From: Bernardetia sp.
GTDB lineage: Bacteria; Bacteroidota; Bacteroidia; Cytophagales; Bernardetiaceae
Assembly (NCBI GenBank): GCA_020630575.1
Contig: JAHDBD010000016.1
Span: 43,155-107,154 of the forward strand
Reading direction: 5' to 3'
Length of the DNA stretch: 64,000 nucleotides
In this document: positions 1 to 64,000 of the stretch, piece by piece
How positions within the stretch are numbered: position 1 is the first letter of the stretch
How the letters are laid out: every line of letters begins with the position of its first letter
Translations under genes and position numbers: made by a program
The notes under the pieces: model-generated
What the model was told of the DNA's origin: nothing
What the model saw: only the letters and a program-made list of their open reading frames with translations
Databases searched by the model: none

Positions 1-235
1 ATTTTGAAGGATTCCAATGTGCAGCATTTGCATCAGGCGAAGTAGCAGCTCCCAAATCTCCCATACCAGCAGCACGAGAATCAGGACCAACTAATAAAAT
101 AGGAACAGCAGTTGTGATAACTCTACGTCCAGTAGAATCAACACCAATTTGAGCTGAAACTGTATTAAAATTTGAGTAAAAAAAACTCACTACTAAGCAA
201 CCCAAAACGGCTGCAAGAACTTTACGTATTTGCAT
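1..235 (-). CDS. partial CDS (N-terminus only; gene runs off the window start): outer-membrane beta-barrel, T9SS PorV/LptO-like
   Basis: Reverse-strand translation from the ATG at comp(233-235) gives MQIRKVLAAVLGCLVVSFFYSNFNTVSAQIGVDSTGRRVITTAVPILLVGPDSRAAGMGDLGAATSPDANAAHWNPSK. It has a signal peptide followed by an 'ITTAVP..(I/L).PD(A/S)R.AGMGD.G.ATSPD' motif, as remembered from PorV-family N-termini. It is missing from the ORF track because the window edge truncates it. Confidence 0.5.
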   Translation of the reverse strand, partial: MQIRKVLAAVLGCLVVSFFYSNFNTVSAQIGVDSTGRRVITTAVPILLVGPDSRAAGMGDLGAATSPDANAAHWNPSK

Positions 236-603
236 ACAATTATTTAATTTTTAAGAATATAAATTTCGAATCTAATTTAGTTAAAAGCTGAAGGGATTAA
301 GCCTCATTAAATCTTTTTTTTTGTTTTAATAAAATACTATTTCTATCCTAATTAGTTAAGATAAAATTATATTTTTTTGAATAAACTAGTTGTGACAAAA
401 TAAAAGACAAGTAAAAGTTTTTTTCATAGGCTAAATCAGCACGTAACTAAGGAAAATACCAAAGGGTTTGGTAAAAGTGGATATCTAATGACCGTTTACA
501 AAAATATAAAAAAAATCTATTAAACGATAGTAAAGAGAATTAAATCTATAAAAACATTGAAAAAATAAGAGAAAAACTTAAAATTATTTTTTTTAAACTT
601 ACT

Positions 604-1689
604 TTATAGTATTTTTCTCTTAATAAACTGAATTATTTCTTGGGCAAATTTTATATAAAATGATAATTCATTATAATCTACAACAAAAAAAGTCTTTTCT
701 TTACTTCCAAAACTAGCATAAAAACGAGCAACTTCTTTTTCTTGTGCCGATTCAAAATCTAAAATTGTTTCATGAGTTATATCTTTACTTTGAATATCAA
801 AATTATTTACATTAAAAAAACACTCGTCTTGATTACTTTTTTCTTGAATAAATTTATCTAAAAACCATCTTCTACTTTCATCTCTTTTATGAGTTGGTTT
901 GGCTGCATTGAATAAATAAATCCATTTTGTAATAGAATTTTCTTGATACAATGATTTGCTTTTTACCAACAAAACTCCACTTACAATTTCCTTTTCATTA
1001 TTTTGAATGTAAACTAACTCTGCAAGTTCTTTCTCTTTCAGAATATGGAAAAGTTTTTTTAAAACTGGTTTTGCTTGATTTGAAATTCCATTTTCTAAAA
1101 AAACACTTTCTTCAAAAAACTGCCAAACCAAATCTATATCATCAACTTTTGTTCTTTTGATAATTTTAAAATTCTGTTTTTGAGCTTGGTTGATTCTATA
1201 TTTTGTATCTCTCTTATAGTTTTGACGAATTTTAAGATAATTCTGCTGCACAGAAAGATGATGATTTTTGTATTTTTTTAGATTTTCTTCAAATTTATTA
1301 TCATTTTGATTAATAAATACCTCTTCAAATTCAGTTGAAAACTCTTCGCAATTTGTAGTATTGAAAGGGTAACTCGAAACCAATTTGAATTTCTTTTGAA
1401 GTAAAATCAAAAAAGTTTTAAACTCCGAAGTAGATAATTTTTTAGTAGAAAAAACACCTAATTGTTGTACAAAAAGAGGTTGCTGCAAAAATGAAATTCC
1501 ATATTTTTTTTTGACAGGAAGTGGCATGACAGCCTCATAATTTTGCTCATTATCTTCTAAAATAAATCCTTCCCAAGAAGGAGAAACACAATCCAAATAC
1601 CAAGAAAAGGCATAAATTAGATTTTCTTTTGAAGAAGAAATACATTTATCCCATTTTTTCTTATCGATTTGATGATGTTTGAAGTGCAA
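604..1689 (-). CDS. hypothetical protein (possible FemAB/GNAT-fold acyltransferase-like, weak)
   Basis: A 361-aa ORF with no internal stops and no signal peptide. Its size and composition resemble the Bacteroidota 'GNAT/FemAB-like' ~350-aa proteins. I see no diagnostic motif, so the product call is weak. Confidence 0.4.
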   Translation of the reverse strand: MHFKHHQIDKKKWDKCISSSKENLIYAFSWYLDCVSPSWEGFILEDNEQNYEAVMPLPVKKKYGISFLQQPLFVQQLGVFSTKKLSTSEFKTFLILLQKKFKLVSSYPFNTTNCEEFSTEFEEVFINQNDNKFEENLKKYKNHHLSVQQNYLKIRQNYKRDTKYRINQAQKQNFKIIKRTKVDDIDLVWQFFEESVFLENGISNQAKPVLKKLFHILKEKELAELVYIQNNEKEIVSGVLLVKSKSLYQENSITKWIYLFNAAKPTHKRDESRRWFLDKFIQEKSNQDECFFNVNNFDIQSKDITHETILDFESAQEKEVARFYASFGSKEKTFFVVDYNELSFYIKFAQEIIQFIKRKIL

Positions 1690-1787
1690 AAATACTAGAG
1701 TAGGATTGGTAAATGATTTTTATGATTGATATGATAAATAAAGGATAAATGCAAATTTCTTTTTTTGATACTAATGAAATTAACTGG

Positions 1788-2609
1788 TTACTGGTCACTG
1801 ATAACTGATAACTGAATCGCCATTTCTTCTTGAATTTCTTGTGCTGCTTTACCTGCCATTTCTGCAAACTCTCGGTCTTTACTGGCATAAATAATCTGAC
1901 GGGAGGAGTTTATTAAAAGTCCACAATCTTTTGTCAATCCTGCCTTCGAAACTTCTGCTAAATTTCCTCCTTGCGCTCCTACCCCTGGAACTAACAGAAA
2001 ATGATTAGGAATTATTTTACGAATGTTTTCAATATATTCTGCCTTTGTTGCGCCTACTACATACATTAGATTTTCATCTGTTCCCCAGTTTTGGCTTTTT
2101 TCTAACACTTCTTCATAGACTTTTTTACCATTTTTGAGTTCTAACATTTCAAAATCTTGCGCTCCAGAATTGGAAGTTAGAGCCAACAAAATTGTCCATT
2201 TATCTTTTATTTCTAAAAAAGGTTTTACCGAATCTTCACCCATATAAGGCGCAACCGTAACGGCATCACAGTTTAGATTTTCAAAAAATGCTTTTGCATA
2301 CTGCGAAGAGGTATTTCCAATATCGCCACGCTTTGCATCTGCAATAATAAAGACATCGTGAGGCAAGAACTCAATCGTTTTTTGCAGACTTTCCCAGCCT
2401 TTTGTTCCTAGAGCTTCATAAAAAGCAGTATTGATTTTGTAAGAAACGGCATATTTTTCTGTTGCATCAATAATTCTTTTATTAAATTCAAAAATAGGGT
2501 CTTTTGCATTCAATAAATGAAATGGAATTTTTTTGATGTCGCTATCCAAACCTACACAGAGATAGGAATTTTTGGCTTTTATTTGGGCAATAAGTTTAGT
2601 ACGGTTCAC
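1788..2609 (-). CDS. pyrF: orotidine 5'-phosphate decarboxylase (type 2, long form)
   Basis: A 273-aa ORF. The N-terminal '[10 protein letters not shown]' and the '[13 protein letters not shown]' (D-x-K-x-x-D) active-site motif are characteristic of OMP decarboxylase. The start codon read from the sequence is GTG (comp 2607-2609). Confidence 0.85.
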
Positions 2610-2623
2610 TTTGTATAGGTTGT

Positions 2624-2660
2624 GTTGTTGGTGGAGTCACCAACAACGGCGAGAATAAGC
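2624..2660. repeat. REP-like palindromic repeat, family B copy (GTTGTTGGTG-gagtc-CACCAACAAC + GGCGAGAATAAGC tail)
   Basis: A near-perfect 10-bp inverted repeat lies immediately upstream of the pyrF start. The same core and tail recur at 3651-3680, 19803-19827, 27821-27829, 28081-28159 and 61336-61360. Confidence 0.6.
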
Positions 2661-2710
2661 AATTTTACACAAAAATAGTCTTTTTATCTAATTCTTTCAA
2701 TACTTGTTTT

Positions 2711-3607
2711 TCATTCATTGTTTTTATCAGAAAAAGAAAGCCATTTTTCAATTTTATTTGTGATTTCATCATATCGGCTTACATCAGGAATATGTTTGGC
2801 ATTTTTCAAAATATAAATTTCTCTCAAGTCTGAAAATACTTTTTTCATTTGTGGAATAGCTTTTTCTTTAGGGAAAAAAACATCATCTTCTGCAATGATA
2901 GTAAAAACAGGCGCATCAAAGTTTTGTGTGTCTTTTTCAGAAAGTAAAGGAGGACGACGGTAATCCATTTTTACACCCAATAAAATATTTTTTTGAAGTT
3001 CTATCCAATGTTTGTCCTTTGTAGTAAAAAATGCGTCCATAAATTTGACTAAATCCTTCTCTTTTTTGGTAAAATGAAACTTAAAAAGTGGAAGAGTCAA
3101 ACGAGAAAAAGAAGGCAAAAAATCGCCATTTGCAAAGCCAGAAGGAACAATATAAATAGCTTTTTTTATTTTTTCAGGACTTACTCGTATAAGCTCATTC
3201 AGAATGAATGCGCCATACGAAATAGCAATCACAGGAACATGTGGAAGTTTGAGTTTTTCCAGCACCTCACTTGCCCACTTTCCATATTCATTACTTTTAA
3301 AATCAAGCGTTGTTTCATCGCTTTTTGTCGCTTGTCCGATAGTATCGACAGCATAGATTCTATACTTTTTATACAAATCCTGCATCGCTTCCAAAGCAAC
3401 TGGAGCACCTGCATGAATGCCATGAAAAATGACAACAGGAGGCAAAATTTTATTCCCTCTTACAATAATGTGTGTATTTCCTGCAAAGGTGTCGATATTC
3501 AATTCTTCATATTCTTCTTTTTTGGCAAAGGAATGGAGTTTTTCATCGTACAAACTCATCAAATTTTGTCTGTAAATCGGCTTTTTATAGATTGTTCCTG
3601 TTTTCAT
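2711..3607 (-). CDS. alpha/beta-fold hydrolase
   Basis: A 298-aa ORF. It has an 'VIFHGIHAG' oxyanion / HG region and an 'ISYGAF' G-x-S-x-G-like nucleophile elbow. Its size fits the alpha/beta hydrolase family. Confidence 0.7.
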   Translation of the reverse strand: MKTGTIYKKPIYRQNLMSLYDEKLHSFAKKEEYEELNIDTFAGNTHIIVRGNKILPPVVIFHGIHAGAPVALEAMQDLYKKYRIYAVDTIGQATKSDETTLDFKSNEYGKWASEVLEKLKLPHVPVIAISYGAFILNELIRVSPEKIKKAIYIVPSGFANGDFLPSFSRLTLPLFKFHFTKKEKDLVKFMDAFFTTKDKHWIELQKNILLGVKMDYRRPPLLSEKDTQNFDAPVFTIIAEDDVFFPKEKAIPQMKKVFSDLREIYILKNAKHIPDVSRYDEITNKIEKWLSFSDKNNE

Positions 3608-3650
3608 TATGGGTAAAATTTGTTATTTGGCAAGAAATATATGTGTGAGT

Positions 3651-3680
3651 CATTGGTGGGACACCAACAACGGCAAGTTA
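3651..3680. repeat. family B repeat copy (TTGGTGggaCACCAACAACGGC)
   Basis: It shares the CACCAACAACGGC core with 2641-2650 and 19803-19815 (reverse complement). It sits directly 5' of the family C element. Confidence 0.5.
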
Positions 3681-3752
3681 GGTATCACAGACATCTCTGT
3701 CTGTGTAGAAATAGTTAATGGTAGAGTTTTTTTATTCAGACTAGGAAGTCTG
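3681..3752. repeat. family C double-hairpin element (GGTATCACAGAC-atctct-GTCTGTG ... CAGACTAGGAAGTCTG)
   Basis: It has two palindromic stems about 30 nt apart, upstream of the TetR gene. A second copy with the same arms is at 14341-14404 (GTATCACAGAC-ttcctagt-CTGTG ... CAGACTAGGAAGTCTG). Confidence 0.6.
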
Positions 3753-3847
3753 AATTACTTAATTAGCTTACAACTTGAAACAAAGATAATCAATAATTTT
3801 AAAATTAGTCCATTTGACCTAAAAATATTTTTCATTAAATTTGTTCT

Positions 3848-4480
3848 ATGAAAAACAAACCCAACACTAGCCAAGAAATTAAGAGAGTTGCAAAAGATTT
3901 ATTCAACCAAAAAGGTATCCCTTCGGTTACACTTCGTGAAGTAGCTAAGGAAATGAATAAGAGTTATGGAAATATTACCTATCATTTTTCTACAAAAGAA
4001 AAATTGATTGAAGAATTGTATCAAGATTTTAGAAATGAAATGCAGCAAGTTTCACAGGCTTTTTTTGGAGAAGAAAATTTATTTTTATCCATTCTGAAAG
4101 CTCCTTTTTATACGTTTGATATTTCGCTTTCGTATTTATTTTTCTTTAAAGACTATGTTTTTTTAATTAGGGAATATGAAGAATTAGCAAAAAAAATCAA
4201 TCAAGAAAATGAGCAGCGAAAAGCTATTTTAAAATCAATTTTGATGCAGCTTGTAGCAACTGGAATATTTAGAAATGATTTTGAAGAAAAAGATATTCTC
4301 TATCTGATGGAGCTGAGTGGTGCAATGCGTACTTTCTTTTTTATGCAGCTAAGAAACGAGGAATTTGAAAAGTCTACTTTAAAAAATGAGTACATAAATT
4401 ATGTCAATCGTCTTGTTTTTCCTTATCTATCAGAAAAGGGAAAAGTTACTTTTGAAGAATTTGATAGTAGCTTAATGTGA
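3848..4480 (+). CDS. TetR/AcrR-family transcriptional regulator
   Basis: A 210-aa ORF. The N-terminal HTH 'GIPSVTLREVAKEMNKSYGNITYHFSTKEKL' is the TetR_N signature. The C-terminal part is a helical ligand domain. Confidence 0.75.
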   Translation: MKNKPNTSQEIKRVAKDLFNQKGIPSVTLREVAKEMNKSYGNITYHFSTKEKLIEELYQDFRNEMQQVSQAFFGEENLFLSILKAPFYTFDISLSYLFFFKDYVFLIREYEELAKKINQENEQRKAILKSILMQLVATGIFRNDFEEKDILYLMELSGAMRTFFFMQLRNEEFEKSTLKNEYINYVNRLVFPYLSEKGKVTFEEFDSSLM

Positions 4481-5341
4481 ATTTAGTTCTTCAAACACAT
4501 CAAAATTTTCAATAGAATGATATTCTTTGGGAATAGAGTTTAGTTTTGTTTTCTTTACATTTTTCATATCAGATGGATCTTCCCATTTTTTAGTTTTGAA
4601 AAATGTCCTTCTTGTAGTGTCTGCTATGTTTGGAGAAATATGTTCTAGTGTATCTATTTTTAATCCGTTCCATTTATATTTATAAAGTAACGGATTCCAG
4701 CCATAAGTAAGTCCTCTAATTACTTTTTCTTTTGGATAAAATGTAGGATTTATAAAATCATATTTTTCTGTAAACTTTGTTTTATTTTGAAATAAATAAA
4801 CATCACGTAATTCTGCTAAACAACAGCCACTCATGGGATAACTTTCTATAATAAAATCCTTTTTATTATCTCCATTTATATCTCTTATTGTATCTCCTTG
4901 ATATGTATTATGGTATCCATCAAAATAAAGTAAAGTTTGTAGAGAATCTGATTTTTCTATTGAATTATAATAGTACACACAAATTAGAGTTTGATAAATT
5001 GCACCTATACGAAGTACAGCATGAATACCATTTTCAGTAAAAAGATTGCCATATTTAATTTCTATTTGTAAATCTGAATTAGTTACTTTTGATTTGCTTT
5101 TATAATTATATTCATCTACTTTTTCATTTTTGTTCTCTTTGATTAAACTTTTGATTTTTTCCTTTGCCTCTCTTATTGTTGTTTTTAGTTCGCCATCAAA
5201 CTCATCATAAGCATCTTCCTCTGATAAATTGACTTTCGAAGAATCAATTTCTTGTTGTTGAGAAATAACTGTTTTATTTTCTTGACAAGAAAAAACACCT
5301 AATATCGTAATTACAAAAAGGAGTTTGAGTAGTGATTTCAT
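4472..5341 (-). CDS. hypothetical lipoprotein
   Basis: A 289-aa ORF with a signal peptide and lipobox 'LGVFSC'. It has no recognisable catalytic motifs. It overlaps the TetR stop by 9 nt (convergent). Confidence 0.5.
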   Translation of the reverse strand: MKSLLKLLFVITILGVFSCQENKTVISQQQEIDSSKVNLSEEDAYDEFDGELKTTIREAKEKIKSLIKENKNEKVDEYNYKSKSKVTNSDLQIEIKYGNLFTENGIHAVLRIGAIYQTLICVYYYNSIEKSDSLQTLLYFDGYHNTYQGDTIRDINGDNKKDFIIESYPMSGCCLAELRDVYLFQNKTKFTEKYDFINPTFYPKEKVIRGLTYGWNPLLYKYKWNGLKIDTLEHISPNIADTTRRTFFKTKKWEDPSDMKNVKKTKLNSIPKEYHSIENFDVFEELNSH

Positions 5342-5433
5342 AAAATTATACTGAATTGAATAGATTTTTAGCCGAAAGCTAAAGCATTTGGTACATTTTT
5401 CTCACGCTAAAGCATAAGCTACATGGATTACAT

Positions 5434-6438
5434 TTAATACTGCTGCAATGTATTTTCAAGTTCCATTCGAATCTGTGAAGAAAGAGGCGCAGGACTAATC
5501 ACACGAACCGACGAACCATAGCCCAAAATCAACATTTTGAGTTCGTAATTTACAATCAAATGCAGACGTATTCTGTATTCATTATCATCTTCTATCAAAA
5601 CTTCTTGCGTATGATGAATGGGTTGTGATTTGATATATTTTCCTTGAAAAGGGTCAAAACTCAAAATTACATCTTCTGGCTTTTGGTTGAGAGCCGAAAC
5701 GCCAATACAATAATGATAAAATTCTTCTGGATTAAAATGCGCCTGTTCAGGAGTCATAAAAAGTGTTTCATCAGAAGGTTCTATGTCCATTATTCTATCC
5801 AATCCAAAGGTTCTGACTTCGTTATATTTGCGTACCCAACCAATCAAATACCACATATTTCGGTATTCTTTGAGCAAATAAGGATGAATACTGTATGGTT
5901 TTGTGTGTGGTTCGTTATGTTTTTGATAGAATATTTTGATAACGTTTTGCTCTGAAATATGATAGATTAAATCTTTAAGTTGGTGCGTTCCTTTTCCTTT
6001 ATAAATCGATTGTTCGACCTGAATAATTCGCTGTACATTTTTTTGGATTTCCGAACTTTTGGCAATTTCCATTCCGTCCAAAACCTTATCTACTGCTCCT
6101 GAAAATTCATTAAAAATAGGAAGTTCTCTAAACTCTCCCAAAAGAGATTCTACAAAAGCCATTGCAAGCTGCTCATCATCAGAAAGATTGACCGACAAAA
6201 ACTTGTACTTTGAATCCGAATAAGAGTAACCTCTCATTTTTTTACTATACTCAATCGGTGCATCGAATTCATCACGCATAGCAGCCAAATCTTTTTCGAT
6301 GGTAGAAGCTGACGAAACTCCAAAACGCTCACGACATGCCTCCAATAATTCATCTTTAGTAGGAAAGGGTTTGAATTTGCTGCGTAACATTTGGTCAATG
6401 AGCAAATAACGAAAAAAAGCGAGTTTGGTAGCTGCCAT
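5434..6438 (-). CDS. WYL-domain transcriptional regulator (HTH-WYL-WCX, YafY/CapW/BrxR-like)
   Basis: The N-terminal HTH 'AATKLAFFRYLLIDQML...' is followed by a central WYL motif 'YRNMWYLIGW' and a C-terminal extension. The start was re-assigned to the ATG at comp(6436-6438) (MAATKL). The first 41 codons of the track ORF translate the family A repeat element and are not counted as coding. Confidence 0.75.
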   Translation of the reverse strand: MAATKLAFFRYLLIDQMLRSKFKPFPTKDELLEACRERFGVSSASTIEKDLAAMRDEFDAPIEYSKKMRGYSYSDSKYKFLSVNLSDDEQLAMAFVESLLGEFRELPIFNEFSGAVDKVLDGMEIAKSSEIQKNVQRIIQVEQSIYKGKGTHQLKDLIYHISEQNVIKIFYQKHNEPHTKPYSIHPYLLKEYRNMWYLIGWVRKYNEVRTFGLDRIMDIEPSDETLFMTPEQAHFNPEEFYHYCIGVSALNQKPEDVILSFDPFQGKYIKSQPIHHTQEVLIEDDNEYRIRLHLIVNYELKMLILGYGSSVRVISPAPLSSQIRMELENTLQQY

Positions 6439-6444
6439 AAGAAC

Positions 6445-6500
6445 AATTACGAATTTAAAATTACGAATTACGAAATAATCAGCGTAGCTAATTACGAATG
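6445..6500. repeat. family A repeat copy (AATTACGAATTtaaaATTACGAATTACGAAATAATCAGCGTAGCTAATTACGAAT)
   Basis: It lies between the stop of the TIR/WD40 gene and the WYL gene start. Other copies are at 27785-27820 (same orientation) and 60320-60416 (including a reverse-complement copy, CGTAATTAGCTACGCTGA). Confidence 0.6.
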
Positions 6501-6651
6501 AGTGTATTTCATAAGTAACTGCTAAAAGTGAGTTTATGTGTCTAAAATAAATATAAGGCATCGAAAAGTAGCATTTTTAGCATGACTTTTCTTTATTAAT
6601 TTACTTATTTCTAACAAAAGACGCATTTTAAAAGGATTTTGCCAAAAAAAA

Positions 6652-9600
6652 TTAATCACTTACTTCTATTCCACTATCAATTCGTAGTCTTTCAAAAAAC
6701 TCTTCTTGTTTTTGGGTTGTGATTTCGGTTATAATAAGCATATCTACATCTAACTCTAACCATTCTAACCAATCTGATTTATTGTAGTATTTAGTGTATA
6801 TTTTCTCTGCTTCTTCAAAATGATCATTTACCAAAAATGCTATGAAAGCACTACGAGTAAAGAACTCATTACTAAATTCTTTATCAATTCCTTTTTGTGC
6901 CATTTTGAGAACCTCTTCTTTTTTGTTTATATCCAATCCTTTGTCTATTGCTACTGAAAGTGCATATTGATGATTCAACTGATTTTTTTCTGAAAATCCT
7001 TTTTTTGTTAACGCAATGTCGAACAAACTAACTATTTTCAAAGCAATAGGATATTTCTCTACACTATATCCTGCCTCTTTTAGTTTCTTTTCATACTGTG
7101 TTATGATTGCCATAATTTCTTTCAAATTTGCCTTTTCTATTTCTTCTTCACTTGGTTCTACACCTATACTAAGTAAGTCAGATATATTGGGAGTATACAA
7201 ATTATTACTTTTAATTGGAGAGTTTACAGTATTCCAAACTTTCATATTTCCATCTTCATCAACAGAATATATTTTTTTATTATCATTAGAGAATATGGTC
7301 TCATTTACATTCGCTTGATGTCCTGTAAAAGTCTTGATAAGATTGCCCTCTAAGTCCCAAACTTTGATAGAACGATCTGTACTGGATGTAATGATTTGTT
7401 CATTATTAAGTGATAACTCTCCTCCTAAAACAAAAGAAGTATGTCCTTTTAAATTAGCTTTTACTTTTCCATTCCAATCACTCAAAATAGCATTATCATT
7501 TCGCCCTCCCACAAGAATTAGCTCTTTTTCTTTTGATAAATTTAAGACATATATATGATGAGGATAAAGAGAATTAAGAGTTTTGTATATATTTTCCATT
7601 TCTATATCCCATATTTGGAGTGTTCCTTGTTCATCTCCAATTCCTATGTACTTCGAATTTTTTGGATCAAAAGTAATTGCAGAAACTTTTTTGGGTGTAC
7701 TTATTACTAATTGTCTTGTTAAATCATTCGTATTATAAATGAATACTCTTCCTTTACCTTCGTCAGTATTATCTGCGCCAATAGCAATATACTTGTTATC
7801 ACCAGAAATAGCTACTTTTCTAACATGATTAGGGATTGTTATGAGGGCTTTTCTCTCTGTCAAGTCTGTATTCCATATTTCCACTTGCTTGTTCCACAGT
7901 CCTACAATTATTTTTGTCCCATCTTTTGAGAAGGTAGAAGACATAACTGTTGTCTGATATTCTTTTTGTCTTATCAGTTTGCCATCTTCTGTGTATAGTT
8001 TTAAAGATTTGTCGTAAGAAGATGTAAGTAAATTATTGTTTGTTGGGTGCTGAGAAAGACCTGTAACTGATTTTTGATGTATATTTTTTTCTTGCAACAA
8101 ATTCCCTTCATCTTGCCAAACCAATACCGTTCTATCATGTGAGGAAGTAATCATTTTATCATCTATGAAACCAATCCCACTCACACGGTCTTGATGTCCT
8201 TTGAAAGTATGAACTAGATTGCCTGTTAGATTCCATTTTTGAACATTTCCATTTAATAATCCAGCTAAAATATAATTTCCATCAGGGGAAAAGCTAACAC
8301 TCTTTACATAATCAGTAGGAACTATAAAAATAGGTTCACTTATATTTGATAATTTCCATAATATTATTCTTCTCTTTCCCCAACTGCCTGTTACTAACAA
8401 ACTATCATTTGGAGAAATATCAATTGCTTCTACATGTTCAATATCTGAAAAGAAATAATCTTGTATCTCTAAATTAGTATCAAGAATATTAGCATCTTTT
8501 CTCGTGGAAACAATTATTTTTTTTCCATCAGAAGTAATTTGTATATCTGTAATTTCTTCTTCTTTCAAGTCATTTTCTGCAACAACTTCCTGTGTTTCGA
8601 TGTTCCATTTTTTTATATACGAGTCATAATCGCCAGTAATAATATGTTTGTTATCTGGCATAAATACAACTTTACTCATCGCAGTCTCATCATCGTTTTG
8701 TAATGTTGCTATCAATTCTCCTTCTTTAGTCCAGACTGTTATTTTGTTTTCTCCTCCCAAAGCAATAAGTTCTCCGTCACTTGAAAAAGCTACTGTACCA
8801 ATATACGCCTTATGCCCTGCTATGCTGCGAGTAAGCTCTCCATTGCTTGACAAACCTGAATCTGCTGAGCCAACTCTGTCTGCTCCTCCTGCTATACCAA
8901 TACGTTTGCCACTACTATTTATTAGATGTGCTGTTTTGTCTGAACTTCCTGTCAGTATTGTTCCATCAGGAGAAACAGCTATTTCATTGATTGATGCAGT
9001 ATGCCCTTTATATTTTGTTTCGTAAAAGGAATAATTCCGATGGATAGAAAATACTACATCTTTGGTAATTGGTTTTGGATTTTCTTGGTACGCTTCTTTT
9101 GCTAAAAACAAAGCATAGGTAGGGTCTTTTTCTGTCAGTTGTAAGGCAGTAGATATTTTTGCATTTGATTTTGATTCTTTATCTGCTACTTTTTGAGAAA
9201 TAATTGCTTTTTCTTTTGCTTGCTTGGCTTTATTTTCTGCTAGTTCAGCTTCAATACGTTTTGCTTCTGCAAAATTCTTTGAATTTAGGGCATCAGATAA
9301 TGCTTTTTGAAGTTTTTTTTCTTTTTCTTGTAATTGAACTAATGCTTCGCTCGTTTCTTTTTTTGCTTCATCAGCAGCTTTTAAGGCTTTTTTTGCGTCT
9401 CTTTCTGCCAATTTTGCTCTATCTCTTTGTTCTTCTGCTTGAATACGATTTCGATTAGCTCTTTCATTCAATAATAAAGCATTATTACGAAGACGATATA
9501 CATAAAAACTAATTCCAACAAATGCGATAAGAGCCACAACAGCCACAGCCAAAAGTCCTCTAAGGCGTTTGATTGTGTTTTTTTCTTTACGTTGTAACGC

Positions 9601-11487
9601 AAAAATGGCAGCATCACTTTCTTTTAAATATTCTCTTTGTAAAGCAGTTGGTTTTGGTTTTTTGTCTTCTTTATCAGCAGACTCTAACCACGCAGAAGCT
9701 AAAGCAAAACTACTTCCTCTGAGCAAATAATCTTTATTTTTATCACTTTGTTTCCATTGTAAAGCCTCTTTTTGCCATACATTGTGCATTCTGACATATT
9801 CTCTATCTGTATCTAATGTTCGGATTACTTCACCAAACTGCTTACTAAAATCCTTATCTACAAAATCTATCCATTGAACAGCAGCCAAAGCAGGTGGCAA
9901 CGTAGAAGGGTCAGTTTCTCTGTGCAAAACAGTAATAAAACGTTTTCCTAGCTTTTGAGCATACTCAACCTCATCAGCACAATAAGGCGACTGAATAGCA
10001 TCTGGAGAAATAACAAACAGAAAATTAGTCGCCCCTTCTATTCCTCTATAAATTTCTTGTTGAAAATCTGCACCTGAGGCAATACTTTCTTGGTCAAACC
10101 ACGTCGTTTTTCCATTAAATTGTAGTTCTTCGTTTAGCTTTCTAGCAAAATCACTATCTGTACGAGAATAAGAAACAAAAACCTCTGTGTCTAAATTTCC
10201 ACTTTTGGCTTCACTTTCTAAAATAAAATTTTCGTGCAACGGTAAAGGCTGATGTTTACTTAATTTCTGTCCTCGTTTGAGCCAAACTTTTGCTTCATCT
10301 AGTTTGTGTCCTCTCAAAAGAACAGAAGTATTATTATTTTGCCTTTCCCATTTTAAAGCATTGGTTAAAAATACTTTGTGTTTTTTGTAATGCTCTCTAT
10401 TTCGGTTTATTTCTTCTACTAATGTATCGATGTCTTTCTCAAAATCTGTCTTTTCATTCTTTGAAGTAACTTCTGTAATTATATTATCTGTAAAATCAAT
10501 ATATTGTAAGTTCTTGATTTGTGCAGGAAAGTCTTTTATTGGAACTTCTTCTATCAGCAAAGGAATAATTCTTTTGTTCAGTTTTACAGCGTATTCTAGC
10601 TCAAAAAGACAGTATTCTGAAATAATAGAATCTTTAGTAATAAAAAACAGAAAATTATCAGCTCCTTCAATTCCTCTTTCTATGGCTTTATCAAATTCCT
10701 CTCCTTTTACAATATCTCGGTTATGTGTCCAAGTCGTAATTAAATGCCTTGCCAAAGCCAAACGAACAGATTCTCTTTCTTCTTTGTCTTGAGAAGAATA
10801 TGAAATAAAACAGTCTGTCAATAAATTTTCAGCATTTTTTCGTGATTCACAAAGGTAATCAGTGTGCAATTCAGAAGGCTGACAAGGAGGTTGCTGATTT
10901 TTAAATTCTGTCAAAAGCCACTCTTCGGCTTCCTGTCTTTCCTTTCCTACTAAAAGTAAATGAGAGTCGTTGTTATGCGTTTCCCAGTTGAGGGCTTTGT
11001 CTAAAATCTCGGTGTGCTTTCTAACATATTCTTTATTCTTTTCTACTAAATTCCAAAGTCCTTCCAAGGCTTCTTCATAATTATCTATCGTTTTGTAGTC
11101 TTCTTGTGGAATATCTTTTTGCCATTCTTGGCGCATATAAACCCAGTTTATTTTTCCAATGGCTGGGTGAAGTTGCTGCCACGTTTCATCATCTGTTGGC
11201 TCAATTTGAAGAATAGGAACAATTCGTTTTCCTCTTTTTACGGCTAAATCAATTTCCTTTCTACAATACACCGAACGCACAGCATGAGGCGCAATAATAA
11301 AAACAAAAACATCTGCTTTTTCGATTCCTTCATCAATCTGATTTTGAAAATCTACACCTAATGGAATATCATTTTGGTCAAACCAAACATCATAACCTCG
11401 TTCACATAAATTATCATGCAATTTTTTAGCAAAGGCTTTTGATTCAGCTCTGCCGTAAGAAATGAAGACATTATTGAAATTTGACAT
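6652..11487 (-). CDS. giant 3xTIR - TM - coiled-coil - WD40 repeat protein
   Basis: A 1611-aa uninterrupted ORF. Three TIR units (aa ~6-120, ~226-335, ~435-545) each have a betaA 'F(I/V)SY' and an alphaC 'S-x-Y-C-x-x-E-[ILV]' (SVYCRKEI, SEYCLFEL, SPYCADEV). Each TIR is followed by a repeated linker motif (ALNWE..NDSHLLLVGKERQEAEEWL; ALKWE..NTSVLLRGHKLDEAKVWL; ALQWK..KDYLLRGSSFALASAWL). One hydrophobic helix is at aa ~644-664 (LLAVAVVALIAFVGISFYVY). A K/E/A-rich coiled coil spans aa ~670-785. At least 10 WD40 blades with GH...WD signatures span aa ~810-1400. The C-terminal ~200 aa are helical. Confidence 0.9.
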   Translation of the reverse strand: MSNFNNVFISYGRAESKAFAKKLHDNLCERGYDVWFDQNDIPLGVDFQNQIDEGIEKADVFVFIIAPHAVRSVYCRKEIDLAVKRGKRIVPILQIEPTDDETWQQLHPAIGKINWVYMRQEWQKDIPQEDYKTIDNYEEALEGLWNLVEKNKEYVRKHTEILDKALNWETHNNDSHLLLVGKERQEAEEWLLTEFKNQQPPCQPSELHTDYLCESRKNAENLLTDCFISYSSQDKEERESVRLALARHLITTWTHNRDIVKGEEFDKAIERGIEGADNFLFFITKDSIISEYCLFELEYAVKLNKRIIPLLIEEVPIKDFPAQIKNLQYIDFTDNIITEVTSKNEKTDFEKDIDTLVEEINRNREHYKKHKVFLTNALKWERQNNNTSVLLRGHKLDEAKVWLKRGQKLSKHQPLPLHENFILESEAKSGNLDTEVFVSYSRTDSDFARKLNEELQFNGKTTWFDQESIASGADFQQEIYRGIEGATNFLFVISPDAIQSPYCADEVEYAQKLGKRFITVLHRETDPSTLPPALAAVQWIDFVDKDFSKQFGEVIRTLDTDREYVRMHNVWQKEALQWKQSDKNKDYLLRGSSFALASAWLESADKEDKKPKPTALQREYLKESDAAIFALQRKEKNTIKRLRGLLAVAVVALIAFVGISFYVYRLRNNALLLNERANRNRIQAEEQRDRAKLAERDAKKALKAADEAKKETSEALVQLQEKEKKLQKALSDALNSKNFAEAKRIEAELAENKAKQAKEKAIISQKVADKESKSNAKISTALQLTEKDPTYALFLAKEAYQENPKPITKDVVFSIHRNYSFYETKYKGHTASINEIAVSPDGTILTGSSDKTAHLINSSGKRIGIAGGADRVGSADSGLSSNGELTRSIAGHKAYIGTVAFSSDGELIALGGENKITVWTKEGELIATLQNDDETAMSKVVFMPDNKHIITGDYDSYIKKWNIETQEVVAENDLKEEEITDIQITSDGKKIIVSTRKDANILDTNLEIQDYFFSDIEHVEAIDISPNDSLLVTGSWGKRRIILWKLSNISEPIFIVPTDYVKSVSFSPDGNYILAGLLNGNVQKWNLTGNLVHTFKGHQDRVSGIGFIDDKMITSSHDRTVLVWQDEGNLLQEKNIHQKSVTGLSQHPTNNNLLTSSYDKSLKLYTEDGKLIRQKEYQTTVMSSTFSKDGTKIIVGLWNKQVEIWNTDLTERKALITIPNHVRKVAISGDNKYIAIGADNTDEGKGRVFIYNTNDLTRQLVISTPKKVSAITFDPKNSKYIGIGDEQGTLQIWDIEMENIYKTLNSLYPHHIYVLNLSKEKELILVGGRNDNAILSDWNGKVKANLKGHTSFVLGGELSLNNEQIITSSTDRSIKVWDLEGNLIKTFTGHQANVNETIFSNDNKKIYSVDEDGNMKVWNTVNSPIKSNNLYTPNISDLLSIGVEPSEEEIEKANLKEIMAIITQYEKKLKEAGYSVEKYPIALKIVSLFDIALTKKGFSEKNQLNHQYALSVAIDKGLDINKKEEVLKMAQKGIDKEFSNEFFTRSAFIAFLVNDHFEEAEKIYTKYYNKSDWLEWLELDVDMLIITEITTQKQEEFFERLRIDSGIEVSD

Positions 11488-11571
11488 AGTGAAAATAAAG
11501 AACTACTAGTAATGTAAGTTTATTTTTTTTGCAAAATAACATTTATTAGCTGACATTCAAATTACTTAGTC

Positions 11572-12648
11572 TTATTCCTTTGAATATCGTTTACTTCTAA
11601 TTTCAACTAATGCTTGTTCTAGTTTTTTCACATTTGGATAATCTGGCAAAGTAGAATTTTTATAGGCTTTTTCTAACTCTTCAATTTTTCGGTCTGCTTT
11701 TTCGATAAGCTCTTCATAGGTAAAAAATCCACTTCTGATTTTTAACAATTCTTCTCTGTTTGGACGTTTTACAATGACTTCTTTTTTCTCCAAAATCTCA
11801 ATCGCCATATCTAGAAGGCGAAAAGTGTGCATCATATTTTTTGCATCGTAATTTTTGCCGTGTTCAAGTGTGTTTTCATAGCGTGTGTCATTTCGCTTTT
11901 CTACCCAATCCCAATATTGTTTGTATTCCTTGCAATGCGCTGCATAACCTTCTTTATTGAAATATAAATAAGCAATTGGTTTTTCTCCTTTCGGAATACT
12001 GCTCAAACTAACTTCATTGGATTCATTATTTTTCAAGATTCCTTTATAATAAAAGTCATTTTGCTCATTTTGATTATGATAAAAAAGCAAATACGTATTT
12101 TTGATATGATTTATTGACGAAAGTCCACAATTCTCCTGTTTGTAATCATTTGTTTTAAGCCATTTTTGAAGAGAAATACTTCCATTATCAGTCAGAATAT
12201 AGCAAAAATCTAAAACTGTTTTTCTTTCCTTTGGCATCGGATTAAAAATTTTCTTCTTTAATCCTTTTGCTTTTTTGATTTGAGTAAGGGCATAACCTGC
12301 AAAAGTATCTCTACATAATTTTGATAAAATATCTTCCGACTTTATCAAATCAAGAATTGGATTTTTGTAAAAAACATCTTCTTTTGCAGTATGAAAAATC
12401 TCAATCGCAGACGGATTATTTTTTGATAAAAGTTCTATAAAACGTTTTATTTCATAAAAAACAATGTCATTTTTTTCATCGCTCACTTGTGGAACATAGT
12501 CTAATCCATAAAATTCTTCTTTTGGTAGAATAAAAATTCCTTTTATATCTGTGTCCGAAGTTGGTAAATCTGTTCCGTAGGCTTTACTTCCTGCAAGTGC
12601 TTCTAGGAGGATTAGATTTTTTTCTTTTAGTGTTTCTAGGTTCATCAT
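11572..12648 (-). CDS. Pol-beta-superfamily nucleotidyltransferase (PF10127 / 'RlaP'-like predicted NTase)
   Basis: A 358-aa ORF. The N-terminal 'LEALAGSKAYGTDLPTSDTDIKGIF' is a G-S-x9-D-x-D nucleotidyltransferase motif. The long helical C-terminal domain is typical of this stand-alone NTase family. It lies 84 bp upstream of the TIR/WD40 gene and runs the same way. Confidence 0.7.
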   Translation of the reverse strand: MMNLETLKEKNLILLEALAGSKAYGTDLPTSDTDIKGIFILPKEEFYGLDYVPQVSDEKNDIVFYEIKRFIELLSKNNPSAIEIFHTAKEDVFYKNPILDLIKSEDILSKLCRDTFAGYALTQIKKAKGLKKKIFNPMPKERKTVLDFCYILTDNGSISLQKWLKTNDYKQENCGLSSINHIKNTYLLFYHNQNEQNDFYYKGILKNNESNEVSLSSIPKGEKPIAYLYFNKEGYAAHCKEYKQYWDWVEKRNDTRYENTLEHGKNYDAKNMMHTFRLLDMAIEILEKKEVIVKRPNREELLKIRSGFFTYEELIEKADRKIEELEKAYKNSTLPDYPNVKKLEQALVEIRSKRYSKE

Positions 12649-12931
12649 AAGTTGTAGTAATGTTTTTAAAGAATACGGAAAATTACTTCATCAAAGGAAA
12701 TAAGTGTAAATTTAAGTTCAATTTTATACTTTCTAGACTTTTTCTAGTGCTATTTTTTTAGATTTAATTTTATCATTGTTTTGTAGTAAAGGTATAAAAG
12801 GAGTTCTAAATTGAGTATTTAGAATTTCATTGTATATTTGTGCTACTAATTTTCACTACTTTAGTACATCCTAAAACTATCATATAGGACACTAAACTAG
12901 AATACAAACGTATAAAAAAGACGATAATAAT

Positions 12932-14050
12932 ATGAGATTGATAAAATTTGCTATTCTTTTTATCCTAATAACTCAGACCGTTTTTGCTCAAAAACCAATA
13001 GCCAATGAGTTTTCAGCCATCGATAAAAAAGCATTGGAACTACCTGATTCATTGACAAAAAATACTAATCTTATTGCAAATTATATTACTTCCAACTTTG
13101 TAACTGATGAAGACAAATCACGAGCAATATTTATTTGGGTTGCATCAAACATTGAATATGACATTGAAAATATGTTTGCAATAAATTTTTACGCAAAAAA
13201 AGAAGATAAAATAGCAAAATCACTTGAGACAAGAAAAGGAATTTGCGAAAATTATGCTTTATTATTTACAGATATATGTATTAAATCAGGTATTAAATCT
13301 TTTGTAATAGAAGGTTATACAAAGCAAAATGGCTTTACTGACTACATTCCTCATGCTTGGAGCGCAGCAATAATTGACAGCTCATGGGTTTTCTTTGATC
13401 CAACTTGGGGTTCTGGTTATGTAGATGGTGGAAAGTTTTTTAAGAAAATAAATAATGAATACTATAAAACTAATCCAACAACACTCATCAAATCTCACAT
13501 ACCTTTTGATTACTTATGGCAGTTTGTAAATTACCCAATAACAAACCAAGAATTTTATGAAGGTAAGATACAACAAGACAAAACTAAGCAGTTTTTTAAC
13601 TTCAAGGATACAATCCAAGTTTATGAAAAACAAAGTCATATTGAACAATTAGTTTCTACAGCATACCGTGTAGAAAAAAATGGAGTAAAAAATTCATTGA
13701 TTTTTAATCGACTTCATCGTTTAAAATTAGAAATAGAGAATAACCGAAAAATAACAATTGTAAACCTATATAATTCAGCTGTTTTTGAATATAATGATGC
13801 AATCAAAGGTTTAAATGATATTATAAATTATAGAAACCAAAGAATTACACTCAAAAAAGCTGATCCTAAAATACAGAGCCTGATTGATTTTGCAGATAAT
13901 AAAATAAAAGAGGCAAAAGGTAAATTAGACCAAATTGCAAATCCTGATGTAAACACAGCTAATATGATTCAGCAATTAACTAAATCAATAGATGATGCTT
14001 CAAAAAAATTGCAGGAGCAACAAGATTGGTTAACACTATATTTTAAGTAA
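12932..14050 (+). CDS. secreted transglutaminase-like cysteine protease-fold protein
   Basis: It has a signal peptide. The Cys-His-Asp triad context 'GICENYALLFTDIC', 'IPHAWSAAI' and 'VFFDPTWG' matches the transglutaminase-like core. The C-terminal part is a helical domain. Confidence 0.7.
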   Translation: MRLIKFAILFILITQTVFAQKPIANEFSAIDKKALELPDSLTKNTNLIANYITSNFVTDEDKSRAIFIWVASNIEYDIENMFAINFYAKKEDKIAKSLETRKGICENYALLFTDICIKSGIKSFVIEGYTKQNGFTDYIPHAWSAAIIDSSWVFFDPTWGSGYVDGGKFFKKINNEYYKTNPTTLIKSHIPFDYLWQFVNYPITNQEFYEGKIQQDKTKQFFNFKDTIQVYEKQSHIEQLVSTAYRVEKNGVKNSLIFNRLHRLKLEIENNRKITIVNLYNSAVFEYNDAIKGLNDIINYRNQRITLKKADPKIQSLIDFADNKIKEAKGKLDQIANPDVNTANMIQQLTKSIDDASKKLQEQQDWLTLYFK

Positions 14051-14340
14051 AGGTAAATTGAGACGAAAATCTATGTTTTATAAAGTAAGTTGGTTTGGTA
14101 TTCCTTTAAATTAAAAGTTGTTTATCCCCTGTTTCTAATCTTAATAGGCTTTTTTATACCCTTCACTCATTTTCAAACGAGTAAGTAACGTATATTCTAC
14201 ATCTTGTCTTGTATTTACTAGGATATAACTAAAAAAATTCAACCAACAACTTTAAACAGGAGTTAAGCACAAATTATCATTTAAGAAGTAGAAAAATAGC
14301 TATACAATGAAGGCATTACTTTTGCGTTTTGGTATAAAAT

Positions 14341-14404
14341 GTATCACAGACTTCCTAGTCTGTGCAAAATATAGTATTTCTAACAGACTAGGAAGTCTGT
14401 TTTA
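14341..14404. repeat. family C double-hairpin element (second copy)
   Basis: GTATCACAGACttcctagtCTGTG followed ~20 nt later by CAGACTAGGAAGTCTG and then TTTTAC. It sits immediately upstream of the C1 peptidase gene. The arms are the same as in 3681-3752. Confidence 0.6.
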
Positions 14405-14422
14405 CTTATAAATTCTATCCTA

Positions 14423-15850
14423 ATGAAAATTTCATTCTATAAATATAGTTCAAAATACGCTCTTTTGTGCATATTTTTGCTTACTTCTTTTTCACTTTTT
14501 GCTCAACAAAAACCAAGTTTAGATAATCATGGTAAAGGTTTGTTATTGGAAGCAGAAGTAAAAGAAAGCGAAAAAATTCAATTAAAATCTCAGCAAACAG
14601 AAGAAAGTTATCGTGGTTTGCCTTCTGCCGTTTCGCTCAAACAATACTGCCCCACCCCAGGGGATCAAGGAAGTTATGGAACGTGTGTGGGTTGGACAAC
14701 AGCGTATGCTGCAAGAACAATTTTAGAAGCTCGTCAGTTGGATTTGCGCTCACAAGCCGAAATTGACAAACTTATTTTTTCCCCTGGATTTATTTACAAA
14801 TTAGTAAAAGAAGAAGAAGACCAAGATTGTACCTATGGTGCAATTATGACCGATGCACTCAAAAAAATGCAGGTTCATGGCGTAGCAAAACGCAGTAGTT
14901 TTCCTGAGCAATGTGTTGACTATGTTCCTGAGAGAACCTACAAAGAAGCCGAAGAATATAAATTAAAAGATTATGTGCGTTTGTGGAATATTAGCTTTAC
15001 ACAAGAAGAACGAATTTTGGCACTCAAAAAAAGTTTGACAGAGGGAAATCCTGTTGTAGTAGGAATGGAAGCCCCTCCTTCAATTTATCAAGCACAAGAG
15101 TTTTGGCGACCTACTGAAATAGCTGGTCAAGGATGGGGAGGACATGCTATTTGTGTAGTTGGCTTTGATGATAAAAAAGGAGAAAGAGGTTCTTTTGAAA
15201 TAATGAACAGTTGGGGAACAGGCTGGGCAAATGGTGGTTTTACTTGGATAGAATATGATACGTTTACTGATTTTGTGCGTTTTGCTTACGAACTTGTGCC
15301 TTATTATAAACCAAAAAAAGAACGTCCTTTACTCGCTGGAAGTTTGCGTTTTGAACTTGCCAATGGAAACAAAATTGACTTAAAAAAGAATGGAGTTGCT
15401 ACTTACAAAACGCCTCAGCCTTTTAGTGGAGGAACTAATTTCCGTCTCTATCTTTCTAATTTCGAACCTGCTTATGTATATGCTTTTGCAACTGATAAAA
15501 CCAAAAATGTACAAGTTGTTTTTCCTCATAAAGCTTATATAAGTCCATTTTTGCCCTATCATAATGGCGAAATTGCTTTTCCAGACGAAAAACATTATCT
15601 AACGATGGACAATGTAGCTGGAACAGATTATTTTTGTGTTATTTATTCTCGTTATCCTTTAGATATAAATGATATTTATCAGAAGTTAGGACAACGAAAA
15701 GGGACACTTAAAGAGGGTTTAGAGCAAGTTTTGGGGAATAAATTAGTGAGTACAAATGAAGTCGCTTATTCTCAAAATGAAGTGAAATTTTCTACTAGTT
15801 CGCTAAAAGGAACAGCCGCTTTTTTTGTGGTAGAATTGGAACATAAATAA
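14423..15850 (+). CDS. secreted papain-family (C1A) cysteine peptidase with C-terminal extension
   Basis: It has a signal peptide. The active-site Cys context 'QGSYGTCVGWTTAYA' and His 'GGHAICVVGFDD' are present. The Asn/Trp context 'NSWGTGWANGGFTWIEY' is also present. About 180 aa follow C-terminal to the peptidase unit. Confidence 0.8.
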   Translation: MKISFYKYSSKYALLCIFLLTSFSLFAQQKPSLDNHGKGLLLEAEVKESEKIQLKSQQTEESYRGLPSAVSLKQYCPTPGDQGSYGTCVGWTTAYAARTILEARQLDLRSQAEIDKLIFSPGFIYKLVKEEEDQDCTYGAIMTDALKKMQVHGVAKRSSFPEQCVDYVPERTYKEAEEYKLKDYVRLWNISFTQEERILALKKSLTEGNPVVVGMEAPPSIYQAQEFWRPTEIAGQGWGGHAICVVGFDDKKGERGSFEIMNSWGTGWANGGFTWIEYDTFTDFVRFAYELVPYYKPKKERPLLAGSLRFELANGNKIDLKKNGVATYKTPQPFSGGTNFRLYLSNFEPAYVYAFATDKTKNVQVVFPHKAYISPFLPYHNGEIAFPDEKHYLTMDNVAGTDYFCVIYSRYPLDINDIYQKLGQRKGTLKEGLEQVLGNKLVSTNEVAYSQNEVKFSTSSLKGTAAFFVVELEHK

Positions 15851-16558
15851 TTTTTTTTGTATTATAAAAATATTATAAAAACACTTTTTAAAATTGTATT
15901 TATTTTATATATTTATCTGAATTAAAATAAGTTCAATTTGTATTTTTGGCTCTTTTTTCGTTGGCTATACATAACAAATTTATACAATTTTTTTTGTAAC
16001 AAATTAGTCTTTTTACAAAAAGATTATTTTAGATTGCTGTAAATTTATGGATTCTAATTATGGTATTATTTTATGCTATGCTTTTAGCAAACTGTTTTGC
16101 TTATTTAGTAAAACCTTTCAATTAGGTCTATACAAATATGATTTATTTGAACACTTTTTTCACCTCTTTCACAAGTTAAAATACCTTCTCAGAATCCACA
16201 AAAATCTGTAAATCAATAAATTAAATTGCATTTGTTGATTATAAAATTTCAAAAATCATTAAAATTCTATTCTTTAGACTACGACTTGCATTAAAAATAT
16301 AAACATATCAAGATTACAAACACCTGAAAAACAAGTATTTTTGAAAAATTATAACCTTTTCAATAAAATATTGTATTTTTAATTTGTTAGAGAAGTCATT
16401 TTTTATTACTTTTGAGAACTATCAATAAGGTCAAAGGTATGGCTTTTTATTTATTCTACAAAACACAAACCTTATTGTACTTTTCAAACCACATCAAAAA
16501 CAACTTTACTACACAACAAACAATTACTTACAAAAAAACAATAAGCTCAAATTGCCTT

Positions 16559-17743
16559 ATGTATAATGATATACCAAAAGAATTAGATGTAGTTCTTCTT
16601 ACTCATCCTAGAGATGAAGAAGATGTAGTTCGTTTATTGCCTTGGGCAAACAAAATTTCTCTTGAAGAAAAAGCTGAATTATTAGGATGTATGAGACCTG
16701 TTTTTGGAGAGGTAATCAGAACTAATAATCTGAATGTAGGAATTTTATTTATACCTAGTTTAGCTGAGAAAATAATGAACCCTGCTACACGAGGCAAGGT
16801 AAGATCATTAATAGAGAGTGAAGTAGTAAGAATGTTAATTTTGTCACGAACAAAAATAGTGTGTTTAGGAGGCTTAACAGCATCTCTATTAGGGTACGGA
16901 AGACATCTCAAAAAAACTCTTAAGGATTACCCAATCCAGATTACTACTGGGCATGCTCTTACATCAATTTCTATCTACAAAACATATAAAAAAGTGATAG
17001 ATCAGTTAGGTGTAGATATGCAAAATGAAGGTATATCTCTACTTGGAGTAGGAAGTGTAGGAACTGCTTTTGCAAGACTTTTAATAAATAAAGAAAAGAA
17101 ACTCAACTATTTGCTGCTCATAGATAAGCCTAGTAAAGAAACTGAATTAACTAATCTGAAAAAGGAATTAGAATTAATAACTAATATTCCTATTCTTTTA
17201 GAGACAACAAATAACGATGGGACTATTAAAGAGGACAGTATTATTTATGAGAGTAAGGTATTAATCAGTGCTGTAAGTAGTAAAGATGTAATACAAATTG
17301 CTGATATTCCTCCCAATAAAATATTGATAGATGATAGTCAGCCTTACTGTTGGAACAGAGAAGAAGCGTGGGAGAGAGTAATTGAAAAAAATGATATAGT
17401 CCCTTGTGAAGCAGGTCTAATAGATTGCTCTACTATAGGTTATTTGTCAGATTTTCCTTTTGATTTTGCTAATCATGATGAAAATGGAACAACTACTTCG
17501 TGGTGTTGTATGACAGAAGGACTCTTAAAACATTTGGATAATAGTCTGCCTTCAATTTTGGCAATACCATCATCAGAGCAAATAAATACTTATTATAATG
17601 CCTTTGAAAGGTTTAATTTAAGTGCTGCAACCCTTCAATGTAAAGGTAATATTTTACCAATCGGAAAACTAAAAGAAAATTTTGCTAAGGAAAAGAAAGA
17701 AGTTCATTTTACAAATTTAGGACTTTCAAAAAATATTTGTTAG
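16559..17743 (+). CDS. hypothetical protein with Rossmann-type G-x-G-x-x-G motif (putative NAD(P)-binding enzyme)
   Basis: The track ORF starts at a TTG at 16412. The first ATGs are at 16439 and 16559; I chose 16559 (MYNDIPKEL). 'LLGVGSVGTAFARLL' is a dinucleotide-binding motif. No family is confidently recognised. Confidence 0.45.
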   Translation: MYNDIPKELDVVLLTHPRDEEDVVRLLPWANKISLEEKAELLGCMRPVFGEVIRTNNLNVGILFIPSLAEKIMNPATRGKVRSLIESEVVRMLILSRTKIVCLGGLTASLLGYGRHLKKTLKDYPIQITTGHALTSISIYKTYKKVIDQLGVDMQNEGISLLGVGSVGTAFARLLINKEKKLNYLLLIDKPSKETELTNLKKELELITNIPILLETTNNDGTIKEDSIIYESKVLISAVSSKDVIQIADIPPNKILIDDSQPYCWNREEAWERVIEKNDIVPCEAGLIDCSTIGYLSDFPFDFANHDENGTTTSWCCMTEGLLKHLDNSLPSILAIPSSEQINTYYNAFERFNLSAATLQCKGNILPIGKLKENFAKEKKEVHFTNLGLSKNIC

Positions 17744-17942
17744 ACCAAAGAGTATTTTATTTTGCTTAGAGTTTATAAACCCTAAACTAAGACCTAAACT
17801 AGAAAAAAACGAGTTCACACAGTGAAAACTTGGTGCTGTTATTAATTTGCTAAAACACTAAAATTAAGATAACAAAAAAGGTAAACTTCCTTTTTAAAAA
17901 AATTCTCTTTTTATTTTAACTCTAATTTTACTTTTAACTTTT

Positions 17943-18401
17943 ATGAAACTGATTTACCAAAACAAAGACGAAAAGCAAAATGCTTTTTACAGAATTTATA
18001 TTGATGAACAAAAGAAATATCTTCTTATCAGTACAGGAGGTGATATTACTCAAGAGTTTCATACTACTACAAATCTTAAGTTTTTAGAAGTAGTCGAAGA
18101 ATACAAATATAATAGCATCATTTTCGATTTGAGTAAGCAAAAATCTACTCAAGTAAAAAGCAGAATTTGGTTTGTTTCTTATGTGACTAAAAAAGCTCAT
18201 TCTATTTTGAGCCAAAATAATATCTATTGTGCTGTTATAAGTTCATCTAATGCCCTAGAAAAAGCTGTTACAAGTATTATTAAAAATTCAATAACAAGTT
18301 TTAAACCTAATATTCATATCGACTTTTTTAATCCTGACCAATTGCAAGAAGCTAAAGATTGGGTAACGCATAAAAACAATGTAGTTTCTATTGCCGAATA
18401 A
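17943..18401 (+). CDS. hypothetical protein
   Basis: A 152-aa ORF with no signal peptide and no recognised motif. It is followed by a 12-bp inverted repeat (18423-18469). Confidence 0.4.
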   Translation: MKLIYQNKDEKQNAFYRIYIDEQKKYLLISTGGDITQEFHTTTNLKFLEVVEEYKYNSIIFDLSKQKSTQVKSRIWFVSYVTKKAHSILSQNNIYCAVISSSNALEKAVTSIIKNSITSFKPNIHIDFFNPDQLQEAKDWVTHKNNVVSIAE

Positions 18402-18471
18402 ATAAGCAGCAAATATTTATTGAAGTTGTTTAAGAATAGAAAAAAACTTTTTTACTTTTAAACAACTTCAT

Positions 18472-19647
18472 TTATTGTAGTCCTTCCCACCAATTTTCAA
18501 AATGTTGATTGCTATTTTGAATTTCTACTTTCTCTCCAATAATTGGAGTTACTAAAGAAAATGGTTTTTCTAAACTTTGATTCAGTGTAGAAACTTTTGT
18601 TAGAGGTTCGTCCCAAGTATGATTAGCAAGAGCAAATTTGGAAGAGTGAACAGGAAATAAACGTTTTGCATTCAAATCTTTAGCAGCTTGTAACACCTCC
18701 TCAGGCATCATGTGAATGTATTTCCAACTTTTATCATATTGTCCATTTTCTAAGATTACCAAATCAAAAACTCCGAATTTATCGCCTGTTTCTTTGAAGT
18801 GTGTATCATAACCACTGTCTCCACCAATATAGATTTGCATAGTAGGACTTTTCAAAACATACGAAGCCCAAAGAGCTTGATTACGCTTAAATCCACGACC
18901 AGAAAAATGACGAGTTGGAATAACATGAACTTCAAAATTGTCATCTAATTTAATTTCTGTATGCCAATCTTCTTCATGAATTTTATCCAAATCAAATCCC
19001 CAATGTTCAAAATGAGCTCCCACACCTAACCCACAAAACACATTCTTGATTTTTGGTTTTAACTTTAAAAGTGTTTCATAATCTACATGATCCCAATGGT
19101 CATGAGATATGAATAAATAATCTATTTCTGGAATGTCATCAGTTGTATAAGCATCTGTTCCATTAAAAGCCTTTACGGTAAACGAAAAAGGAGAAGCCGA
19201 ACCACTAAAAACAGGATCAACTAAAATCGTTTTTCCATCAAGCTGCATAAAATAAGACGAATGTCCGAACCAAACTAAAACATTTTCAGTTGCATCTAAA
19301 GCAAATAAATCAATTTTGGTAGAAGGAATTTTATCTACAGGTGAAACACGGCTTTTGTCTCCAAAAGCAAATTCTTTCATGACTGTATAATAATTAGCAT
19401 CTTCGCTAAGGTCTGGTGTATGATGAATATTTTGAAAAGCTCCATCCTTGTAATTAGGCGATTTTTTGATGCGTTGCAAACGCTCTCCATCAGGAAGTTT
19501 TCCAAATTTGTCTTGTCGTAAAATAAGATTTGTAGCAATTGTAAGCATAATAGTTAAAACTAAAAGAGTGTAGAAAGTTCGTTTGAAAAACTTTTTCAAT
19601 TTTTGTCTAAAGGTTTTTTCAGACCTTTTAAGTGATTTTTTTTTCAT
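18472..19647 (-). CDS. MBL-fold metallo-hydrolase (NAPE-PLD-like), N-terminally membrane-anchored
   Basis: The 'LFISHDHWDHVD' H-x-H-x-D-H metallo-beta-lactamase motif is present. An N-terminal TM helix comes after a basic stretch. Confidence 0.8.
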   Translation of the reverse strand: MKKKSLKRSEKTFRQKLKKFFKRTFYTLLVLTIMLTIATNLILRQDKFGKLPDGERLQRIKKSPNYKDGAFQNIHHTPDLSEDANYYTVMKEFAFGDKSRVSPVDKIPSTKIDLFALDATENVLVWFGHSSYFMQLDGKTILVDPVFSGSASPFSFTVKAFNGTDAYTTDDIPEIDYLFISHDHWDHVDYETLLKLKPKIKNVFCGLGVGAHFEHWGFDLDKIHEEDWHTEIKLDDNFEVHVIPTRHFSGRGFKRNQALWASYVLKSPTMQIYIGGDSGYDTHFKETGDKFGVFDLVILENGQYDKSWKYIHMMPEEVLQAAKDLNAKRLFPVHSSKFALANHTWDEPLTKVSTLNQSLEKPFSLVTPIIGEKVEIQNSNQHFENWWEGLQ

Positions 19648-19802
19648 TTTTAAAAAGTATTTAGAACAAACGAACGTAATATATAATTTTTTGTTTCACA
19701 AAAAAGGTATTTTAATGAAAATTTAGTCATTTTAAAACAAAGTATTTGCTTTCCAAAATTTTCAATTGTTGCAGATTGTGTGTTGAATAGTTAGTTTATT
19801 AT

Positions 19803-19827
19803 GCCGTTGTTGGTGTTTTACAACAAC
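19803..19827. repeat. family B repeat copy (GCCGTTGTTGGTGttttaCAACAAC)
   Basis: It is the reverse complement of the CACCAACAACGGC core. It sits immediately 3' of the O-antigen-ligase-like gene stop (19833). Confidence 0.5.
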
Positions 19828-19832
19828 AAATA

Positions 19833-21785
19833 TTATTTACAAGGAGCAGGACATTTTTCAATCATTTCCTTTGCACTCAATGTATCTTTTTTCAGAAGAT
19901 AATTATTATACATCTGTTGATAAGTTTCAGGTAAATGGGGGATTATTTTTTGCATTTTATCATAATAAAAAATAGCACTATCATATTTTTTTTCAGATTG
20001 ATAAAGAACAGCTACTTGTTTCAAAAGTGCAATACTATAAGGCATTTGTTCTAATCCTTTTAGATAATTTTCTTTTGCAGCTTTGAGATTTTTTAAGTTA
20101 AGATATGCATAACCTTTATGCATATAAACCGAATTGATAAAATAATCAGATGGCACAAAATAGTCATTTATTTGGTCAGCCAAAGGCAAAACAGCATTAA
20201 AATTTCGGTTTTGATTATTGATAAGTAAATCAATTGTTTTGGCTTTATCTCGGTTCTGAACAAAGGAAATATAAACACAAATAGCTAATACAAATAGACT
20301 TAAATAGGCTAAATAAGTAGGAATTGTTTTGAAAGTAGGAAGAATAACTTTAGGTTTTTCAATGTGTTTTTGAACTGATTTTGAACCTGTTTTTTTATTT
20401 TTAGATTTAATTTTCTTCTTATTTTTCGAGTTTTGTATAATCGGTTTTTCTTCTATCTTAATTTTTTCTACTTCATCAATTTCCTTCTTTGTATTAGATT
20501 CTGAAAGATATTTTTTACTAAATAATTTTCTATCATCTATCAAAATAATTCCAATACTGGTAGTCAAAATAAGAGTATGAACAATTCTTTCTTTTGGAAA
20601 AGAAAAGACAGAATCAATTAGAAAAGCAAAAACAACAAGCACCAAAATATTTTTGTTTTTTATTCCGACATACACCAAATAGCTCATCAAAAAAAGATAA
20701 AAAAGCAGTGTAATAATTCCACTTTCGGCAGCTATCCACAGAAAATCATTGTGAGGACGTTGTACATTAACTTCATTTTTTTCACTTCTGAGTCCTTCCA
20801 AACTATATTTGGGAATTTGGTATTTCCAATTTTGAAAACCTACTCCTAAAAATGGATTTTCTTTTATCATTGAAAGTGTTTTTTCCCAAAGTAAAAGTCG
20901 TTCTGCTTGGCTATCTGTTTGTGTCAAATCTCTCCAACTTTTTTCTTTAGAGTTTTGGTCAAAATTTCCAGTATTTAAAATTGAATATTTATAAAACACA
21001 AAACCACCAATACTTCCCAAAACCAAAACAGTAAGCGCAACATACAAAAAGCGAAGATTGAGCAAGAAATAAAGCACATAAAAAAGACCTATAAAAGCTG
21101 TTGCAACATAAGCACTACGAGTTTGAGAAAGATAAACTCCTATCAAAATCAGAATTATTCCTATCAGATAGAACACTATATTGACAAGATTATTTTCTTC
21201 TCTATTGGCTTGGGTATTTTCACTTTTATTTTCTTTCTTAATTGCATTTTGAAAGCCCAAAAGAGCAAAAGGAAGTCCTAACACCAAATATGAACCAAAA
21301 AGATTACGATTGACCAAAAAGCCACAAGGTGCAACTCCATCAGCACAGTTTTCTAAAACTCCTATATATTGCAAAATCCCTATTGTCGCCAAAATAACAG
21401 CTTGCAACGAAATAATTTTGGCAAGTAAAGTCAATAATTTTTCTTCTTTTTTGATAAAATGAATAGAAAAAATGATAGAAAAAAAACAATTAATCAGTCG
21501 TATAATCTCTGAAACTCCTTCCAGCTGAAAAGGAGCATATAAAAAATGAACTAGCAAATAACTCAAAATTCCGAGTACAGCATAACCTAAAAAAGAAACG
21601 ACACCTATTTTTTTGACTATGGAAAAAGGTATTTCTTTAAAGCTAAAAACCAAAATTAAAAAATTAACCACACTCCAAACTGTTGTTCTGAAAAGAACAG
21701 AATCAATTTGAGTTTGTCCATTTTTGGCAAATAAGAAGGGAAGAAAAGCAAGACTAGCAAGCCAGAGCCATTTAGAAGGATTCAT
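19833..21785 (-). CDS. O-antigen ligase (Wzy_C)-like polytopic membrane protein with C-terminal TPR repeats
   Basis: It has more than 10 predicted TM helices, then a K-rich linker and a TPR-like C-terminus (AKENYLKGLEQMPYSIALLKQVAVLYQ...). This architecture is typical of Bacteroidota O-antigen ligase family proteins. Confidence 0.7.
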   Translation of the reverse strand: MNPSKWLWLASLAFLPFLFAKNGQTQIDSVLFRTTVWSVVNFLILVFSFKEIPFSIVKKIGVVSFLGYAVLGILSYLLVHFLYAPFQLEGVSEIIRLINCFFSIIFSIHFIKKEEKLLTLLAKIISLQAVILATIGILQYIGVLENCADGVAPCGFLVNRNLFGSYLVLGLPFALLGFQNAIKKENKSENTQANREENNLVNIVFYLIGIILILIGVYLSQTRSAYVATAFIGLFYVLYFLLNLRFLYVALTVLVLGSIGGFVFYKYSILNTGNFDQNSKEKSWRDLTQTDSQAERLLLWEKTLSMIKENPFLGVGFQNWKYQIPKYSLEGLRSEKNEVNVQRPHNDFLWIAAESGIITLLFYLFLMSYLVYVGIKNKNILVLVVFAFLIDSVFSFPKERIVHTLILTTSIGIILIDDRKLFSKKYLSESNTKKEIDEVEKIKIEEKPIIQNSKNKKKIKSKNKKTGSKSVQKHIEKPKVILPTFKTIPTYLAYLSLFVLAICVYISFVQNRDKAKTIDLLINNQNRNFNAVLPLADQINDYFVPSDYFINSVYMHKGYAYLNLKNLKAAKENYLKGLEQMPYSIALLKQVAVLYQSEKKYDSAIFYYDKMQKIIPHLPETYQQMYNNYLLKKDTLSAKEMIEKCPAPCK

Positions 21786-21928
21786 TAAAAAGAAGTCAAA
21801 TAGAAAAAGAATTTATTTTTAGTCGTTCAAATGTATTGATTTTTTGAGAGATTTTATAATCCATAAAAAAGACATTTACTTTTATAAAAATAGTAAATGT
21901 CTTTTTCTTGTTTTAAAGCTGAACTTAT

Positions 21929-22750
21929 CTATTCTGCTGCTGCTGGTTTTTCTACACGAGTTGTAAACACATTAGATACATCTCCGTTTGAAAGAATAAG
22001 TGTTGTCTCTATGTCTAGAAAAGTGCTACTTCCAAATTGAATAGGAATACTATAAATAAGGCGTTTTTTGTCTTCGCTTAATGTAATTTCACTAGGAGTT
22101 TTTGTGATAGGCTCAGGTCTGTCTCCATTACTAAAAATAGGAGTTAGTTTAACACTAAGTCCTGATGCGTTTATTCTATCATAAGGGTCTTCAATATTGA
22201 TTTCGATAGTAAAACGAGTTGCATTTCCCAAGTCTTCACCCAAATCATTTGTCCCCAAATCTACGGTATTGAGTTCATTAAATTGAGGAGAACCACTTCC
22301 TATAATCTCAGGAGGGGCGACAGCTTGTCCTTTTACACCAAAACTAAATACAGGAAAAGCAGGGTCATTTGTAGAAAAACTAATCTTTCCTATTGTTGTC
22401 CCTCCTAATTTGGGAGCAAAAGTAACAGAAAATTTCAGACTTTGTTTAGGGAATAAAGCAACTGTATCTTTTTCTAGTTTTACAAAAAAATCTGGGCTAT
22501 CACTCGTAATTTGACTAAAGTAAAGCATTTGTTCACCTGTATTTGTAAGTGTATAACTTTTGGTTACAGAATCTTTCAAAATTCTCAATGTACCATATTC
22601 TACTAGTGTAGATTGGTTTTGCATAGGAGCTGTGCCTTGCTTTACCTGTACAGAATTAGGTTGTATAGAGTCTAATTCTGCTTGCATCATACAAGATGTA
22701 AACACAGATAGACACAGGAGGATATATATTATTTTTCTTGTCATTTTCAT
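21929..22750 (-). CDS. hypothetical lipoprotein
   Basis: A 273-aa ORF with a signal peptide and lipobox 'VFTSC'. No motifs are recognised. Confidence 0.5.
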   Translation of the reverse strand: MKMTRKIIYILLCLSVFTSCMMQAELDSIQPNSVQVKQGTAPMQNQSTLVEYGTLRILKDSVTKSYTLTNTGEQMLYFSQITSDSPDFFVKLEKDTVALFPKQSLKFSVTFAPKLGGTTIGKISFSTNDPAFPVFSFGVKGQAVAPPEIIGSGSPQFNELNTVDLGTNDLGEDLGNATRFTIEINIEDPYDRINASGLSVKLTPIFSNGDRPEPITKTPSEITLSEDKKRLIYSIPIQFGSSTFLDIETTLILSNGDVSNVFTTRVEKPAAAE

Positions 22751-22759
22751 AAATTGATA

Positions 22760-23437
22760 TTAAAATAATTCATTTTTTACATAAATAGTGTTAATAGTTG
22801 TCGTTCCATAGATTGTATAACCTAACTCTTTCATTAAGTTATCAAATCGTTCTTTGTAGATATAGCCTTCTGTATAGCTATATGTTTCTACACAAACCAG
22901 TTTAGGAGTGGTTTGAAATTGCTTTAGAGATTCCAATATTTGATAATCCCAACCTTCCACATCTAATGATAAGAAATCTGGAAACACACTTTTACTATAT
23001 TTTTCAAGAACATAAGTCAATGTTTTTACTTGTACATCTATTACTTTTTCTATGCGTGCTGAACCTTTCTCCTCATATCTTTTAGCCTCTTCTTCGGAAA
23101 AAGTATTTAGTGTAGGCGAATTCATTGAGTAATAAGCCAAAACAGATTCTTCATTACCAATACCAATATTCAAATTTGTATCTTCTGGACGATATTTAGT
23201 AAATTTTTCAAACCCATCAGGATTAGGTTCGATAATAATTCCTCTTGAACCTTTTTCATAAAAAAGTGCTGTATTACTTATTTTGTAAGGATGGTATGCT
23301 CCAATATCAATATAAGAAGGCTTATCTATCTTACGAGCAGTAAAGAAAAAATCTATAATCAAATCTTCTCCTGATTGTGAATAACTGACTTTTTGATGCA
23401 ACTCTTTTTCAGAGGGTTTTGCTTTTCTAAATAACAT
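22760..23437 (-). CDS. FkbM-family methyltransferase
   Basis: 'YIDIGAYHPYKISNTALFYEKGSRGIIIEP' is the FkbM-type SAM-MTase core. The start was moved to the internal ATG (MLFRKAK). The track ORF extends to 23491. Confidence 0.65.
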   Translation of the reverse strand: MLFRKAKPSEKELHQKVSYSQSGEDLIIDFFFTARKIDKPSYIDIGAYHPYKISNTALFYEKGSRGIIIEPNPDGFEKFTKYRPEDTNLNIGIGNEESVLAYYSMNSPTLNTFSEEEAKRYEEKGSARIEKVIDVQVKTLTYVLEKYSKSVFPDFLSLDVEGWDYQILESLKQFQTTPKLVCVETYSYTEGYIYKERFDNLMKELGYTIYGTTTINTIYVKNELF

Positions 23438-23749
23438 GGGATGAGGTTTAGAATGAAATGACAAAGTTCTGTTATTATAACGATAACACAAAAATTAAAG
23501 GCAAAAAATAAGCCTATAAAATTTTATTTATCAGATATACATTATTTTTGGATAACTTTATTCAGAAAGGTCTTTTTTTGCTTTAAAAACTAACAAATGT
23601 TATTTCTAATCTGTTAAATCAAAAATAAAGCAAATTAAAACCTCTGAATAGCTGTTTTTGAAAAATAGTGTGTATTTTGGCTTAATTTTTTAGACTAGTT
23701 TATTCAAGTTCAAATGATATAAAAATAGGAACAGTAAAATACCATAACG

Positions 23750-26095
23750 TTGATTTACCATTTTTATTCGCTTTCATTCAAGTTATCCAACATTACTAAT
23801 TTATACATGAAAACATACCTTCAAAATATATATTCAACTACTGAAAATGATAGCACACTTTTTCAGAAAACAAAGCAATCCATTAACTCCAAAATTAAAT
23901 CTACTTTCAGATTTGGCTATGTAGGAGCTTTTGCTCTTTTGGTTTTGTCTTCTTGTAATCAAAATCAAAATACTGCTGAAGCTCAAGAGTTAGATTCTAA
24001 TCAAGTTCCAATAGAGATGGTAGCTCAGAATGTAGCCTTGCAATATCCAAGTTTGGCTACTTTAGACAATCCAGATGAAGATAATGAAGAGAAAAATCGC
24101 TTTTTGCTTACTCTTTTAGTGCAAGCTCTAACACAACAACATTATCAACCCTTAGCTTTAGATGATGATTTTGCAGCTAAAACATTTGATTTGTTTTTGA
24201 AGCGAATGGATAACAATAAACGTTATTTTACACAAGAAGACTTTAAGAAAATTGAAGCTCAAAAAAATCTAATCGATGACCAAGCTCTACAAGGCGACTA
24301 TGCTTTTTTTAATACAGCTTATGAAATCTTCGAACAAAGATTAAAAGAATCAGAAGAAATAAGTACAGAAGTTCTCAAAACACCTTTTGATTTTACTAAA
24401 GATGAGACAATTGAGTTAGATGGTGACAAAGCAATTTATGCAAAAGATGAAGCCGAACAAAAAGAGGTTTGGCGCAAACTTTTAAAATATCAGGTGATGG
24501 TTCGTTTAGATGATTTGTTACAAGCCGAAGAGAAAAAACAAAAAGAGGAAAAAGGCTATAAAGCAAAATCATTGGCTGAATTAGAAAAAGATGCTCGTGA
24601 GCGTGTACAAAAAAATCAAGATGAGTTTTTTAAACGCATGTATCGCTTAAAGAAAAAAGATTGGAGAAATCTATATTTAAACAGTATTACAAGTGCTTAC
24701 GACCCACACACAGAATATTATCCACCAAAAGACAAAGAAAATTTTGATATTCAGTTTTCAGGTCAGTTTGAAGGAATTGGAGCAACACTACAAGAACGTG
24801 AAGGCGAAATAAAAGTAATGAATATCGTTCCAGGGAGTGCATCTTGGAAACAGGGCGACCTAAAAGAAGGCGATATTATCCAAAAAGTAGCACAAGGAGA
24901 TGAAGAACCTGTTTCTATTATTGATATGCCTTTAGATGATGCTGTTCAGCTTATTCGTGGAAAAAAAGGGTCAGAAGTTCGTCTCACAGTTAAGAAAGTA
25001 GATGGAACAACAAAGATAATCCCAATCATTCGTGATGTAGTTGTATTGGCTGAAACATACGCCAAATCTGTTGTTTTAGAACCTCAAAAAGGAAAGAAAA
25101 TTGGTTATATAAAACTTCCTTCTTTTTATTCTAATTTTCAAGATAAAAATGGACGTACTTCTTCAAGAGATATGAAAGAAGAACTCATCAAACTCAATGA
25201 AGCTAATGTAGAAAGCCTAATTTTGGACTTGAGAAATAATGGTGGAGGTTCGTTAGGAGATGTGATTGATATTGTCGGCTTATTTATCGAAACAGGTCCT
25301 GTAGTACAAGTGAAAGCTCGTGGTGGTCTACCAAAAGTTTATTCTGACAATGACAAAGAAGTAGTTTTTGATAAACCTTTGATTGTTTTGGTAAATGAAT
25401 TTAGTGCTTCGGCTTCTGAAATCTTTGCTGCTGCTGTTCAAGATTATAATCGTGGTATTGTCGTCGGAAGTCCTACTTTTGGAAAAGGTTCGGTTCAAAA
25501 CTTCCTTGATTTGGATAGAGTTTTGGGCGAAGAATATGCAAGTATTAAGCCTTTAGGAGCTTTAAAACTCACTATTCAAAAATATTATCGTATTAATGGA
25601 GGAGCTACTCAGCTTAAAGGAGTTGTTCCAGATATTACACTTCCAGATATGTATTCGTATATAGATTTTGGCGAAGAGCAAGAACCGTATGCACTAAAGT
25701 GGGATGAAATTAGAAAAGCAAAATACCAAGAATGGTCTCCAAACTACAAATTGGATAAAGTTCAGAAAGAAACAGACAAACGAGTTTCTAAAAACACTAT
25801 TTTCTCTTCTATTGATGAAAATGCACAACGTCTGAATAAACGACGAAACGAAACCCTTTATTCGCTTAATTTGCAGCAATATAGAGACTTACAACGTACT
25901 TTAGAAGAAGAATCTAAGAAATACGAAAACTTGGTACAGGCAGATGAAACTCTTAAAATCTTAGCTTTAAAGAAAGATTTGGAAGAGAATAAAGCAGATA
26001 CAGTAAAGCAAGCTAGTTTTAATAAATTTGAGAAAGAACTCAAAAAAGATATTCATTTACTAGAAGCTATCCGTATTATGAACCAAGTACAGTAA
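23750..26095 (+). CDS. tail-specific / C-terminal processing protease (peptidase S41, long form)
   Basis: It has a PDZ segment 'GIGATLQEREGEIKVMNIVPGSASWKQGDLKEGDII'. The S41 catalytic region has 'NNGGGSLGD' and 'FSASASEIFAAAVQDY' (Ser/Lys dyad context). It is 781 aa. An alternative start is at 23807 (MKTYLQ). It has a signal / lipobox region. Confidence 0.85.
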   Translation: MIYHFYSLSFKLSNITNLYMKTYLQNIYSTTENDSTLFQKTKQSINSKIKSTFRFGYVGAFALLVLSSCNQNQNTAEAQELDSNQVPIEMVAQNVALQYPSLATLDNPDEDNEEKNRFLLTLLVQALTQQHYQPLALDDDFAAKTFDLFLKRMDNNKRYFTQEDFKKIEAQKNLIDDQALQGDYAFFNTAYEIFEQRLKESEEISTEVLKTPFDFTKDETIELDGDKAIYAKDEAEQKEVWRKLLKYQVMVRLDDLLQAEEKKQKEEKGYKAKSLAELEKDARERVQKNQDEFFKRMYRLKKKDWRNLYLNSITSAYDPHTEYYPPKDKENFDIQFSGQFEGIGATLQEREGEIKVMNIVPGSASWKQGDLKEGDIIQKVAQGDEEPVSIIDMPLDDAVQLIRGKKGSEVRLTVKKVDGTTKIIPIIRDVVVLAETYAKSVVLEPQKGKKIGYIKLPSFYSNFQDKNGRTSSRDMKEELIKLNEANVESLILDLRNNGGGSLGDVIDIVGLFIETGPVVQVKARGGLPKVYSDNDKEVVFDKPLIVLVNEFSASASEIFAAAVQDYNRGIVVGSPTFGKGSVQNFLDLDRVLGEEYASIKPLGALKLTIQKYYRINGGATQLKGVVPDITLPDMYSYIDFGEEQEPYALKWDEIRKAKYQEWSPNYKLDKVQKETDKRVSKNTIFSSIDENAQRLNKRRNETLYSLNLQQYRDLQRTLEEESKKYENLVQADETLKILALKKDLEENKADTVKQASFNKFEKELKKDIHLLEAIRIMNQVQ

Positions 26096-26144
26096 ATTCA
26101 CCGTCGTTGAGGTTCAAATGAAACCGTCAACGAGATATAAAAAA

Positions 26145-26178
26145 AAGAGTTTGATTTTCTTCAAACTCTTTTTTTTTG
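26145..26178 (+). terminator. intrinsic terminator of the S41 protease gene
   Basis: AAGAGTTTGA-ttttct-TCAAACTCTT is followed by a T9 run. Confidence 0.6.
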
Positions 26179-26210
26179 ATTCTATTTTTCAATCATAAAT
26201 TTACCACGCA

Positions 26211-26588
26211 ATGAAAAAATTATTTTTTTATCCTCTCTTTATTTTATTAGTGTTTACTTCTTGCTACCAAACAAAAGAGCTTTCAAGTGAGTCAGAAGAT
26301 AAAGATACAGTACATCAAGTATTGAAATGTGAATCTGTCAAAAGTTTTATAGAAATGACCTTACAAGATTCTCCTAAAAAACCAAGCGCATACATAGACA
26401 AGTTTTTGTATAAAGGTCAGTATGTGTTTTTCTTAGAAGAAGGCGGAGAAACGTATCCTGATAAAATGTATACTATCATAAACGCTGACTGTGAAGTAGT
26501 ATGCCGTTCGGGTGGAATAGCAGGATTTGTATGTGAAGATTTTGATAAAGCAGAGTTTGTAGAAAGAATTTGGAAAGATGAGAGATAA
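26211..26588 (+). CDS. small hypothetical lipoprotein
   Basis: A 125-aa ORF with a signal peptide and lipobox 'VFTSC'. It contains four Cys. Confidence 0.45.
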   Translation: MKKLFFYPLFILLVFTSCYQTKELSSESEDKDTVHQVLKCESVKSFIEMTLQDSPKKPSAYIDKFLYKGQYVFFLEEGGETYPDKMYTIINADCEVVCRSGGIAGFVCEDFDKAEFVERIWKDER

Positions 26589-26646
26589 ATCCCATCAAAA
26601 AATAGCATAGGTTTTCAAAAATCTGTGCTGTTTTTTTATATAAAAA

Positions 26647-27786
26647 TCAGAGAATCAACAAATTACACCCTCTAACATCTGAATAATCAAAACGTCCCAA
26701 AACTTGAAACTCTCCCTTTGAGTTGATTTTTCCTAAATCCTGTGTTTCTATAAAAGCACAACTTTCCACATTAGCCAAATCTATGACATTGACTGCCCCA
26801 CTTTGAATTTCAGATTCATTTTCTATGTTTTTCAATTCAAAAGGGTCATTTGTATCACGAATAATAATTTTGAGATAAGAAGGAGTTTGAAACCAAATTT
26901 CATTATTATCTAAATTATTTTTTTCTAGATTTTTAATCGCATATCCTTGAGACAAAAGCTCTGTCATTCCGTATTCTGAATCAATTGCAGAAACACCAAA
27001 AGCAGTCTTTAAAATGTGATGAACCTCTTCTCTTACCATTTCCTTTTTTCGTCCTTTCATTCCTCCTGTTTCCATCACAATTATTTCATTCTTTTTAGTG
27101 AGAGTTGTTTCTAAACTTTCAAATTGTTTGGTTTTAGGTAAACGATAGTTAGGATATTTTTCTTTCAAAAAATCAGCAAAATCTAAAAGTGCAAATGTTA
27201 CACCTAGCAAGAGAATTGGTTTTGTAGGATTTGTTATAGTTGCTTTTTCTAATTCATTCTTCAATTTCTCATAATCATACAGGAAATAATTTGAATTGGG
27301 TTGTGCATTTTTCAAAAAATAATCTACCATATAAATTAGCGAAGAACCATCACGCTCCAAATAAGAAGGCAGCAGCGCAAAAATCTGAAAATCACTTAAT
27401 TGTCCGTATTCTTTATACAATTCTTCAAAAATAAATTGGCTTGATTTTTCATAAAAATGCAAATCCGAAAGAGCATGTTTACTTCTCTGTGTCAAATCTG
27501 TTGTTCCACTACTTGTAAAAATTTGATTTGTCTTTACACCTTCTATTTGTACTGTATGTGACTTAAAAAAACGAATTGGCAAAAATGGAATTTTATAAAT
27601 AGAATTTATGTCTGACTTATTAATATTTAATTTTTCTATATACTGCTTATAAACAGGATTATATTCTGATTGAAAATAAAATAACTCCAAAGCTTTATTT
27701 TCAAATGCTTCAAAATCGTTTTTTGGAATAGAGAAAATACTCTCTTTGTACTTTTTTATAAAATTTTCGTCCATATTATAAATCAA
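26647..27786 (-). CDS. LuxE/PaaK-like acyl-protein synthetase (adenylate-forming) family protein
   Basis: It is 379 aa. The N-terminal helical region and central 'SSGTTD' P-loop-like adenylation motif resemble the LuxE acyl-protein synthetase family common in Bacteroidota. No LuxC partner is adjacent. Confidence 0.55.
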   Translation of the reverse strand: MIYNMDENFIKKYKESIFSIPKNDFEAFENKALELFYFQSEYNPVYKQYIEKLNINKSDINSIYKIPFLPIRFFKSHTVQIEGVKTNQIFTSSGTTDLTQRSKHALSDLHFYEKSSQFIFEELYKEYGQLSDFQIFALLPSYLERDGSSLIYMVDYFLKNAQPNSNYFLYDYEKLKNELEKATITNPTKPILLLGVTFALLDFADFLKEKYPNYRLPKTKQFESLETTLTKKNEIIVMETGGMKGRKKEMVREEVHHILKTAFGVSAIDSEYGMTELLSQGYAIKNLEKNNLDNNEIWFQTPSYLKIIIRDTNDPFELKNIENESEIQSGAVNVIDLANVESCAFIETQDLGKINSKGEFQVLGRFDYSDVRGCNLLIL

Positions 27787-27829
27787 TTACGAATTATGAA
27801 ATAATCAGCGTAGCTAATTATTGTTGGTG
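27785..27829. repeat. family A repeat copy fused to a family B half-site (AATTACGAATTATGAAATAATCAGCGTAGCTAATTA + TTGTTGGTG)
   Basis: It matches 6461-6496 at about 33 of 36 positions. It overlaps the first two nt of the LuxE-like start codon region. Confidence 0.55.
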
Positions 27830-27840
27830 TTTCCTAAAAC

Positions 27841-27880
27841 TTTTTACTGGTTCAAGCGTCGATGCTTGAACCAGTAAAAA
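27841..27880. other. perfect 17-bp stem / 6-nt loop hairpin flanked by T/A runs (TTTTTACTGGTTCAAGC-gtcgat-GCTTGAACCAGTAAAAA)
   Basis: An inverted repeat seen directly. It lies between the divergent starts of the LuxE-like gene (27786) and hslU (28172), next to family A/B repeats. Its function is unknown (bidirectional terminator-like). Confidence 0.5.
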
Positions 27881-28080
27881 GAAAACTAAAAAGGTTCTTT
27901 TTCGTTAAGAAAGGAATACTATTTTCGATAACCTTTCAACAACTGTTAGAAAGTAATTTAAAAGTAGCTAAAACAAGTATAAAAATGAAATAACAATTTT
28001 TATTCTCACAAAAAATTACGATACTTGTTAGATTAACAATAAACTGATAAATTTAAAATCTAATAAGCTAAAAATCGTCG

Positions 28081-28159
28081 GTGGGAACATCGACAATGGC
28101 GAGGAGAATAACAAGTCGCTGTTTTTTCCGTTGTTAGTATCCCTACCAACAACAAAACT
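28081..28159. repeat. degenerate family B repeat copy (..CGACAATGGCGAGgagAATAACAAG.. + GTTGTTAGTAtcccTACCAACAAC palindrome)
   Basis: The tail resembles 2648-2662 (GGCGAGAATAAGCAA). The palindrome at 28131-28154 follows the GTTGTTGGTG/CACCAACAAC pattern. It is immediately upstream of the hslU start. Confidence 0.4.
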
Positions 28160-28171
28160 GAAAAAAAATTT

Positions 28172-38400: not shown

Positions 38401-39239
38401 TCTAGTGTTTGAACTTGGTTATTTTCTATAATAGCAATTCCTTCAGTCGTTCCGATATATAGTTTCGGGTTTTTATAATTTTCTTCATATAAAATTTCAG
38501 TAACATTATTGGTAGGTAAACCCTCTTTTTGAGTAAATTCTTTTACTTTTTGACCATCAAAATGAACTAACCCTACTCCAGTAATGGCAAAATAGATATT
38601 TCCTTGTTGATCACCTGCAATTTTTTTGACAGTAGTATTCTTATAGTCTGTTACAGCTCCTGTTGCATTTGTTATTCCTTGCCATTTTATTAACTTTTCA
38701 TTTTCCACAAAAAAAATTCCTTTACCTCTTGTTCCTAACCAAATTCGTTTGGGTTTATTATTTCTACTTTTTTCTATAAAAATAGCTTCTATACGTACAG
38801 ATAGAGTATCAAATAAAGATTCAATTTGACGGTTTTTATAATGCACGAGTCCATTTCCTTCTGAGCCTATCCAAATTTCTGATTCTTTGCCACTTTCATC
38901 TGATTCTACTTCTATTGCTGTAAAACTATTGGTATTAAATTCAGGATTAGTAGAGTTAGTATAAGTCTGAAAGTTTGCGCCATCAAACTTTACTAGTCCA
39001 TCATATCCTGTTACCCAAATAAAACCTATATCATCCTGAATAATATAATTTGTTGTATTTGAAGGCAATCCTTCAGCTGTTGTCCAGTTGGTAAGAATAT
39101 ATTGAGTAAGACTTTTATCAGGCAAAAGTCCTTGTTGGGCAGTCGTATTGAGCTGTGGCTGTGCATAAGAAACTACAGACAGACAACAGTACAATATAAT
39201 AGTTGTAAAAAAATTAATATAATATATTCTATTTATCAT
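35409..39239 (-). CDS. sensor protein-serine phosphatase: periplasmic two-component-regulator propeller repeats + Y_Y_Y domain, TM helix, coiled coil, GAF, PP2C/SpoIIE phosphatase
   Basis: It is 1276 aa with a signal peptide. It has ~12 'IW(I/V)GT..G(L/I)' propeller repeats. The Y_Y_Y-like 'VKFRYKMEGVDKDWISAEE...YTFKVEAYNEEG' is present, then a TM 'IAVFVLFLLILYFVY'. The C-terminal 'DVVSGDFYWLSHTPRGIYLVVSDCTGHGVPGAFMAMIG' is a PP2C/SpoIIE motif. Confidence 0.8.
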   Translation of the reverse strand: MINRIYYINFFTTIILYCCLSVVSYAQPQLNTTAQQGLLPDKSLTQYILTNWTTAEGLPSNTTNYIIQDDIGFIWVTGYDGLVKFDGANFQTYTNSTNPEFNTNSFTAIEVESDESGKESEIWIGSEGNGLVHYKNRQIESLFDTLSVRIEAIFIEKSRNNKPKRIWLGTRGKGIFFVENEKLIKWQGITNATGAVTDYKNTTVKKIAGDQQGNIYFAITGVGLVHFDGQKVKEFTQKEGLPTNNVTEILYEENYKNPKLYIGTTEGIAIIENNQVQTLEVASQDYINSIYIDNFSSMWIGTNNGLIRVTQDEKIERLNEENGLPHNIVRKVIQDKEKNIWLTCYKGGIVQLKQGKFTNYTTEDGFTNNSINVLEVFDENTILVGADFPQLNLIHKGNAMAFKYLIKNLKARIKAIQKAYDGSVWIGSDNGVVQLQKFDPLAKIPYTKEVFYNEKNGLSSNIIRTIFEDTNHNIWIGTRTGGITIISPSGEISYHNTETGFPSNFIMSINQDKDGIIWVGTNNAGIIKLKEKKQIEHLLAEQGLVSELIFSTYIDEENTVWATSTQGISKIKNGKVTNFTAKNGLPFSSVFDILEDKSGNFWCTTSQGIFVIAKKDFEKITKGEIDKLPFELFNKSDGMKENQCSGAAFSLKTSDEHFWFPTVGGVASIDPSSIPMNQIPPNIVINKMTVDGKSIVNNKELIILPAGTQRIIFDYSGLSFVRPSDVKFRYKMEGVDKDWISAEEERKATYTSLPPKKYTFKVEAYNEEGLKSEEVASLKFEIKPLLYQTITFKIAVFVLFLLILYFVYRWRVQRIEKRNQKLEKTVEQRTAEINQQKEEIQVQHERLESSYKNIDLVSKIGQQVTAELDIEIIIQTIYTQVTNLMPTDGFGIGIYNEFNNTLEFKYYIEKGELQPSSSDSLEDNTLLSVKSFNEKEDIWINDMESKYKHYKEIKEIRQDDLTSSLIYVPLFLNSKPAGVLTVQSFEKNAYTPESVSVLRALASYITIALSNAKSFSTIQKKNQEITDSIRYAQTIQHAVLPAKEKLDEILGANFLIYMPKDVVSGDFYWLSHTPRGIYLVVSDCTGHGVPGAFMAMIGISVFNELINLQKIEEPVDILEKLDQEIQIALQQQQAKNSDGMDLVLCRIENLQNNGKTKVTFAGAKNSLFYTKNDKIKRLKGSRRSIGGRRSKSNKRLFTQTSLELEKGEILYLTTDGYIDQNAPNEQRIGTQAFMERLESVQHLPLSEQKEVLLETLKDFQKNAPQRDDIAIIGVKI

Positions 39240-39463
39240 TTTAATTAAGTAATTGTTCTTACAATCTATTCTTTATATGTTAGTAGACAGAAACTTCAGT
39301 CCTGAAATTGCAAATCATTCTATTCAATAATACTAATTTTTTGTTGATTATCAAATTAGTTATTCCAATTCAGGCTTACTTTTCGATAAAAAACTCAAAA
39401 CAATGAGCATAAAAAAATCCTATCATCATTTCTGAAAATAGGATTTTTGCATTACATATTTTT

Positions 39464-40489
39464 TTAGATTCTTGGAGGATTGTAACCATCATCATCATTT
39501 CTACGCTTTTGAGGTTGCTCTTCTGGAGCTGCAATAGACTCACGCATAAGTGTATCAGCTTGCATATTGCGTAAACGTTGATAATCCATAATTCCGAAGT
39601 TTCCACTGCGTAGAGCTTCTGCTAATGCTTTTGGAACTTCGGCTTCTGCTTCAATTACTTTTGCTCTTGAAGCTTGTGCTTTTGCTTTCATTTCTTGCTC
39701 TACTGCAATCGCCATCGCTCTTCTTTCTTCGGCTTTTGCTTCGGCAACTCTAAGGTCTGCGTTCGCTTGTTCGATTTGAAGTTTTGCACCAATATTTTCT
39801 CCTACATCAATATCTGCAATATCAATAGACAAAATTTCAAAGGCTGTTCCTGCATCAAGTCCTTTTTCCAAAACTAGCTTTGATATTCTATCAGGGTTTT
39901 CTAAAACATCTTTATGAGAGTGAGAAGAACCTACTGCTGTTACAATACCCTCACCAACACGAGCCAAAATAGTTTCTTCACCTGCACCACCGACAAGTTG
40001 AGCAATATTTGCACGAAGCGTAACACGAGCTTTTGTGATAAGCTGAATACCATCTTGTGCTACCGAAGTAACTGCATTTGTTGTAATTACTTTTGGATTA
40101 ACAGAGATTTGAACAGCTTCAGAAACATCTCTACCAGCCAAATCAATTGCAGCAGCCTGTTTAAAACTCAAATCAATATTTGCTTTATCGGCTGCAATGA
40201 GAGCTTTTACAACTTCTTCAACGCTACCACCCGCCAAAAAGTGGGTTTCTAGATCAGAGGCTGTAATTTCTTTTAGTCCTGCTTTACTCGCATTAATAAG
40301 AGGCAAAACAATTTTACGTGGACGAACATTTCTAATTCGCATAGCTACTAGCTCTAATAAACCCAAACGAACTCCTGAGAAAATAGCTGTAATCCATAAA
40401 TTAACGGGAATGTAGGTTCGGATAACATAGGCAAGTCCTAATACGATTATACCGAGAATACTAAATAGGATAATCTGTTCTGTCGACAT
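39464..40489 (-). CDS. floA: flotillin-like protein FloA (SPFH/band-7, UPF0365)
   Basis: It is 341 aa. The N-terminal TM hairpin, '[27 protein letters not shown]', '[13 protein letters not shown]' and the C-terminal '[24 protein letters not shown]' are collinear with Bacillus FloA/YqfA. Confidence 0.85.
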
Positions 40490-41157
40490 AGTGTTTTTTT
40501 ATAATGTTTAAATGAAGTAGCAATTTAATAAATTGTTGTGAAACAAATGATTTTTTTATTTTAAAAAACTGATTCAAACCAAGATTCTATAAAACGTTTT
40601 TTCTAAAAAAGATATATTTACTTTAAACCCTAAACTAAAAAAATACTTTATAAAAACTAAAATCAAATCATATTAAGTAACTGAGCAAAATTATTTATAT
40701 ACAAATGGAATCTGTCTGACACCTCAAAGGTGTATTGACAGTTTAAACTTCCACTTTCTAATTTTTTTCTTAGATATGTTTTATTTTGCTCAGTTAATTA
40801 TTTATGTGCATTTAATTTATTAGTGTCATTACACTAAAAAAGGCGACATTTTTTGTAAAAAGAAGAATTTACAAATCCGACCTTAACAAACTGACCACAA
40901 TGCCTAACTTATCATACTTTTTACAACACCATTTATTGGTGCTAATAATTTTCTGTATCAGAATAATTTATATTTTTTTCAACTCTCTATATTACAAAAT
41001 ACAATTGACGTTTTTATTTAAAAATATTCATAAATCCATATAATTCACTTCTTTTTGAAAGAAAAATAAAATTTTTGTTTGAATTGTCATAAAAAATTAG
41101 AATTTTAGATGTTCTAATGCACAAATTCAATTTACAATTTAATTTTATCCCTCTTTA

Positions 41158-43419
41158 ATGGAAAATATCATTTATTTAGTACCTCTTTTTGGGGTTCTTG
41201 CGCTTATTTATACAGCCATTCGTTCGGCTTGGGTCAGCAAACAGCCTGCTGGCGACGAAAGAATGACCACAATTGCTCGCTACATTGCCGAAGGTGCAAT
41301 GTCATTCTTAAAGGCTGAGTACAAAGTTATGGCTGGTTTTGTAGTCATTGCTTGTTTGGGTTTGTTTTTCTTAGGAATGACAAATGCTAATTCACATCCT
41401 GCTATTGTAGGTTCATTTATTATTGGTGCTTTTTTTTCTGCATTAGCTGGTTTTATCGGAATGCGTATCGCTACAAAAGCGAATGTAAGAACAGCAGAAG
41501 CTGCAAAAACAAGTCTTTCTAAAGCCTTAGATGTTTCTTTTGCAGGTGGTGCAGTTATGGGAATGGGCGTTGCTGGTTTGGCTATTTTGGGAGTAGGCTC
41601 TCTTTTTATCGCTTTTTACTGGTATTTTGTGCAGCGTGTAGGCGCAGGAGTAAATGGCTTAGAAATGGAAATGGCTCTTGAAGTCTTGACAGGATTTTCT
41701 TTAGGAGCTGAAAGTATTGCCCTTTTTGCTCGTGTAGGAGGAGGAATTTATACAAAAGCTGCCGATGTAGGAGCTGACCTTGTAGGAAAAGTAGAAGCAG
41801 GAATTCCTGAAGATGACCCTCGTAACCCTGCCACAATTGCTGATAACGTAGGTGATAATGTAGGAGATGTAGCAGGAATGGGTGCAGACCTTTTTGGTTC
41901 GTATGTAGCTACTATTTTGGCTGCCATGATTTTGGGTAGAGAAATTAAAGTTTTTGATGAGTTCAATGGACTTTCTCCAATTCTTTTACCTATGATGATA
42001 GCAGGCTTGGGGGCAATATTTTCTATGGTTGGTGCTGCATTTGTTCGTGTAAAAGAAGGTGGAAATGTACAAACAGCTCTAAATATTGGAAACTGGGCTG
42101 CAATTCTGCTTACTCTGATTGCTTCTTATTTCTTGGTAACTTGGATGCTTCCTCAAACGATGAATTTTAGAGGTTTTGCATTCTCTTCAATGGGCGTTTT
42201 TTGGGCAATTGCAATTGGTCTTGCCGTAGGAGCAGCCATGTCTTACATTACAGAATATTTTTGTTCAATGGGAAAAGGTCCTGTAAACTCTATTATTAAA
42301 CAATCTGCAACAGGTGGAGCAACAAATATTATTGCAGGTTTGGCTGTCGGAATGCACTCTACAACACTTCCAACATTAGTTTTGGCTGGTGGAATTGTAG
42401 GAGCTTATGCAGTAGCTGGGTTTTATGGTGTTGCTATGGCAGCAGCAGGAATGATGGCAACAACAGGAATGCAGCTTGCCGTTGATGCGTTTGGTCCTGT
42501 GGCTGATAATGCTGGTGGAATTGCTGAAATGAGTCATTTAGCTCCCGAAGTGCGTGAGCGTACAGATATTTTAGATGCAGCAGGAAACACTACGGCTGCC
42601 GTAGGAAAAGGATTTGCTATTGCTTCGGCTGCCCTTACTTCGCTTGCTCTTTTTGCTGCCTTTGTTGGTATTTCTGGAATTAGTGCGATTGACCTCTACA
42701 AAGCTCCTGTTTTGGCTGGACTTTTAGTAGGAGCGATGATTCCTTTTGTGTTTTCGGCGTTGGCAATTTCTGCCGTAGGTCGTGCAGCTATGGAAATGGT
42801 TAAGGAGGTTCGTCGTCAATTTAGAGAAATTAAAGGAATTATGGACGGAACAGGAACACCTGATTACGACCGTTGTGTTCAGATTTCTACAAAGGCTGCC
42901 ATTCGTGAAATGATGTTACCTGGGGCGATTGCGATTATTGTTCCTATTGTTATCGGTTTCGGATTTAAAGGCGTTTTTGCAAATGTGAGTTCTGCCGAAA
43001 TTTTAGGTGGACTTTTAGCAGGTGTTACTTCGTCTGGAGTTTTGATGGCAATGTTTCAGTCAAATGCTGGTGGAGCGTGGGATAATGCTAAAAAATCTTT
43101 TGAAAAAGGAGTTGAGATTGATGGAAAAATGTATTATAAAGGTTCTGAACCTCATAAAGCTGCCGTTACAGGTGATACAGTAGGTGATCCATTCAAAGAT
43201 ACTTCTGGTCCTTCAATGAATATTTTGATTAAACTTATGTCTATTGTTTCTTTGATTATTGCTCCTCACATTAGCGTAAATGAAGGAAATCATTCAGAAT
43301 TAGAAATTCCTGTTCCAAAAATTATTCAAGTAGAGAATAATCAAAAGAATACGCAAAAATCTGATTTAGCTTTTAATTCTAATACTAGTAAAATTATTAT
43401 TTCTGATTTTAAGAAATAG
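41158..43419 (+). CDS. hppA: membrane-bound H+/Na+-translocating pyrophosphatase
   Basis: It is 753 aa and polytopic. The '[22 protein letters not shown]' and '[21 protein letters not shown]' V-PPase signatures are present. Confidence 0.9.
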
Positions 43420-43474
43420 TTTAAAATAGTTTAGAAATAGTCTGAGATAAGTTTTTGATGTATGACTTTTAAGC

Positions 43475-43513
43475 AAAAAACCTTTTACTTTAGGATAGTA
43501 AAAGGTTTTTTTT
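43475..43513. terminator. bidirectional intrinsic terminator between hppA and eno
   Basis: AAAAAACCTTTTACT-ttaggat-AGTAAAAGGTTTTTTTT. Confidence 0.65.
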
Positions 43514-43550
43514 ATAGTTGATATTTCTCCTATTGATTATTCTCTATTTT

Positions 43551-44948
<1,398 letters not shown>

Positions 44949-45348
44949 CTAAATCTATCTCTATCTTTAAGTTAGCTTAGTATTATTTGTGAAAATGTAG
45001 CAGAAAAAGATAGAAGTAGGTGTTTTAGATTTAAAAAATCTGAATAATTATTTGGATAAATCGTTTTCTAACTAGATTTTTGATTAAATTGAAACTAAAA
45101 CTATTTGCTTTTCTTAAAAGTTGAAGAAGTAGAAGTAACTTAAGAATAAATAATAGATACACTATTTTTATTGGTATTGCTACACTCAAACATAACAAAT
45201 ACTATATTATTTTTCTATAAATTAGATTTTTACAAGCTAACTTTATAGAAAAATTATCTTCTTAAAACAGCTTTAAAATAGATAACACATACTCACTAAA
45301 AGATTTTATTAGCTAATTTATGTTTGTTAGCTAAACCAATTTGAATTT

Positions 45349-46473
45349 ATGCGTAAAAAAATTAGAGAACGACTCAAAAAAACTTCTCATCGAATCCGTA
45401 ATCACAGACGAATAGAGGGTTTTGAGCGTTTTTTGGGAAATGTTCATTTTAGGAAAAACCCAGAATTTAATTTGTATTTAATTTTAGGAATTTTTTTTTC
45501 TAAGATACAAAAAGATGCCGTTCCTGACCGTGCCAGTGGGATTGCTTTTAATCTTACTTTAGCTATTTTTCCATTTGTAATCTTTTTGTTTACTCTTATT
45601 CCTTATTTACAAATTCCAGATTTAGAAGAACGTATCTTTACAGAACTCAATGCCATTGTTCCTAATGGAATTTACGCTTTTATAGACACAACCATTTATG
45701 ATATTGTCAGCAAACAGCGAGGAGGACTTTTATCTTTTGGTTTTGTGGCTGCACTTTTTGCTGCAACAAGTGGAACAATTGGTTTTATGGATGCTTTTAG
45801 CCGTTCACAGCGAATCATTGATAAGCGAAATTTTATCAAAAAAAGAATTACAGCTCTTAGCTTAACACTTATTTTTACAGTTCTTTTATTGCTTACCATT
45901 GTCTTAATTATTGTAGGCGAATACCTACTCAATTTCTTGATTTTTCATGACCTTATGAGTCAAGACGGACTCTATTACAGCATTCAAATTCTGAGATATA
46001 TCGTTGCCTTTTTGATTATTCTTCTTACCCTTTCTATGTTGTATCGTTTTGCACCAGCTCTTAAAATTCCTTGGCGTACGTATGGTGTAGGTGCAATTTT
46101 AGCTTCTTTTTCGTGTGTTGCTGTTTCAGTAGGATTTTCGTATTATATAAATTACTTTAATACTTATAATAGATTGTATGGTTCGATTGGAACTTTCGTA
46201 GGATTTATGTTTTGGCTCTTTGTTATTTCTTTAGTTATTCTTTTTGGTTTTGAGATAAATGTAAGCATAGAAAAAGCACGAAAAATAGCTGTCAGAAGGC
46301 GTAGAGTATGGCGAGAAAGCATAGCTAAAGATTTAGAACTACAAGACAAAGAAAAACAGGAAGAAGCAAAAATAATAAATGAACCACAAAAAGCAGAACC
46401 AGACAAAGAAACAGAAGCTGAAGAAAATAAAATTAAAGAAGAAACAGAAAATAAAAATGAAGAGAAAGACTAG
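45349..46473 (+). CDS. YihY/BrkB-family inner-membrane protein (formerly RNase BN-like) with acidic / K-rich C-terminal tail
   Basis: 'ASGIAFNLTLAIFPFVIFLFTLIPY' and six TM segments are typical of YihY. The last ~70 aa are low-complexity E/K-rich. Confidence 0.7.
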   Translation: MRKKIRERLKKTSHRIRNHRRIEGFERFLGNVHFRKNPEFNLYLILGIFFSKIQKDAVPDRASGIAFNLTLAIFPFVIFLFTLIPYLQIPDLEERIFTELNAIVPNGIYAFIDTTIYDIVSKQRGGLLSFGFVAALFAATSGTIGFMDAFSRSQRIIDKRNFIKKRITALSLTLIFTVLLLLTIVLIIVGEYLLNFLIFHDLMSQDGLYYSIQILRYIVAFLIILLTLSMLYRFAPALKIPWRTYGVGAILASFSCVAVSVGFSYYINYFNTYNRLYGSIGTFVGFMFWLFVISLVILFGFEINVSIEKARKIAVRRRRVWRESIAKDLELQDKEKQEEAKIINEPQKAEPDKETEAEENKIKEETENKNEEKD

Positions 46474-46608
46474 AAAATATTAGATTTAATACCAATCAAA
46501 TTAGAACTATACTTACCTATCTTATTTTACTGATGAGCGCATAAAAAAACTCTTTCCCAAACTGTCTTTTTAGTTTTGAGAAAGAGTTTTTCTTATATCT
46601 GAAGGAAA

Positions 46609-47325
46609 TTAATTTCCTCCACTACTTCCACCTGTTGTTGTTCTTAGTGGTTTTTTATAATCTTTGTTTCTAATTGATTCAATAAACTTCGACCAAGCAA
46701 ACGGATTTAGAAGAGGAATAGAAGGCGCAAAAAACTTATTATTTCTTGAATTGAGATTTTGTTGCATCAAATATCTATAATTCGAATTAGCATTCATTGG
46801 CATATTTGCAGCCATTTGATTAAGCCTTTCACTATCCAAATTTTCTTTCATTTGTTCTATAAGTGGGTCAGAAGTATTCATTGCCAAAACCATATCTTTA
46901 AATTCTGTCGAATTTTTATATGGCAAAACAACAATTTCATTTAACATCTGAATATTTTCTTTCAAATCTATCAAAACAGAATATAAAGGTTCTCCTCGCT
47001 TAGGAATCACTATTTGCGAACTTTTATAACCTACTGCACTTACCATAACAGTATCGCCTTCCATAGCTGGCATCGAAAAATAACCTAACGCATTTGTTAC
47101 ACTTCCTCGTCCTGCTCTAGGAATATAAATATGCACTCCCGAAACACCATACGAACTATCGCCCTCCACTACAATTCCTGAAAAACGAACCATTTGATTT
47201 TCTCCTTGTCCAAAGGAAAAAGATGAAAAATAAGTAGTAGAAATAAATAAAATTAGAAAAGTAATTCCATATTTTAGAATAGAATTTTTAATTGGAGTTT
47301 TTGTAAAATTTGCAATTTGGCTCAT
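46609..47325 (-). CDS. membrane-anchored protein with carboxypeptidase-regulatory-like (CarbopepD_reg) beta-sandwich domain
   Basis: 'VRFSGIVVEGDSSYGVSGVHIYIPRAGRGSVTNALGYFSMPAMEGDTVMVSAVGYKS' matches the CarbopepD_reg_2 pattern. It has an N-terminal TM helix. Confidence 0.5.
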   Translation of the reverse strand: MSQIANFTKTPIKNSILKYGITFLILFISTTYFSSFSFGQGENQMVRFSGIVVEGDSSYGVSGVHIYIPRAGRGSVTNALGYFSMPAMEGDTVMVSAVGYKSSQIVIPKRGEPLYSVLIDLKENIQMLNEIVVLPYKNSTEFKDMVLAMNTSDPLIEQMKENLDSERLNQMAANMPMNANSNYRYLMQQNLNSRNNKFFAPSIPLLNPFAWSKFIESIRNKDYKKPLRTTTGGSSGGN

Positions 47326-47500
47326 AGCTTATTTAGTTAGTGTTTCTTTTTATTTAACCAAAAATTTCATTCTAAGTAAAAAATTTTGAATCAATAATTA
47401 TGTTGAAAGTATTTTTTTAGTCAATTTATTCTACTAAGATAATAGATTTTTATATCCTTTTGTTAGGTTGGTTATAGATTTATGTTAGATTTTTATATTT

Positions 47501-48247
47501 TTAATTCAAATGATATAGAATTGTTTGTGCAAAGGGAGAAAAGTGAGCTGTTTTTTGATTCGCTTTCTGCAAGCCTTCATTTGTCCAACTATTACAAGTA
47601 TAGAATAAATGATAATTACCTTTTGCTTCAAAAAAATAATCAGAATCAGAATATCCTTTTTGTGGTAATCGAATAAATTTTGTCTGGTTAGTTATATGCT
47701 GCGCTTTACTTTCAGAATCTTCTCTTACAGTTCGGAAACTCATCGTAATATGTTGCAATAACTTCTGATATTCCTCTTTTTTTAACTTTATTTTCTTGCA
47801 TTTTTCATTTTCTAGTAGGTTATTTTTATAAAAATCTAAGTGCATAAGTGTTTCAGAGGGAACAAAAGCAGCATTCAAACACGCAGAAACAGAGGGGAAA
47901 CCTCCATTATAAGATTGATTATAAAAACCTTTATCTCCCCAACCAACAGAAAGCCATTTATAAGAATTAGTTCTTCCTAAATAAGAATTAAGGATAGAAT
48001 CTTGACTGAGAATTTTGAAAAAATCAGTTTCAATTTGAATAGGAATAACGATATCAGTATGGAATCCATTTGATGTCACATAAATCTCTACCTCATTTTC
48101 TTCTAAATTAGAGTTTGATAATTTTGGTTTTACAGTCCAAATATAGCCTCCAATAAGCATAAAGAGTAGATAAAAAGAAATACTAAAGAGAATCATTTTG
48201 AAACTCCAACGCAGAAAACAGAATAAATAGTTTTTTTTACGACTCAT
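47501..48247 (-). CDS. hypothetical membrane-anchored protein (DUF2459-like)
   Basis: A 248-aa ORF with an N-terminal TM helix. The 'YVTSNGFHTDIVIPI' segment is reminiscent of the DUF2459 / TIGR02117 family. Confidence in the family assignment is low. Confidence 0.45.
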   Translation of the reverse strand: MSRKKNYLFCFLRWSFKMILFSISFYLLFMLIGGYIWTVKPKLSNSNLEENEVEIYVTSNGFHTDIVIPIQIETDFFKILSQDSILNSYLGRTNSYKWLSVGWGDKGFYNQSYNGGFPSVSACLNAAFVPSETLMHLDFYKNNLLENEKCKKIKLKKEEYQKLLQHITMSFRTVREDSESKAQHITNQTKFIRLPQKGYSDSDYFFEAKGNYHLFYTCNSWTNEGLQKANQKTAHFSPFAQTILYHLN

Positions 48248-48357
48248 TTTTGTAAGAATTATTAAGTTGAGATTAAATTAATTTACTCACTAGATGTCAT
48301 AAGTTCAGAGAATCCATAAATTCAAATTATTGCTTACCTGTTCTTTTTTCTTGAACT

Positions 48358-48400
48358 CAAAAAAAGCCTTCACTAAAACGAATTAGTAAAGGCTTTTTTG
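48358..48400 (-). terminator. intrinsic terminator of ftsH
   Basis: On the minus strand: AAAAAAGCCTTTACTA-attcgttt-TAGTGAAGGCTTTTTTT (one mismatch in a 12-bp stem). Confidence 0.55.
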
Positions 48401-48431
48401 TATAAAAAACTAATTTAAGATTCAATATTAA

Positions 48432-50477
48432 TTATGTCAAAGGGTCTAGATTACCCTCTAAAACATCATCAAATCCATTTTTTGTATGTTTTTCATAGTT
48501 TGTTGGTTTATCAAAAGGACGTTTGCCAATCAATTTTTCCAAATCACTTTGAAATAATACTTCTTTTTCTAAAAGTTCTTTTGCAATTAATTCTAAGTGA
48601 TTTCTGTGCTTTGAAAGTAATTCTTTGGTAAAAATATATGCTCTTTCTACCATTTCTTTTACCTCTTCATCAATAATTTGGGCTGTTGCATCAGAGTAAG
48701 GTTTTCCTGAAAACTCTGAACGCTGTGCATCATAAAATGAAACATTACCAATTTTCGGATTCATTCCATAGACAGAAACCATACTATATGCCATTTTTGT
48801 AATTCTTTCAAGGTCAGATAATGCACCTGTTGAGATTTTACCAAAAGTAAGCTCTTCGGCTGCACGCCCACCTAAAGCCATACACATTTCATCAGTAAGC
48901 TGTTCGACAGTATATAAAAACTGTTCTTTTGGTAAATACTGTGCATATCCTAAAGCTGCAATTCCACGAGGAACAATAGAAACTTTAACCAATGGGTCTG
49001 CATGCTCTAAGAACCAACCAGCCACAGCATGTCCTGCTTCATGGTAAGCAACAATTTTCTTTTCTTCTGGAGAAATGATTTTGTTTTTCTTTTCTAGTCC
49101 ACCAATAACTCTATCAATGGCACTTTCAAAATCAATCATTCCAATTTCTTTCTTGTTTTCACGAGCAGCAATCAAAGCAGCTTCGTTACAAACATTTGCA
49201 ATTTCTGCACCTGCAAATCCAGGAGTTTGAGCAGCTAATTTTTTCGCATCTATTTCAGGAGCAGTTTTCAGAGGCTCTAAATGAACTTTAAAAATTGCTT
49301 CTCTTCCTTTAATATCTGGCTTATCAATACTGATTTGTCTATCAAAACGACCTGGACGCATCAAAGCACTATCCAAAACATCTGGACGGTTGGTAGCTCC
49401 TAAGATAATTACACCTGCGTCGGTAGAAAAACCATCCATTTCCACTAAAAGAGAGTTCAATGTATTTTCACGCTCATCATTCGAACCAGGTTGCTTTCCA
49501 CCACCACGAGAACGACCAATTGCATCAATTTCATCAATAAAAATAATACAAGGAGCTTTTTCTTTTGCTTGCTTGAACAAATCACGTACACGAGCAGCAC
49601 CAACACCTACAAACATTTCTACAAAATCAGAACCTGAAAGTGAGAAAAACGGAACACCAGCTTCACCAGCAACAGCTTTCGCTAGTAATGTTTTACCCGT
49701 ACCTGGAGGGCCTACTAATAGAACACCTTTAGGAATTTTTCCACCTAATTCTGTGTATTTTGTTGGCTGACGAAGGAAATCTACTACTTCTTCTACTTCT
49801 TGTTTGGCTTCATCTAATCCAGCAACATCTTCAAAAGTAATTTTTACTTTATTTTCTGTATCAAATAAAGAAACTTTAGCTTTTCCGATATTAAATATCT
49901 GCCCACCAGCTCCTCCACCTGTCATTCTGCGCATCAAAAACCAAAAAGCTACCAAAATAAGAATCAAGAATCCCCAAGTGAAGATTACTCCACTAAAATC
50001 AGCTTCTTGTCCTACATCATATTTTATACGTTTATCAGCAGGCAAATCAGCTTGAAGTTTATCAAAATCTTCTTTAAAACTCTCACCACTTGTAATATTT
50101 AAAAAATAATGAGGTGGTTTTTCGATAATTGCTCCAAAAGGATTTTTCTGTTTTAGCTCATTTGCATATTTATCTTTTTTAAGAGCTTCTTCTGTAAGTG
50201 TAAGTTCTACAATATTTTTATTTGTAATGAGTTTTACACTTTCAATATCTCCAGCACGAGCCATTTTATCAAAATCTTGTTCATAAGTTTTGATAGTCGT
50301 ACTTTGATTGAGATACCATGCTCCCAAAATCAATGCAATCAGAAGACCAGACAACCAAATTTGATAGTTACCTCCTGTACCTTTTGGTATATTATTACGA
50401 ATTGGATTCTTCGTGTTTTTGGTATTCTTTGTTCCCTTGGTGTCTTTTTCTGTTTTAGTATCTTTTTCTGTCGCCAT
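48432..50477 (-). CDS. ftsH: ATP-dependent zinc metalloprotease FtsH
   Basis: The AAA+ Walker A 'GPPGTGKTLLAKAVAGEAGVPF', the SRH region, the 'HEAGHAV' zinc site and the N-terminal TM pair are all present. It is 681 aa. Confidence 0.95.
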   Translation of the reverse strand: MATEKDTKTEKDTKGTKNTKNTKNPIRNNIPKGTGGNYQIWLSGLLIALILGAWYLNQSTTIKTYEQDFDKMARAGDIESVKLITNKNIVELTLTEEALKKDKYANELKQKNPFGAIIEKPPHYFLNITSGESFKEDFDKLQADLPADKRIKYDVGQEADFSGVIFTWGFLILILVAFWFLMRRMTGGGAGGQIFNIGKAKVSLFDTENKVKITFEDVAGLDEAKQEVEEVVDFLRQPTKYTELGGKIPKGVLLVGPPGTGKTLLAKAVAGEAGVPFFSLSGSDFVEMFVGVGAARVRDLFKQAKEKAPCIIFIDEIDAIGRSRGGGKQPGSNDERENTLNSLLVEMDGFSTDAGVIILGATNRPDVLDSALMRPGRFDRQISIDKPDIKGREAIFKVHLEPLKTAPEIDAKKLAAQTPGFAGAEIANVCNEAALIAARENKKEIGMIDFESAIDRVIGGLEKKNKIISPEEKKIVAYHEAGHAVAGWFLEHADPLVKVSIVPRGIAALGYAQYLPKEQFLYTVEQLTDEMCMALGGRAAEELTFGKISTGALSDLERITKMAYSMVSVYGMNPKIGNVSFYDAQRSEFSGKPYSDATAQIIDEEVKEMVERAYIFTKELLSKHRNHLELIAKELLEKEVLFQSDLEKLIGKRPFDKPTNYEKHTKNGFDDVLEGNLDPLT

Positions 50478-50710
50478 TTATAAAAAAGTATATAAGTAGT
50501 ATAATTTATAGGATTTGTTTTAGAATGAACTAAATACTAAATCTATTTTATATTTCGGTTTCTAATTGTATTCAACTATGAATCTAAATTATCGGTTATG
50601 TAAACGAAAAGTTAGTTCTATTGTTTGTAATCATTTTATCAAAAAAAGCACAAAACAGAATTATTCAAAATTCTGTTCTGATTTTTACCATTTTTTATAT
50701 CTATTCTGTT

Positions 50711-60459: not shown

Positions 60460-61332
60460 ATGAAAACACTCTCTTTGATTGATATACAGCTTGTTGCACA
60501 CGAGCATTTCAAAAAACGTGGTTTTACAACTACTTTAGATGTAAAAAATGAACTTCGAAAAAAAGGTTTTCATGCCATTCAGTCGGAAGTTTCGCTTTGG
60601 ATGGACGAACTTGCCACAGAAGAAGAATGGGATTATGAGTGTAACGGAACATTCAGAATGTATTCTTTGGGTGAAGATGAGCAGTATTCGGCAACACTTT
60701 ATATGGTAAAAGGAAATACTTTTTGGGAAGGCGAACTACATGGAAAAACAATTTGGGTAACTCATGGTGCAATCGGAAGCACGATGCAGAGCCGAACTGT
60801 TCACGAACATACTTTTCCCAAAAGTCGTATTGCGTGGGCAAACTGGAAACAAATTATTACTAGAAATTATCAACATGGTTTCAAAGCTATCGAAAATCCA
60901 TTTATTGCTCGTCTGCGTTTGCGTTCGTTGTATCAAAATTATAGAATGCAAACTCCTGTTTCTTGTCTTGTTTCATATAGAAATACCAAAAAATATATGG
61001 CAAAAGGCAATCAGTGGATAGAAATGCAGGGAAGTTATGTTTTGGGTTGGGAACTTCCAAAACAAGAAAAAGAACTCAAAAGAATGCTTCGTAAAAAAGA
61101 ATGGAATAGCGTACAAGTCAATTTTCAGACTGTTCATGTGCATCACGAAGAAACTTCTCACAAAGAACCTTTATTAGTAGAAGACCTTTCACAGCCAATT
61201 ATGGAAATTGATAATTCGAATATTTATGAGATAGAATTATCGTATCCAAATGGCGAAACTCTGTATTTGAGTGCTTATGATTGGCAATGGGAAACCGAAC
61301 TTTTGCCTTTGGTGCGTTGGCTGACTTTGTAG
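60460..61332 (+). CDS. hypothetical protein downstream of the PARP gene
   Basis: It is 291 aa from the ATG 'MKTLSLIDIQ'. The track ORF starts at a TTG at 60430. No motif is recognised. It is followed immediately by a family B repeat. Confidence 0.45.
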   Translation: MKTLSLIDIQLVAHEHFKKRGFTTTLDVKNELRKKGFHAIQSEVSLWMDELATEEEWDYECNGTFRMYSLGEDEQYSATLYMVKGNTFWEGELHGKTIWVTHGAIGSTMQSRTVHEHTFPKSRIAWANWKQIITRNYQHGFKAIENPFIARLRLRSLYQNYRMQTPVSCLVSYRNTKKYMAKGNQWIEMQGSYVLGWELPKQEKELKRMLRKKEWNSVQVNFQTVHVHHEETSHKEPLLVEDLSQPIMEIDNSNIYEIELSYPNGETLYLSAYDWQWETELLPLVRWLTL

Positions 61333-61335
61333 TAT

Positions 61336-61360
61336 GTTGTTGTTGGTGAGGGTAACAACC
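61336..61360. repeat. family B repeat copy (GTTGTTGTTGGTGagGGTAACAACC)
   Basis: A palindromic GTTGTTGGTG-type core lies 4 nt after the stop of the preceding ORF. Confidence 0.5.
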
Positions 61361-61437
61361 ATGAAAAAGGCTGGTATAACCTATTCACCCAAAAAATCGT
61401 CTATTTAAAAATCGTATTCATCATAAAACAAAATAAT

Positions 61438-61665
61438 ATGAACATATTTAAAGATGAGGAGCAAGCTGAAATTTTGTCTGTTAAAATAAATAAAATAGGC
61501 TTTGCAGTAAATTATGAAATAAAAGACAACCACATTACTGCAATTTTAAAAAAAACTGAACGATACAAAGGAGGCTTTGATTTGGAAAAATGGAAAGTAA
61601 CTCTAGCAAATCATATACAACCTAATCTTGTAGAAAATAAAACTGTGAGCATTGAATATGCTTAG
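61438..61665 (+). CDS. small hypothetical protein (75 aa)
   Basis: A short ORF with its own strong downstream terminator. No motifs are recognised. Confidence 0.4.
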   Translation: MNIFKDEEQAEILSVKINKIGFAVNYEIKDNHITAILKKTERYKGGFDLEKWKVTLANHIQPNLVENKTVSIEYA

Positions 61666-61678
61666 AATTTTATCAAAT

Positions 61679-61716
61679 AAAACCGTTTTTAGAAAAAATC
61701 TAAAAACGGTTTTTGT
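61679..61716. terminator. bidirectional intrinsic terminator
   Basis: AAACCGTTTTTAG-aaaaaat-CTAAAAACGGTTT is a 13-bp perfect stem followed by T5. Confidence 0.65.
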
Positions 61717-61724
61717 ATTTATTT

Positions 61725-62216
61725 CTAGTTATTACTTTGCTTCATTTTCTTCATTGCCTTTTTATATCTCTTATAGGCTTTCCAACGCTCTCTACCTCTT
61801 GAAATCATATAAATACCAACTCCAAAAGTAATTAGTCCTGCTAACATTACACCAGCTGTTGCATAAATATCTTTAAAGTAAAATCCTGAACCAATAGAAA
61901 AACCGAGTAAAAAGGTAAGTAATAGAGTTACACCAAATAAAATTCCTAAAAGATTTAGAAAACTTCCCCAAATTATCATTCCTAGCCCATTTTTTTTAGG
62001 TTTTTCAGGGAGAACTTCTACTTTCGTTTCAACAGAATCTCTTAAAGAAATATTCTTATTGTCAATTTTACGTTTTATCTTATCTTCTGATAAAGATGAT
62101 TTTTTCATTTCTGAATAATAATCCGTTTTTAGAGCAGGGCGAGAAGCCACTAGAACCATAAAAAAACCTGTAAAAAAGAAAAAAAAAGAAAAAATAAATG
62201 ATAAAAATAATTTCAT
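61725..62216 (-). CDS. hypothetical membrane protein
   Basis: A 163-aa ORF with an N-terminal TM helix and a second TM pair near the C-terminus (GMIIWGSFLNLLGILFGVTLLLTFLLGF). It has basic termini. Confidence 0.45.
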   Translation of the reverse strand: MKLFLSFIFSFFFFFTGFFMVLVASRPALKTDYYSEMKKSSLSEDKIKRKIDNKNISLRDSVETKVEVLPEKPKKNGLGMIIWGSFLNLLGILFGVTLLLTFLLGFSIGSGFYFKDIYATAGVMLAGLITFGVGIYMISRGRERWKAYKRYKKAMKKMKQSNN

Positions 62217-62239
62217 AATGAAAAGATGGAAATGTTTAT

Positions 62240-63973
62240 CTATAATTTTTTTAAAGCCAGCTTGGCCTTTTGTGTAATGCTTTCTTCATATTGATGCCCT
62301 TCAAAACTAATTGCTTTTTCAAAATAGATTTTAGCTAGTTTTTTATCTTGATTTTGATAAATAAAACCAAGTTGGAGTGCCGAATTTGCAGCAAAATAAT
62401 GAATTTCATTTTGATTGTGCAAAGTAGAGTATTCAATTACATCTTTATAAAAAGGAATAGCTTGATTTAATTGACTTAGCTTATCTAAAATTCTGCCTTT
62501 TCTATATTTATATTCTAAAATAATTTCAAACTGCTTTTCTTTTTCCCACTTTTGAAGTTCTGAATTAGTGATTTGGTTTAGAGTTTCTAAAGCTTTTTGA
62601 TAATTTCCTCCATCTGTCAAAATTCTTGCTTGATACAATTCTTTATTTGGTAAATGATTTGATTCGTTTACCAATTCTACAAATTTTTTGGCATTTTTAT
62701 CTACTGCTGTTTTTGTACTTCCTTTACTTGAAATAGAAGTAAAATAATTATTTTCTTTTACATTTTCAATGTCATCTGAGTCATTGATTGTATTTTTTTT
62801 TCCCTTTAGCCATTCTATCAAAAATAATTTGTAATAACTGTCTTTAATAAAATTTCGGTTTTGAATTGAATTAAGATTCTTTAAAAAATTAAGATAATGA
62901 AATTTTGCTTTTTTGGGTTTTTCTGAATAAAAATATAATTCTGCCAAAAGATATTCTTGACTAAAATGTTCCTTTTTATCAAAAGTCAATGTATTATTTT
63001 GATAGACTCTAGCGTAATTCTGCCAAGCTAAAAGAGCTGTTTTATGTGATTCATTTTTCATCAAAACTAAACTAGAAACCACCAAAACCAGTCTTTCAGA
63101 AGGATGTTTTTTTACTAAATTTTGAACAATCTGTTTTGAATTATTTCCGTTTTCTATTAAATCTTCTACTAAATAGGTTTGAAGTAAAGCCTGCCAAAGC
63201 AACGTTTCTTTTTGAAAAAAATGAATTTGCGAAGTGCTTTTTTGAAGGTTGTTGATTCCACTTTCCAAGTTTGCTTCCATTCCAATCAAGTCCAATGCCC
63301 ATTTGTACTTTTGAGGAACACTTGCCAAAACAATTTGAAGCAAAGCTAATGACTTTTTTTGCTCAATGAAATTTGGAAATTCTTTTTCATTTTCTAAAAA
63401 TAGTTTATAGGCTTGCCTAACTCGCCACGCAGAAGCCCATTTTTCATCAAAACTAAGTTTTATTATTGCCCAATGTAGTTTTATTTCAGCTTTTGCCCAT
63501 TTATATTCTTTATAATAACTGCTTTTTTTGGTATTAAATTTTTCTAATTCGTCCAGTCTAATTTCTTCATTTTTTTCTAAATTTTCATAGTTTTTTTTGT
63601 CTTCTGTCAGGAGAATAAAAAGCATATCTCTAAAATCTTCAACAACTAAATATAAAGGTGTTTTTGTTTTATCATCTTCTTCCTTTATTTGATAATTAGC
63701 ATAATTAAATTTTAAATCAAAAATTTCATCATAGAGTTTTTGAGTTTCTGTTTTCGAAATAAATTCTTTCTGAACCATCAATGAGGAGTAAAGACCTCGT
63801 TGAGGATTTGAATTTTCAAAACCAAAAATATCCATACAAAAAAAAGGAGTAATTGAGAAAATCAATATTACTCCTATTCTATACATTAATTTTAAGTTGA
63901 TTTTATTTATCATTAATTCTAACTTCTGAAATCTAACTTCTACCTTTGTTCTATTCCTGTACTTTTTTAGCAA
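62240..63973 (-). CDS. TPR-repeat protein (secreted or membrane-anchored), hypothetical
   Basis: It is 577 aa with an N-terminal hydrophobic segment. Repeated Y/F/L-x-x-A helical-pair (TPR-like) units run throughout, e.g. 'YKDVIEYSTLHNQNEIHYFAANSALQLGFIY'. The start is ambiguous (several in-frame Met). Confidence 0.5.
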   Translation of the reverse strand: MLKKYRNRTKVEVRFQKLELMINKINLKLMYRIGVILIFSITPFFCMDIFGFENSNPQRGLYSSLMVQKEFISKTETQKLYDEIFDLKFNYANYQIKEEDDKTKTPLYLVVEDFRDMLFILLTEDKKNYENLEKNEEIRLDELEKFNTKKSSYYKEYKWAKAEIKLHWAIIKLSFDEKWASAWRVRQAYKLFLENEKEFPNFIEQKKSLALLQIVLASVPQKYKWALDLIGMEANLESGINNLQKSTSQIHFFQKETLLWQALLQTYLVEDLIENGNNSKQIVQNLVKKHPSERLVLVVSSLVLMKNESHKTALLAWQNYARVYQNNTLTFDKKEHFSQEYLLAELYFYSEKPKKAKFHYLNFLKNLNSIQNRNFIKDSYYKLFLIEWLKGKKNTINDSDDIENVKENNYFTSISSKGSTKTAVDKNAKKFVELVNESNHLPNKELYQARILTDGGNYQKALETLNQITNSELQKWEKEKQFEIILEYKYRKGRILDKLSQLNQAIPFYKDVIEYSTLHNQNEIHYFAANSALQLGFIYQNQDKKLAKIYFEKAISFEGHQYEESITQKAKLALKKL

Positions 63974-64000
63974 TTGTAGTTACCAAATCTCTAGGCAAAA

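Follow-up and report, generated by a model that had tools for sequence, protein, structure and literature searches.

The three co-directional genes examined here, which an earlier note had taken for one TIR-based defence module, are two unrelated things in one place. A nucleotidyltransferase (NTase) and a WYL regulator form a conserved backbone pair, and between them sits the gene of a giant tandem-TIR transmembrane protein (hereafter the giant), a stand-alone accessory gene that is naturally polymorphic among close Bernardetia relatives. That the locus is such a composite, with the giant acting as a TIR-array membrane receptor, is in our judgement reasonably probable. The window, meaning the whole stretch of Bernardetia sp. 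DNA analysed, is 64,000 nucleotides long.

Organization of the locus

ORF inspection confirmed three co-directional minus-strand ORFs at the coordinates first given for them (Table 1), and Pfam bore out the domain calls: an NTase, three TIR domains, a WD40 array and a WYL domain. The HTH of the regulator follows from its family architecture and not from a Pfam call, and the coiled coil assigned to the giant is a putative one, read from Lys/Glu/Ala-rich sequence. Both reported gap sizes hold, 84 bp before the giant and 213 bp (6439-6651) after its stop codon (6652-6654). The latter is counted from the WYL start ATG at 6438, the mechanical ORF extending to 6561; this start (MAATKLAFF, giving 334 aa) is found in 8/8 orthologs for which the WYL gene was extracted. 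As had been stated, there is no tRNA boundary, the entire 64-kb window containing no tRNA gene, and no integrase was found among the Pfam-scanned ORFs or on the minus strand of the locus.

Table 1. Features of the locus, in minus-strand order (positions in the window)
Feature	Position	Strand	Remarks
NTase, RlaP-like Pol-beta, 358 aa	11572..12648	-	backbone gene, outside the inserted unit
Spacer, NTase stop to giant start, 84 bp	11488..11571	-	holds the left junction, AATAAATGTTATTTT / GCAAAAAAAATAAAC
Giant, tandem-TIR transmembrane protein, 1611 aa	6652..11487	-	inserted accessory gene
TIR unit 1, aa 1-135, E78	11083..11487	-	Pfam TIR_2, PDB alignment, AF2, Foldseek
Helical linker after TIR unit 1, aa 136-218	10834-11082	-	
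TIR unit 2, aa 219-352, E296	10432..10833	-	Pfam, Glu alignment, AF2; followed by helical linker aa 353-430
TIR unit 3, aa 431-562, E506	9802..10197	-	followed by helical linker aa 563-640
Single transmembrane helix, aa 644-664, GLLAVAVVALIAFVGISFYVY	9496..9558	-	Kyte-Doolittle maximum 2.72
Lys/Glu/Ala-rich predicted helical stalk, putative coiled coil, aa 669-800	9088..9483	-	composition only
WD40 array, aa 823-1445, ~14 blades	7153..9021	-	Pfam WD40; presumed sensor
C-terminal domain, ~166 aa, aa 1446-1611	6655..7152	-	most divergent part, 55-68% identity
Conserved ~42-bp non-coding element, TTTTTTTTGGCAAAATCCTTTTAAAATGCGTCTTTTGTTAGAA	6609..6650	-	right junction of the insertion
Dispersed 'family A' repeat copy, TTAGCTACGCTGATTATTTCGTAATTCGTAATT...	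6442..6500	-	abuts the WYL start codon
HTH-WYL-WCX regulator, 334 aa	5434..6438	-	backbone gene; Pfam WYL and WCX

The tandem TIR array

Pfam TIR_2 matches the giant in three stretches (E 6.6e-79), and the AF2 model, with a pLDDT of 83.7, has the TIR fold. Foldseek gave target-normalised TM scores of 0.7-0.84 against the TIR domains of SARM1, AbTir and Hydra TRR-2, and among solved structures the nearest folds belong to the NADase TIRs of SARM1, SPARTA and AbTir. Alignment with PDB sequences places E78 at the position of the Glu of AbTIR and BtTIR that is known to be catalytic; of the three catalytic-position residues named previously, E296 and E506 are correct and the first is E78, not E77. 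All three are invariant in a 21-sequence alignment drawn from several phyla. The TIR region is ~55% identical between Bernardetia and 18 more distant homologs, cyanobacterial and other Bacteroidota sequences included, and TIR unit 3 is the unit with the highest conservation across phyla. From these alignments we infer units of NADase type with an intact catalytic-type Glu, which would be expected to act on NAD+.

A different reading would make the TIR units non-enzymatic scaffolds, comparable to the TIRs of animal TLRs and adaptors, which build a membrane-proximal platform with a structural or adhesion role. Tandem arrays with helical spacers could indeed oligomerise, and some TLR TIR domains are among the fold matches. 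However, the catalytic-position Glu is kept in every unit across phyla, the best matches in both sequence and fold are NADase TIRs (AbTIR, BtTIR, SARM1 and SPARTA), and a partner TIR adaptor gene is not conserved nearby. A purely scaffolding array is consequently very improbable.

The membrane helix and the predicted ectodomain

The giant has one hydrophobic helix, as the earlier description had it. Between TIR unit 3 and the WD40 array lie a linker, this helix and the charged stalk, a segment in which Pfam matches nothing, and no NTPase family (NB-ARC, NACHT or similar) is among the 25 best Pfam matches listed for the giant. The Pfam WD40 match is strong (E 2.1e-61), many other beta-propeller models match besides, and the ~14 blades probably form two propellers. 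No Pfam match to the C-terminal domain was obtained at E<=0.05.

The TIR array is under strong purifying selection, and the part beyond the membrane helix is faster-evolving and mosaic. Values of dN/dS are 0.06-0.09 for the TIR array versus 0.19-0.23 for the WD40 array and 0.20-0.24 for the ectodomain as a whole, the latter being below 1 and hence no demonstration of positive selection. The stalk is 74-75% identical among giant orthologs. Within the WD40 array the first half of the window copy is 92% identical to that of locus L001 and 65% to that of L002, and the second half is 66% identical to L001 and 79% to L002. Since WD40 modules with the same Cys-containing C-terminal motif presumably occur in cytoplasmic STAND proteins of cyanobacteria, a periplasmic location of the array is plausible rather than proven.

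The NTase-WYL backbone pair

Pfam RlaP (PF10127) scores 57.3 bits against a cut-off of 23 on the NTase, over aa 11-126 only, that is, its N-terminal third. The GS...DTD motif ascribed to the NTase is present with a different spacing (G20-S21-x10-D32-T33-D34 instead of x9), and G20, S21, D32 and D34 are invariant in 45 homologs. Identity is 85-94% across Bernardetia and 50-61% across Bacteroidota. The AF2 model (pLDDT 87) has weak fold matches to the minimal NTases KNTase, HalB and MNT; no CD-NTase appears among its sequence or fold matches, and it has no PADLOC match and no close solved structure. At 80 loci of other Bacteroidota, a full-length canonical RlaP adjoins the NTase ortholog in 40, RtcB lies within 3 kb (<=3 kb) in nine, a WYL gene within 10 kb (<=10 kb) in eight, and a TIR gene in none. 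By sequence, then, the NTase is a diverged paralog of canonical RlaP. A role as a signal-generating CD-NTase is rejected on these grounds: it is of PF10127 type, without a CD-NTase match in sequence or fold, and its orthologs sit next to canonical RlaP and RtcB. The biochemistry of RlaP has been described (PMC12776372).

The regulator matches Pfam WYL (E 2.2e-13) and WCX (E 5.4e-10) as well as PADLOC WYL profiles (E 1.9e-28), with a weak match to PafBC. It is 94-99% identical across Bernardetia whether or not the giant is present, with a dN/dS of 0.03-0.06. A Dysgonomonas WYL gene, 28% identical to it over the full length (E 3e-36), is transcribed divergently from an RlaP-RlaP'-RtcB operon, and in Pedobacter a homologous WYL regulator lies near the NTase ortholog. 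In ~10 distinct Bernardetia-like loci the NTase and the regulator are always neighbours, within a conserved backbone order of C1 peptidase / NTase WYL pyrF ... PorV, and in only three is the giant between them. The two are directly adjacent, ~190-250 bp apart and without the giant, in L003, L005, L007, L092, L094 and L097-L100. These giant-free loci come from B. litoralis DSM 6794, Bernardetia sp. MNP-M8, Flexibacter sp. CG_4_10, two long ENA-assembly contigs (one also in NCBI) and four metagenome contigs; L097-L099 are probably from the same population as L007 (Flexibacter sp. CG_4_10). In L093 the spacer holds a methyltransferase gene unrelated to the giant. The NTase and the WYL regulator are thus a conserved backbone pair that is unrelated to the giant. 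The suggestion that the regulator gates defence genes in the manner of BrxR or CapW likewise fails, as the WYL gene is conserved with or without the giant and its conserved partner is the NTase.

Burroughs and Aravind, as cited in PMC7824862, are said to have described, in 2016, RtcB/RlaP RNA-repair operons with a WYL or RtcR regulator. The NTase shares with them the PF10127 match and the GS...DxD site, and its orthologs adjoin canonical RlaP/RtcB, whereas in Bernardetia only the diverged NTase paralog and the WYL gene remain together. No RtcB, canonical RlaP or Band-7 gene occurs in the 64-kb window, and an RNA ligase association of the NTase is absent from every Bernardetia locus examined. 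The pair looks like a stripped-down form of the RNA-repair neighbourhood in which Bacteroidota combine canonical RlaP, an RlaP-like NTase and RtcB; there a WYL regulator is sometimes nearby and, in one locus, a Band-7 gene. By analogy with their families, the NTase may extend the 3' ends of damaged RNA by one or two nucleotides, and the regulator may sense a nucleic-acid or nucleotide ligand and control transcription in response.

Insertion of the giant

Something was indeed inserted here, as the earlier note had supposed, but the unit is the giant alone and not three genes, given that the NTase-WYL pair is found giant-free elsewhere. Orthologs of the giant, 79-82% identical, occupy the same site in Bernardetia sp. 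ABR2-2B and OM2101; at the NTase-WYL site of the other Bernardetia-like loci examined the giant is absent. The left junction is defined against the empty sites AATAAATGTTATTTTTTTTGGCAA(A)... of L005 and L007. At the right junction, the ~42-bp element was found in 9/9 genomes whose spacer was read: it immediately follows the stop codon of the NTase gene in L093 and the empty-site genomes, and that of the giant in the window, L001 and L002. It has no Rfam match. The spacer at 6439-6651 had been described as mostly a 'family A' repeat, which holds for the ATG-proximal ~60 bp only, the distal ~42 bp being this different element. The 16-mer of the repeat has 4 matches in the window versus 0.11 expected. 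Other copies of the repeat abut other genes.

Neighbour-joining trees of the flanking genes group the window with L001, L002 and L005 in a single clade, and the pattern of presence accordingly fits one gain and one loss. The dS of the giant (0.5-0.9) is close to that of its flanks (0.4-0.7). The giant would then have entered the ~200-bp spacer between NTase and WYL once, in an ancestor shared by one Bernardetia sub-clade, and later have been lost in one member.

A large family of presumed single-gene sensors

A search with TIR unit 3, its linker and the membrane helix as query (threshold E<=1e-30) returned a family of 1,686 50%-identity clusters. All of the best 150 homologs have at least three matched stretches, and 113 of the best 120 have 3, 5, 7 or 9 TIR units. 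The membrane helix is present in 109 of these 120, at an identical offset after the last TIR in those inspected, and in 94 of the 109 its N-terminal flank is the richer in K/R. Members are laid out as 3, 5, 7 or 9 TIR-plus-linker units, one membrane helix and an interchangeable C-terminal module, which may be WD40, CHASE2, dCache-like or FGE-sulfatase-like; true extracytoplasmic sensor domains are among these alternatives to WD40. In place of WD40, P0064 (173 bits) and P0103 (162 bits) have TM-CHASE2-3TM by Pfam, P0015 has TM-dCache-like-TM at 37 bits, under the Pfam cut-off of 45, and some others have TM-FGE-sulfatase. The best matches with a named source are mostly cyanobacteria, Beggiatoa-type sulfur bacteria and Cytophagales, many of which are filamentous.

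The gene contexts of six distant homologs were examined, one each in Flexithrix and Leptolyngbya, two on metagenome contigs and two on plasmids, and in none is RlaP or WYL a neighbour. Their surroundings are mostly housekeeping genes and not defence islands, which leaves an immune reading without support from the neighbourhood; the sole copy among IS elements, with an AbiEii gene, is on a plasmid of Bernardetia sp. Wsw4-3y2. The giant is a member of a large, uncharacterised family of presumed single-gene sensors, with no partner gene conserved across the contexts inspected.

Do the three genes act together?

In the module reading, the WYL regulator could, for example, control expression on sensing either a product of the TIR domains (an ADPR-derived or 2',3'-cyclic nucleotide) or RNA damage that they inflict, and the NTase could repair RNA ends or make a signal. 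In its favour, all three genes stay contiguous and co-directional in three genomes whose flanking genes differ at 9-11% of nucleotide positions, each outer flank differs among those genomes, and the 84-bp spacer has no terminator-like site on the minus strand, so that none separates the NTase from the giant. Comparative genomics has moreover linked WYL domains to cyclic-nucleotide recognition and NAD+-processing systems (PMC7824862). Nevertheless, most Bernardetia-like genomes keep the NTase-WYL pair without the giant and under constraint that is no weaker, the WYL promoter-proximal region is common to giant-bearing and giant-free loci, and the spacer can be occupied by an unrelated methyltransferase, as in L093. 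Elsewhere the TIR gene is missing from all 80 NTase loci and the NTase and WYL genes from all six distant giant contexts, and the NTase resembles CD-NTases in neither fold nor sequence. One TIR-based defence module within this clade is accordingly quite unlikely. Conservation of the gene neighbourhood, the check that had been proposed for the module, shows that homologs of the three genes are not co-localised elsewhere and that part of the locus is a core-genome neighbourhood; as the earlier note had named both outcomes as counting against it, the module largely falls on its own terms. Given that the trio stays contiguous in three genomes while its outer flanks are rearranged, a secondary functional link may exist within this clade.

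Comparison with known systems

PADLOC gives only generic TIR and WYL profile matches, in keeping with the earlier view that no named defence system corresponds to the locus. AbTir/BtTir, TIR-SAVED of CBASS, TIR-APAZ of SPARTA, ThsB of Thoeris and TIR-STING have, like the giant, a TIR_2-type domain with a conserved Glu, and would share with it a logic of sensor-triggered, oligomerisation-dependent NAD+ cleavage. The giant differs in having several TIR units per chain with helical spacers, a membrane anchor and a large C-terminal repeat domain, and, unlike those systems, it lacks a partner gene (ThsA, CD-NTase, pAgo or STING). Thoeris was rejected because NCBIfam ThcB4 reaches 106.7 bits where its cut-off is 220 and the PADLOC ThsB profiles match the generic TIR core only; the giant's flanks contain no SIR2/SLOG gene. 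NCBIfam retron-TIR models fall far below their cut-offs on the giant. For CBASS/Pycsar there is no CD-NTase and the giant has no SAVED domain, the PADLOC SAVED_TIR match covering aa 3-84, the TIR core only. For SPARTA, the Aga_TIR profile is matched at positions 5-173 of 430, its TIR part only, and no pAgo gene is a neighbour. A STAND/NLR-like TIR-NTPase-repeat protein was dismissed because Pfam matches no central P-loop NTPase between TIR unit 3 and the WD40 array and lists no NTPase family among its 25 best matches.

Nor is the giant a Toll-like receptor proper, having WD40 in place of LRR repeats and N-terminal, tandem TIR units. What it would share with Toll-like receptors is a logic: a repeat-built ectodomain, a single membrane helix, cytoplasmic TIR and presumed clustering, if its predicted topology is correct. 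Its orientation would be inverted (type II), with WD40 versus LRR and several NADase-type TIRs versus adaptor-type ones, an analogy and not whole-protein homology. The TIR/caspase effector-repeat conflict systems of multicellular bacteria (Kaur, Burroughs, Iyer & Aravind, eLife 2020/2021) come from source organisms that overlap those of the giant's family. Their effectors are joined to WD40-type superstructure repeats or variable sensors, including extracellular CHASE2 with TM helices (PMC8195603), and in both groups the sensor part varies rapidly and appears recombinogenic. Unlike them, the giant carries none of the STAND, MoxR, vWA and GTPase switches and lacks an effector-associated adaptor domain. 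Its coupling would have to rest on transmembrane clustering alone. Tandem TIR arrays followed by a TM helix are not described in the conflict-system literature examined.

Proposed function of the giant

Most likely the giant is a transmembrane sensor encoded by a single gene, with TIR NADase activity in the cytoplasm as its output. Its NADase activity, topology, ligand and cellular outcome are matters that we infer, as follows. The protein would span the membrane once with its N terminus inside the cell; the three TIR units, with a spacer of three to four helices behind each, would be cytoplasmic, and the charged stalk, the ~14 WD40 blades and a variable helical cap would lie beyond the cytoplasmic membrane as the sensor. 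Ligand binding or clustering of the ectodomain would be signalled through the membrane helix and stalk, bringing neighbouring TIR arrays into head-to-tail assemblies with a composite active site, as in known TIR NADases. NAD+ would then be depleted or turned into an ADPR-derived signal, and the affected cell of this filamentous bacterium might arrest growth or die.

The same architecture could belong to a receptor for environmental or cell-cell signals instead of an immune or suicide device. Its ectodomain would sense a small molecule, envelope state or kin cue, and its TIR units would produce a nucleotide second messenger or adjust NAD+ to a modest extent, much as CHASE2/Cache receptors drive cyclases or kinases. 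The CHASE2 and dCache-like ectodomains of the family, typical of signal-transduction receptors, the housekeeping surroundings of distant homologs and the bias of named matches towards cyanobacteria, Beggiatoa-type sulfur bacteria and Cytophagales all agree with this. We nonetheless think it unlikely: no cognate gene for an ADPR-signal receptor or effector is conserved beside family members, close relatives can do without the giant and are polymorphic for it (L002 versus L005), the mosaic, fast-evolving ectodomain of the giant is more typical of conflict or recognition genes, and a related TIR-plus-linker profile is the PADLOC phage-defence candidate PDC-S66 (E 1e-26).

Returning to the receptor with NADase output, a broader proposal can be put forward tentatively, as a possibility that we would not yet call probable. 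Tandem-TIR-TM proteins may constitute a widespread, undescribed class of bacterial transmembrane receptors, numbering at least 1,686 50%-identity clusters, in which an extracytoplasmic sensor controls a cytoplasmic NADase-type TIR array. They would be a counterpart of Toll-like-receptor logic in bacteria that are mostly filamentous, watching the periplasm for threats or for signals from kin. The near-universal odd number of TIR units would then reflect the way in which intramolecular pairs plus one free unit build the active oligomer.

Implications

A three-gene TIR defence module, if true, would have been a new system. Given that the arrangement is an accident of insertion, the module reading should stay out of defence-system catalogues. 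What the locus offers in its place is twofold. In the NTase-WYL pair, Bacteroidota have a candidate for a minimal RNA-damage-response circuit, one that lacks the ligase. The giant, for its part, offers a clean and naturally polymorphic instance of a candidate receptor family that is large and apparently unstudied; the gene is present in OM2101 and missing from its close relative MNP-M8. Confirmation of the topology and the NADase output would show that bacteria link sensing outside the cytoplasm directly to TIR enzymology, and would provide a tractable system in which to study how TIR oligomerisation is controlled from the far side of a membrane.

Gene Content of the Locus

The window is low-GC (~30%) Bacteroidota DNA, and the three minus-strand ORFs that an earlier note had joined into one TIR-based defense module are present as it placed them: an RlaP-like Pol-beta nucleotidyltransferase (NTase), a giant protein with tandem TIR domains, and an HTH-WYL-WCX regulator (WYL). 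Pfam upholds the domain calls (RlaP/PF10127 for the NTase, three TIR_2 units and WD40 for the giant, WYL and WCX for the third gene), and the single transmembrane (TM) helix of the giant corresponds to a strongly hydrophobic stretch at aa 644-664. Other details needed correction: the first TIR glutamate is E78 rather than E77, the NTase motif written as G-S-x9-D-T-D is spaced GS-x10-DTD, and the 213-bp spacer described as mostly a family A repeat carries this repeat in its ATG-proximal part only. The WYL gene probably starts at the ATG at 6438, giving 334 aa, a start and length found in every ortholog extracted. NCBIfam matched neither the NTase nor the WYL protein, and Pfam detected nothing significant in the TIR linker, stalk, or C-terminal domain of the giant.

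No minus-strand terminator appeared between the three genes in the terminator scan, and comparison by eye revealed no convincing operator shared upstream of them. The sigma-70 promoter/terminator scan remained at background level under a model that does not represent Bacteroidota promoters, and Rfam at gathering threshold matched nothing in the whole window.

Genes, flanking ORFs, and non-coding elements of the window
Feature	Position (strand)	Remarks
NTase	11572-12648 (-)	RlaP-like
Giant	6652-11487 (-)	1611 aa; 3xTIR-TM-WD40
WYL	5434-6438 (-)	HTH-WYL-WCX
361-aa ORF	604-1689 (-)	flanks locus; no significant Pfam family
289-aa ORF	4472-5341 (-)	flanks locus; no significant Pfam family
443-aa ORF	16412-17743 (+)	flanks locus; no significant Pfam family
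152-aa ORF	17943-18401 (+)	no Pfam match; adjoins metallo-beta-lactamase-fold gene
~42-bp non-coding element	6609-6650 (-)	TTTTTTTGGCAAAATCCwTTTAAAATGCGTyTTTTGTTAGAA; read by eye
Dispersed short repeat	6442-6500 (-), 27785-27815 (-), 60320-60335 (-), 60389-60415 (+)	TTAGCTACGCTGATTATTTC(A/G)TAATTCGTAATT
Hairpin-forming repeat	3737-3761, 14341-14408	CAGACTAGGAAGTCTG core; intergenic, both sides of locus

A Backbone With and Without the Giant

Across the Bernardetia-like genomes compared below, the genes run C1 peptidase / NTase WYL pyrF ... PorV, and the NTase-WYL pair is therefore chromosomal backbone. The giant occupies the same place between the two genes in Bernardetia sp. ABR2-2B (L001) and OM2101 (L002), which are also its closest named relatives in a database protein search; one entry there, from a 112-kb contig, matches it exactly. 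Elsewhere NTase and WYL are directly adjacent, ~190-250 bp apart, and a TIR gene between them is lacking: in B. litoralis DSM 6794 (L003), in Bernardetia sp. MNP-M8 (L005), in Flexibacter sp. CG_4_10 (L007), on two long ENA-assembly contigs (L092 and L094, one of them also in NCBI), and on metagenome contigs L097 to L100. Of these last four, three probably represent the same population as the Flexibacter genome. In one further Bernardetia-like genome (L093), a 306-aa SAM-dependent methyltransferase (10306-11226) fills the spacer in place of the giant, although its insertion point is another one, on the downstream side of the 42-bp element. Varied cargo is thus accepted here.

Neighbor-joining trees of two flanking genes unite the window, ABR2-2B, OM2101, and MNP-M8 in one clade, and the simplest history suggested by these sequences would be a single insertion of the giant in the clade ancestor followed by a single loss in MNP-M8. 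The dS of the giant is close to that of its flanking genes, which fits long co-residence. The three-gene module is not supported, because NTase and WYL stand together without the giant at most loci and relatives of the giant occur without these neighbors. Nor does the trio recur as a neighborhood across Bacteroidota: a survey of NTase orthologs at 80 loci from other genomes found a TIR gene nearby at none. Weighed between the lasting co-residence in three genomes and these giant-free loci, a functional link of the giant with the NTase-WYL pair peculiar to this clade appears decidedly improbable.

Both MNP-M8 and Flexibacter have the sequence AATAAATGTTATTTTTTTTGGCAA(A)... at the unoccupied site, and in the window the giant is flanked by AATAAATGTTATTTT and TTTTTTTTGGCAAAATCC at its junctions, which resemble each other over ~10 bp only (TTATTTTGCAAAA and TTTTTTTGGCAAAA). 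The ~200 bp downstream, up to the WYL start, are common to filled and empty sites. The 42-bp element, which has no Rfam match and forms no hairpin, is present in all nine spacers that were read (window, L001, L002, L003, L005, L007, L092, L093, and L094), after the NTase stop at empty sites and after the stop of the giant at filled ones. An integrative island was considered and rejected, since neither an integrase nor a tRNA nor a long repeat at the flanks turned up; in agreement with the earlier reading that no such boundary is visible, ARAGORN detected no tRNA or tmRNA in the window, and the ORFs examined include no integrase.

The dispersed repeat is overrepresented (four matches to its 16-mer core against 0.11 expected); two copies abut start codons of unrelated genes and two share one intergenic region, and it may be a genus-wide promoter/5'-UTR element or a miniature mobile repeat. 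The hairpin repeat at 14341-14405 has 31-nt arms that are 84% complementary, and a similar sequence lies upstream of the NTase in Flexibacter. At a position equivalent to that of the 152-aa ORF, L092 carries five unannotated ORFs in tandem (152-159 aa; 4583-7170); likened by size and position, these may be one family of variable copy number. In OM2101, a restriction-modification-like pair of HNH endonuclease and HTH-DNA methylase genes (L002 16419-19011), absent from the window, adjoins WYL.

The NTase-WYL Pair

The NTase is strongly conserved, with 85-94% identity among Bernardetia and 50-61% in Bacteroidota at large. Of the 80 loci surveyed, 40 have a full-length canonical RlaP (PF10127, E 4e-70) directly beside the NTase, nine have RtcB no more than 3 kb away, and eight have a homolog of the window WYL within 10 kb. 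In Dysgonomonas such a homolog, aligning over its full length (28% identity, E 3e-36), is divergent from an RlaP-RlaP'-RtcB operon. Neither RtcB nor canonical RlaP nor a Band-7 gene lies in the 64-kb window itself. RlaP enzymes extend damaged RNA at its 3'-OH by one or two NMPs (PMC12776372). Sequence search of the NTase against solved structures returned noise only, and fold search of its AF2 model (pLDDT 87) gave weak likeness to minimal Pol-beta NTases only (E>0.02); with no CD-NTase among sequence or fold matches, the idea of a signal-generating CD-NTase was therefore abandoned. Given the RlaP and RtcB neighbors, RlaP biochemistry, and a model unlike CD-NTases, the pair is best read as a putative reduced RNA-repair or damage-response module.

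The Giant as a Proposed Receptor

Freed from its neighbors, the giant belongs to a large family, with 1,580 database proteins matching at E<=1e-10 and 1,686 clusters at 50% identity (E<=1e-30) when TIR3, linker, and TM helix served as query; the best 150 of these clusters all show three or more matched stretches. Of the 120 best homologs, 113 have three (68), five (34), seven (9), or nine (2) TIR units, and an even number occurs in only seven. The units repeat with a period of ~205 aa in which long and short spacing alternate, as if n pairs were followed by a single last unit ahead of the TM helix. That helix is found in 109 of the 120, at a fixed offset after the last TIR unit in those inspected.

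In an AF2 model of aa 1-640 (pLDDT 83.7), a spacer of 3-4 helices comes after each of the three TIR folds, and the nearest solved structures by fold search are NADase TIRs, namely those of SARM1, SPARTA, and AbTir. The catalytic-type glutamates noticed earlier are indeed kept: E78, E296, and E506 are invariant in an alignment that includes 18 more distant homologs, cyanobacterial and other Bacteroidota proteins among them, to which the Bernardetia TIR region is ~55% identical. Beside this conservation, TIR units that act as a scaffold only are very unlikely.

Lysine and arginine are richer on the N-terminal TM flank in 94 of the 109 homologs, and in family members WD40 is replaced by TM-CHASE2-3TM, TM-dCache-like-TM (below the Pfam cut-off), or TM-FGE-sulfatase. 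Together these features support a predicted topology in which the N terminus lies in the cytoplasm and the sensor beyond the cytoplasmic membrane. Selection divides the protein along its length: in Bernardetia, conservation of the TIR array is 89-97% (dN/dS 0.06-0.09), and the part beyond the TM helix is 55-80% identical (dN/dS 0.20-0.33) and mosaic between strains.

Six distant homologs were inspected (Flexithrix, Leptolyngbya PCC 7376, two metagenome contigs, and plasmids of Bernardetia sp. Wsw4-3y2 and Chondrinema), and they share no neighbors with one another or with the window; the TIR array had no match among phage genomes. The Wsw4-3y2 paralog (835 aa; L095, NZ_CP147018.1, 468788-471295), on a 602-kb plasmid, is 57% identical over the TIR array with a much shorter C-terminal part, and is surrounded by transposases (IS4, ISL3, and IS1182) and an AbiEii-family toxin gene. 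The 2239-aa tandem-TIR-WD40 homolog of Flexithrix dorotheae has a separate single-TIR gene (269 aa; L087 6911-7720) directly upstream.

Known Systems and Proposed Mechanism

That no named system fits has stood: the locus fails tests for Thoeris, CBASS/Pycsar, SPARTA, and a STAND/NLR protein, PADLOC returned generic TIR and WYL models with no system-specific profile, and NCBIfam Thoeris and retron-TIR models fell below threshold against the giant. Neither does the locus qualify as a WYL-gated defense island. Oligomerization-gated TIR NADases are well characterized. Literature searches (tandem TIR, TIR-WD40, CHASE2+TIR) yielded no account of an architecture in which a TM helix ties tandem TIR arrays to interchangeable ectodomains. 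Multicellular bacteria are known from comparative genomics to link TIR effectors with repeats or variable sensors (PMC7159879, PMC8195603), and the giant would likewise couple a TIR effector to a repeat/variable sensor.

The giant is a predicted sensor-coupled TIR effector, and the best-supported reading makes it a single-gene, single-pass receptor. Engagement of the ectodomain by a putative ligand, or its clustering, would lead the cytoplasmic TIR arrays to assemble into an active NADase, with NAD+ depletion or an ADPR-derived signal as the presumed outcome. With the CHASE2 and dCache-like sensors of family members in its favor and the mosaic, faster-evolving ectodomain against it, a non-immune signaling receptor is an unlikely, if the least unlikely, alternative. 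The giant is moderately interesting as a way into an unstudied family of putative receptors.

Follow-up and report, generated by a model that had tools for sequence, protein, structure and literature searches.

A Bernardetia protein with three tandem TIR domains, a predicted membrane helix, and a double WD40 propeller is a candidate transmembrane TIR receptor

The TIR NADases that act by assembly, among which are AbTir, SARM1, SPARTA TIR-APAZ, Thoeris ThsB, and plant TNLs, are cytoplasmic proteins with one TIR domain per chain. TIR NADases need head-to-tail, two-stranded packing to create a composite active site. As far as we know, the bacterial TIR systems characterised to date nearly all sense intracellular events. 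G-beta-type WD40 repeats, for their part, are chiefly known from STAND proteins of the cytoplasm. The Bernardetia protein described here shares with the assembly-acting enzymes the TIR fold, the Glu position, and the order of an N-terminal TIR effector and a C-terminal sensor, but it carries tandem TIR domains that are spaced by a four-helix linker. A full-text literature search returned no description of this architecture, and no TIR arrays with a membrane helix are described in the papers searched, although absence there is not proof of absence.

The gene lies in a window of 64,000 nucleotides from Bernardetia sp. (contig JAHDBD010000016.1), and its reading frame, first given in a preliminary description made from the DNA letters, was confirmed by translation (Table 1). 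Along the protein, three TIR+linker modules are followed by a hydrophobic helix, beyond which lie a helical stalk, the WD40 blades, and a helical domain at the C terminus. This domain content, together with the fold and the family-wide conservation of the parts, was established by computation. Entry P0001 matches the query at 100%, and orthologues at 78 to 80% are present in two Bernardetia genomes. Within the window, no second TIR or WD40 gene was found and an Rfam scan gave no match. The gene product probably crosses the membrane once, keeping three NAD-cleaving TIR domains within the cell, and its double WD40 propeller is most likely located outside.

Table 1. Features of the TIR-WD40 gene and its two neighbors, with positions in the window
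Feature	Position	Strand	Evidence and remarks
Whole gene, 1611 aa + stop codon	6652..11487	(-)	ATG start; ORF list and translation
TIR domain 1, aa 1-135	11083..11487	(-)	Pfam TIR_2 and TIR; catalytic-type Glu E78; model pLDDT ~90
Post-TIR linker 1, aa 136-221	10825..11082	(-)	Module alignments; four helices in model
TIR domain 2, aa 222-345	10453..10824	(-)	Pfam; Glu E296; dN/dS 0.06-0.07
Post-TIR linker 2, aa 346-432	10192..10452	(-)	Alignments and model; dN/dS 0.03-0.05
TIR domain 3, aa 433-544	9856..10191	(-)	Best Pfam TIR_2 stretch 436-553; Glu E506; dN/dS 0.035-0.046
Post-TIR linker 3, aa 545-643	9559..9855	(-)	Model helix 615-699; flank charges
Single transmembrane helix, aa 644-664, predicted signal anchor N-in/C-out	9496..9558	(-)	Hydropathy and conservation
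K/E/A-rich helical stalk, aa 665-784, and two cap helices, aa 789-818	9025..9495	(-)	Helices in both models
14 WD40 blades, aa 822-1419, most likely two 7-bladed propellers	7231..9024	(-)	Model, Foldseek, Pfam WD40
C-terminal all-helical domain, aa 1420-1611, ~10 helices	6655..7230	(-)	Model
Upstream neighbor, RlaP-like polymerase-beta-family nucleotidyltransferase	11572..12648	(-)	Pfam PF10127; same position in L001 and L002
Downstream neighbor, WYL-WCX transcription regulator	5434..6561	(-)	Pfam WYL and WCX; PADLOC generic WYL; same position in L001 and L002

The preliminary proposal of three TIR+linker modules of ~210 aa with a common linker motif is upheld by a module alignment in which the three can be matched over that length with 30 to 36% identity. 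The 45 invariant columns include F8, S10, and Y11, then S72, Y74, C75, and E78, and finally L178, L179, G181, A187, W190, and L191; between-module tblastn E-values are 1e-33 to 1e-35. Each module has a closer match at the corresponding position of cyanobacterial homologues (~50% identity) than among its sister modules, and thus the triplication is old rather than recent. An AlphaFold2 model of residues 1 to 700 (pLDDT 86.6, pTM 0.76) places four helices after each TIR domain, which for linker 1 span residues 137-149, 152-170, 181-191, and 206-219 and carry the motif H..ALxW...LLxG...A..WL...P.P..LH..(F/Y)(I/L)..S. The ~87-aa linker has no match among Pfam-A families (E up to 10), and a linker profile compared with PDB sequences yielded a chance-level match only (E 0.37). 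When other proteins were searched for the linker motif with a linker profile, as had been suggested at the outset, ~6,600 protein clusters were found to carry it, and the query is among the 150 best matches (278 bits, three stretches).

The TIR assignment itself is strong, with three stretches matching Pfam TIR_2 (PF13676) at an E-value of 6.6e-79 and 262.7 bits against a cutoff of 28. The preliminary description had placed the alphaC Glu residues at E77, E296, and E506. The second and third of these positions are correct, whereas the first is E78, which lines up with the WxxxE-motif Glu of AbTir (7uwg) and BtTir (7uxr), the catalytic residue in AbTir. All 47 homologues compared have E78 and E296, and at least 90% have E506. 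In line with the view that no TIR domain is obviously degenerate, a catalytic-type Glu is retained in all three, with little or no variation across phyla. The best matches by sequence in the PDB are NADase TIRs, namely BtTir, SPARTA TIR-APAZ, and AbTir, with SARM1 further down. Superposition by Foldseek gave TM-scores of 0.82 for AbTir and 0.74 to 0.79 for the SARM1 TIR, and SPARTA TIRs were also matched. When the whole TIR block was compared with the PDB by Foldseek, only single-TIR matches were returned and no solved multi-TIR chain was found. On the basis of these sequence and fold comparisons, the TIR domains look enzymatic and of the NADase type, and they would be expected to cleave NAD+.

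Foldseek also matched the scaffold TIRs of MyD88 and TLRs, which raises a different reading, wherein the array is a non-catalytic scaffold that nucleates free TIR proteins or other partners in the manner of TLR, MyD88, and MAL. A module number ranging from 3 to 10 would suit such a platform, and Flexithrix has a separate 269-aa TIR_2 gene directly upstream. However, the Glu retained in every TIR domain and the NADase identity of the best sequence matches argue for catalysis, and no partner TIR gene is conserved at the Bernardetia, Bacteroidota MAG, and Coleofasciculus loci. We consider a purely scaffolding role improbable.

After the last linker, the segment of residues 645 to 663 reaches a Kyte-Doolittle mean of 2.72, against 1.08 for the next best segment in the protein. 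Indeed, it is the sole strong hydrophobic segment, as was originally proposed for a single helix at about residues 644 to 664. The helix comprises 21 uncharged residues that are 95 to 100% identical among the three Bernardetia orthologues, and its hydrophobicity is kept across phyla despite sequence turnover. A helix is found at this same place in 209 of 243 relatives. The last helix of linker 3 is predicted to continue into the membrane helix, with the basic cluster RKEKNTIKRLR at the inner face; this uninterrupted membrane-crossing helix comes from single-chain AlphaFold2 modelling, and the pLDDT in that stretch is 57 to 66.

Several features bear on the orientation of this helix. The betaA strand of TIR 1 starts at residue 5, leaving no signal peptide, and NAD+, the TIR substrate, is cytoplasmic. 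The preliminary description regarded the positive-inside rule as undecided, which remains true for the query alone, given that its C-side flank is also basic (K+R 4-5). Across the family the bias is clear, wherein the 209 helix-bearing relatives average 5.16 K+R on the N side versus 2.84 on the C side and the N side prevails in 192 of them. The query has seven Cys residues in the 628 aa before the helix versus none in the 945 aa after it. In helix-bearing relatives, Cys makes up 0.35% of residues after the helix versus 1.17% before, compared with 1.04% in helix-less relatives. The post-helix Cys count is zero or even in 112 helix-bearing relatives and odd in 30, numbers that, like those for charge and helix position, overstate statistical independence because the census sequences are mutually related. 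Moreover, in some relatives (P0087, P0064, P0122, P0124, P0133, P0169, P0193, P0230, and P0132) the WD40 part behind the same TIR-linker-helix chassis is replaced by CHASE2 (153-187 bits) or dCache_2 (105-112 bits), and further membrane helices then follow. The lack of a signal peptide, the charge bias, the sensor swaps, and the Cys depletion lend indirect support to a topology with the TIR domains inside and the WD40 region outside, and the charge, swap, and Cys patterns agree with the earlier proposal that the coiled coil, WD40 blades, and C-terminal domain lie beyond the membrane.

A helix is missing in 11 of the 243 relatives (~5%), nine of which carry WD40. The WD40 module is therefore not intrinsically extracytoplasmic and can act in the cytoplasm. 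These helix-less relatives with the same WD40 part, the affinity of this WD40 type with cytoplasmic STAND proteins, and the basic C-side flank of the query would all be compatible with an entirely cytoplasmic, NTPase-less STAND-type sensor in which the helix serves for oligomerisation or as a peripheral anchor. We judge this very improbable, since an uncharged segment of such hydropathy stays hydrophobic across phyla, the charge bias is family-wide, the CHASE2 and dCache swaps are bracketed by a second membrane segment, and Cys depletion is specific to helix-bearing members.

The stalk that follows the membrane helix gave weak, sub-threshold TolA-like and alanine-zipper matches only and no credible Pfam family (E up to 10), and similar stalks are present in Flammeovirgaceae and Flexithrix homologues. 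The WD40 region (Pfam WD40, E 2.1e-61) is modelled by AlphaFold2 as 56 strands in 14 groups (pLDDT ~90, pTM 0.80), with a disordered insert at residues 860 to 883. Structure prediction thereby fixes at 14 a blade count that had been put at "at least 10". In Foldseek, residues 822 to 1419 match best to the 14-blade Nostoc double propeller 2ymu, and other double-propeller proteins come next, which suggests that the blades are most likely split into two rings of seven. The C-terminal domain has no Pfam match (E up to 10). A word-index homologue search with residues 1419 to 1611 found no match, not even the query's own protein, and in a phmmer search with residues 1420 to 1611 the domain was confined to the three Bernardetia orthologues; a weak repeat-like similarity links it to the TPR-bearing tail of P0037.

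The two halves of the protein differ in their evolution. Compared with cyanobacterial homologues, the N-terminal 700 aa are 46 to 54% identical, whereas the C-terminal 912 aa are only 17 to 26% identical. All three TIR domains are under strong purifying selection (dN/dS 0.035-0.11), and dN/dS among Bernardetia orthologues is 3 to 5 times higher in the propellers, which exhibit a mosaic dS pattern. From these sequence comparisons, the TIR block looks strongly conserved and the propellers appear to evolve faster and to have been recombined.

Homologues, with 3 to 10 TIR+linker modules each, are spread over Bacteroidota, cyanobacteria, and Beggiatoa-type bacteria. We defined the family as proteins with at least three TIR modules, each with an H..W..LLxG..A..WL linker, followed by a hydrophobic helix within ~80 aa of the last linker. 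The query conforms to this (TIR+linker)n-membrane helix-variable sensor layout, with three modules and a helix 18 aa after the last. The RlaP/TIR-WD40/WYL trio is absent at the Flexithrix, Bacteroidota MAG, and Coleofasciculus loci; being conserved within Bernardetia only, the trio was excluded from the system. No neighbor is conserved across phyla among the related loci compared, as expected for a single-gene system.

Where these genes occur also bears on their purpose. Members of the family cluster in gliding bacteria of filamentous habit (Bernardetia, Flexithrix, Coleofasciculus, Microcoleus, Symploca, Parabeggiatoa, and Thioploca), and for most homologues the surroundings are housekeeping genes and not a defence island. 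This distribution, the presence in relatives of CHASE2 and dCache as classic sensors of small-molecule signalling, and the adjacent WYL regulator in Bernardetia would fit a protein of the same topology that serves multicellular, filamentous life as a transmembrane signalling or programmed-cell-death receptor. Candidate tasks include kin or neighbor recognition, filament fragmentation, and envelope-stress sensing, and the TIR domains might signal through a nucleotide product instead of killing the cell. We regard such a non-defence role as unlikely, though less so than the scaffold. Related loci hold no conserved downstream reader of a TIR-made signal beside the gene, and the fast, mosaic evolution of the propellers suits an arms race better than a housekeeping signal. 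Furthermore, bacterial TIR effectors have so far been linked to conflict systems (PMC8195603, PMC7159879), which also counts against this role.

We favor, with a probability of roughly 0.55, a type II (N-in, C-out) inner-membrane receptor that acts as a TIR NADase activated by an extracytoplasmic ligand. Its membrane insertion, ligand, mode of activation, NADase activity, and biological role are what we infer from the features above. Three predicted catalytically competent TIR domains, each with its conserved four-helix linker, would reside in the cytoplasm. The last linker helix would lead through the membrane helix into the long helical stalk, which would hold the double 7-bladed propeller and the helical end domain in the periplasm. 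There, the propellers may recognize a variable ligand from outside the cytoplasm, for example a component of phages or foreign cells or a product of envelope damage. Binding would change the oligomeric state or shift the stalk and membrane helix in register, upon which tandem TIR domains of neighboring molecules could pack head-to-tail in two strands and complete the composite active site. The active TIR domains would then cleave NAD+. Either NAD+ would be depleted and the sensing cell would stop growing or die, or an ADP-ribose-derived signal would be made.

If this receptor model is correct, phage or foreign-cell components could be detected at the envelope, ahead of genome entry, and the tandem array in one chain would provide a ready-made strand of the active TIR filament. 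The same chassis would be fitted with interchangeable ectodomains (WD40, CHASE2, dCache, FGE-sulfatase/C-lectin, DM9, and TPR). We tentatively suggest that these proteins may be the first recognised bacterial transmembrane TIR receptors, a family of single-gene systems numbering in the thousands that would sense extracytoplasmic ligands and serve as a prokaryotic working counterpart of Toll-like receptors. Bacteria, like animals, would then also use TIR signalling for outside-in sensing. The family would offer a tractable model for the off/on control of tandem TIR domains and for the role of the post-TIR linker, and its swappable ectodomains would suit ligand discovery and engineered, ligand-triggered NAD+ depletion switches.

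Assignment to several described TIR systems was considered and rejected. For Thoeris, NCBIfam ThcB4 scored 106.7 bits against a cutoff of 220, and no SIR2, Macro, or SLOG gene is present in the window or in five related loci. For SPARTA, PADLOC Aga_TIR matches cover only profile positions 5 to 173 of 430 and there is no pAgo neighbor; PDB alignments to TIR-APAZ stop at query residues 126 to 135. STAND or NLR-like TIR-NTPase-WD40 proteins were set aside because Pfam reveals no NTPase domain and the interval between TIR and WD40 is filled by linker, membrane helix, and stalk. CBASS-TIR and retron-TIR were rejected as well; all matches in PADLOC and NCBIfam are generic, at the TIR level, or sub-threshold. 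No ThsA, pAgo, SAM, or NB-ARC partner or domain was found in the query or its neighbors.

More distant systems share individual elements of the design. With 2ymu and STAND-WD40 proteins the common feature is, in the case of 2ymu, the 14-blade organisation, whereas the query is without an NTPase and its propellers follow a membrane helix and stalk. The Reg_prop/Y_Y_Y hybrid two-component systems are two-propeller sensors that work in the Bacteroidota periplasm, but Reg_prop is not G-beta WD40, the sensor is N-terminal, and outputs are kinases or phosphatases rather than TIR. One example of a periplasmic double-propeller sensor, a Reg_prop, Y_Y_Y, GAF, and SpoIIE protein, is encoded in the window at 35409..39239.

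Closer in design are the EACC2-caspase proteins, in which the N-terminal effector is constant and the C-terminal sensor varies and is perhaps extracellular (Kaur et al. 2021, PMC8195603). Both families combine a conserved effector with interchangeable sensors, which in some members follow membrane helices (CHASE2) and in others are intracellular, and both are enriched in multicellular bacteria; the effector is a caspase with an EACC2 domain in one and a TIR+linker array in the other. Animal Toll-like receptors, to which the preliminary description had likened the protein, resemble its predicted topology as an analogy of architecture, wherein a single-pass chain has a repeat-built sensor outside and TIR inside. 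Membership in that class does not follow, because no LRR was found in the query, its orientation is reversed with TIR at the N terminus (predicted type II versus type I), and its TIR domains look enzymatic. The query further has WD40 rather than LRR repeats, three TIR domains per chain, and the NADase-type Glu, whereas TLR TIRs are scaffolds, and the analogy implies no common descent of the whole architecture. In both, ligand-induced association that brings TIR domains together would be expected.

The minus-strand open reading frame 6652..11487 is real, as the preliminary description claimed, and encodes 1611 residues from an ATG start (ORF list and translation). Pfam recognizes three stretches of TIR_2 (E 6.6e-79) and WD40 repeats (E 2.1e-61). 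Alignment bears out the proposal of three duplicated modules, each a TIR with a linker carrying a common motif: they are 30-36% identical, share 45 invariant columns, and match one another in tblastn at E 1e-33 to 1e-35. The FxSY strand, S-x-Y-C-x-x-E, and, in the linker, A-L-x-W ... L-L-x-G ... A-x-x-W-L are among the invariant columns; the first glutamate, originally numbered E77, is E78. The single hydrophobic helix is likewise upheld, wherein residues 645 to 663 have a Kyte-Doolittle mean of 2.72 and the rest of the protein reaches at most 1.08.

In the structure predicted for residues 1 to 700 (pLDDT 86.6, pTM 0.76), every module forms a TIR with four helices behind it. Linker 3 ends in a helix, starting at residue 615, that is modeled as continuing unbroken through the hydrophobic segment to residue 699, a stretch where pLDDT is only 57-66. 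Foldseek matched this model in the PDB to single TIR domains only, led by AbTir (TM-score 0.82) and then the SARM1, SPARTA, and MyD88 TIRs. For residues 700 to 1611 (pLDDT 86.7, pTM 0.80), the top structural match of the propellers is 2ymu, a Nostoc 14-blade double propeller, followed by other double-propeller proteins. The predicted blade count is 14, against the earlier “at least 10”. Pfam offered no family for the linker, the stalk, or the C-terminal domain, and a linker profile found no match among PDB sequences. These computations show, at the level of sequence and model, three intact TIRs of the NADase type. They also show a conserved linker after each TIR, one hydrophobic helix, a helical stalk, and a double propeller.

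Predicted features of the protein and genes at the loci discussed
Feature	Position	Strand	Source or remark
Two long helices	aa 701-735 and 739-784		aa 700-1611 model
Two cap helices	aa 789-818		aa 700-1611 model
14 blades from 56 strands	aa 822-1419		aa 700-1611 model
Disordered insert	aa 860-883		aa 700-1611 model
Domain of ~10 helices	aa 1435-1605		aa 700-1611 model
Propeller region	window 7231..9024		mosaic divergence
RlaP-like nucleotidyltransferase	window 11572..12648	-	same strand as TIR gene
WYL-WCX regulator	window 5434..6561	-	same strand as TIR gene
RlaP-like/WYL-WCX flanking pair	L001 6831-7910 and 13054-14058		another Bernardetia genome
RlaP-like/WYL-WCX flanking pair	L002 6843-7910 and 12995-13999		Bernardetia sp. 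OM2101
HNH_2 nuclease and DNA methylase	L002 14419-17011		Bernardetia sp. OM2101
Separate TIR_2 gene, 269 aa	L003 4911-5720		Flexithrix dorotheae
Transglutaminase-like protein	window 12932..14050	+	
Papain-family peptidase with DUF4384	window 14423..15850	+	
MVP_shoulder/Vault_3 protein, 822 aa	window 30764..33232	-	
Reg_prop/SpoIIE protein, 1276 aa	window 35409..39239	-	

Identity is highest to the proteins of Bernardetia sp. ABR2-2B (80%) and OM2101 (78%), the nearest relatives, which places the window in a Bernardetia-like member of Cytophagales. Distant homologues, with 3 to 10 TIR+linker modules, occur in Flexithrix, Flammeovirgaceae, and other Bacteroidota, in many filamentous cyanobacteria, and in Parabeggiatoa, Halobeggiatoa, and Thioploca. 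An 87-residue linker profile searched against 1.84 billion cluster representatives revealed many other proteins with this post-TIR segment: 6,587 representatives at E <= 1e-3, 3,668 at <= 1e-10, and 318 at <= 1e-30, the best 150 of the 6,587 carrying 3-7 linker copies apiece. Linkers 1, 2, and 3 each have a distinct signature common to Bacteroidota and cyanobacteria, and the N-terminal 700 residues are 46-54% identical across phyla. Judged from these sequences, the triplication is ancient, with all three modules retained. A full-text literature search turned up nothing on TIR arrays coupled to a membrane helix, and the protein represents a large family for which we found no published account in the literature searched.

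The preliminary description placed the TIRs inside and the coiled coil, WD40, and C-terminal parts outside. There is no signal peptide, since the first TIR strand already begins at residue 5; export of a folded 640-residue N-terminal block requires one, and NAD+, the TIR substrate, is cytoplasmic. A strong hydrophobic helix lies within 90 residues of the last linker in 209 of the 243 linker-bearing relatives with sufficient tail. In the 15 residues on either side of this helix, lysine plus arginine averages 5.16 on the N side versus 2.84 on the C side, with N exceeding C in 192, equality in 9, and the reverse in 8, counts that, like those for cysteine, come from related sequences and are not independent trials. 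The helix was described as basic on both sides; the window protein is unusual in how basic it is on the C side, where its two orthologues have just 2-3 such residues.

The same chassis, TIR+linker modules followed by the helix, also carries domains established as extracytoplasmic sensors. CHASE2 is present in eight database homologues (P0087, P0064, P0122, P0124, P0133, P0169, P0193, and P0230; 153-187 bits, cutoff 26.3), which have at least one further hydrophobic segment downstream. In homologue P0132, helices at 985 and 1270 bracket the dCache-type sensor dCache_2/Cache_3-Cache_2 (105-112 bits). Elsewhere in the family the ectodomain is FGE-sulfatase (in some cases with WG repeats), DM9, TPR, or WD40 with 7-9 additional helices behind it. 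Six homologues (P0161, P0164, P0171, P0181, P0202, and P0225) have, behind the first helix, an ectodomain of ~400-500 residues and then 6-9 extra predicted membrane helices; WD40 is confirmed in this ectodomain for P0161 and P0202 only, and the polytopic part matches no Pfam family.

Cysteine distribution points the same way. The window protein has seven cysteines in residues 1-628 and none in the 945 residues after the helix (probability at equal frequency ~2.5e-5). In 142 helix-bearing WD40 relatives, cysteine makes up 0.35% of post-helix versus 1.17% of pre-helix residues, and 112 of these relatives have no cysteine or an even number after the helix, versus 30 with an odd number; 83 of 140 relatives counted have exactly two. 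Exported proteins with disulfide bonds are known to favor even counts. Nine helix-less WD40 relatives have 1.04% cysteine and a parity of 5 to 4. Eleven relatives truly lack the helix and keep the following segment, which suggests that the sensor part can also serve in the cytoplasm. For the window protein, these indirect lines, namely the missing signal peptide and the charge, sensor-swap, and cysteine comparisons, make the proposed topology probable.

Comparison of dN/dS and dS among the three Bernardetia orthologues (window, ABR2-2B, and OM2101) gave dN/dS values of 0.00-0.11 for the TIR domains and membrane helix, 0.02-0.08 for linkers 2 and 3, up to 0.195 for linker 1, and 0.14-0.31 for the stalk, propellers, and C-terminal domain. 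Within this one gene, propeller divergence is a mosaic. Propeller 1 of the window protein is 92% identical to that of ABR2-2B (dS 0.24) versus 65% to that of OM2101 (dS 1.36), and for propeller 2 the trend is reversed (66% versus 80%). The mosaic suggests recombination in which sensor segments were swapped on a conserved signaling block, as expected of a receptor whose ligand changes.

In all three Bernardetia genomes, the TIR gene lies between the RlaP-like nucleotidyltransferase and WYL-WCX regulator genes, all on one strand, with differing outer flanks; PADLOC recognizes a generic WYL regulator only. Neither lies beside the homologues in Flexithrix, a Bacteroidota MAG, and Coleofasciculus, which sit among housekeeping genes, and we therefore treat the family as a putative single-gene system. 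The pair is possibly a lineage-specific addition in Bernardetia, wherein the WYL protein may regulate TIR gene expression. In Flexithrix dorotheae, the separate TIR_2 gene is immediately upstream of the multi-TIR-WD40 homologue P0038. In OM2101, the HNH_2 and methylase genes, likely a restriction-modification pair, directly follow the WYL gene and lend that locus a defense-island flavor that the window lacks. The adjoining transglutaminase-like and papain-family proteins, also paired in OM2101, both have hydrophobic N termini suggesting export. Elsewhere, the window encodes a bacterial protein homologous to eukaryotic major vault protein (MVP_shoulder, 111 bits, plus a Vault_3 repeat).

We propose that the protein would be a type-II inner-membrane receptor whose fast-evolving periplasmic propellers bind a ligand. 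Binding would alter association or helix register, a change relayed inward by the stalk, membrane helix, and linker helix. Known TIR NADases need a head-to-tail, two-stranded TIR arrangement; the tandem TIRs of adjacent molecules could then pack in this manner, with NAD+ cleavage as the last step. The TIRs could instead signal to a dedicated effector, but direct NAD+ depletion is somewhat more likely because there is no conserved partner gene. To the whole statement, topology and ligand-triggered TIR NADase receptor together, we assign a probability of about 0.55; the underlying observation is confirmed, and independent comparative evidence supports its interpretation without proving it.

The suggested mirror of a Toll-like receptor would hold for the reversed layout. 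By analogy the protein would work like such a receptor turned around, but it is not a member, having no LRR, the opposite orientation, and TIRs of enzymatic type. Membership was also rejected for Thoeris (no ThsA; ThcB4 score under cutoff), SPARTA (neither APAZ nor pAgo), and STAND/NLR proteins (no NTPase found). Reg_prop hybrid two-component sensors differ in propeller family, orientation, and output. The same genome encodes a classical Bacteroidota propeller-type sensor with cytoplasmic output, in which Reg_prop repeats occur with Y_Y_Y, GAF, and SpoIIE phosphatase domains. For multicellular bacteria, earlier work treats both TIR effectors and FGE-sulfatase/C-lectin sensors (PMC7159879, PMC10907252). 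The nearest published design principle that we found is that of EACC2-caspase proteins, wherein a constant effector module is joined to a variable, sometimes extracellular, C-terminal sensor (PMC8195603). The protein appears to be a variation on known kinds, with a TIR effector coupled to a transmembrane sensor.
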